Part shown: positions 1 through 32,488 of the stretch, piece by piece
How the letters are laid out: each line of letters starts with the position of its first letter
Numbering within the stretch: position 1 is the first letter of the stretch
Assembly: GCA_026993285.1 (NCBI GenBank)
Contig: JALWTZ010000003.1
Location: 1 to 32,488 of the forward strand
DNA: 32,488 nt
Direction of reading: 5' to 3'
Source: Lysobacterales bacterium
GTDB taxonomy: Bacteria > Pseudomonadota > Gammaproteobacteria > Xanthomonadales > S139-57
The notes under the pieces: generated by a model
Told to the model about the DNA's origin: nothing
Databases searched by the model: none
What the model saw: only the letters and a program-made list of their open reading frames with translations
Translations under genes and position numbers: made by a program

Positions 1-527
1 TCGAAACGCTGTACCACCCGGAAATACTGCTGCAGGGCCTGTTGCCAGGCCTGTACATGGCCATCGCCGTCAATGGGGTTGATCAGGCCCATGCTGGGCC
101 GGCCGGACCAGCGCAGGATTTCCATTTCCGCTTCATACTCCGGGCTGTAGGGTACGGACCCGTCCACCACATAGAGGATGGCCGCGCCTGCCACCAGCGG
201 GCGCAAAAGAGCGGTTTCATCCGGGAAGCGCTGCTGGCAGTCCGGGTCTTCCACAAACCGGGCCACGGTTTCCGCTCGCCGGTGAGCACCGCTTTCCTGC
301 TGCCTGAGCCAGGCCAGTACCGCATGGGGACGCTGGAAGCCCGGGGTATCCACCAGACAATAGTGTCCGCCCGCATTCTCGTAGCGGTAGGAGGCTGCCG
401 CCGTGGTGGTGCCTGATTGCCGGGCAATGGCAATGCTGTCATCCCGTGCCAGCGTGGCGACAATGGACGACTTGCCCTTGTTGGGATGACCCACCACGGC
501 AAAACAGGGTTCATGCTGGGATTTCAT
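1..527 (-). CDS. GTPase / DUF3482-type protein (partial, 3' end runs off the window; missed by the ORF track)
   Basis: Manual translation from ATG 527 (ATGA overlap with the upstream stop): MKSQHEPCFAVVGHPNKGKSSIVATL...SGTT...LVDTPGFQ...ILYVVDGS...LINPID. These are the G1 (GxxxxGKS), G2 and G3 (DTPG) motifs. Confidence 0.85.
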   Translation of the reverse strand, partial: MKSQHEPCFAVVGHPNKGKSSIVATLARDDSIAIARQSGTTTAAASYRYENAGGHYCLVDTPGFQRPHAVLAWLRQQESGAHRRAETVARFVEDPDCQQRFPDETALLRPLVAGAAILYVVDGSVPYSPEYEAEMEILRWSGRPSMGLINPIDGDGHVQAWQQALQQYFRVVQRF

Positions 528-1558
528 GGCCAATGCAATACCTTCCATCCAGGGAGTGCGGCAGCAAAACGACGCCATTCCTGCCAGTGGGAAGCCTCTG
601 GATGCTGAAGCTGACTTTCCTTCCAGGCCAACGGCAGAATCAGCCCCCGGGTTCCGTTCAGCCGGTCGGCCAGTTCCGCCAGTGGCGGCTCCCAGGCACG
701 CACCACGACCACCAGCGGTTGACCGGTTCCACCGGCCCAATCCCGGATGGCCATTGCCGGCTCGGGCAACTGTCCGGCAATCTCGCGTGGCAGCCAGGCG
801 GCATCCAGCCACTGGGCATCGGGTGGCCATTGATTCGTAGTGGTACCCAGGTCCAGTGCTTGTACCGTGGTCTCGGTGCGAGTAACCGGTTCCGGTGTCT
901 GCAACTGCCGCAACCGCCAGGCGGCGTGGAGCAATAACAGAAAACGCGGCAGCACCACATAGAAAAACTGTGCAGCCAGGACAAAGGTCCACCAGCGGGA
1001 GAAAGGTGCCTGTGCGTCAGGCAGAGCCAGTCGATTGCCCTGCGTCTGCTCCAGGAGATCGAGACTAGGCTGGGCCGCCTCCCAGAACGACCAGGGCCAG
1101 GCCAGCAGCCGCAGCCATGGCTCCAGATCCTGTGCCGTGAGCAGGGTACTGCGCCAGACAAAATGCAGGTCGGTGAACAACAGCAACAGCCAGAGGGCCA
1201 GCACGGTACCCAGACTCAACCCCAGCATCAACCATTGCCCGCTCAGCAGCAGCCACCAGAAACTGCCTCCTTGCAGACGATATTGACGCAATTGTGCCTT
1301 CCAGGTAGCAGGCAACAGCGGCAAATGCTGCCAGCCCGCTGGCGGAATCCAGCTCTGCTTGCGCAACAAGGCCAGCAAAGTCAGCAACAATGTCAGCACC
1401 GGCAACCCTACCAGCAATGACAACACCGCCAGCAGGTTAACCTGACCATGGGCATCCCCTGCCAGCAGGGGCCAGCTGAGCAGGCAGCCGACAGCCAGCC
1501 CCAACAGCATCATGCCGGGCTGTATCCAGGATTCATGTGTCAGGGTGGAGTGATTCAA
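524..1558 (-). CDS. DUF2868-like membrane protein
   Basis: Several hydrophobic segments, DLHFVWRSTLL, YVVLPR and WEPP motifs; coupled to the GTPase gene. TTG start is uncertain. Confidence 0.7.
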   Translation of the reverse strand: MNHSTLTHESWIQPGMMLLGLAVGCLLSWPLLAGDAHGQVNLLAVLSLLVGLPVLTLLLTLLALLRKQSWIPPAGWQHLPLLPATWKAQLRQYRLQGGSFWWLLLSGQWLMLGLSLGTVLALWLLLLFTDLHFVWRSTLLTAQDLEPWLRLLAWPWSFWEAAQPSLDLLEQTQGNRLALPDAQAPFSRWWTFVLAAQFFYVVLPRFLLLLHAAWRLRQLQTPEPVTRTETTVQALDLGTTTNQWPPDAQWLDAAWLPREIAGQLPEPAMAIRDWAGGTGQPLVVVVRAWEPPLAELADRLNGTRGLILPLAWKESQLQHPEASHWQEWRRFAAALPGWKVLHWP

Positions 1559-1634
1559 GCCGGGGGGTTGTGTGGTTTGCAGGCAGCCTATCCTAGCATG
1601 TTCTTTTCCGTGACCAGTACGCCGTAATCAGCCG

Positions 1635-2063
1635 CTACTCGATGTCACGAGAAAACACCACCGGCCGTTTCTCCTTCAACCAGCCATTCATGCCCTGGGC
1701 AAGGTGATAGACCTGTTTCATGCCCATGCGTTTTTCCAGAAACAGCCCTACCTGCCGGGTGCGGTTGCCGGAACGGCAGACCAGAATGAATGGCTGGTCC
1801 TTGTTCGGCACGATTTTCCTGAAACGCTCCAGCCAGCCCTGCACATCGGCCCGCCCCAATTCATCGAAAAACATCAACCGATGGGCACCGGCGATGGTGC
1901 CGGTTTCCTGCCATTCCCGCGGGGTACGGATATCAATCACCGGCACACCCTCTTTCTGCATTTGCAACAGCGCTTCCGGAGACAGGTTGTGCAACTCTGC
2001 CCTTGCGGGTGCCACCGCCAGCAAGGCAAGCAAAATACCGGATTTCAGCAAATGGTGAAACAT
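1635..2063 (-). CDS. Rhodanese-like domain protein with signal peptide
   Basis: IDIRTPREW, GTIAGA, active-site loop CRSGNRT, LAQGMNGW; N-terminal signal ending ARA. Confidence 0.9.
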   Translation of the reverse strand: MFHHLLKSGILLALLAVAPARAELHNLSPEALLQMQKEGVPVIDIRTPREWQETGTIAGAHRLMFFDELGRADVQGWLERFRKIVPNKDQPFILVCRSGNRTRQVGLFLEKRMGMKQVYHLAQGMNGWLKEKRPVVFSRDIE

Positions 2064-2093
2064 GAGCCGTAGCCTTTGATGTTTGGGAAAATA

Positions 2094-2690
2094 TTATACT
2101 ACGCCAGTTTGCAAATCCTTCACCAGTGCCGCCCGGACATCCTCTGGAACCGGGTTAACCTCGTGCTGATATTCGGGATGATTGATCAACGCCCGCAGGG
2201 GTGCTCCACTTTGTGCAGCCTGAACCATCTCCGGCGTCAGTTCGAAACGGAGAAAATGGACAGAGGAGGTTTTTTCCTCATCCTCCCGCTCCAGATCCTC
2301 ATCCGCAATGGGGCGAATCACCGGCAGATCACCGACCTGCAGGCCGACATGTTTTTCAATGCCCAGCAGTTTCTTCAGCCAGGCCCGCCGTTCCTGTTCA
2401 TCCGGAAACTCCAGCATGAAGGTGGCTTTCCAGTTGCTGCCATCCGGGATCAGCGGGTTGTAGGCATCCAGTTCCTCCTGTATGCCCTCGGGCTCGAAAA
2501 TGCGTTCGATGCGCAGCATTTCCTGGATCTGGTACTGCATGGTCAACGCATCTTCGAAATACAGGGTGGCATGCGGCCCGATGGGCAGGCGGCGGTTCTT
2601 TTTGTGCGCCATGACCTTTTGACGAAATTCCGGCCGGATGCGGGCATATTCTTCCAGTGAATACAGGTCTGAATGCGTCAGTTTCTGCAT
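2094..2690 (-). CDS. DUF3501 family protein
   Basis: QYQIQEMLRIER, YNPLIP and KTSSVHFLRF motifs; typical position after rubrerythrin and the FeS oxidoreductase. Confidence 0.9.
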   Translation of the reverse strand: MQKLTHSDLYSLEEYARIRPEFRQKVMAHKKNRRLPIGPHATLYFEDALTMQYQIQEMLRIERIFEPEGIQEELDAYNPLIPDGSNWKATFMLEFPDEQERRAWLKKLLGIEKHVGLQVGDLPVIRPIADEDLEREDEEKTSSVHFLRFELTPEMVQAAQSGAPLRALINHPEYQHEVNPVPEDVRAALVKDLQTGVV

Positions 2691-2700
2691 GTTCGCCTCC

Positions 2701-4029
2701 TCAGATACCGTAGGCCTGACGAATCAGGCTGATGGGATGTCGCGGTTCGGAACCATCGGCCAGGCCGTTGGCAATCTGTTCTCCGGCCATGGCGCAGTCA
2801 CTGCAGTAGTGATCCGGTTTCCATTGCTTGACCTTGTTGTACACCGGGCGGCCAATCTTCATGGAAGCCGGATGAAACTCCGTTTTCACCGCGTAGGTGC
2901 CATCATGGCCGGAACAACGCTCAATGGTGGTGATTTCGGTCTCCGGCACCAGCGAGAGCATTTCCCGTGTCTTGGGGCCAATACGCTGTACCCGCTGATG
3001 GCAGGCCGCATGGTAGGCCACCTTGCCCAGCGGCTGTTGGAAATCGGTTTTCAGCAGGCCATGCTTGTGGCGCAGCATCAGGTATTCGAAAGGGTCGTAG
3101 ATGTGATCCCGCACCTTGGCCACCTGTGCATCCTCGGGAAACATCAGCGGCAGTTCCTGCTTGAACATGAGCACGCAGGAGGGTACCGGAGCGATGATAT
3201 CCCAGCCTTCATCCACCAGCCGTGCCAGCTCGGGGATATTCACCGCCTTGGCCTGGGCCACCGATTCGAAATCGCCCAGTTCCAGCTTGGGCATGCCGCA
3301 GCACTGTTCCTTTTGCGGCAGGGTGACCGGAATCGCATTGTGGCGCAGCACGGCTACCAGGTCTTCCCCGCTTTGCGGGTCGTTGCGGTTGCCGTAGCAA
3401 GTGGTGAACAGGGCGACCTTGCCGGTGGTGGGGCCGGCCGGCTGCGCACCCTCGCCGCTGTCCGGCACGATGCGCTTGCGCAGGGTGTGGCTGTGGAATT
3501 TGGGCAGGCGGGCATCCTTGTGCACGCCAAAGCCCTTGTCCAGCGCCGAACGGAAGGCCGGTGTGCGGTTCAGGCCATTGACGACCTGCACCACCAGTGG
3601 AATGGTGGCGGCCTTGCCGACGGCATCCGTACTGGTGAGCACCTTGTCACGCAAGCGGGCACCGTGTTTTTTGAAATGCACCGCCTTGGCCTGCAGCATG
3701 AGGTGGGGAAAATCCACATTCCACTCATGCGGAGGCACATAGGGGCATTTGGTCAGAAAGCAGAGATCACAGAGATAGCAATGGTCCACCACCTTCTGGT
3801 AGTCGGCCTTGTCCACGCCGTCGATTTCCATGGTGTCGGATTCGTCCACCAGATCAAACAGGGTGGGAAAGGCCTGGCACAGACTGACACAGCGGCGGCA
3901 ACCATGACAGATATCGAAAACCCGCTCCATCTCCGCCAGCAACTTGTCTTCATCGTAGTATCCGGGGTTCTGCCAGTCCACCGGGTGGCGGGTGGGTGCT
4001 TCCAGACTGCCTTCTCGTTGTTGGCTCAT
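2701..4029 (-). CDS. Fe-S oxidoreductase (GlpC/heterodisulfide-reductase-like), rubrerythrin-associated
   Basis: [11 protein letters not shown] and CYLCDLC...CP ferredoxin motifs; CCG domain (QCCGMP), HAACH, CSG. Confidence 0.9.
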
Positions 4030-4071
4030 GGTTTCTGCCCCTCCAGTTCAATCACTTGTATTCGCGCCATC

Positions 4072-4095
4072 AAAAAAGGGGCCTTGCGGCCCCTT
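4072..4095 (-). terminator. Intrinsic terminator between rubrerythrin and the FeS oxidoreductase
   Basis: Minus strand AAGGGGCC-GCAA-GGCCCCTT then TTTT, 9 nt after the rbr stop. Confidence 0.75.
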
Positions 4096-4104
4096 GCCGG
4101 GCAC

Positions 4105-4524
4105 TCAGGCGTCCAGCGTATCCAGCGCTTTCTGGAACCGGTTGGCGTGGGAACGCTCCGCCTTGGCCAGTGTTTCGAACCAGTCGGCAATTTCGTCAAA
4201 CCCCTCGTCTCGGGCGGTCTTGGCCATGCCGGGGTACATATCGGTGTACTCGTGGGTTTCACCGGCAATGGCGGCTTTCAGGTTATCTGCCGTGCCACCG
4301 ATGGGCAGGCCGGTGGCCGGGTCACCCACTTCTTCCAGGTACTCCAGGTGACCGTGGGCATGGCCGGTTTCACCTTCGGCCGTGGAACGGAACACGGCAG
4401 CCACATCATTGTAACCTTCCACATCGGCCTTGGCGGCAAAGTAGAGGTAACGACGATTGGCCTGGGATTCGCCGGCAAAGGCGGCTTTCAGATTTTCTTC
4501 GGTTTTGGAACCTTTCAGAGACAT
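4105..4524 (-). CDS. rbr: Short rubrerythrin (no rubredoxin domain)
   Basis: [43 protein letters not shown] di-iron ligands; RBS GGAGG. Confidence 0.95.
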
Positions 4525-4705
4525 GAGTCTTCCTCCATTGATCGGGTGTGATTACGGGTGTGCACCAGCATTGAACCGGGCACGGCCCTGTGTTTCAGCC
4601 ACCGGGGAGGCGATCACGCAAGCGCGGAACACGCCATCCGCACGCCGTGTTCCACACGCTGTTCCACCCTCCCGGCAAATCACGGATTACGCGACTTGCC
4701 CAGAC

Positions 4706-4771
4706 ACTATAGGGACAGAATCAGCCAGAGAGAAATTGTTTGTTTCAATGAGTTTGATAGATCATGACTAT
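4706..4771 (-). promoter_or_regulatory. Putative OxyR box plus -10 element of the rbr promoter
   Basis: Minus strand ATAG-N7-CTAT-N7-ATTG-N7-CAAT (4771-4735), directly followed by a weak -35 TTCTCT, 17 nt, then TATAGT (4711-4706). Confidence 0.7.
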
Positions 4772-5160
4772 TGCATCAGCGCATGCCACAGCAAGGCCGC
4801 AGACAACAGGATGATGACCATCCAGGTCAACAGCGTGCCATAGAAGCGGCCGATGGTCTTGCCCGCATCCCGCTGCAGGCCGGAAGCATGCATCAGGCGC
4901 CCCAGCAACAACAGGCCGCCGGCAGCATACAGGCCGATGACCGGCAGGGCATGGTTGAGTTCCGCCATGCCCAGCAACAACAGGCTCATGGGCACATATT
5001 CGATGAAATTGGCATGCACCCGGATGGCTCGTGCCAGTTCTTCCTGCCCGCCATGGCCGATGCCCACCTGATACTTTCTGCGCAGGCCAACCACCTGCAT
5101 GGCCAGCCAGAGCATCAACAGGGCCAGCAGTGCGGTATAGATTCCGGTAATGGGTAACAT
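4768..5160 (-). CDS. MAPEG family membrane protein
   Basis: RAIRVHANFIEYVP and GRLMHASG motifs; four TM segments. Confidence 0.9.
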   Translation of the reverse strand: MLPITGIYTALLALLMLWLAMQVVGLRRKYQVGIGHGGQEELARAIRVHANFIEYVPMSLLLLGMAELNHALPVIGLYAAGGLLLLGRLMHASGLQRDAGKTIGRFYGTLLTWMVIILLSAALLWHALMQ

Positions 5161-5217
5161 GGTGCCTCTCCCGCGGGTTATTGGTGAACAACCGGTCAGC
5201 GGCTATCATGCAGCCCA

Positions 5218-5853
5218 ATGCCAAGCGAGCGCAAGCCGATGAAAACCGAATATGACCAGCTGACCCCCACTTTGCCGGAAAACTTTCAAGAATTGGGAGA
5301 AAACAGCTTCATCTTTGTGGTGGATGATGCCCTGCCGGAGATCTTCTGCGATGAGATGGTCCGCCGCTTCGAGGCGCATCCGGATGAGCAGTATCCGGGC
5401 CGTATCGGCCAGCAGGCGGTGGAGGAGCAGAGCATCAAGCGTTCCACCGACCTGGTGGTCAGCGGCAAGGCGCACTGGAAGGATATCGACCACGCCCTGT
5501 TTCGCTCCCTGGGGCTGGCCGTCAAGGCCTTTCGTGAGCGTTACCCCTTCTTCAGGGGCCGCTTCAAGGACGTGGGCTATGCCATCCAGCGCACGCAACC
5601 CGGCGAGTTCTACCACTGGCATATCGACGGCGGCTCGCACCAGTTCGCCGACCGGCAGCTGGTGGCCGTCTGGTACCTCAATGATGTGGAAGGCCCCGGA
5701 GGCGAGACGGAATTTCTCTACCAGAACATCAAGGTCAAGCCGCGCAAGGGCCGCCTGTTGCTGTTCCCGCCCTTCTGGACCCATGTACACCGGGGTGTGG
5801 AACTGCAGGCCGGGGTGAAATACATTGCCACCACCTGGCTGTCCTTTGCATAG
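5218..5853 (+). CDS. 2OG-Fe(II) oxygenase (prolyl-4-hydroxylase-like)
   Basis: YHWHID (HxD), WYLNDV..GGETEF, FPPFWTHVHRG, KYIATTW. Start may be ATG 5239. Confidence 0.88.
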   Translation: MPSERKPMKTEYDQLTPTLPENFQELGENSFIFVVDDALPEIFCDEMVRRFEAHPDEQYPGRIGQQAVEEQSIKRSTDLVVSGKAHWKDIDHALFRSLGLAVKAFRERYPFFRGRFKDVGYAIQRTQPGEFYHWHIDGGSHQFADRQLVAVWYLNDVEGPGGETEFLYQNIKVKPRKGRLLLFPPFWTHVHRGVELQAGVKYIATTWLSFA

Positions 5854-5858
5854 GCCTG

Positions 5859-6143
5859 CTACTGGTCTTCGTCCCGCAGCAGGGCCTTCAGCTGCTGAAA
5901 ACCCTCCAGTTCCAGCAGCAGGCGGTCCCTTTCGGAGCGGGCGATATCCGCCCAGTGCCTGCCTTGCAGCGCGCCCACCATGGCATAGAGAAAATTCAGG
6001 CTGACAGTGCCCTGTGCCCGCAGCTCAAGGAAGGCCTGTACCGGCCCGATCCGCTCCAGATCGGCCCGGGTATGGATGCCAATGGCATTCAGGGCCTTTT
6101 CCGATGCCGGGCCCAGCCCCTGCAATCTTGCCAGCTCTCCCAT
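5859..6143 (-). CDS. TfoX/Sxy C-terminal domain protein
   Basis: LQGLGPASEKAL.AIGI...DL..IG, SLNFLYAMVGALQGRHW. Confidence 0.85.
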   Translation of the reverse strand: MGELARLQGLGPASEKALNAIGIHTRADLERIGPVQAFLELRAQGTVSLNFLYAMVGALQGRHWADIARSERDRLLLELEGFQQLKALLRDEDQ

Positions 6144-6283
6144 GGCTTCCCCCGTTGAGTGCTCCCGGTTCGCGGCCTACCGCTTGCGGGCCATTGTAAA
6201 CGGCCTTCTCTCTTCCGTGCTATCCACCGGCCCGGCCGGGCATGCTATGTTTTCGCCTTTCCCTTGTGATGATGGAGTTCACC

Positions 6284-8131
6284 ATGCCGCCGCTGCGTTC
6301 CAATACCACCACCCAGGGCCGCAACATGGCCGGTGCGCGCGCCCTGTGGCGGGCCACCGGCGTGAAGGATGAGGAATTCGGCAAGCCCATCATTGCCGTG
6401 GTCAATTCCTACACCCAGTTCGTGCCCGGACATGTGCACCTGAAAAACCTGGGGGACCGGGTGGCCGATGCCATCCGCGAGGCCGGCGGCATCCCGCGGG
6501 AGTTCAACACCATCGCGGTGGATGACGGCATTGCCATGGGCCACGGCGGCATGCTCTATTCTCTGCCGTCCCGGGAGCTGATCGCCGATTCGGTGGAGTA
6601 CATGGTCAACGCCCACTGTGCCGATGCCATGGTCTGCATTTCCAACTGCGACAAGATCACCCCCGGCATGCTGATGGCCGCCATGCGGCTGAACATACCG
6701 GCGGTGTTCGTTTCCGGCGGGCCCATGGAAGCGGGCAAGACCCGCCTGGCCGACGGCGAGCACAAGCTGGACCTGGTGGATGCCATGGTGGCGGCGGTGA
6801 CCGATTCGGTCAGCGATGCCGACAGCGAGCGCATCGAGCGTTCCGCCTGCCCCACCTGCGGTTCCTGCTCCGGCATGTTTACCGCCAATTCCATGAACTG
6901 CCTGGCCGAGGCACTGGGGCTGGCCCTGCCGGGCAACGGCTCGCTGCTGGCCACCCATGCCGACCGCAAGGGGCTGTTCGAGCAGGCGGGCCGGCGGGTG
7001 GTGGAACTGTGCCGCCGCTGGTACGAACAGGAAGACACCCGTGCCCTGCCCCGTGGCATCGCCACCTTCGAGGCCTTTGAAAACGCCATGGCGCTGGATA
7101 TCGCCATGGGCGGCTCCACCAACACCGTGCTGCATCTGCTGGCCATCGCCCGCGAAGGGGAAGTGCCCTTCACCATGGCGGATATCGACCGGATGTCGCG
7201 CAAGGTGCCACACCTGTGCAAGGTGGCGCCATCCACACCGCTGTATCACATGGAAGATGTACACCGCGCCGGCGGGGTGATGGGCATTCTGGGCGAACTG
7301 CAGCGGGCCGGCCTGCTGCATGAAGATACCCCCACGGTGCACAGCGCCACCCTGGGCGAAGCCCTGCAACAGTGGGATATCCGGCAAACCACGGACGAAA
7401 GCGTGTTGCGCTTCTACCGGGCCGGGCCGGCGGGCATTCCCACCCAGGAGGCCTTCTCCCAGAACTGCCGCTGGGAAAGCCTGGACGACGACCGCGAAAC
7501 CGGCTGTATCCGCGACCTGGCCCATGCCTATTCCGCTGACGGTGGCCTGGCGGTACTGTTCGGCAACCTGGCCGAGAAAGGCTGCATCGTCAAGACCGCC
7601 GGCGTGGCCGAGAACTGCCTGCGGTTCACCGGCCGGGCCCGGATTTTCGAATCCCAGGAAGCGGCGGTGGAAGCCATACTGGGTGACCGGATCGAAGCCG
7701 GTGATGTGGTGCTGATCCGCTACGAGGGGCCGAAGGGTGGCCCCGGCATGCAGGAGATGCTCTATCCCACTTCCTACCTCAAGGCCAAGGGGCTGGGAGC
7801 GCAATGCGCCCTGATTACCGATGGCCGTTTCTCCGGCGGCACCTCCGGCCTTTCCATCGGCCATGTCTCGCCGGAAGCGGCCGCCGGCGGCACCATCGGC
7901 CTGGTGGAAGAAGGCGACCGCATCGAAATCGACATTCCCGCCCGTCGCATTCACCTGGCGGTAGCCGAGGACGAGCTGGCCCGGCGCCGGGCCGCCATGG
8001 AAGCCCGACCCCGCCCCTGGCAGCCAGAAAACCGCCAGCGCAGCGTGAGCCGGGCTCTGCAGGCCTACGCCCTGCTGGCCACTTCCGCCGACACCGGTGC
8101 CGTGCGCCGCCTGCCGGGCGAAGAGGCATGA
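6284..8131 (+). CDS. ilvD: Dihydroxy-acid dehydratase
   Basis: [52 protein letters not shown]. Start ATG 6284 after RBS GGAG. Confidence 0.98.
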
Positions 8132-9645
8132 GCACAGACCCGCAACTGCTGCACCGGCTGGTACGGGCCATTGGCCGGGCACGGGTCTACGATGTGGCCC
8201 ACCGCACCCCGCTGCAGCTGACCGAACTGCTCAGCCAGCGTTGTGACCAGCAGATCTTTCTCAAGCGGGAAGACCTGCAGCGCACCCATTCCTTCAAGTG
8301 CCGGGGCAGTTACAACCGCATCGTGCAACTGCCCCTGGGCACCAGCGGCGTAATCGCCGCATCCGCCGGCAACCATGCCCAGGGCGTGGCCCTGGGTGCC
8401 CGTGAACGGGGCCTGCCGGCCACCATCGTCATGCCGCGCACCACCCCGCGCATCAAGGTACAGGCAGTGGAACGCTACGGCCCGCATATCGTGCTCTTTG
8501 GCGACAATTTCGACCAGGCCAAGGCCCACGCCCTGAAACTGGCGCAGGAAAACGGCTGGCAGATGATCCACCCCTTCGATGATTTCGATGTCATCGCCGG
8601 CCAGGGCACAGTAGGCAAGGAGATTCTCGACGAGGAACCGGATGTGGATGTGGTCTTCGTACCCGTGGGTGGTGGCGGCCTGCTGGCCGGCGTGGCCGCC
8701 TGGATCAAACACCTGCACCCGGACTGCCGCATCGTGGCGGTGGAAGCGGAAGAATCCGCCTGCTTCGCCGCCGCCCGCGAAGCCGGCCAGCCGGTGGACC
8801 TCAACACCGTGGACAGCTTTGCCGACGGGGTGGCCGTCAAGCGCATCGGCGAGCTGGCCTTCTCCATCGCCAACCCGCTGGTGGACGAAGTGATTACCGT
8901 ATCCGCCGATGCCATCTGCGCCGCCATCAAGGCCGTGTATGAAAACACCCGCTCCATCGCCGAACCGGCCGGCGCGCTGGCCCTGGCCGGGCTGAAGCAA
9001 TGGGTGAAGCAGGCGCCGGAGCCCAACATGAAACTGGTGGCCCTGCTCAGCGGTGCCAACATCGACTTTCACAACCTGCGCTACATTTCCGAACGCACGG
9101 AACTGGGCGAGCACCGCGAAGCCCTGTTCGCGGTGACCATTCCGGAAAAACCCGGCGAATTTCTCAAGCTCAGCCGGGCCCTGCACGGGCGTAACATCAC
9201 CGAATTCAACTACCGCTACAACGACGACCGTGCCGCGCAGATTTTCATCGGCGTGCAAACCCCCGGCGGGCGCAAGGAAGGCCAGGCGGTGCATCAGGAA
9301 CTGGAACAGGCCGGCTACCCGGTGATGGACCTGAGCGACAACGAAACCGCCAAGCTGCACCTGCGCTATCTCATGGGCGGCCATGCCGCCAACAACGGTG
9401 AATACCTGTTTCGTTTTGAATTCCCGGAACGCCCCGGCGCGCTGATCCAGTTTCTCGAAGCGCTGGGCATGCGCTGGAACATCAGCCTGTTCCACTACCG
9501 CAACCATGGTGCGGCCATGGGGCGGGTACTGCTAGGTCTACAGGCACCGGAAGGGCAAAGGGAGGCACTGCTGGCCACCCTGACCCAGACGGGCTACCCC
9601 TTTGTGGACGAAAGCGAAAATCCGGCCTGTCGTTTGTTTCTCTGA
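8128..9645 (+). CDS. ilvA: Threonine ammonia-lyase, biosynthetic
   Basis: KREDLQ..HSFKCRG (PLP Lys), [10 protein letters not shown]-terminal regulatory repeats ([20 protein letters not shown]). ATG 8128 overlaps the ilvD stop. Confidence 0.96.
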
Positions 9646-9652
9646 AGAAGGG

Positions 9653-9683
9653 AAAAGCCGGCGGGGACAACTATCCCGCCGGC
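9653..9683. terminator. Hairpin between convergent genes
   Basis: GCCGGCGGG...CCCGCCGGC stem preceded by AAAA (a U-tract on the minus strand). Confidence 0.6.
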
Positions 9684-9695
9684 CCAGGCTGGCTG

Positions 9696-10169
9696 TCAGC
9701 GACGGCCGGACTCGGCACCCGGCCGGTTTGCTGCGGGTACGGCATCCACTGGCCTGACCAGAACTTCCAGGGAGAAGCGGGTGGATTCAGGTGTGTAACC
9801 ACCGATGGTGAGCGTAGCTTTCCGGTTCAGGAACGCGCCCAGTTGTACCGGTTCACCCTTCAAGCTGGATTGAGCGCCGGCAAGGATATCCAGCATCGCA
9901 TAAGGCTCTCCCTTTGGGCTCACTGCCAGCTCCGTAATGGTCAGCTGAACCTGATACAGGCGGGTGCCTTCACCATCCCGAAACGCAAGCTGCCCGGTCT
10001 TGCCCTCGGCCAGGGTCATGGCGGCATCGAAGGCCTTGCCTGCATCGTTGATGGCCAGCGCCACTTCAAAAAGCCGGGGCGAGGCTGCTTGGGCCGGGGT
10101 CAGGAAAAGGAACAGGGACAGAAGGGGCAGCAGAGCGCCTTCCTTTTTCATGCCTGGGTTTGAAAACAT
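9696..10169 (-). CDS. Hypothetical exported protein
   Basis: RBS GGAG, signal peptide ending AQA, beta-rich mature region; no family recognised. Confidence 0.6.
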   Translation of the reverse strand: MFSNPGMKKEGALLPLLSLFLFLTPAQAASPRLFEVALAINDAGKAFDAAMTLAEGKTGQLAFRDGEGTRLYQVQLTITELAVSPKGEPYAMLDILAGAQSSLKGEPVQLGAFLNRKATLTIGGYTPESTRFSLEVLVRPVDAVPAANRPGAESGRR

Positions 10170-10252
10170 ACCGATCTCCTTGGTTGTTGGGTTGGCAAAG
10201 GCAGGCTAGCTGTTTGCCGTCATGGTTTCAAGCCTGGGAAAAATGCCCTCGC

Positions 10253-10283
10253 AATAAAACCGGCAGGGCGCACACCCTGCCGG
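10253..10283 (-). terminator. Intrinsic terminator of the fibre cluster
   Basis: Minus strand CCGGCAGGGTG-TG-CGCCCTGCCGG-TTTTATT just after the stop at 10292. Confidence 0.75.
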
Positions 10284-10291
10284 ATGACTGC

Positions 10292-12274
10292 TCATGGGCA
10301 GGTATTGCCAAGGAATGTGGAAGATAAACCTTGCATGACCGCCGTACCGAAACATTGCGCCGTATAACCGGATGACACGCTGATTGCACTGGTGCTTTTC
10401 TTGTCAATCTGGCTATTGGTCATCTGAAAAAATTCATTCGCGCCCGAAGTTACCGTTCCATTCAAGGCAATACTGGCCAGAGACGAACTGCCGTTTTCCA
10501 CAACCGAATTGGATATTGACACATAATAATAATCACTGGGATTGTCCACTCGGATTGTCTCTGCATCAGAGGCATATACCTTTGAGAAAGCCATCTCCAG
10601 AGTGCTCTTCTGCAAGAGCATTACATTTGACTGCCCATTAACAGAAAAATCAGAATGCTTCATCGTAATGCGATCCAGATTTGCACTCTTTGACCAGATC
10701 CCAATTAGATAGGAATTAGGGGCACCGGCCGAAGTAGTCTTGAGACTGCTGTGATCAACGACCAGACTGCCGCCATCCAGCTCAATCGCTGTATAGTTCA
10801 CGGTTCCAGTAGCTCTATTAAGTTGATAGTAGGTGATATCAACATTATTCATTCTGGCTGTGTATCCACTGGAAAAGGACAATGTACTCAAGTTGGCTGT
10901 ACCACTGAAATCCCCCACATAAAAATTGATATAAAATGTCGAATTTTCTATAGCACAAAAACCACCATTACAGGCAATAGTCTTTCCAAAAGCGCCCGCG
11001 GAATCCACAGAATTGATTAAATAATCAAAAGCAATATTTCTAATATCAATATTTGCAGTTGAAGCCAGAAAAGATACTGTATTGTCAGCAGGATACCATT
11101 TAACAGACAAATCCTGAAATACCAGTTTGTTATTACCCATATTAATGACCTGCTGGCCGGAAGGGCTGGCTGGGGGATCAATGCGTGTGACATCCCTTCC
11201 CTGACCTCGGATTATCACTTTGTTTGATGCAAATACTGACAAATCAATACCCGATTGCATGGTAAATACCCCGGAACCCACATTGATGATGCAAACCGCC
11301 CCGGAACACCATTGCGCGTGATTCGTCACGGCATCTTCCAGCGAATTATATTGCCCGCCACCGCCTGCAAGGGTCACGCTTACCTGATCCGTCACCGTAC
11401 CCTGAATGCCCTGGCAGGTCACCGTTCCGTCCGCATTGACGACACGCACCGCATTGCCAGCCGCACAGCTACCACTCACCCGGCTCTGGATAGCGCTGGT
11501 ATCCACCGAAAGGGTGGCATTACCTGTCGTAGCCCCCCCCGAGAGACCACTGCCTGCAGTCACCGCAGTAATGTCACCCGCACCCACATTGGTGCAAGTT
11601 ACACTGCCATCCACTGCCACGGTAGTCATGGCCTGGCCTGCGGAGCAACCGCCACTCACCCGGCTCTGGATGGTGTTTGTATCCACATTCAGCGTGACAT
11701 CACCGCTGCTGGCACCCCCCGTCAAACCGGTGCCGGCAAATACCGAGGTAATATCGCCCGCGCCCACACTGGCGCAGCTTACCGTGCCATCTGCCGCCAC
11801 AGTGGTCATCGCCTGCCCGGCGGGGCAGGTCCCTGTTACGCGCAACTGTACTTCGTTGCTGTCTACATCCGCACTGCCGATGGCACTGGCCAGCATGGTG
11901 GCCTGCAGGGCGTACTGCGCCACCGGCGCGGCCCGCACGGGGGTGCGTGGCGTCAAGGCATAGGTATTGGCGCCATCATTGACGCTGATGGCCAGCCAGA
12001 CCTGATCGGTGTCGAAAATAAAGTTCAGATCCACATCCAGGCTGAACTGGCCGCCATTGACGGCCACATTGGGAAAATTCTGCGTGCTGCCCAGTTGGGT
12101 GCCGCCGGTCTCTGCATTCCAGGCTTCCAAGGTGAAGTTGTAATTGCCCGTGGGGTATTGGCCAGACAGTTGCAGCTTGCCCTGTACGGTAAACACACTG
12201 CCAATGGGCGTCTGGGCCTGTGCCACCGGCAAAAGCATGCAGAGTGAAAACAGTATGGAGAATAGGCGGTTCAT
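10292..12274 (-). CDS. Secreted fibre/adhesin-like protein with 60-aa Cys repeats and a C-terminal beta-helix-like head
   Basis: Start ATG 12274 (RBS GAGG), signal peptide AQA|Q. FTVQGKL N-domain and ~2.5 repeats. GGQYNSLEDAV..INVGSGVF..IIRGQGRDVTRI resembles the cap of a pectin-lyase-like beta-helix. Confidence 0.75.
   Translation of the reverse strand: MNRLFSILFSLCMLLPVAQAQTPIGSVFTVQGKLQLSGQYPTGNYNFTLEAWNAETGGTQLGSTQNFPNVAVNGGQFSLDVDLNFIFDTDQVWLAISVNDGANTYALTPRTPVRAAPVAQYALQATMLASAIGSADVDSNEVQLRVTGTCPAGQAMTTVAADGTVSCASVGAGDITSVFAGTGLTGGASSGDVTLNVDTNTIQSRVSGGCSAGQAMTTVAVDGSVTCTNVGAGDITAVTAGSGLSGGATTGNATLSVDTSAIQSRVSGSCAAGNAVRVVNADGTVTCQGIQGTVTDQVSVTLAGGGGQYNSLEDAVTNHAQWCSGAVCIINVGSGVFTMQSGIDLSVFASNKVIIRGQGRDVTRIDPPASPSGQQVINMGNNKLVFQDLSVKWYPADNTVSFLASTANIDIRNIAFDYLINSVDSAGAFGKTIACNGGFCAIENSTFYINFYVGDFSGTANLSTLSFSSGYTARMNNVDITYYQLNRATGTVNYTAIELDGGSLVVDHSSLKTTSAGAPNSYLIGIWSKSANLDRITMKHSDFSVNGQSNVMLLQKSTLEMAFSKVYASDAETIRVDNPSDYYYVSISNSVVENGSSSLASIALNGTVTSGANEFFQMTNSQIDKKSTSAISVSSGYTAQCFGTAVMQGLSSTFLGNTCP
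11415..11850 (-). repeat. 180-bp (60-aa) tandem repeat, about 2.5 copies
   Basis: CCACTCACCCGGCTCTGGAT at 11472 and 11652; protein unit QxRVxGxCxAGxAxxxVxxDGxVxC..GDITxVxAGxGL. Confidence 0.85.
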
Positions 12275-12312
12275 GACAGACCTCGTTTTATTAAATCCTT
12301 CGATGCGCGCAC

Positions 12313-12350
12313 CCAAAAGCCTGCGAGGCTGATGGCCCCGCAGGCTTTGG
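12313..12350 (-). terminator. Intergenic hairpin between the fibre paralogues
   Basis: CCAAAAGCCTGCG...CGCAGGCTTTGG inverted repeat. Confidence 0.55.
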
Positions 12351-12356
12351 CTGGCA

Positions 12357-13853
12357 TCAATGGGGTTGGGTGGTGGTGTAGGTGATCACTACGCCGTGCA
12401 AGATAACCGATGCTCCATTTGAATCCGGGCTGGGCCGGAACAGCAGGTAGTAGGTATTGGCGCTGTTGTCCACAGGCGTGGTGGTGATGTTGGCATCAGA
12501 AGATGAACCACTGACCTTGATAAAGGTGGAACTACTGCCCCCGCTGCTGGCGGCGACAGCCAGCGTGCTTTCGGAACCGTTGCTGGGCCCCAGCATGGTG
12601 GAAGATTGCAGCAACACATCGCCGTCATTGTCGGAACCATCCGTCCAGTAGAAATCCATGCGGGTGATTACCGCGCCGTCCGGCAGATCGACCGGGGCAA
12701 AATACGCCGGGTTGCCTGTATTGGTCTGGTTTTGCAGATCCGGGCCGGTGATCTGGTAGCTTTCGGTACTGGAAGGACGGAAAGCCGCCGGTGGAATGGA
12801 AAGCCGTGCCGTATGGGCGGCCCAGGTCAGGCTGCCGGTCACATGGGCGTCGCCCTCCGCATAAACCGCATAGCCCAGGTTGGTGGGTGCCGTGCCGTAG
12901 ACGCCATAGCTGGTGGAGGTGTTGGAAGTGGCCGTGCCCTTGACGCCATAGATGCTGCCAGTACCATCCACACCCGTTCCACCGTCCACACCGGTGATGG
13001 CTGTACCACCCGCGCTGGCCCGACCATAAATGGGAAAGGTATCCGCTTCCGCATACACGCCTACGTAGGGGGCCGTCGCCCAAACGCCGTAACCGCTGGT
13101 GCTGTTGGAATTGGCACGCACACCCGCACTGGTAGCCCCGGTATTGGCGGATGCATTCGCAAAGATGGCGTAGGGAGAACCGGTGGTTTGATTGTTTTCC
13201 ACTGACAGCGTGGAACCGGCGTCCGTGGCCAGCAATGCCAGCGGTACCTGCAGGGCCACTGCCACATCACCGGCGGTGCCACCACCAACCAGGCCGGTGC
13301 CGGCGGTCACGCTGGTGATGTCACCAGTGCCGGCGCCACCCGTACTGTTACAGGTCACCGAGCCGTCGGCGGCCACCGCGGTCATCGCCTGCCCGGAAGG
13401 GCAGGTGCCCGTGACCCGCAGCTGGATGGCATTGGCATCCACATCCGCACTGCCGATGGCACTGGCCAGCATGGTGGCCTGCAGGGCGTATTGCGCCACC
13501 GGCGCGGCCCGCACGGGGGTACGGGGTGTCAGGGCATAGGTGTTGGCGCCGTCATTGACGCTGATGGCCAGCCAGACCTGCTCGGTATCGAACACATAGC
13601 CCAGATCCACATCCAGACTGAACTGGCCGCCGTTGACGGCTACTGCGGGAAAGTTCTGGGTCGCGCCCACCTGCGTGCCACCACTGGCCGAATCCCAGGC
13701 TTCCACGGTAAAGCTGTAGGTACCCGTGGGGTATTGGCCGGACAGCTGCAGCTTGCCCTGCACGGTAAAGACACTTTCTACCGGCGTCAGTGCCCAGCTG
13801 GCCTGGGTCAGGCCCAGCAGCAGCGCGAAAAATACCTTCATCATTTTGTTCAT
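12357..13853 (-). CDS. Secreted fibre/adhesin-like protein, paralogue with a different head
   Basis: Signal peptide, near-identical N-domain, one Cys repeat, GVYG/GVxA-rich shaft, C-terminal [12 protein letters not shown] domain. Confidence 0.75.
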
Positions 13854-13864
13854 GGTTCCGCTCC

Positions 13865-14125
13865 CTATTCAAAGCTGTTCTTGAACACCAGATCCGCGTT
13901 GGCCTCTGGCCCCCAGTACCCGGTGGAAAGTTCATAAGCCCCGGCCTTCAGTGGCTGGGGGTCGGCATTGGCCTGACCGATGGTGACCTGCATCTGCACC
14001 GTGCCGCCGTTGGCGGTCAGGGTTTGTGTGCCACTGTCGATCACCACGCGCTCCAGCCGGTTCTGCCCCAGTGCCAGCAAGGGTACGGCCAGTGCACAGA
14101 GTGAAAGTGCGGTTTTGAATTTCAT
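13865..14125 (-). CDS. Small secreted protein with C-terminal DLVFKNSFE motif
   Basis: Signal peptide, [17 protein letters not shown] core, DxxFxxxFE tail; first gene of the cluster. Confidence 0.75.
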
Positions 14126-14189
14126 GGGCGAGACTCCCTGTTTGATCTCGGGCCCAGTCTGCGCTCAGAGGGAAGGGAATACGATGATG

Positions 14190-14235
14190 AAGATATAATG
14201 AAGATATTTATATCTTTTGAATCAATATCTTACAA
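14190..14235 (-). promoter_or_regulatory. Candidate sigma70 promoter with an overlapping AAGATAT operator array
   Basis: Minus strand TTGTAA-N17-TATAAA (14235-14207); AAGATAT at 14190 and 14201, ATATCTT at 14210 and 14225. Confidence 0.5.
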
Positions 14236-14248
14236 AATGAGAGAAAGC

Positions 14249-15211
14249 TTATGGCAGTGGCAGTTGTGGCGTCTTTTTCGGCAGCCAGCCACCGGTTTCC
14301 GGCTGCAAGAGGTCGCCGTCACTGGTGATGAAACGGAAAGGCAGGCTGACCAGTTCATCATTGACGATGGCCTGAACGGCAAAATGCAGATGGGGGCCGG
14401 AGGAGTAGCCGGTGTTGCCGGAATAACCCAGCAGCTCGCCGACCAGCACCACCTGCCCCGGCTGTACGGCCACCTGTTCAAAACCCAGGTGGGCGTAGAC
14501 GGTCATGCTGCCATCTTCATGCAACAGGCGCACCCGGTTGGCCCGGTCCAGATAGTATTCCTTCTGCCCATGGCCCCAGAAATTTTCTTCCACTTCCATT
14601 ACCACCCCGTCCCGGGCGGCCAGTACCGGCGTGCCCTCGGGCATGTTGATGTCCACGGCAAATTCGTTCTGTACGGTGCCGTGGGTGCTTTGGCCATGAA
14701 ACCCCTGCCCAACCAGAAAGCGCCGGTCGGCGGGAAAGGGCAATTGCAGCAACTGTTCCTGTTCCGGCTGTGCCATGGGCCAGCCCGGCAGGGCGCGGTA
14801 GGCCAGATTGAGCTGTGCCGGCTGGTCGGCATCCTGCCGTTCCAGTTGCCAGAGCTCCACCCGGCCCGGGCCATTGAGGCGCAGGGGCCACGCTGCTTCC
14901 GGCCTTTTCAGGTTGCGGCTGCCTTCCAGGCTGATCCACAGACTGACCGGCCCGTGCAGGTGAATATTGGCACTGAGGGCAAAACCGTTGTCCTGCAGGT
15001 GCTGTTCCACCTCCAGTGGCAGTTGCGGTTCGGTCTTGACCCGTTTTTCTTCCACCGCCCGTGTGGCAGCGGGCTTTTGATCGGTATAGTGCCAGATACC
15101 GTTTTCATCCTGGTATTTCCAGTAACGCTTGCCGGCTGCCGGCTGCACAATCAGAAGGCACAGGGCTGCCAGAGCCAGCAGGGTTCGGGTTGTTTCAGCA
15201 TTCCACCACAT
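14249..15211 (-). CDS. M23 family metallopeptidase with a DUF4124-like N-terminus
   Basis: [18 protein letters not shown]; H...[35 protein letters not shown]. Start taken at 15211. Confidence 0.88.
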
Positions 15212-16574
15212 TGACTGCCAGCCCTCCGCGTGAAGTTTCCTTGTATTTGCTCTGCATGTCGGCACCGGTTTCGCGCATGGTGCGGATGACCTTGTCCAGG
15301 CTGACAAAGTGCATGCCGTCGCCACGCATGGCCATGCGCTGGGCGTTGATGGCCTTCACCGCCGCCATGGCATTACGCTCGATGCAAGGAATCTGCACCA
15401 GCCCGCCAATGGGGTCACAGGTCATGCCCAGATGGTGTTCCATGGCAATTTCCGCCGCGTTTTCCACCTGGGCCGGGCTGCCACCCAAAGCCTGGGTCAG
15501 GCCGGCGGCAGCCATGGAACAGGCCACGCCCACTTCCCCCTGACAGCCCACTTCCGCGCCGGAGATGGAGGCATTCATCTTGTACAGCAGCCCGATGGCA
15601 CCCGCCGTCAGCAGGAAGTCCACAATCTGGTCTTCATGGCCCATATGACAAAAGCGCACCAGGTACATCAGCACCGCGGGCAGCGTGCCGGCGGCGCCAT
15701 TGGTGGGGGCCGTGACCACCCGCCCGCCGGCGGCATTTTCCTCGTTGACCGCCAGAGCGTAGAGATTGACCCAATCGAGAATGGATAACTGGTCACACAG
15801 CTGGCTTTCCGGCCGGTTGCACAGTTCCTGATACAGCACCGGGGCACGGCGGGGCACTTTCAACCCGCCCGGCAACACCCCTTCGGTGTGCATGCCTCGC
15901 TCGATACAGGCTTCCATCACTTGCCAGATGGCCAGCAACCGGCGGCGTACCTCCCGGGCTTCATGCCAGGCACATTCATTGCGCAACTGAATTTCCGCAA
16001 TGGAACAATCTTCCTGCCTGCAGAAGGCCAGCAGTTCCGCCGCGCTGGTGTAGGGGTAGGGAACGGGGGTGTCATCCTCCACCAGGCGCTTTTGCCCGGT
16101 TTCGTCCTCGTCCAGCACAAATCCGCCACCCACGGAAAAATACTCCCGGCTCAGCAATTCCTGGCCGTCGGCATCCAGTGCGGTGAAACGCATGCCATTG
16201 GGATGGAAGTTCAGGCTTTCCCGCTTGTGGAAGTACAAGTCTTCCCGTGGATGCAGGACAATAACCGGTCCATCGGCCAGCTGCAGCCGCCTGCTCTCAC
16301 GCCATTGCCGCATCCATGCCTCCACCTGCTCCACATCCACCGTGGCCGGTTCATGGCCCATCAGGCCCAGCACCACCGCCTTGTCACTGCCATGCCCCCG
16401 GCCGGTCAGGCCCAGCGAGCCATAAAGATCCACCCGCAACCGTGACACGCTGGCCAGCAATGCCTGCGCTGCCAGTGCGCGGACAAACCGCCCGGCGGCC
16501 AGCATCGGCCCCACGGTATGGGAACTGGATGGCCCGATGCCCACTTTGAACAGTTCAAAAATGCTGATGCTCAT
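15195..16574 (-). CDS. sdaA: L-serine ammonia-lyase (Fe-S)
   Basis: [60 protein letters not shown]. Confidence 0.97.
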
Positions 16575-16807
16575 GCCCGTTTCCGCCCCGTCTTGGATGC
16601 CCAGTGTAGCGGTCGGGAACCGGGCTGAAAAGACGATTGTAGGAATTTTCCGGCACACCCGATCGCCTTCGCTGACTCCGGCAAGCGCCTGCAGATATGG
16701 CATGGATTTCGCGTATCAGTAGGATGAAACCTAGAGGAAAGGCTGTCACATCAGCACTTCCCCCTGAACAGAACCAAGGCGCAGAACGGCGGGCAGGAGA
16801 GCAGGCG

Positions 16808-17101
16808 ATGAAAACCTTTGCAGTCTACATACTGGCACATGGCGGTCGCGGCAGCCTGGAAGTGGGTGTAAGCATGGATCTGGTGCACACCATCTGGACG
16901 CTGCGCCGGCAAAAGACAGCTTCTGTAGGTACCGACCTGGCCTTTGCCCAGCGACTGGTCTGGTATGAAGAATTCGATTCCGCGGAAGCCGCACTGGAAC
17001 GCGAACGGGAACTGCACCAGTGGCAACGCAGCTGGCTGTTTCGGCTGGTGGAAACGGAAAATCCGCTGTGGCTCGACCTTTATCCCAATCTGCTGCTGTA
17101 G
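16808..17101 (+). CDS. GIY-YIG family small protein (degenerate motif)
   Basis: AVYILA..GSLEVGVS.DL, LVWYE, ALERE, W.R.W...LVE..NP.W.DLY; RBS AGGAG. Confidence 0.75.
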   Translation: MKTFAVYILAHGGRGSLEVGVSMDLVHTIWTLRRQKTASVGTDLAFAQRLVWYEEFDSAEAALERERELHQWQRSWLFRLVETENPLWLDLYPNLLL

Positions 17102-17113
17102 ACCCGCAAGGGT

Positions 17114-17878
17114 TCAGGCCTTGTAGCCGGTATGAATGGCCACGATGCCGGCGTTGAGGTTCTGGTAGCGCACCCCTGAAAAACCCGCTTGCCGCATCAT
17201 TTCCGCCAGGGTTTCCTGATCCGGGTGCTTGCGGATGGATTCGGCCAGGTAGCGATAGCTTTCCGCGTCTTTCGCCACCAGTTGCCCCATGGCTGGCAGT
17301 AAGCCGAAAGAGTAGGCATCATAGGCCCTGGCCAGCAGGGACGACTGCACCCGGGAGAATTCCAGTATCCGGGCCTTGCCGCCGGGCTTGAGTACCCGTA
17401 GCATCTCGGCCAGCGCCTTGTCCTGGTGGGTGACATTGCGCAGGCCGAAGGCGATGGTCACCAGGTCGAAGCGGTTGTCCTCGAAGGGCAGTTGCTCGGC
17501 GTTGGCCTCGACAAATTCCAGATTGCGCACCATGCCCCGGTCGATCAGCCGCCGCCGGCCCACGGCCAGCATGTTGGGGTTGATGTCCGAGAGCACAATC
17601 CGGCCGCGTTCGTCCAGCTGCGGGTAGATCAGCGCGGCGATGTCACCGGTGCCACCGGCCAGGTCCAGTACCTGGTCGTCCGGGCGGATCTGGCAGGTCT
17701 GCACGAAAAAGCGCTTCCACAGACGGTGCACGCCCATGGACATGACATCGTTCATGATGTCGTATTTTTCCGCCACGGAATCAAACACCTGGCCGACCAG
17801 ATGCTGTTTTTCCCCGACCGGCACTTCCTTGTAGCCGAAGTGGGTGGTTTCAGTGGCCTGCGGGTTCTCTTGATTCAC
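17114..17878 (-). CDS. ubiE: Ubiquinone/menaquinone C-methyltransferase
   Basis: [47 protein letters not shown]. Confidence 0.97.
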
Positions 17879-18221
17879 CGGCGCGCTCCAGTTTGATCAG
17901 GTAATCCTGCCAGTTTTCTTCCTGGTTCAGGCCCAGATCATACAACACTTCCCAGGAATAGATGCCGGATTCGTGGCCGTCGTCGAAAACCAGATTCACC
18001 GCGTAATTGCCCATGGGGCGAATCTCGTCGATGTTGACGAATTTCTTGCCGGTCTGCAGCTTTTCCTGCCCCGGGCCGTGGCCCTGTACCTCGGCGGAGG
18101 GAGAAAACACCCGCAGGTATTCGCAGGGCAGTTCGAAGCGCTTGCCGTCATCAAAGGCCACTTCCAGTACACGGGATTGCTTGTGCAGCTTGATCTCGGT
18201 GGGTCTGGGTTTGTTGCTCAT
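17850..18221 (-). CDS. DUF971 (GBBH N-terminal-like) protein
   Basis: [32 protein letters not shown]. Confidence 0.9.
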
Positions 18222-18263
18222 GGTTCTCTCCAGCGTTTTTGCCAAGCTTACATGAGTGTTTGC

Positions 18264-18644
18264 TTATTCACCATGTGCCGAATGGGTGGTGCCCCGCCAG
18301 GCAACAAGGGCCAAGGCCGCCCAGGCCGTCAGCATCAGCAGGCCGCCGGCCGGGGTAACAAAAACCAGCGGCCGCCAGTGGGTCAACGCCAGCAGGTACA
18401 GGCTGCCGGAAAACAGCAGCGCGCCGGCAGCGGCGGAAAACACGATCACGCCCTGCCAGCGACCCGGCAGGGAAAGCTGCCCCAGTGCCAGCAGCATCAG
18501 CGCCTGCATGCTCTGGTAGAACACGGCCTTGTTCCACCAGCCCAGTTCCTGGGCGTTCAACTGCAGGGCATGGGCGGCCACCGCCCCGCAAGCGACGGCC
18601 AGAAAACCGTGCAGGCCGGCCAGAAACAGCGCCGGGCGGTTCAA
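18264..18644 (-). CDS. DUF423 family membrane protein
   Basis: GAVAAH, LFSGSLYLLA, VTPAGG. Confidence 0.85.
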   Translation of the reverse strand: MNRPALFLAGLHGFLAVACGAVAAHALQLNAQELGWWNKAVFYQSMQALMLLALGQLSLPGRWQGVIVFSAAAGALLFSGSLYLLALTHWRPLVFVTPAGGLLMLTAWAALALVAWRGTTHSAHGE

Positions 18645-21355
18645 TGGGCCTGCTCCCAGTTGTCACCGCTGCCGGTATCCACCACCAGCGGCACGGCCAG
18701 CTCGGCGGCCTGTTGCATGCGCTCCACCACCCCGGCGCGGATGCGCTCCAGCGCGTCGGCGGCCACTTCCAGCACCAGCTCGTCATGCACCTGCATCAGC
18801 AGGCGGGCTTGCTCCGGCTGCGGCTCCAGCCAGTCGTGCACGGCAATCATGGCCCGCTTGATGATGTCGGCCGCCGTACCCTGCATGGGCGCGTTGATGG
18901 CGGCCCGCTCTGCGGCCTGTCGCCGCTGCGGGTTGCGCGAGCGGATTTCCGGCAGATACAGCCGGCGGCCGAACAGGGTTTCCACATAGCCTTGTTCCCG
19001 GGCCTTTTCCCGGGTTTCTTCCATGTAGCGCAACACGCCGGGGTAGCGGCTGAAATAGCGGTCGATGTACTCCTGCGCCTCATTGCGGCCGATGCCCAGT
19101 TGCCGGGCCAGGCCAAAGGCGGACATGCCGTAGATCAGGCCGAAATTGATGGCCTTGGCCGCCCGCCGGTGTTCCGCGCTGGCCTGGCCGTTCTCGTCCG
19201 TGCCAAACACTTCCACGGCGGTGGCGGCGTGGATGTCCCGCCCTTCGCGGAAGGCCTGCAGCAAGCCTTCGTCACCGGAGAGGTGGGCCATGATGCGCAG
19301 TTCGATCTGGGAATAGTCCGCCGCCAGCATCTGCCAGCCCGGCGGGGCGATGAAGGCCTCGCGGATGCGCCGGCCCTCGGCGGTGCGGATGGGGATGTTC
19401 TGCAAGTTGGGATCGGAACTGGACAGCCGGCCCGTGGCGGCCACCGCCTGATGGTAGGAGGTGTGCACCCGGCCGGTGCGCGGGTTGACCAGTTCCGGCA
19501 GCTTGTCGGTGTAGGTGGATTTCAGCTTGCTCAGGCTGCGGTATTGCAGAATCATGGCCGGCAGTTCGTGGCCTTCGGCGGCCAGTTCTTCCAGTACATC
19601 CTCGGCGGTGGAAGGCTGGCCCTTGGGGGTCTTGCGCTTGACCGGCAGGCCCATTTCATCGAACAGGATATGCTGCAACTGCTTGGGTGAGCCCAGGTTG
19701 AAGGCATGGCCCACGGCCTCGTGGCAGCGCTGTTCCAGTTCCAGCATGCCCTGGCCCAGTTCCTGGCTCTGCCGGCGCAGCATGTCGCAGTCGATCAGCA
19801 CGCCGGTCTGTTCCATGCGCGCCAGCACCGGCACCAGCGGCAATTCGATTTCCTCGTACACCCGCCGCTGGCCGGGGTTTTCCCGCAGGCGGGGCCAGAG
19901 GGTCTGGTGCAGTTGCAGGGTGATGTCCACATCCTCGGCCGCGTAACGGGTGGCATCTTCCACGGCCACATCGCGGAAGCTGATCTGCTGCTTGCCCTTG
20001 CCCACCATGTCTTCGTAGTGCAGGGTTTTCAGCCCCAGGTATTTTTCCGCCAGCGCGTCCATGTTGTGGCGTGAGCCGGTGGGGTCCAGCACATAGGATT
20101 GCAACATGGTGTCATGGGCCGGGCCGGCCAGCGCCACGCCGGCGCGGGCCAGCACATTCATGTCGAACTTGAAATGCTGGCCCACGATCCGCTGCCGGCT
20201 TTGCTCCAGCAGTGGCTGCAAGGCCTCGAGCACGACCGCCAGCGGCAACTGGGCCGGCGCGTCGGGTCCGGCATGGCCTACCGGAATGTAGGCCGCCTCG
20301 CCCCGGGCGCTGCACAGGCCGATGCCGACGATGGCCGCGCGCATGTAGTCCAGATCATCGGTTTCCAGATCCACGCTGCAATACTCGGCGGCCAGGGCCT
20401 TTTCCACCCAGGCTTTCAGCGTGCTTTCATCCAGAATGGTCTGGTAGTGGCCGGTTTCGTTCTGCCGGGGGTCGGCGGTTTTCCCGCTATCCGGCGCGTC
20501 ATCCAGCCAGCTGCGAAAGCCGTATTCCCGCGCCCGTTGCAGCAGCTTTTCCCGATCTTCCGGCCGGTTTTTCAGTTGTTCCAGGTCGATATCCAGCTCC
20601 AGCCGGGTGCGGATGGTGGCCAGGTCACGGGAAAGTTGCAGCTGCTCCAGGTTCTGGCGCAGGTTTTCGCCGGCCTTGCCCTTGATTTCATCGGCATGAG
20701 CAAGGAGCGCATCCAGCGAACCGTATTGCCGCAACCACTTGGCGGCGGTTTTCGGCCCCACGCCCGGCACGCCGGGAATGTTGTCCGAGCTGTCACCCAC
20801 CAGCGCCAGCCAGTCGATGATCTGCGACGGCTGAACACCAAACTTCTCCTCCACCTGCTCGGCATCCATCCATTCGTTCTTCATGGTGTTGATCAGGCGC
20901 ACGCCGGGTTGCACCAGCTGGGCCATGTCCTTGTCACCGGTGGAAATCACCACCGCCATGCCCTGTTCCCGCGCCTGCCGGGCCAGGGTGCCGATGACAT
21001 CATCCGCCTCCACGCCGGGTACGCGAATCAGCGGAAAGCCCATGATTTCCACCAGCTCCAGCATGGGCTCGATCTGCCGGCGCAGGTCTTCCGGCATGGG
21101 CGGGCGGTTGGCCTTGTATTCCGGGTAGAGTTCATGGCGAAAACTCTTGCCGCCGGCATCGAAAACCACCACCACCGGCTGGTCACCCGCCTGTGCTTTC
21201 AGTTTGCGCAGCATGTTGCTCATGCCATAGAGCACGCCGGTGGGCATGCCCTGGGGGCTGGTCAACGGCGGCAGGGCGTGAAAGGCCCGGAACAGGTAGG
21301 AGGAACCGTCCACCAGATACAGGGTGGGTTTTTCATCAGCGTGTGATTCGGACAT
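18641..21355 (-). CDS. polA: DNA polymerase I
   Basis: LVDGSSYLFRAFHA 5'-3' exonuclease, DLET proofreading domain, TGRLSSSDPNLQNIP, ADYSQIELR, KAINFGLIYG, QVHDEL. Start about 21355. Confidence 0.98.
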   Translation of the reverse strand: MSESHADEKPTLYLVDGSSYLFRAFHALPPLTSPQGMPTGVLYGMSNMLRKLKAQAGDQPVVVVFDAGGKSFRHELYPEYKANRPPMPEDLRRQIEPMLELVEIMGFPLIRVPGVEADDVIGTLARQAREQGMAVVISTGDKDMAQLVQPGVRLINTMKNEWMDAEQVEEKFGVQPSQIIDWLALVGDSSDNIPGVPGVGPKTAAKWLRQYGSLDALLAHADEIKGKAGENLRQNLEQLQLSRDLATIRTRLELDIDLEQLKNRPEDREKLLQRAREYGFRSWLDDAPDSGKTADPRQNETGHYQTILDESTLKAWVEKALAAEYCSVDLETDDLDYMRAAIVGIGLCSARGEAAYIPVGHAGPDAPAQLPLAVVLEALQPLLEQSRQRIVGQHFKFDMNVLARAGVALAGPAHDTMLQSYVLDPTGSRHNMDALAEKYLGLKTLHYEDMVGKGKQQISFRDVAVEDATRYAAEDVDITLQLHQTLWPRLRENPGQRRVYEEIELPLVPVLARMEQTGVLIDCDMLRRQSQELGQGMLELEQRCHEAVGHAFNLGSPKQLQHILFDEMGLPVKRKTPKGQPSTAEDVLEELAAEGHELPAMILQYRSLSKLKSTYTDKLPELVNPRTGRVHTSYHQAVAATGRLSSSDPNLQNIPIRTAEGRRIREAFIAPPGWQMLAADYSQIELRIMAHLSGDEGLLQAFREGRDIHAATAVEVFGTDENGQASAEHRRAAKAINFGLIYGMSAFGLARQLGIGRNEAQEYIDRYFSRYPGVLRYMEETREKAREQGYVETLFGRRLYLPEIRSRNPQRRQAAERAAINAPMQGTAADIIKRAMIAVHDWLEPQPEQARLLMQVHDELVLEVAADALERIRAGVVERMQQAAELAVPLVVDTGSGDNWEQAH

Positions 21356-21428
21356 GCCGGCCTTTTTCCGCAGAATGCTCTGGAACGGGTATGATACCGC
21401 CAACCAGCCTGTGAATGCGGAGATTGCC

Positions 21429-21746
21429 ATGAGCGTACTGCTGCTTGCCCTGTTACTGCTGAACCCCGCCTGGGCCAATGACCCCCGCCCGGTGCAGGAC
21501 CCGCCCCTGCCGCCCAAGGTGGTCAAGCCGGAAGACCGGCTGGAACCCACGGTCACCATCACCCGCAAGGGGGATGTGATCGAGGAAACCTACAAGCGCA
21601 ACGGCCAGGTGGTGATGGTGAAATTCATTCCGAAAAAGGGCCCGCCCTGGTACCTGCTGGATCTGGACGGTGACGGCGTGCTGGAAACCCGCCGGGATGA
21701 CTTCGGCGATGTGCAGCCGGTGATGTGGAAACTGTTTACCTGGTAA
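21429..21746 (+). CDS. DUF2782-like exported protein
   Basis: Signal peptide, EPTVTI..EETYKRNG, P.KGPPWYL.D.DGDG, C-terminal WKLFTW; divergent from polA. Confidence 0.8.
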   Translation: MSVLLLALLLLNPAWANDPRPVQDPPLPPKVVKPEDRLEPTVTITRKGDVIEETYKRNGQVVMVKFIPKKGPPWYLLDLDGDGVLETRRDDFGDVQPVMWKLFTW

Positions 21747-21767
21747 ACCCCGCGGAATTCCTACCCA

Positions 21768-22253
21768 ATGGAACGCTTCAACCACCTGCTGGGCCGCGCG
21801 CTTGCCTGGATCACCACCTTCGTGGTGCTGCTGGTGTTTGTCCTGACCGTGCTGCGCTACGCATTCTCGCTGAACTGGATCAGCCTGCAGGAGCTGGCCC
21901 AGGCCCTGCACGCCGTGGCCTTCATGCTGGCCATGGGCTGGGTGCTGCAACGGGATGAGCATGTGCGGGTGGATATCCTCTACCGCAAGCTCGGCCCGCG
22001 CGGGCGGGCTCGGGTCAACTTCTTCGGCACCCTGTTGCTGTTGCTGCCGGCCATGGCCTTTCTGTTCTGGGACAGCCTGGACTATGTCGCCGCCTCCTGG
22101 CGCATCCTGGAAGGCTCGCGCGAGGCCGGCGGCCTGCCGGGCGTGTTCCTGTTGAAAAGCCTCATTCCGCTGATGGCGCTGCTGCTGGTGTTGCAGGGCC
22201 TGTACCTCTTGCGCAAGCATGCGCGACAGGCCTTCGCCGGAGGGCCGCGCTGA
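21768..22253 (+). CDS. dctQ: TRAP transporter small permease
   Basis: Four TM segments, VLRYAF, LQRDEHVRVDILY. Confidence 0.9.
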   Translation: MERFNHLLGRALAWITTFVVLLVFVLTVLRYAFSLNWISLQELAQALHAVAFMLAMGWVLQRDEHVRVDILYRKLGPRGRARVNFFGTLLLLLPAMAFLFWDSLDYVAASWRILEGSREAGGLPGVFLLKSLIPLMALLLVLQGLYLLRKHARQAFAGGPR

Positions 22254-23617
22254 TGGAAGGCATCTGGCCGCTGAGTCTGTTTCTGGCACTCTGCCTGGTA
22301 CTGATGGCCGGCTACCCGGTGGCCTTCACCCTCGCCGGGGTTTCCCTGGCCTTTGCCGGCATCGGCTGGCTGGCCGGCGCCTTCGACCCGGCCTTCCTCC
22401 AGGCCCTGCCCAACCGCATCTACGGCATCATGGGCAATGGCACCCTGCTGGCCGTGCCGCTGTTCGTCTACATGGGCGTGATGCTGGAACGCAGCCAGAT
22501 CGCCCGCGACCTGCTGGAGAACATGGCCGCCCTGTTTGGCCGGCGCACCGGTGGCCTGGGCTTTGCCGTGCTGCTGGTGGGCATGCTCATGGCCGCCTCC
22601 ACCGGCATTGTCGGCGCCACCGTGGTCACCATGGGCCTGCTCTCCCTGCCCACCATGATGAAAAACGGCTACGACCCGCGCATTGCCACCGGCACCATCT
22701 GCGCGGCCGGCACCCTGGGTCAGATCATCCCGCCTTCCATCGTGCTGGTGCTTTTGGGCGATGTGCTTTCCAATGCCTACCAGCAGGCACAGCTGAAAAT
22801 GGGCATCTACTCGCCGGAAACCGTCTCGGTAGGCGACCTGTTCGTTGGCGCGCTGGTTCCCGGCCTGATCCTGGTGGCCCTGTACGCGCTGTGGATCGCC
22901 GGGCTGGCCTGGTGGAAACCCGAACAGCTGCCGGCCCTGCCCGAGCGGGAAAAAGTCGCGCTTCGCCAGCTGCTGGCCACCCTGTTCGCTCCCCTGTTTC
23001 TCATTGTCGCCGTGCTGGGTTCCATCATCGCCGGCGTGGCCACACCCACGGAAGCGGCCGCCATCGGCGCGGTGGGCGCCATGCTGCTGGCCTGGCACAA
23101 GGGCCAGCTCAATCTGGCCACGCTGCGGGAGGTGGGCGAGAGCACCCTGCAGGTCACCGGCATGGTGTTCATGATCCTCATCGGCGCGGCGGTCTTCTCG
23201 CTGGTCTTTCGCGGCTTTGGCGGCGATGATGTGGTGCACCACCTGCTTTCCAACATGCCCGGCGGCGTGGTGGGCAGCATGCTGGTGGTGATGGCGGTGA
23301 TGTTCATCCTGGGTTTTGTGCTGGACTTCATCGAGATCACCTTCGTGGTGGTGCCCATCGTTGGGCCGGTACTGCTGGCCATGGGGCTGGACCCGGTGTG
23401 GCTGGGCATCATGATCGCCATCAACCTGCAAACCTCTTTCCTCACCCCGCCCTTCGGCTTCGCCCTGTTCTACCTGCGTGGCGTGGCCGATGAACAAATT
23501 GCCACCGCGGACATCTACCGCGGGGTGATGCCCTTCATTGCCATTCAAATCCTCACCCTGCTGTTGCTGGCGGCCTGGCCGGAACTGGCCACCTGGCTGC
23601 CGAAACACTGGGGTTAA
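22253..23617 (+). CDS. dctM: TRAP transporter large permease
   Basis: GYPVAFTL, LLAVPLF, GTLGQIIPPS, ATPTEAA, FLTPPFGFALFYL. Confidence 0.95.
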   Translation: MEGIWPLSLFLALCLVLMAGYPVAFTLAGVSLAFAGIGWLAGAFDPAFLQALPNRIYGIMGNGTLLAVPLFVYMGVMLERSQIARDLLENMAALFGRRTGGLGFAVLLVGMLMAASTGIVGATVVTMGLLSLPTMMKNGYDPRIATGTICAAGTLGQIIPPSIVLVLLGDVLSNAYQQAQLKMGIYSPETVSVGDLFVGALVPGLILVALYALWIAGLAWWKPEQLPALPEREKVALRQLLATLFAPLFLIVAVLGSIIAGVATPTEAAAIGAVGAMLLAWHKGQLNLATLREVGESTLQVTGMVFMILIGAAVFSLVFRGFGGDDVVHHLLSNMPGGVVGSMLVVMAVMFILGFVLDFIEITFVVVPIVGPVLLAMGLDPVWLGIMIAINLQTSFLTPPFGFALFYLRGVADEQIATADIYRGVMPFIAIQILTLLLLAAWPELATWLPKHWG

Positions 23618-23636
23618 CCAGACGGGAGCAAGCATC

Positions 23637-24248
23637 ATGCAATGTGCCATTATCTGCGGCAGCCAGCGTAAACCCAGCCAGAGCGCCAAGGTGGCGGATT
23701 TCCTGCAACAAACCGCCCGCGAGCAGACCGCCTTCGACCGTTTCTATCGCCTGGACCTGGCCGACCAGCCCCTGCCGCTGTGGGAAGAGGCCATCTGGAA
23801 CGGCGACCCGGCCTGGAAGGCGCGTCTCGACCCCATCCGCGAAGGGCTGAAAGCCTCGGACGCGCTGATCGTCATCAGCCCCGAATACCACGGCATGGCA
23901 CCGGCGGCGCTGAAAAACTTCTTTCTCATGCTCAACGCCCAGCTGGTGGGGCACAAACCGGCTCTGCTGGTGGCCGTCTCCAACGGTCCCGGCGGGGCCT
24001 ACCCCATCGCCGAGCTGCGCATGAGCAGCTACAAGAACAACCGCCTGTGCTACATTCCCGAGCAGCTCATCATTCGTGATGTGGAAAGCGTGCTCAACCC
24101 CGAAGGGGAAAACGACCCGGAGGCCGACCCCTACTACCGCCAGCGCAGCATCTTTGCCCTGGGCGTGCTGGAAGCCTACGCCCAGGCACTGGCTCAGGTG
24201 CGTGCCAGCGGCAAGACCTTTGACGAGCAGTTCAAGAACGGCATGTGA
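23637..24248 (+). CDS. NAD(P)H-dependent FMN reductase family protein
   Basis: ICGSQRKPSQS, SPEYHGMAPAALKN, KPALLVAVS.G.GG. Start ATG 23637 after GGGAG. Confidence 0.88.
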   Translation: MQCAIICGSQRKPSQSAKVADFLQQTAREQTAFDRFYRLDLADQPLPLWEEAIWNGDPAWKARLDPIREGLKASDALIVISPEYHGMAPAALKNFFLMLNAQLVGHKPALLVAVSNGPGGAYPIAELRMSSYKNNRLCYIPEQLIIRDVESVLNPEGENDPEADPYYRQRSIFALGVLEAYAQALAQVRASGKTFDEQFKNGM

Positions 24249-24313
24249 GCCTGCTCACTGAGAGCGCCATCACTTTTGGGCGTCCTGATTGAAAACACCA
24301 CGAGGGGATCACC

Positions 24314-25348
24314 ATGAAAGCTTTGCTCACACTGCTGTTTCTGACCAGCCTGTTCACCGCCCAGGCCCAGGACAAGTTCTACGCCGTCAATGACGATGGC
24401 AGTAACGATGTAGCCTTCGATATCGATATCGTCGATGGCGACAGTTGTACCCCGCCGATGAACATGGGGCTCAACGGCGGCAGCCTGCTCAACATCGGCG
24501 ACCAGCCCGGCGGCAGCACTTCCAGCTTCGGCATGCTCGCCTTCGATACCGCCAACTGGGGCAGCGGCAACTTCTCACTGGTGCTGAAAAACCGCTTCCC
24601 CAACGACCCCCTGCCCACCTCGCTGGGCAAGGTGATTATCGAAGCACGCAACTTCGCCGACCCGCCCGGCGAGCGTAACAGCAGCACCCGTAGCAACGCC
24701 TACATGGACGGCTACACGGAAATCACCCGCCTGAACCCAGCCGACCTGTTCAACCCGCTGGGTATTTCGCTGGACAGCTATGTGAGCAACATGCTGCAAG
24801 ACAGCAACCGTGGCCGCTACCTCTATGTGCGCCTGCGTTTCGAAACCTGCACCGACAATGACAATGATTACGACAACATCAGCATCAGCAATGGCCCCGA
24901 CGATCAAGACCGGCTCTACATCACCGGTGCCGGTGGCGCCATTCAGGTAGACGGCACCCTGGCCGGTTCCTGGTACGACCCGGCGCGGGACGGCGAAGGC
25001 TTTCTGCTGGACATCGCCCCCGACAACGACGGCAACCCGCTGCTGGCCGCCTACTACTTCACCTACAAGAACGACGGCAGCGGCGAACCCCTGTGGATCG
25101 TCGGCGCCGGCCCCATCAACGGCTCGGAAACCACCCTGAGCATGATCACCGCCAGCGGTGCCCACTTCGGCAACGCCTTCAACCCCGGCGATGTCAATCG
25201 GCAAGCCTGGGGCGACATCACCTTCAAGTTCGTCAGCTGCGACCAGATCGACGTCAGCTACAACTCCAGCAGCTACGGCACGGGCAGCTTCTCCCTGCAG
25301 CGCATCATCAATGTACCCGTGGGTGCTACCGGGGTTTGTGCGCCCTGA
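24314..25348 (+). CDS. Secreted hypothetical protein with a C-terminal GSWYDP-type domain
   Basis: Signal peptide AQA|Q; C-terminal GSWYDPARDGEGF..YFTY..GEPLW..WG.I.F..C module. Confidence 0.75.
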   Translation: MKALLTLLFLTSLFTAQAQDKFYAVNDDGSNDVAFDIDIVDGDSCTPPMNMGLNGGSLLNIGDQPGGSTSSFGMLAFDTANWGSGNFSLVLKNRFPNDPLPTSLGKVIIEARNFADPPGERNSSTRSNAYMDGYTEITRLNPADLFNPLGISLDSYVSNMLQDSNRGRYLYVRLRFETCTDNDNDYDNISISNGPDDQDRLYITGAGGAIQVDGTLAGSWYDPARDGEGFLLDIAPDNDGNPLLAAYYFTYKNDGSGEPLWIVGAGPINGSETTLSMITASGAHFGNAFNPGDVNRQAWGDITFKFVSCDQIDVSYNSSSYGTGSFSLQRIINVPVGATGVCAP

Positions 25349-25377
25349 AGCCTTGCTGGGTGCAGGAATCCAATGGT

Positions 25378-25409
25378 ACAGGCCAGTGTGACAATGCACT
25401 GGCCTGTTT
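25378..25409 (+). terminator. Hairpin terminator at the backbone/array junction
   Basis: ACAGGCCAGTG-N8-CACTGGCCTGT-TT, a perfect 11-bp stem. Confidence 0.65.
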
Positions 25410-25433
25410 GATGGATTGGTGTTGCGCTATGGC

Positions 25434-25511
25434 ATTTAGCCAGGCTACACAAGCAGCGTGGCTGAGAAGCGCCCTTTCCGCAAAGCGATTGACTTGGGTG
25501 ATTGATTATAT
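25434..25511 (-). repeat. Decayed attC-like site
   Basis: Minus strand ATATAAT-CAATC-ACCCAAG...CTTGTGT..GCTAAAT; both core boxes are mutated. Confidence 0.35.
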
Positions 25512-25856
25512 ATCGTCGTCATATATTTCACCGCCAACGGTATCACAAACAACCGTGTGACATTCAACGGTGAACCAGGCGTGGAATAGCTTCAAGGTCC
25601 GCGTTTTTGGCCACAAATCCGGATCCGTATACCAACCCTCCAGCTCTGTCTCGAAAAGCGCTTGCCAATTCCGTTTGATCCATCTATCCACTGCGTCTGG
25701 GCTGTCCGCATCCTGGTTGCTGATCAAATATACGGTGCATTCTTCATTCACAGACTCGATCGTGATTCCAGGATCGTTATTGCAGGGATCAGCACCATTA
25801 ATCCACTGAATGGCCGGTTCTTTGTACTTCAGGATTAAGGCAGCACGGTTTAACAC
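25506..25856 (-). CDS. Acidic hypothetical cassette protein
   Basis: RBS AGGA, GTG start; LNRAA..W..TVYLI..LFE.EL.GWYTD..LWP..F..WF pattern. Confidence 0.7.
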   Translation of the reverse strand: MLNRAALILKYKEPAIQWINGADPCNNDPGITIESVNEECTVYLISNQDADSPDAVDRWIKRNWQALFETELEGWYTDPDLWPKTRTLKLFHAWFTVECHTVVCDTVGGEIYDDDI

Positions 25857-25875
25857 GATGATTCCTGTTTAAGGT

Positions 25876-25964
25876 CGATAACGCCAGCAGTCACCCACCA
25901 CCATGGAGCGAAGGGTAGAGAAATCCCGGCTTTTCTGCGGTCGGCGTACAGTACATGATTAGCT
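25876..25964 (-). repeat. Partly degenerate attC
   Basis: R'' AGCTAAT (contains the VOC stop), R' GTTATCG, central TTCGCTCC motif; arm pairing is poor. Confidence 0.55.
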
Positions 25965-26417
25965 CTCCGCCTGCCAGTTCTGTAGTTCAATGATGTTTCC
26001 TTCAGGATCCGTAAGATACTGAAATGTCAGCATCCCCACACCGGGTATCTCTCGAACAGCAAGCTCACCGACCACAGATCCACCATGAGCCAAAACTTCC
26101 CGAGCCATCTCACGGACGTCATCAACCGCAAAGGCTATGTGTGAGAAACCAGGGGTATTCGGACTGATTGCAGGGTGCTGGGGCATGTCGCCATATTGGA
26201 ACAATTCCAGTGTCGGGCCATCATCTCCGTAACCCGGTAGTCGGAGATGTACGCCACGAATATGTGAACCCGCGATACCAGTTGCCTGATCGAGCCAGTC
26301 GCCGGACAGGTCACGCTCAGGTAGAACCGGAATACAACCGAACACCTCCTGGTAGAACGCCAACAGGCGTTTCCAATCTTTTGCTATCAGGTTCGTATGA
26401 ACATATTTGATTGCCAT
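25959..26417 (-). CDS. VOC/glyoxalase family protein
   Basis: YVHTNL..FY..VFG, TLELFQY, GFSHIAFAVDD, YLTDPEGNIIEL. Start ATG 26417. Confidence 0.9.
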   Translation of the reverse strand: MAIKYVHTNLIAKDWKRLLAFYQEVFGCIPVLPERDLSGDWLDQATGIAGSHIRGVHLRLPGYGDDGPTLELFQYGDMPQHPAISPNTPGFSHIAFAVDDVREMAREVLAHGGSVVGELAVREIPGVGMLTFQYLTDPEGNIIELQNWQAES

Positions 26418-26424
26418 AGTAGCA

Positions 26425-26499
26425 TCCTCACGTAGCGCTAACCGGATGCCGAAGGAGCGCCAGCGACTGAGGCAGTCCGAGCCAAGCGCCTTGTTCGAC
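26425..26499 (-). repeat. attC with a mutated R' (GTGAGGA)
   Basis: GTCGAAC-AAGGC-GCTTGGC-TCGGACTGCC...GGCATCCG-GTTAGC-GCTAC-GTGAGGA. Confidence 0.8.
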
Positions 26500-26500
26500 A

Positions 26501-26794
26501 CTATTTCCGTTTGAGACCTAATATTGGATGCCTTCGCTGGTGTTTTACTACGGTTATTCTCAGCAGGTCCTTGTTCACTATCCGAAAATACACCACGTAT
26601 GGAAATCTGCGTAATAATGCCCTGCGAACACCATGCTCAACCTCCACCCATTGAAGTGGATTTGATGCAATGTTTAGTACTTGCCTCTCAAATTCATTTA
26701 GAAATTCATTACCAAGCCCAGTGTAACAATTATTATGATACCGGATAATTTCTCGAAGTTCCGCTTCTACTGCTGGGTGATACTCAATCCTCAT
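26501..26794 (-). CDS. RelE/ParE family toxin
   Basis: YHPAVEAEL.EI..Y..GLG.EF, RRALLRRFPYVVYF, V.HQRRHP. Confidence 0.88.
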   Translation of the reverse strand: MRIEYHPAVEAELREIIRYHNNCYTGLGNEFLNEFERQVLNIASNPLQWVEVEHGVRRALLRRFPYVVYFRIVNKDLLRITVVKHQRRHPILGLKRK

Positions 26795-27017
26795 CCCTAC
26801 GTAACCTGTCCATTAATTCTTTATGCGTTATCGGAATTTCTTTTCCACTTTCTATTTCAGCGTCTCTTTGTGTCGCTAGCTTAACTGCATCTTCATCGCT
26901 TATATCCAGTCCAACAGCATAAGAGTCTTCCAGGCTTTCCCATATAGTTTCCGCGAGAAGAGCTCTGTCTTTCGGGTCTAGGCGAAGCGCTTCACTTGCT
27001 ATCTGATCTATATTCAT
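26784..27017 (-). CDS. Addiction-module antitoxin
   Basis: AL.L.PKDRALLAETIWESL...R.AEIESGK pattern; overlaps the toxin start by 11 nt. Confidence 0.85.
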   Translation of the reverse strand: MNIDQIASEALRLDPKDRALLAETIWESLEDSYAVGLDISDEDAVKLATQRDAEIESGKEIPITHKELMDRLRRDED

Positions 27018-27043
27018 ATGAACTTCTCCTATCTATATTAATT

Positions 27044-27124
27044 GTCGAACGCTTGCCATAACTGGTCCCAAATCACGGAGCGCAGCGAAGTGTTTTGGGT
27101 TCCGTGTTTATGGCCTTGTTAGGC
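27044..27124 (-). repeat. attC site (81 bp)
   Basis: R'' GCCTAAC, GCCATAAAC/GTTATGGC arms, CCCAAA/TTTGGG stem, R' GTTCGAC. Confidence 0.9.
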
Positions 27125-27930
27125 TAAATCCAACGCCCCCAGCCTTGTGGTATCTGTATTTGTAACATTGCATGTTGAAGAGTAAAAGCATCTTTAAAAT
27201 AGTCAGAGGCCAGTACTAGACCTTTTGATATAGAAACATCCTCTATAATTGAATTCCACATTTGCATTTGTTCTACATATCGTATTTGACTAATTTCCGC
27301 CCAATATGGATGATTACAGTAATTAGCTACACAATGCTTGCAACCATATACAAAATGCACAGTATTGGCATCATCAATGTAAAAACCTGCCAAAGACCAT
27401 GGAATATTTTCTTGCGTCAGTATATCCTTATCGCAACTTTCACCCTTGCATATTAGCGGCTTATAGTCTGTTCCTTCTACAATATGATGGTATAGTTTCT
27501 GGGGAGCATTAAAGTACTTCTGTAAGGTATAACCACGCATTGTTGGAATTATATCCAATACATCATCAAGATAAATTTCAATAACGTCAATGCCTTTTTG
27601 TTGCAAGGCATACAGTTTCTTTTTTAGGCCGCTTGTTGCTCCTACAGAATAGAACGCAATAAAACCATTGCAGTCATGTTGCTCTACTCGATCTCTAATA
27701 TCTGATTCTTGTCTAACCCCAACATTTTTTTTTGATTTATATGGGTGCTTACAACTTACGAGATATTTGTAATTTTCTTCGTTCCTTTTGATTTCAACTA
27801 TAAGATCCATTCCTTCATCTACACCTTCTGAAGGCCCCACAACAACCGAAAACCCAAGATGGAAAAGGACATCCTGAGCAAACCATTCCCACTTTTTGGG
27901 GGTAAGTTCATAAATATGGTCTTGATACAT
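27124..27930 (-). CDS. Mrr-like restriction endonuclease domain protein
   Basis: WE.FA.DVL..LGF, DEGMDLIV, LVSCKH (PD-(D/E)xK variant); C-terminal CxxxxC and CxxC. Confidence 0.7.
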   Translation of the reverse strand: MYQDHIYELTPKKWEWFAQDVLFHLGFSVVVGPSEGVDEGMDLIVEIKRNEENYKYLVSCKHPYKSKKNVGVRQESDIRDRVEQHDCNGFIAFYSVGATSGLKKKLYALQQKGIDVIEIYLDDVLDIIPTMRGYTLQKYFNAPQKLYHHIVEGTDYKPLICKGESCDKDILTQENIPWSLAGFYIDDANTVHFVYGCKHCVANYCNHPYWAEISQIRYVEQMQMWNSIIEDVSISKGLVLASDYFKDAFTLQHAMLQIQIPQGWGRWI

Positions 27931-27953
27931 GGTTTCTATGTTTTTCTCCTATA

Positions 27954-28052
27954 GCCTAACGCCTCACATCACCGGCAGCAAAAATCGGTGTGGCTGGAGC
28001 GGAGCGGAAGCCGCGCCGATTTTTGCTGTCCGAGTGCATGTGTTTGTTAGCG
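27954..28052 (-). repeat. attC site (99 bp)
   Basis: R'' CGCTAAC, long stem CAGCAAAAATCGG/CCGATTTTTGCTG, R' GTTAGGC. Confidence 0.92.
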
Positions 28053-28056
28053 AATT

Positions 28057-28755
28057 CTAAGCTGAAAACAAGAATAACGGCATCAATAACGCAACTACCA
28101 TCATCAATACGTCAACAGGAGTGATACCTTCATTTAGACTACCCTCACCTCGAATACTTGTGACGTTCTTTATCTCTACTGCGTCTGCATATGTTCTTGT
28201 AAACCGAATAACACTAGCCTCCAAGCTGATCAAAAACGGTACAGCATTTACGATTGGAGACAACCCCTTGTTGCGATAAGCATCTCTTGTTTCTGCCACT
28301 AACCTTCGCAAAGAGTACAGTGTCCGACCGAACCCTATAATGGCCGCACCAACGCCTCCTCCAAAGATATTTGACCAAAAATAGTAGTGCTGCATTACCG
28401 TTGAATTCCCAAACAGAATAACTGGAGATGAGAACAGAATGATTACCTGGAGCGCGAAAATAATATTATCATCGGTAATACTTTTTTGAGCATGAAGGGT
28501 TAAAATAACTTCACCAACTATGATCGCAACAATTATCAATGATAAAAATAGAGAAATTTTATTTACTGTTCGTCCAAACACAGCGATAACAATCAGTATG
28601 GTCAAATACACTACACAATCCGAAATGCTATTTGCCCACAAAACAGTCCAGAAAGCAGTCAACATTACATATTTAACAAGCGGTGTTGAAAGCGCCAATA
28701 TTGTACTTTGTTTTAGATCAAATTCCTTTTCTATCTGCTTAATTAGCTGCTGCAT
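28057..28755 (-). CDS. ECF transporter T-component-like membrane protein
   Basis: Several TM segments; RDAYRNKGL and YADAVEIKN sit where EcfT carries its two xARG motifs. Confidence 0.6.
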   Translation of the reverse strand: MQQLIKQIEKEFDLKQSTILALSTPLVKYVMLTAFWTVLWANSISDCVVYLTILIVIAVFGRTVNKISLFLSLIIVAIIVGEVILTLHAQKSITDDNIIFALQVIILFSSPVILFGNSTVMQHYYFWSNIFGGGVGAAIIGFGRTLYSLRRLVAETRDAYRNKGLSPIVNAVPFLISLEASVIRFTRTYADAVEIKNVTSIRGEGSLNEGITPVDVLMMVVALLMPLFLFSA

Positions 28756-28769
28756 TGTTACATACTCTC

Positions 28770-30170
28770 CTACAATCGAATTTCTTGAGTCGACAGCCTA
28801 GAAAACAACTCAGGTGTATGAGTGGCTACGACTATTGTGGAACCATTGTTTAAGTAATGTTGAATCAATTCATATACCGACCGTCTCTGATTCCAGTCTA
28901 AACATATGACAGGCTCATCCACGAATAGCACTGCTGGATAAACCAAGAAAGACAATAGCGACACTATTTTTTGCTGTCCAAAAGAAAGAGTAAGAGGGTC
29001 GCTTTCAAGATTAATGCCGAATGGCTTTAGTGCTCTTAAAGCAACATCTTGAACAGAATCGAATGATATTTTCATTGCCCTGTGTATAGACGTCATCTCA
29101 CGTTCTACTGTGTCTTCAGAAAATTGAAGACTGGGTATCTGCTGAATGTATGCTATATCAGATGGCAGTTTCGGCAATGTTGACCGATAGTCAGATCCAC
29201 GAAAGGAAATGCGCCCCTGATATTTTCTATGGAGAGTGCTTAGCATCTTAAAAAGAGTGGTTTTACCCGCTCCATTCTTTCCTGTTACCGTTACCAACTC
29301 GCCTTCTCTGATAGAAATATTTAATCCTGAAAATACAGTTGCCTCTGGTTGAGAATAATATGGTCCTAACAAATTCCCTTCTAGTAGTACATCTCCAGTT
29401 GTGTTGTTGTTCCTATCAACTGTCGGTGCGCTTCCTGTATAGAATTTCGCTTTAGCCTCCCCTAAAGTACTATATTCGTTTATGGTGCCATCATCGATGA
29501 CGAAGAACCTGTTTGGAGATGCTAGTTCAAATGCTTCTGGCTCATGGGTAGTGACCGCAGCAATACACTCTGGCTTGATCTTGCGATACGCAATCAAGGT
29601 CTCTATGAACTGCTGTTTATTACCACAGTCTAGCAACGCAGTTGGTTCATCAAAAAATAAATAATCTGGCGACTTTATAAATGAAGAAACAAGAGAAACC
29701 AACTGCTTAGTCCCTTCACTTAATTCGTCTATCTTGGAATGAAGCAGGTTATTGATCCCGTAATCATGCGCAAGTTTACTGATCCTTATAAATGCCTCTC
29801 TAGGTTCCAAGTTAGCAAGTCGGGCTGACAACAAAAATTCTTCAATTACGGATGTTGTAATAAAATTGTGATCAGGATATTGAAATATAACACTTGAACG
29901 CCCCCAGTAATTGCTGCAAATACGCTTGCTTTCTCTAGTGATATAATTACCATTAACACTCAGTTGACCGCTAAAGCTTGCTGACTTAAATCTGCTTAAA
30001 CATTGGATAGCACCACACAAGCTCAACAAAAGTGTTGTTTTTCCAATTCCATTCTTTCCCAAAAACAAAGCGAGGTCGCCGGGCTCAAGAGACAACTTAC
30101 TGGCCCGCAAGATGTTCTCTTCGTTGTCGTAACCAACACCATCGAATTCAAGCTTTATTCCAGCTTCCAT
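28770..30170 (-). CDS. Double-domain ECF-type ABC ATPase
   Basis: Two Walker A (GKNGIGKT, GKNGAGKT), EcfA-like Q-loop FQYPDHNF..SV.EE, signatures LSEG and LSFGQ, Walker B DEPT and DEPV, two H-loops. Confidence 0.88.
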   Translation of the reverse strand: MEAGIKLEFDGVGYDNEENILRASKLSLEPGDLALFLGKNGIGKTTLLLSLCGAIQCLSRFKSASFSGQLSVNGNYITRESKRICSNYWGRSSVIFQYPDHNFITTSVIEEFLLSARLANLEPREAFIRISKLAHDYGINNLLHSKIDELSEGTKQLVSLVSSFIKSPDYLFFDEPTALLDCGNKQQFIETLIAYRKIKPECIAAVTTHEPEAFELASPNRFFVIDDGTINEYSTLGEAKAKFYTGSAPTVDRNNNTTGDVLLEGNLLGPYYSQPEATVFSGLNISIREGELVTVTGKNGAGKTTLFKMLSTLHRKYQGRISFRGSDYRSTLPKLPSDIAYIQQIPSLQFSEDTVEREMTSIHRAMKISFDSVQDVALRALKPFGINLESDPLTLSFGQQKIVSLLSFLVYPAVLFVDEPVICLDWNQRRSVYELIQHYLNNGSTIVVATHTPELFSRLSTQEIRL

Positions 30171-30175
30171 GACAC

Positions 30176-30763
30176 TCAGTCTCCTGTAACGGAAAAATCA
30201 CGCGCAAGTTTTTTCATTCTCGGCGCAGTCTTTATTGCAAAATAAATGGAAATAAACCCCTCAATGACAAACACCGCTGTTATTGCGACAACAGCCTTAA
30301 CAGTAATATCAAATCCAGGCAACTTTAACCAATGCAGTAAAGCTAAAAACATAGCCATCATAACGGTAGTGTACAGAACAAACCCTATATACAACCCTCT
30401 ATTACTTCCCCTCGATAAATAAACTATGGCATCAAATACCAACCCTGCACTTACCCCTATAAGAACCTTGTAAGGTCCAGGAGGCCCCATTAAAAGTGTT
30501 GGGATAGCAGCCACCGAATAGAGGGTCCACATCACAGTAAATGTGCCATAACCTCTTGTAATCAAGAATGTGAGTGCGAGAAAGAACGGTACGGTAAAGC
30601 CTGTTACAATACCTGACAACCCAGGTATTGCGAAAATAGCAGATAAAGCTTGCCCGGAAACAAAATTAAGTACGTAAAGAAGAGCCGTATTTACTCCAGC
30701 CAACATCATGGCTCTTGGGTGTCTAGTAATTAGATTGCATTTTAAGTCTTTTGGATTACTCAT
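30176..30763 (-). CDS. ECF S-component-like membrane protein
   Basis: About 195 aa with 5-6 TM segments, G.FT..., AGLVFD; adjacent to the ECF ATPase and T genes. Confidence 0.6.
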   Translation of the reverse strand: MSNPKDLKCNLITRHPRAMMLAGVNTALLYVLNFVSGQALSAIFAIPGLSGIVTGFTVPFFLALTFLITRGYGTFTVMWTLYSVAAIPTLLMGPPGPYKVLIGVSAGLVFDAIVYLSRGSNRGLYIGFVLYTTVMMAMFLALLHWLKLPGFDITVKAVVAITAVFVIEGFISIYFAIKTAPRMKKLARDFSVTGD

Positions 30764-30774
30764 TGCTCCCGTCC

Positions 30775-31563
30775 TTATATAGCTGGTGATATTCTATATG
30801 CGCTTTGACATATATGCTCATTGCCATAAAATGAAGTCTCTATATCGGTGCATGACACGTCTGGAAATAGAGCATTAGAAACAAGCAATGCGCCGCCGAG
30901 AGTTTCTAGTATTGGCGCGTCTGATAATCGCGGATTGCCGCCATATCGAATAACGCAATCAACGCCATCAAGCATTTGTATATTTATATTTTTCCTGGCT
31001 AACTTTAAGTTTCTTGTTCCAGAGTAACCTAATAATATATTTAACTTTTTTATTTTATTTTGTTTTTTATTCGTTGCATGGACAAGAACATTGGCAAGTT
31101 TTCTTGTTTTATCAGGAAGGCCGCAAGTATCTCCAATAACTTCCACAACGCAATCCGTCAGATCCATTGATACAATTCGTTCCAGAAATTTATCAAGAGC
31201 ATTAAATATAGGATTTAGTTCGCCGTGCGATCTATAAAGGGTATGTTCTCCTATCAAATAAAAAGTAAATGTACGTACGTGGCCGCAACGAAGAAATGCT
31301 TCAACAAAAGTCAGTCCATTCGAGCTTGCAATATCGTACGCACAATCATAAGACACGCCATTCAACCTAGCCCAACGGCGATGACCATCTGGTATCAGCA
31401 TTATATGCTTGGGTTCAGGAATAATATTGACACTGATTGGCATTAGTTTTGGCTCGATTACTCCATGAGCAGAGCTTGATTCAGCCAGTGCTTCGCCGCC
31501 TCTTAGCGAAGGAACCAAATTGTTTGGTTTCAATATGGCGTTTTCTGAATCTACGAAATGCAT
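30775..31563 (-). CDS. Divergent cis-prenyltransferase (UppS-fold) protein
   Basis: PKHIMLIPDGHRRWA, LNILLGYSG, VDCVIRYGGNPRLS, LFPDV. Start may be ATG 31443. Confidence 0.85.
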   Translation of the reverse strand: MHFVDSENAILKPNNLVPSLRGGEALAESSSAHGVIEPKLMPISVNIIPEPKHIMLIPDGHRRWARLNGVSYDCAYDIASSNGLTFVEAFLRCGHVRTFTFYLIGEHTLYRSHGELNPIFNALDKFLERIVSMDLTDCVVEVIGDTCGLPDKTRKLANVLVHATNKKQNKIKKLNILLGYSGTRNLKLARKNINIQMLDGVDCVIRYGGNPRLSDAPILETLGGALLVSNALFPDVSCTDIETSFYGNEHICQSAYRISPAI

Positions 31564-31605
31564 AATTTATCTACCATCTTTGTTTTCTCGGCTCGCCCAT
31601 GTCTT

Positions 31606-31669
31606 CGCTAACGACTGGGCTCAGGGGCGTGCAGCGAAGCGGAGCGTCCCTTGCAGCCCTTTGTTATGT
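31606..31669 (-). repeat. attC site (64 bp)
   Basis: R'' ACATAAC (contains the stop), GGGCTGCAAGGGACGC/GCCCCTGAGCCC arms, R' GTTAGCG. Confidence 0.9.
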
Positions 31670-32284
31670 GTTGCTATAATCATCAAGCCAACTGGTGATA
31701 TGATGAATGACCTCCGGTATTGGCAATTCATCAATAGAATCGTGCCCATCTTCTTCAACAGCTTTATTGTAGAGATAAGCGTTAAAATCATTGAAACTCT
31801 GCCAAATCCCGTTTGCACTTGGACCTGTATTCAACTCTTCAGTTACTAGCCAATCTCTAACGGCTTTTGTTAGCTTCAATGGATCATCATCATGATTCTT
31901 AATATCAGAGCCTGATAAATCAGATAGCGCCGCTTGATACCTATACCTCTCTTTCTCAAGTATTAATATACGCTTATCTTTCCACTGTCCATCTTTTAGC
32001 TTTTGACATCCATAATCTATGCCTAACTCAAATGGCATATTCATTCGGTAGTATTCGTTTTCATTTTCCGAAACAATTCGTGACAAGTCATGAATTCCGA
32101 ATTTTGACGCTAGAATGAGTTGTAGAATTTTATCGATTCGAGTTTCACCGGAATCAGAACGCTCAAGAGATAATCTAGGGTTAAACCCTAGATACTTTAC
32201 CACAAAGATTACTGCAATCAATAGCTGCCGGTAATCGTCATCAAATGGACAATTGACGAAGATATTTTTATTAAACTCATCCAT
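31664..32284 (-). CDS. TIR/nucleoside-2-deoxyribosyltransferase-like protein
   Basis: IFVNCPFD, RIDKI..I..SKFGIHDLS, NMPFELG (conserved Glu), SDLSG.DI..H. Confidence 0.6.
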   Translation of the reverse strand: MDEFNKNIFVNCPFDDDYRQLLIAVIFVVKYLGFNPRLSLERSDSGETRIDKILQLILASKFGIHDLSRIVSENENEYYRMNMPFELGIDYGCQKLKDGQWKDKRILILEKERYRYQAALSDLSGSDIKNHDDDPLKLTKAVRDWLVTEELNTGPSANGIWQSFNDFNAYLYNKAVEEDGHDSIDELPIPEVIHHITSWLDDYSNT

Positions 32285-32287
32285 GAA

Positions 32288-32488
32288 TTACCTCTTGTCT
32301 TTAGGAGGGTAAGGGTCTTTCCCATAACTATCTTTAGCCCGAATTCTCCCATCTTTTCCATGAATGTAGAATTCTGCCTTCTGATTCTTCGCCACTTCCC
32401 TCCCATAATTAATTGCTTCTTGCTGTGTATCAAAGTGTTTAGATGCTCTTGATGCTCCTCCTTTTTTAACATCCCAACCACCTTTTGA
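32288..32488 (-). CDS. DUF2188 family protein (5' end outside the window; missed by the ORF track)
   Basis: Manual translation: ...SKGGWDVKKGGASRASKHFDTQQEAINYGREVAKNQKAEFYIHGKDGRIRAKDSYGKDPYPPKDKR*. Confidence 0.88.
   Translation of the reverse strand, partial: SKGGWDVKKGGASRASKHFDTQQEAINYGREVAKNQKAEFYIHGKDGRIRAKDSYGKDPYPPKDKR

What the first reader, a model, noticed from the sequence alone, without database searches (positions are those of the whole stretch)
27960..31611. Single 3.65-kb integron cassette carrying a four-gene operon: divergent cis-prenyltransferase plus a complete ECF-type transporter
Seen: the unit starts at G|TTAGCGAA (31612) and its attC R'' is TTCGCTAAC (28054-28046), a 9-nt complement. 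Gene gaps of 11, 5 and 14 bp leave no room for internal attC sites, so it is one 3652-bp excisable unit. Known: cassettes usually hold one short ORF, and ECF modules import micronutrients. Inference: a mobile module that imports a small molecule and prenylates it (or exports/recaptures a prenylated product). Detoxification, signalling or phage defence are possible roles. I know no described system with this gene set.
Basis: partly seen in the sequence, partly recalled or inferred. Interest (0 to 1): 0.88.

Follow-up and report, generated by a model that had tools for sequence, protein, structure and literature searches.

The report
Prenyltransferase–ECF transporter operon on integron cassette
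One mobile integron cassette carries a four-gene operon, an unusual prenyl-diphosphate enzyme plus its own ECF-type ABC transporter, and the same transporter turns up elsewhere behind two unrelated isoprenoid enzymes, which points to an undescribed isoprenoid-linked transport system.

Summary
A 3,652-bp unit (27960-31611, minus strand) lies between two attC sites. Its first nine bases are the exact complement of its own attC R'' box. The gene gaps are 11, 5 and 14 bp, and I found no credible internal attC. In an independent metagenome run, contigs about 96% identical cover the unit and break at both attC cores.

- **Gene 1** is a divergent cis-prenyltransferase. It passes the Pfam cut-off and keeps the Asp, Arg and Ser residues, but has His in place of the key Asn and lacks the C-terminal RXG motif. 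The host has its own normal uppS.
- **Gene 2** models as an ECF S component (Z 14.1).
- **Gene 3** is a fused double ABC ATPase.
- **Gene 4** links to EcfT/CbiQ only weakly, through an intermediate.

The main new result concerns 13 distinct related loci. The gene just upstream of S can be seen in 11 of them. It is a cis-prenyltransferase in 5, a trans-polyprenyl synthetase in 1, a class II terpene cyclase-like gene in 4, and an unknown gene in 1. One relative is itself a 5.2-kb six-gene integron cassette.

The enzyme-transporter link is therefore real. "Prenylates an imported molecule" is not specifically supported. Shared handling of a prenyl-diphosphate-derived lipid fits better, and the direction of transport is unresolved. 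I found no published description.

The parts
31606..31669 (-). attC of the preceding cassette (R'' ACATAAC 31669-31663, R' GTTAGCG 31612-31606). The crossover point G31612|T31611 is the 5' boundary of the unit.
   Evidence: Sequence read; core match. The centroid fold pairs the R boxes but is weak (z -0.87). X2 contigs break at 31608/31609.
27960..31611 (-). The cassette: 3,652 bp, four genes, GC about 0.40 against about 0.60-0.65 in the host part of the contig.
30775..31563 (-). P1, a divergent cis-prenyltransferase-fold enzyme (262 aa; a database version starts at M41 and is 222 aa). It has DGHRRWA and IRYGGNPRLSD motifs, His at the Asn position of the 'SENW' motif, and no C-terminal RXG.
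   Evidence: PF01255 63.9 bits. PDB matches to UPPS and MM_0014 at E 1e-8. Alignment A7. Only one close relative cluster (45% identity) among 1.84 billion representatives. Residues 28-50 are conserved with P0002, which favours the long start.
30176..30763 (-). P2, an ECF S component (195 aa, six helices) of a new subfamily near Trep_Strep/YkoE. It has invariant outer-loop motifs PGLSG and LMGPPGxYK.
   Evidence: AF2 model pLDDT 84.1, pTM 0.81. In Foldseek, ranks 1-10 and 12 are all S components. In VIA wide, 5edl scores Z 14.1 and ranks 1-14 are all S components. 4 of 13 family members hit PF09605, best E 5.9e-9.
28770..30170 (-). P3, a fused A-A' double ABC ATPase (466 aa). Walker A, Walker B with Glu, and the H-loop are intact in both halves.
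   Evidence: PF00005 twice, 143 bits. The best NCBIfam rows are ECF_ATPase_2 (161.7 bits) and ECF_ATPase_1 (160.4 bits), below cut-offs of 330 and 315 and only about 10 bits above FtsE and DrrA. Motifs read.
28057..28755 (-). P4, the probable T (EcfT/CbiQ-like) scaffold (232 aa), very divergent.
   Evidence: No Pfam or NCBIfam family. In the Protein Atlas, 26 of 30 feature hits fall in the CbiQ set. The family profile A5 hits one true CbiQ protein (L047_T, Pfam 71.3 bits) at E 8.1e-5 among 506 ORFs. hhalign gives P 0.006 over the two coupling-helix 'RG' motifs, against 0.47-0.75 for controls. It sits after A-A', as in relatives.
27954..28054 (-). The cassette's own attC (R'' TTCGCTAAC 28054-28046; R' GTTAGGC 27960-27954). 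G27960 is the last base of the unit.
   Evidence: 20-nt inverted repeat, 90% complementary; z -7.1; top-scoring candidate. In X1 and X2 this site continues into several different sequences (loose ends).

Best explanation
SHOWN: this is one attC-bounded, 3,652-bp integron cassette that was acquired horizontally (GC about 0.40 in a host of about 0.62; absent from 400 sampled genomes of the same phylum). It carries a tightly packed four-gene operon: a divergent cis-prenyltransferase (P1) followed by a self-contained group-I ECF-type ABC module (S = P2, fused A-A' = P3, probable T = P4) in the same order as YkoEDC. SHOWN by comparison: the S-AA'-T module belongs to a rare operon family. In 10 of 11 loci where the upstream gene is visible, the S gene is immediately preceded, and often overlapped, by an enzyme that acts on prenyl diphosphates. 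That enzyme is a cis-prenyltransferase, a trans-polyprenyl synthetase or a class II terpene cyclase-like protein, and the three are unrelated to each other. INFERRED (about 0.7): enzyme and transporter act on the same prenyl-diphosphate-derived molecule. MY PICK for the mechanism (about 0.4): P1 turns host FPP/IPP into a non-housekeeping prenyl diphosphate. The S component binds this lipid, or its dephosphorylated or tailored form, in the membrane. ATP hydrolysis by A-A' through T topples S and moves the lipid across or out of the membrane. On this reading the cassette is a plug-in 'make and place/export an isoprenoid lipid' module, not a vitamin importer.
For: Cassette. Foreign origin: GC profile; the S family was found in 1 of 401 genomes of the own phylum, and that one is G000 itself. 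The host keeps a normal uppS (283 bits; DGNGRWA, SSENWQRP, RLSNFLLWQ motifs), so P1 is an extra enzyme. The host has no PF02361 hit, so the module must supply its own T. P1 keeps the invariant Asp, Gly, four Arg and Ser residues of the family (A7). S fold. Synteny: BLAST of ORFs in 13 loci plus Pfam show PF01255 genes upstream of S in L010 (96 bits), L014 (73 bits), L016 (83 bits) and a fragment in L009. L008 has PF00348 (98.7 bits). L007, L015, L017 and L019 carry a family whose profile hits drimenol synthase (E 7.6e-8) and AstC, with an invariant DVDTT aligned on the catalytic DLDTT; the Protein Atlas agrees. Enzyme and S genes overlap by 4-11 nt or lie within 1-11 nt in most loci. Extra isoprenoid-tailoring genes sit in the same loci, which looks like small biosynthetic clusters: a geranylgeranyl-reductase-family gene in L014 (131 bits) and a UbiE/MenG-like methyltransferase inside the L007 cassette. 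The cyclase-like proteins lack the HAD phosphatase half of drimenol synthase (the match covers only residues 300-435 of the 526-residue chain), so their product would keep its diphosphate. S clades follow the enzyme class (100/99 support for the trans and cyclase clades).
Against: To my knowledge (recalled, not tested here) every characterised ECF transporter is an importer of water-soluble micronutrients, and no lipid or export function is known. The invariant S motifs lie in loops predicted to face outward, which also fits classical uptake. T membership is weak: no Pfam hit, a structure model at pLDDT 45.4, and an hhalign P of only 0.006. P3 is not clearly ECF-specific; the top PDB hits are generic tandem ABC proteins. 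The most distant relative (L047) has an unknown 752-aa gene with no recognisable isoprenoid domain in the enzyme slot. P1 has His where canonical enzymes have Asn and lacks RXG, so its chemistry, or even its activity, is uncertain. S clades tracking enzyme class could simply reflect vertical co-inheritance. No sigma-70-like promoter was predicted upstream of P1.
Confidence: 0.55

Rival explanations
1. Import plus conversion. The ECF module takes up an external small molecule, as all known ECF systems do. The co-encoded enzyme then uses or traps it in the cytoplasm, either as a prenyl acceptor or as an exogenous prenyl phosphate or precursor.
For: Family precedent for uptake (recalled). The S fold is closest to the vitamin-type S components YkoE, RibU, ThiT, FolT and PanT. 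Conserved motifs lie in the loops predicted to face outward (with the model). ECF-linked cis-prenyltransferases lack the RXG motif. The MM_0014 paper links that loss to acceptance of acceptors without a pyrophosphate (PMC8131916, Discussion).
Against: A class II cyclase-like enzyme (4 loci) and a chain-elongating trans-synthetase (1 locus) occupy the same slot, and neither prenylates foreign acceptors as a rule. No kinase is present to activate an imported prenol. Prenyl diphosphates are unlikely nutrients. The accompanying reductase and methyltransferase genes look biosynthetic.
Confidence: 0.28
2. Anti-phage or other conflict function. The operon is a defence module, for example making or placing an isoprenoid that blocks infection, or depleting lipid-carrier precursors on infection. 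This concerns the biological role and can coexist with either transport direction.
For: The context is conflict-rich. The window's array holds a Mrr_cat nuclease cassette and a ParE/antitoxin cassette. In L008 the operon sits between an integrase and a full-length Gabija GajA (425 bits). In L014 it follows a type IV restriction-like helicase (178 bits). Integron cassettes are reported to encode phage defence (bioRxiv 10.1101/2024.07.02.601719; search listing and abstract only). The enzyme diverges much faster than S: 45% against 80% identity for proteins whose longest contig is 3,961 bp in both cases.
Against: P1, P2 and P4 have no PADLOC hit, and P3 hits only generic ABC-like ATPase models. 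The neighbours of L010 and L018 are not defence genes. Integrons and genomic islands collect all kinds of accessory genes. No relative was found in the viral-contig scan, and that says nothing either way.
Confidence: 0.12
3. Protection against antibiotics that sequester lipid-carrier intermediates. Extra polyprenyl-diphosphate synthesis plus an ABC system would act in the manner of the bacitracin resistance loci.
For: Cassettes often carry resistance functions (general knowledge). P1 belongs to the UPPS family. A PAP2 phosphatase lies near the L010 operon. BceA appears among the ABC matches.
Against: The cyclase-like and trans-synthetase variants do not fit lipid-carrier supply. The ABC partner has an ECF S component and no Bce- or Bcr-type permease. 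P1 differs from UPPS at the Asn and RXG positions. The PAP2 gene is on the opposite strand, about 700 bp away.
Confidence: 0.04
4. There is no functional link: an accessory prenyltransferase and an unrelated transporter merely share one cassette.
For: Nothing specific. The function of each part is untested.
Against: The adjacency is kept across S proteins only 30-40% identical, in at least three host backgrounds, with overlapping or near-abutting genes.
Confidence: 0.02

Closest known systems
YkoEDC-type group-I ECF transporters (dedicated S, fused A-A' ATPase, T). The operon layout is recalled from the literature; the YkoE structure 5EDL is the top fold match.
   Same: Gene order S, fused double ATPase, T. 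S of about 190 aa with six helices. Best structural match 5edl at Z 14.1. A self-contained module not shared with other S components; the host has no other CbiQ gene.
   Different: The S sequence is unrecognisable to Pfam/NCBIfam in the window protein (E 0.13 to Trep_Strep). The T is far from CbiQ. It is always paired with an isoprenoid enzyme, and I saw no vitamin-pathway genes or riboswitch context. The ligand is unknown.
Undecaprenyl-diphosphate synthase / cis-prenyltransferase family (PF01255), especially atypical members such as Methanosarcina MM_0014 (PDB 7caq).
   Same: The fold family is matched above the cut-off. MM_0014 and C. jejuni UPPS are the best solved relatives (E about 1e-8). 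The catalytic Asp and the diphosphate-binding Arg and Ser residues are conserved. Like MM_0014 it lacks the C-terminal RXG motif (PMC8131916).
   Different: DGHRRWA replaces DGN(G/R)RWA. His replaces the Asn of 'SENW'. RLSDAP replaces RxSNFLLWQ. There is a 50-aa N-terminal extension. Only one cluster above 40% identity exists among 1.84 billion representatives. The gene is encoded next to an ECF module.
Multi-gene integron cassettes, such as toxin-antitoxin cassettes and reported defence cassettes of chromosomal and mobile integrons.
   Same: attC-bounded, in a like-oriented array, promoter-poor, and foreign in composition.
   Different: Four genes and 3.65 kb, with a six-gene 5.25-kb relative in L007. 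The typical cassette has one ORF and is about 0.5-1 kb (recalled). The cargo is a complete membrane transport machine plus an enzyme.
AstC / drimenol-synthase type class II sesquiterpene cyclases (PDB 9mhs, 22ty). Relevant to the sister operons, not to the window gene.
   Same: The enzyme-slot proteins of L007, L015, L017 and L019 share the cyclase domain and the DxDTT acid motif.
   Different: About 290 aa and cyclase domain only, with no HAD phosphatase half. Fused into an operon with an ECF module.

Membership tests
Integron gene cassette | Bounded by attC sites whose R'' and R' cores (…AAC / GTT…) define the crossover, with the cassette start complementary to its own R'' | tested here: met
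   GTTAGCGAA at 31612-31604 against TTCGCTAAC at 28054-28046; R' GTTAGGC at 27960-27954
Integron gene cassette | The attC bottom strand folds into an imperfect hairpin with unpaired bases | tested here: met
   -32.1 kcal/mol, z -7.1, three single-base bulges. The upstream site is weak (z -0.87).
Integron gene cassette | Lies in an array of like-oriented cassettes | tested here: met
   All ORFs from 32488 down to about 25506 are on the minus strand and separated by attC-like sites. Contents are typical: DUF2188, Mrr_cat, ParE/antitoxin, glyoxalase.
Integron gene cassette | Integron integrase and attI at the head of the array | tested here: inconclusive
   No TIGR02249 match above the cut-off in the 463-contig assembly. 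The array runs off the contig end, so the head is simply not visible.
Integron gene cassette | Excision as a circle by IntI | not testable with these tools
   Indirect only: X2 contigs of about 96% identity begin and end at the attC cores.
cis-prenyltransferase (PF01255) | Profile match above the curated cut-off | tested here: met
   63.9 bits against 27, though the best stretch covers profile positions 1-136 of 219. All NCBIfam equivalogs are far below their cut-offs.
cis-prenyltransferase (PF01255) | Catalytic Asp and the diphosphate-binding Arg and Ser residues (E. coli D26, R30, R77, R194, R200, S202; numbering recalled) | tested here: met
   D59, R63, R111, R206, R212 and S214 are invariant in A7, which includes the host UppS.
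cis-prenyltransferase (PF01255) | Asn of the 'SENW' motif and the C-terminal RXG motif of homodimeric chain-elongating enzymes | tested here: not met
   P1 reads GEHTL and ends without RXG. The host UppS has SSENW and RFG. P1 is therefore not a standard UPPS: same fold, probably different acceptor or product.
ECF transporter | S component: six-helix fold of the ECF S family | tested here: met
   Model pLDDT 84.1. 5edl Z 14.1, rmsd 3.8 over 174 residues; ranks 1-14 are all S components and rank 50 scores Z 5.0. Foldseek gives TM 0.62.
ECF transporter | T component of the CbiQ/EcfT family with two coupling helices ending in Arg-Gly type motifs | tested here: inconclusive
   No Pfam hit for P4 or four close relatives, and no PDB profile hit. 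The links are Protein Atlas features, hmmsearch E 8.1e-5 to a true CbiQ protein (L047_T), and hhalign P 0.006 against 0.47-0.75 for controls. The motifs read AYRNKG and AVEIKN in P4 and are canonical (AQKARG, ALRTRG) in relatives.
ECF transporter | ECF-type (CbiO/EcfA) ATPases | tested here: inconclusive
   The best NCBIfam rows are ECF_ATPase_2 and ECF_ATPase_1, but below cut-off and only about 10 bits above other ABC families. The PDB ranking is generic.
Trep_Strep S-component family (PF09605) | Profile match above the cut-off | tested here: inconclusive
   Window protein 12.6 bits against 28.7. 4 of 13 family members match, best E 5.9e-9.
Known anti-phage defence systems (PADLOC-DB 2.0) | Specific model match for the system's proteins | tested here: not met
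   P1, P2 and P4: 0 families. P3: generic ATPase models only.

The most novel reading that the evidence does not exclude
These operons define a new functional class of ECF-type ABC machines whose ligand is an isoprenoid diphosphate-derived lipid. It may be the first ECF system that exports or flips a lipid and does not import a vitamin. It spreads as a ready-to-use multi-gene integron cassette that lets a cell make and place or release an unusual terpenoid or polyprenyl lipid, for example for envelope remodelling or chemical or anti-phage defence.
Probability: 0.3. Interest if true: 0.85.

Novelty: new variant of a known kind. Interest (0 to 1): 0.68.

Why it matters
ECF transporters are known as vitamin and metal importers. 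A rare, deep-branching S/AA'/T lineage that is coupled to three non-homologous prenyl-diphosphate enzymes would extend their substrate range to isoprenoids. It gives a directly testable case: four genes, no other parts needed, and a host without any other ECF scaffold.

For integron biology, it shows that cassettes can move whole membrane machines. The cassette here is 3.65 kb, and a six-gene relative in L007 is 5.25 kb. That relative exceeds the 4-kb attC-clustering distance that I recall as the IntegronFinder default, so such units may be split or missed in surveys.

The divergent cis-prenyltransferase clade (His for Asn, no RXG) is also a candidate for non-canonical prenyl chemistry.

Tried and rejected
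- **P4 structure.** The AF2 model from 5 sequences reached only pLDDT 45.4, so I did not search with it.
- **PDB profile searches.** Searches with A2, A1 and A5 found no ECF chain. Searches returned 0 rows. One search returned only chance P-type ATPase rows at E 0.2.
- **Pfam on P4.** Pfam at E up to 10 on the five P4-family members gave only chance rows.
- **First hhalign run.** One search was invalid because my script picked wrong-strand ORFs in GC-rich loci. I repeated it with filtered ORFs (P 0.03) and again with L047_T added (P 0.006).
- **Complex prediction** (S + A-A' + T, with T as partner). The verdict was "no answer": scores 0.67, 0.64 and 0.71; controls with the partner replaced scored 0.00 and 0.00; the control with chain 2 replaced scored 0.51. 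It is not used as evidence either way.
- **Viral contigs.** The scan with A3 found no relative.
- **RNA runs.** No RNA holder was listed for the stretch, so nothing can be said about expression.
- **Parts without contig cover.** Parts of the region without contig cover in X2 or X3 are not interpreted.
- **PDB search with P3.** It was uninformative for ECF specificity.
- **L007 317-aa protein.** No PDB hit and no family for it.
- **L047 752-aa protein.** I guessed a diadenylate-cyclase domain by eye. Pfam did not support it, so I dropped the idea.
- **PADLOC on neighbours.** Only GajA (L008) and a type IV restriction-like helicase (L014) were hit; 8 of the 10 proteins sent had none.
- **Closed or capped tools.** That each pair shares a contig is inferred only from equal longest-contig lengths (3,961 and 3,647 bp). 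Supplementary files of papers were not consulted.
- **What I saw of each paper.** PMC8131916: outline with abstract, and the Discussion. PMC7839719: passages found by term. bioRxiv 10.64898/2026.03.17.712381: passages by term, nothing relevant. bioRxiv 10.1101/2024.07.02.601719: search listing and start of the abstract only.
- **Recalled, not from any call.** E. coli UPPS residue numbers, the YkoEDC layout, typical cassette sizes and the IntegronFinder 4-kb default.

Full report
**Setting.** The window is a whole 32,488-bp contig of a 2.55-Mb, 463-contig assembly (96% complete).
- Positions 1 to about 25,400 have GC 0.55-0.67 and dense overlapping ORFs typical of a GC-rich chromosome. From about 25,450 to the end the GC falls to 0.38-0.48.
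- In that low-GC part every ORF is on the minus strand, and the ORFs are separated by attC-like sites.
- The contents are typical of a chromosomal cassette array: DUF2188 plus an unknown 206-aa protein, the four-gene unit, a Mrr_cat nuclease-like protein, an antitoxin/ParE pair, a glyoxalase-family protein and an unknown 116-aa protein.
- The array runs off the contig at 32,488, and no integron integrase scores above cut-off anywhere in the assembly. The head of the integron is therefore not visible.

**The observation.**
- On the minus strand the preceding attC ends in GTTAGCG (31612-31606).
- The unit's own attC begins with TTCGCTAAC (28054-28046) and ends in GTTAGGC (27960-27954). GTTAGCGAA and TTCGCTAAC are exact reverse complements, so the unit T31611 to G27960 is 3,652 bp.
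- The next cassette shows the same 9-nt rule (GTTAGGCTA against TAGCCTAAC).
- The unit's attC folds as a 99-nt bulged hairpin (-32.1 kcal/mol, z -7.1, 0 of 200 shuffles as good). The preceding attC is short and weak (z -0.87).
- The gene gaps are 11, 5 and 14 bp.
- My scan for AAC…GTT pairs with at least 5 of 7 complementary R boxes gave 120 candidates in 25400-32488. The two real attCs came first on the minus strand. The internal candidates had poor energy, few paired ends and lay inside ORFs.
- The Logan contigs of an independent run (X2, a different study from the probable source X1) cover 28040-29092, 29090-29329 and 29317-31608, with 40, 8 and 98 differences (about 96% identity). They stop at both attC cores.
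- The sequence next door (31609-32488) is a separate X2 contig, 88% identical and with a very different mean word depth (274.5 against 8.1).
- In X1 and X2 the attC at 27955-28050 continues into several different sequences (loose ends), as expected of a recombination site shared by many cassettes.

I conclude that this is one cassette.

**Gene 1 (P1, 30775-31563).**
- It scores 63.9 bits on PF01255 (cut-off 27), with the best stretch on profile positions 1-136 of 219. NCBIfam UPPS equivalogs score 16-55 bits against cut-offs of 109-425.
- The best solved relatives are C. jejuni UPPS and Methanosarcina MM_0014 (E about 1e-8).
- An exhaustive HMMER search of 1.84 billion representatives gave 725 hits at E ≤ 0.001, 43 at ≤ 1e-10 and 2 at ≤ 1e-30. 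Those two are the window protein itself and one 45%-identical cluster. The word-based search agreed: 2 proteins among 556 candidates.
- The host has an ordinary uppS next to cdsA on another contig (283 bits).
- In alignment A7 the Asp, Gly, four Arg and Ser that correspond to E. coli D26, G27, R30, R77, R194, R200 and S202 (numbering recalled) are invariant.
- P1 reads DGHRRWA, GEHTL (His where canonical enzymes have the Asn of SENW) and RLSDAP (for RxSNFLLWQ). It also lacks the C-terminal RXG.
- The Discussion of PMC8131916 says that MM_0014 and close relatives also lack RXG and links this to a looser acceptor site.
- P1 is thus a cis-prenyltransferase-fold enzyme that should still bind prenyl diphosphates, but it is not a standard UPPS.

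**Gene 2 (P2, 30176-30763).**
- Thirteen relatives were found.
- The AF2 model from their alignment is confident (pLDDT 84.1, pTM 0.81, six helices).
- In Foldseek against the PDB, ranks 1-10 and 12 are all ECF S components (best 5edl, E 3.2e-3, TM 0.62).
- The Foldseek-independent VIA search of 48,161 chains puts S components at ranks 1-14: 5edl Z 14.1 (rmsd 3.8, 174 aligned), 4hzu_S 13.3, 4huq_S 12.9, down to CbiM at 8.2. Rank 50 scores Z 5.0.
- Four of the 13 family members hit Trep_Strep (best E 5.9e-9), and three hit the YkoE-type ABC_cobalt family weakly.
- P2 is an ECF S component of a new subfamily.

**Gene 3 (P3, 28770-30170).** It has two ABC_tran domains (143 bits). Walker A, Walker B followed by Glu, and the H-loop are present in both halves (read). 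ECF_ATPase_2 and ECF_ATPase_1 are the top NCBIfam rows (161.7 and 160.4 bits). Both are under their cut-offs and barely ahead of FtsE and DrrA, and the PDB ranking is generic.

**Gene 4 (P4, 28057-28755).**
- It has no family, five homologues and a failed structure model.
- In the Protein Atlas, 26 of 30 feature hits fall in the set carrying CbiQ.
- A wider alignment with the equivalent genes of related loci (A5) shows two helices ending in Arg/Lys-Gly-type motifs. These are canonical in some members (AQKARG, ALRTRG) and degenerate in P4 (AYRNKG, AVEIKN).
- A profile of A5 searched against 506 ORFs from all fetched loci found the family itself and only one other protein, L047_T (E 8.1e-5). L047_T is a true CbiQ by Pfam (71.3 bits).
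- hhalign of A5 against nine real CbiQ proteins plus L047_T gave P 0.006 over 67 columns that span both motifs. Three control alignments gave 0.47-0.75. Without L047_T the P value was 0.03.
- I take P4 to be the T component (about 0.85), but formal membership is inconclusive.
- The host has no CbiQ hit, while 15 of 61 sampled genomes of its phylum score above the cut-off. The module is therefore self-sufficient.

**The comparative result.** Scans with the S alignment gave 2 loci in species-representative genomes, 11 in JGI metagenome contigs, none in viral contigs, and one more by a phylum scan (L047). L012 and L013 encode the same proteins as L007, apart from a 98.7%-identical T in L013, and are counted with it.
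- That leaves 13 distinct loci including the window. In L011 and L018 the contig ends before the upstream gene.
- In the other 11, the gene directly in front of S falls into four groups:
  - a PF01255 cis-prenyltransferase in 5 (window; L010 96 bits; L014 73 bits; L016 83 bits; L009 a C-terminal fragment, 34% identical to P1);
  - a PF00348 trans-polyprenyl synthetase in L008 (98.7 bits);
  - a roughly 290-aa family in L007, L015, L017 and L019, whose profile hits the cyclase half of drimenol synthase (9mhs, E 7.6e-8) and AstC (E 0.088), with its invariant DVDTT aligned on the catalytic DLDTT and matching Protein Atlas features (AstC-like_C, SQHop_cyclase_C);
  - an unknown 752-aa protein in L047, the most distant locus (S about 30% identical).
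- Enzyme and S genes overlap by 4-11 nt or lie 1-11 nt apart in most loci; the gap is 46 nt in L016.
- A fused double ATPase follows S in every locus that reaches that far, and a T-like gene follows the ATPase in every locus that reaches that far.
- Further isoprenoid-type genes travel along:
  - a geranylgeranyl-reductase-family gene 0.5 kb upstream in L014 (TIGR02032, 131 bits, cut-off 158.8);
  - a UbiE/MenG-like methyltransferase in L007.
- In a tree of 21 S proteins the trans-linked and cyclase-linked clades are each supported 100/99, and the window sits in a cis-linked clade (87/93). L014 and L016 are long, unplaced branches.
- The family is rare. It was found in 1 of 401 genomes of the window's phylum (itself), 1 of 401 of L007's phylum (itself) and 2 of 401 of L008's phylum.

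**Mobility of the relatives.**
- L007 is itself an integron cassette. R' GTTATAT lies at 1567-1573, and the cassette's own attC has R'' CATATAAC at 6727-6734 and GTT at 6813. This gives a 5,246-bp, six-gene unit: cyclase-like gene, S, A-A', T, a 317-aa membrane protein and a methyltransferase.
- That attC folds with z -3.46, and single-gene cassettes with similar repeats follow it.
- L008 lies between a tyrosine integrase and a full-length Gabija GajA (425 bits).
- L014 follows a type IV restriction-like helicase and a HIT protein.
- In L010 the four genes are flanked by roughly 100-bp direct repeats 3,990 bp apart.

**Interpretation.** Three unrelated enzyme folds share one thing: each binds and converts a prenyl diphosphate. 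Their fixed position, fused in an operon with one lineage of S-AA'-T modules over deep divergence, makes a functional link very likely (about 0.7 that both act on the same isoprenoid-derived molecule).

It does not fit the cyclase-like or chain-elongating variants. The accompanying reductase and methyltransferase genes make these loci look like small terpenoid or polyprenoid biosynthetic clusters.

I therefore favour product handling (about 0.4). The enzyme makes an unusual prenyl diphosphate from host FPP/IPP, and the ECF module moves it, or its derivative, across or out of the membrane. Against this, every ECF system I know of is an importer. Import followed by conversion stays a strong rival (about 0.28). 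A conflict or defence role is suggested only by context (about 0.12) and is compatible with either direction.

**Novelty.** Four full-text searches found no paper describing such a system:
- ECF transporter + prenyltransferase + gene cluster;
- energy-coupling factor + S component + isoprenoid + polyprenyl, 0 papers holding at least 3 of the 4 terms;
- ECF-type + terpene cyclase + transporter, 1 irrelevant review;
- Trep_Strep, 2 irrelevant papers.

The library lacks most subscription journals, so this is not proof. I rate the finding a new variant of known kinds: a group-I ECF transporter, a cis-prenyltransferase and an integron cassette. What is new is the coupling and the unusually large cassettes.

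Noticed in passing
L007:1568-6813: A related module is itself one integron cassette of 5,246 bp with six genes: class II cyclase-like gene, S, fused A-A', T, a 317-aa membrane protein of no known family, and a UbiE/MenG-like methyltransferase. Single-gene cassettes follow it. At over 4 kb between attC sites it could be split by standard integron callers (that threshold is recalled).
   Followed up: partly
L010:21-126 and 4011-4116: Direct repeats of about 100 bp (78-97% identical in blocks), 3,990 bp apart, flank the cis-prenyltransferase/S/AA'/T operon in a 26%-GC contig. They may be another kind of insertion boundary. A PAP2 phosphatase gene lies just beyond, on the other strand.
   Followed up: no
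L008:4378-12154: In a Planctomycetota MAG the trans-polyprenyl-synthetase version of the operon sits between a tyrosine integrase and a full-length Gabija GajA (425 bits). This is a defence-island-like setting.
   Followed up: partly
L047:4885-9833: The most distant relative has a canonical CbiQ T component and an unknown 752-aa protein in the enzyme slot. It is the bridge that links the divergent T family to CbiQ.
   Followed up: partly
window:25400-28000: There is a GC gradient along the array. The cassettes nearest the chromosome (25.5-26.5 kb: an unknown 116-aa protein and a glyoxalase-family protein) have GC 0.48-0.55, close to the host. Those further out have 0.38-0.42. The chromosome-proximal cassettes may be older and ameliorated, or may come from a different pool.
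   Followed up: no
window:31664-32488: The preceding cassette also holds two abutting genes: DUF2188 (86 bits) and an unknown 206-aa protein with no family. In run X2 an 88%-identical copy forms a separate contig with a much higher mean word depth than the ECF cassette.
   Followed up: no
window:27124-27930: A single-gene cassette encodes a 268-aa protein with an N-terminal Mrr_cat restriction-endonuclease domain (26 bits) and a Cys/His-rich C-terminal half. It has no PADLOC match.
   Followed up: no
window:27955-28050: This attC sequence has about three times the contig depth of its flanks in X1. It continues into at least two groups of different sequences in X1 and others in X2, so the same attC type is attached to several other cassettes in these samples.
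   Followed up: partly
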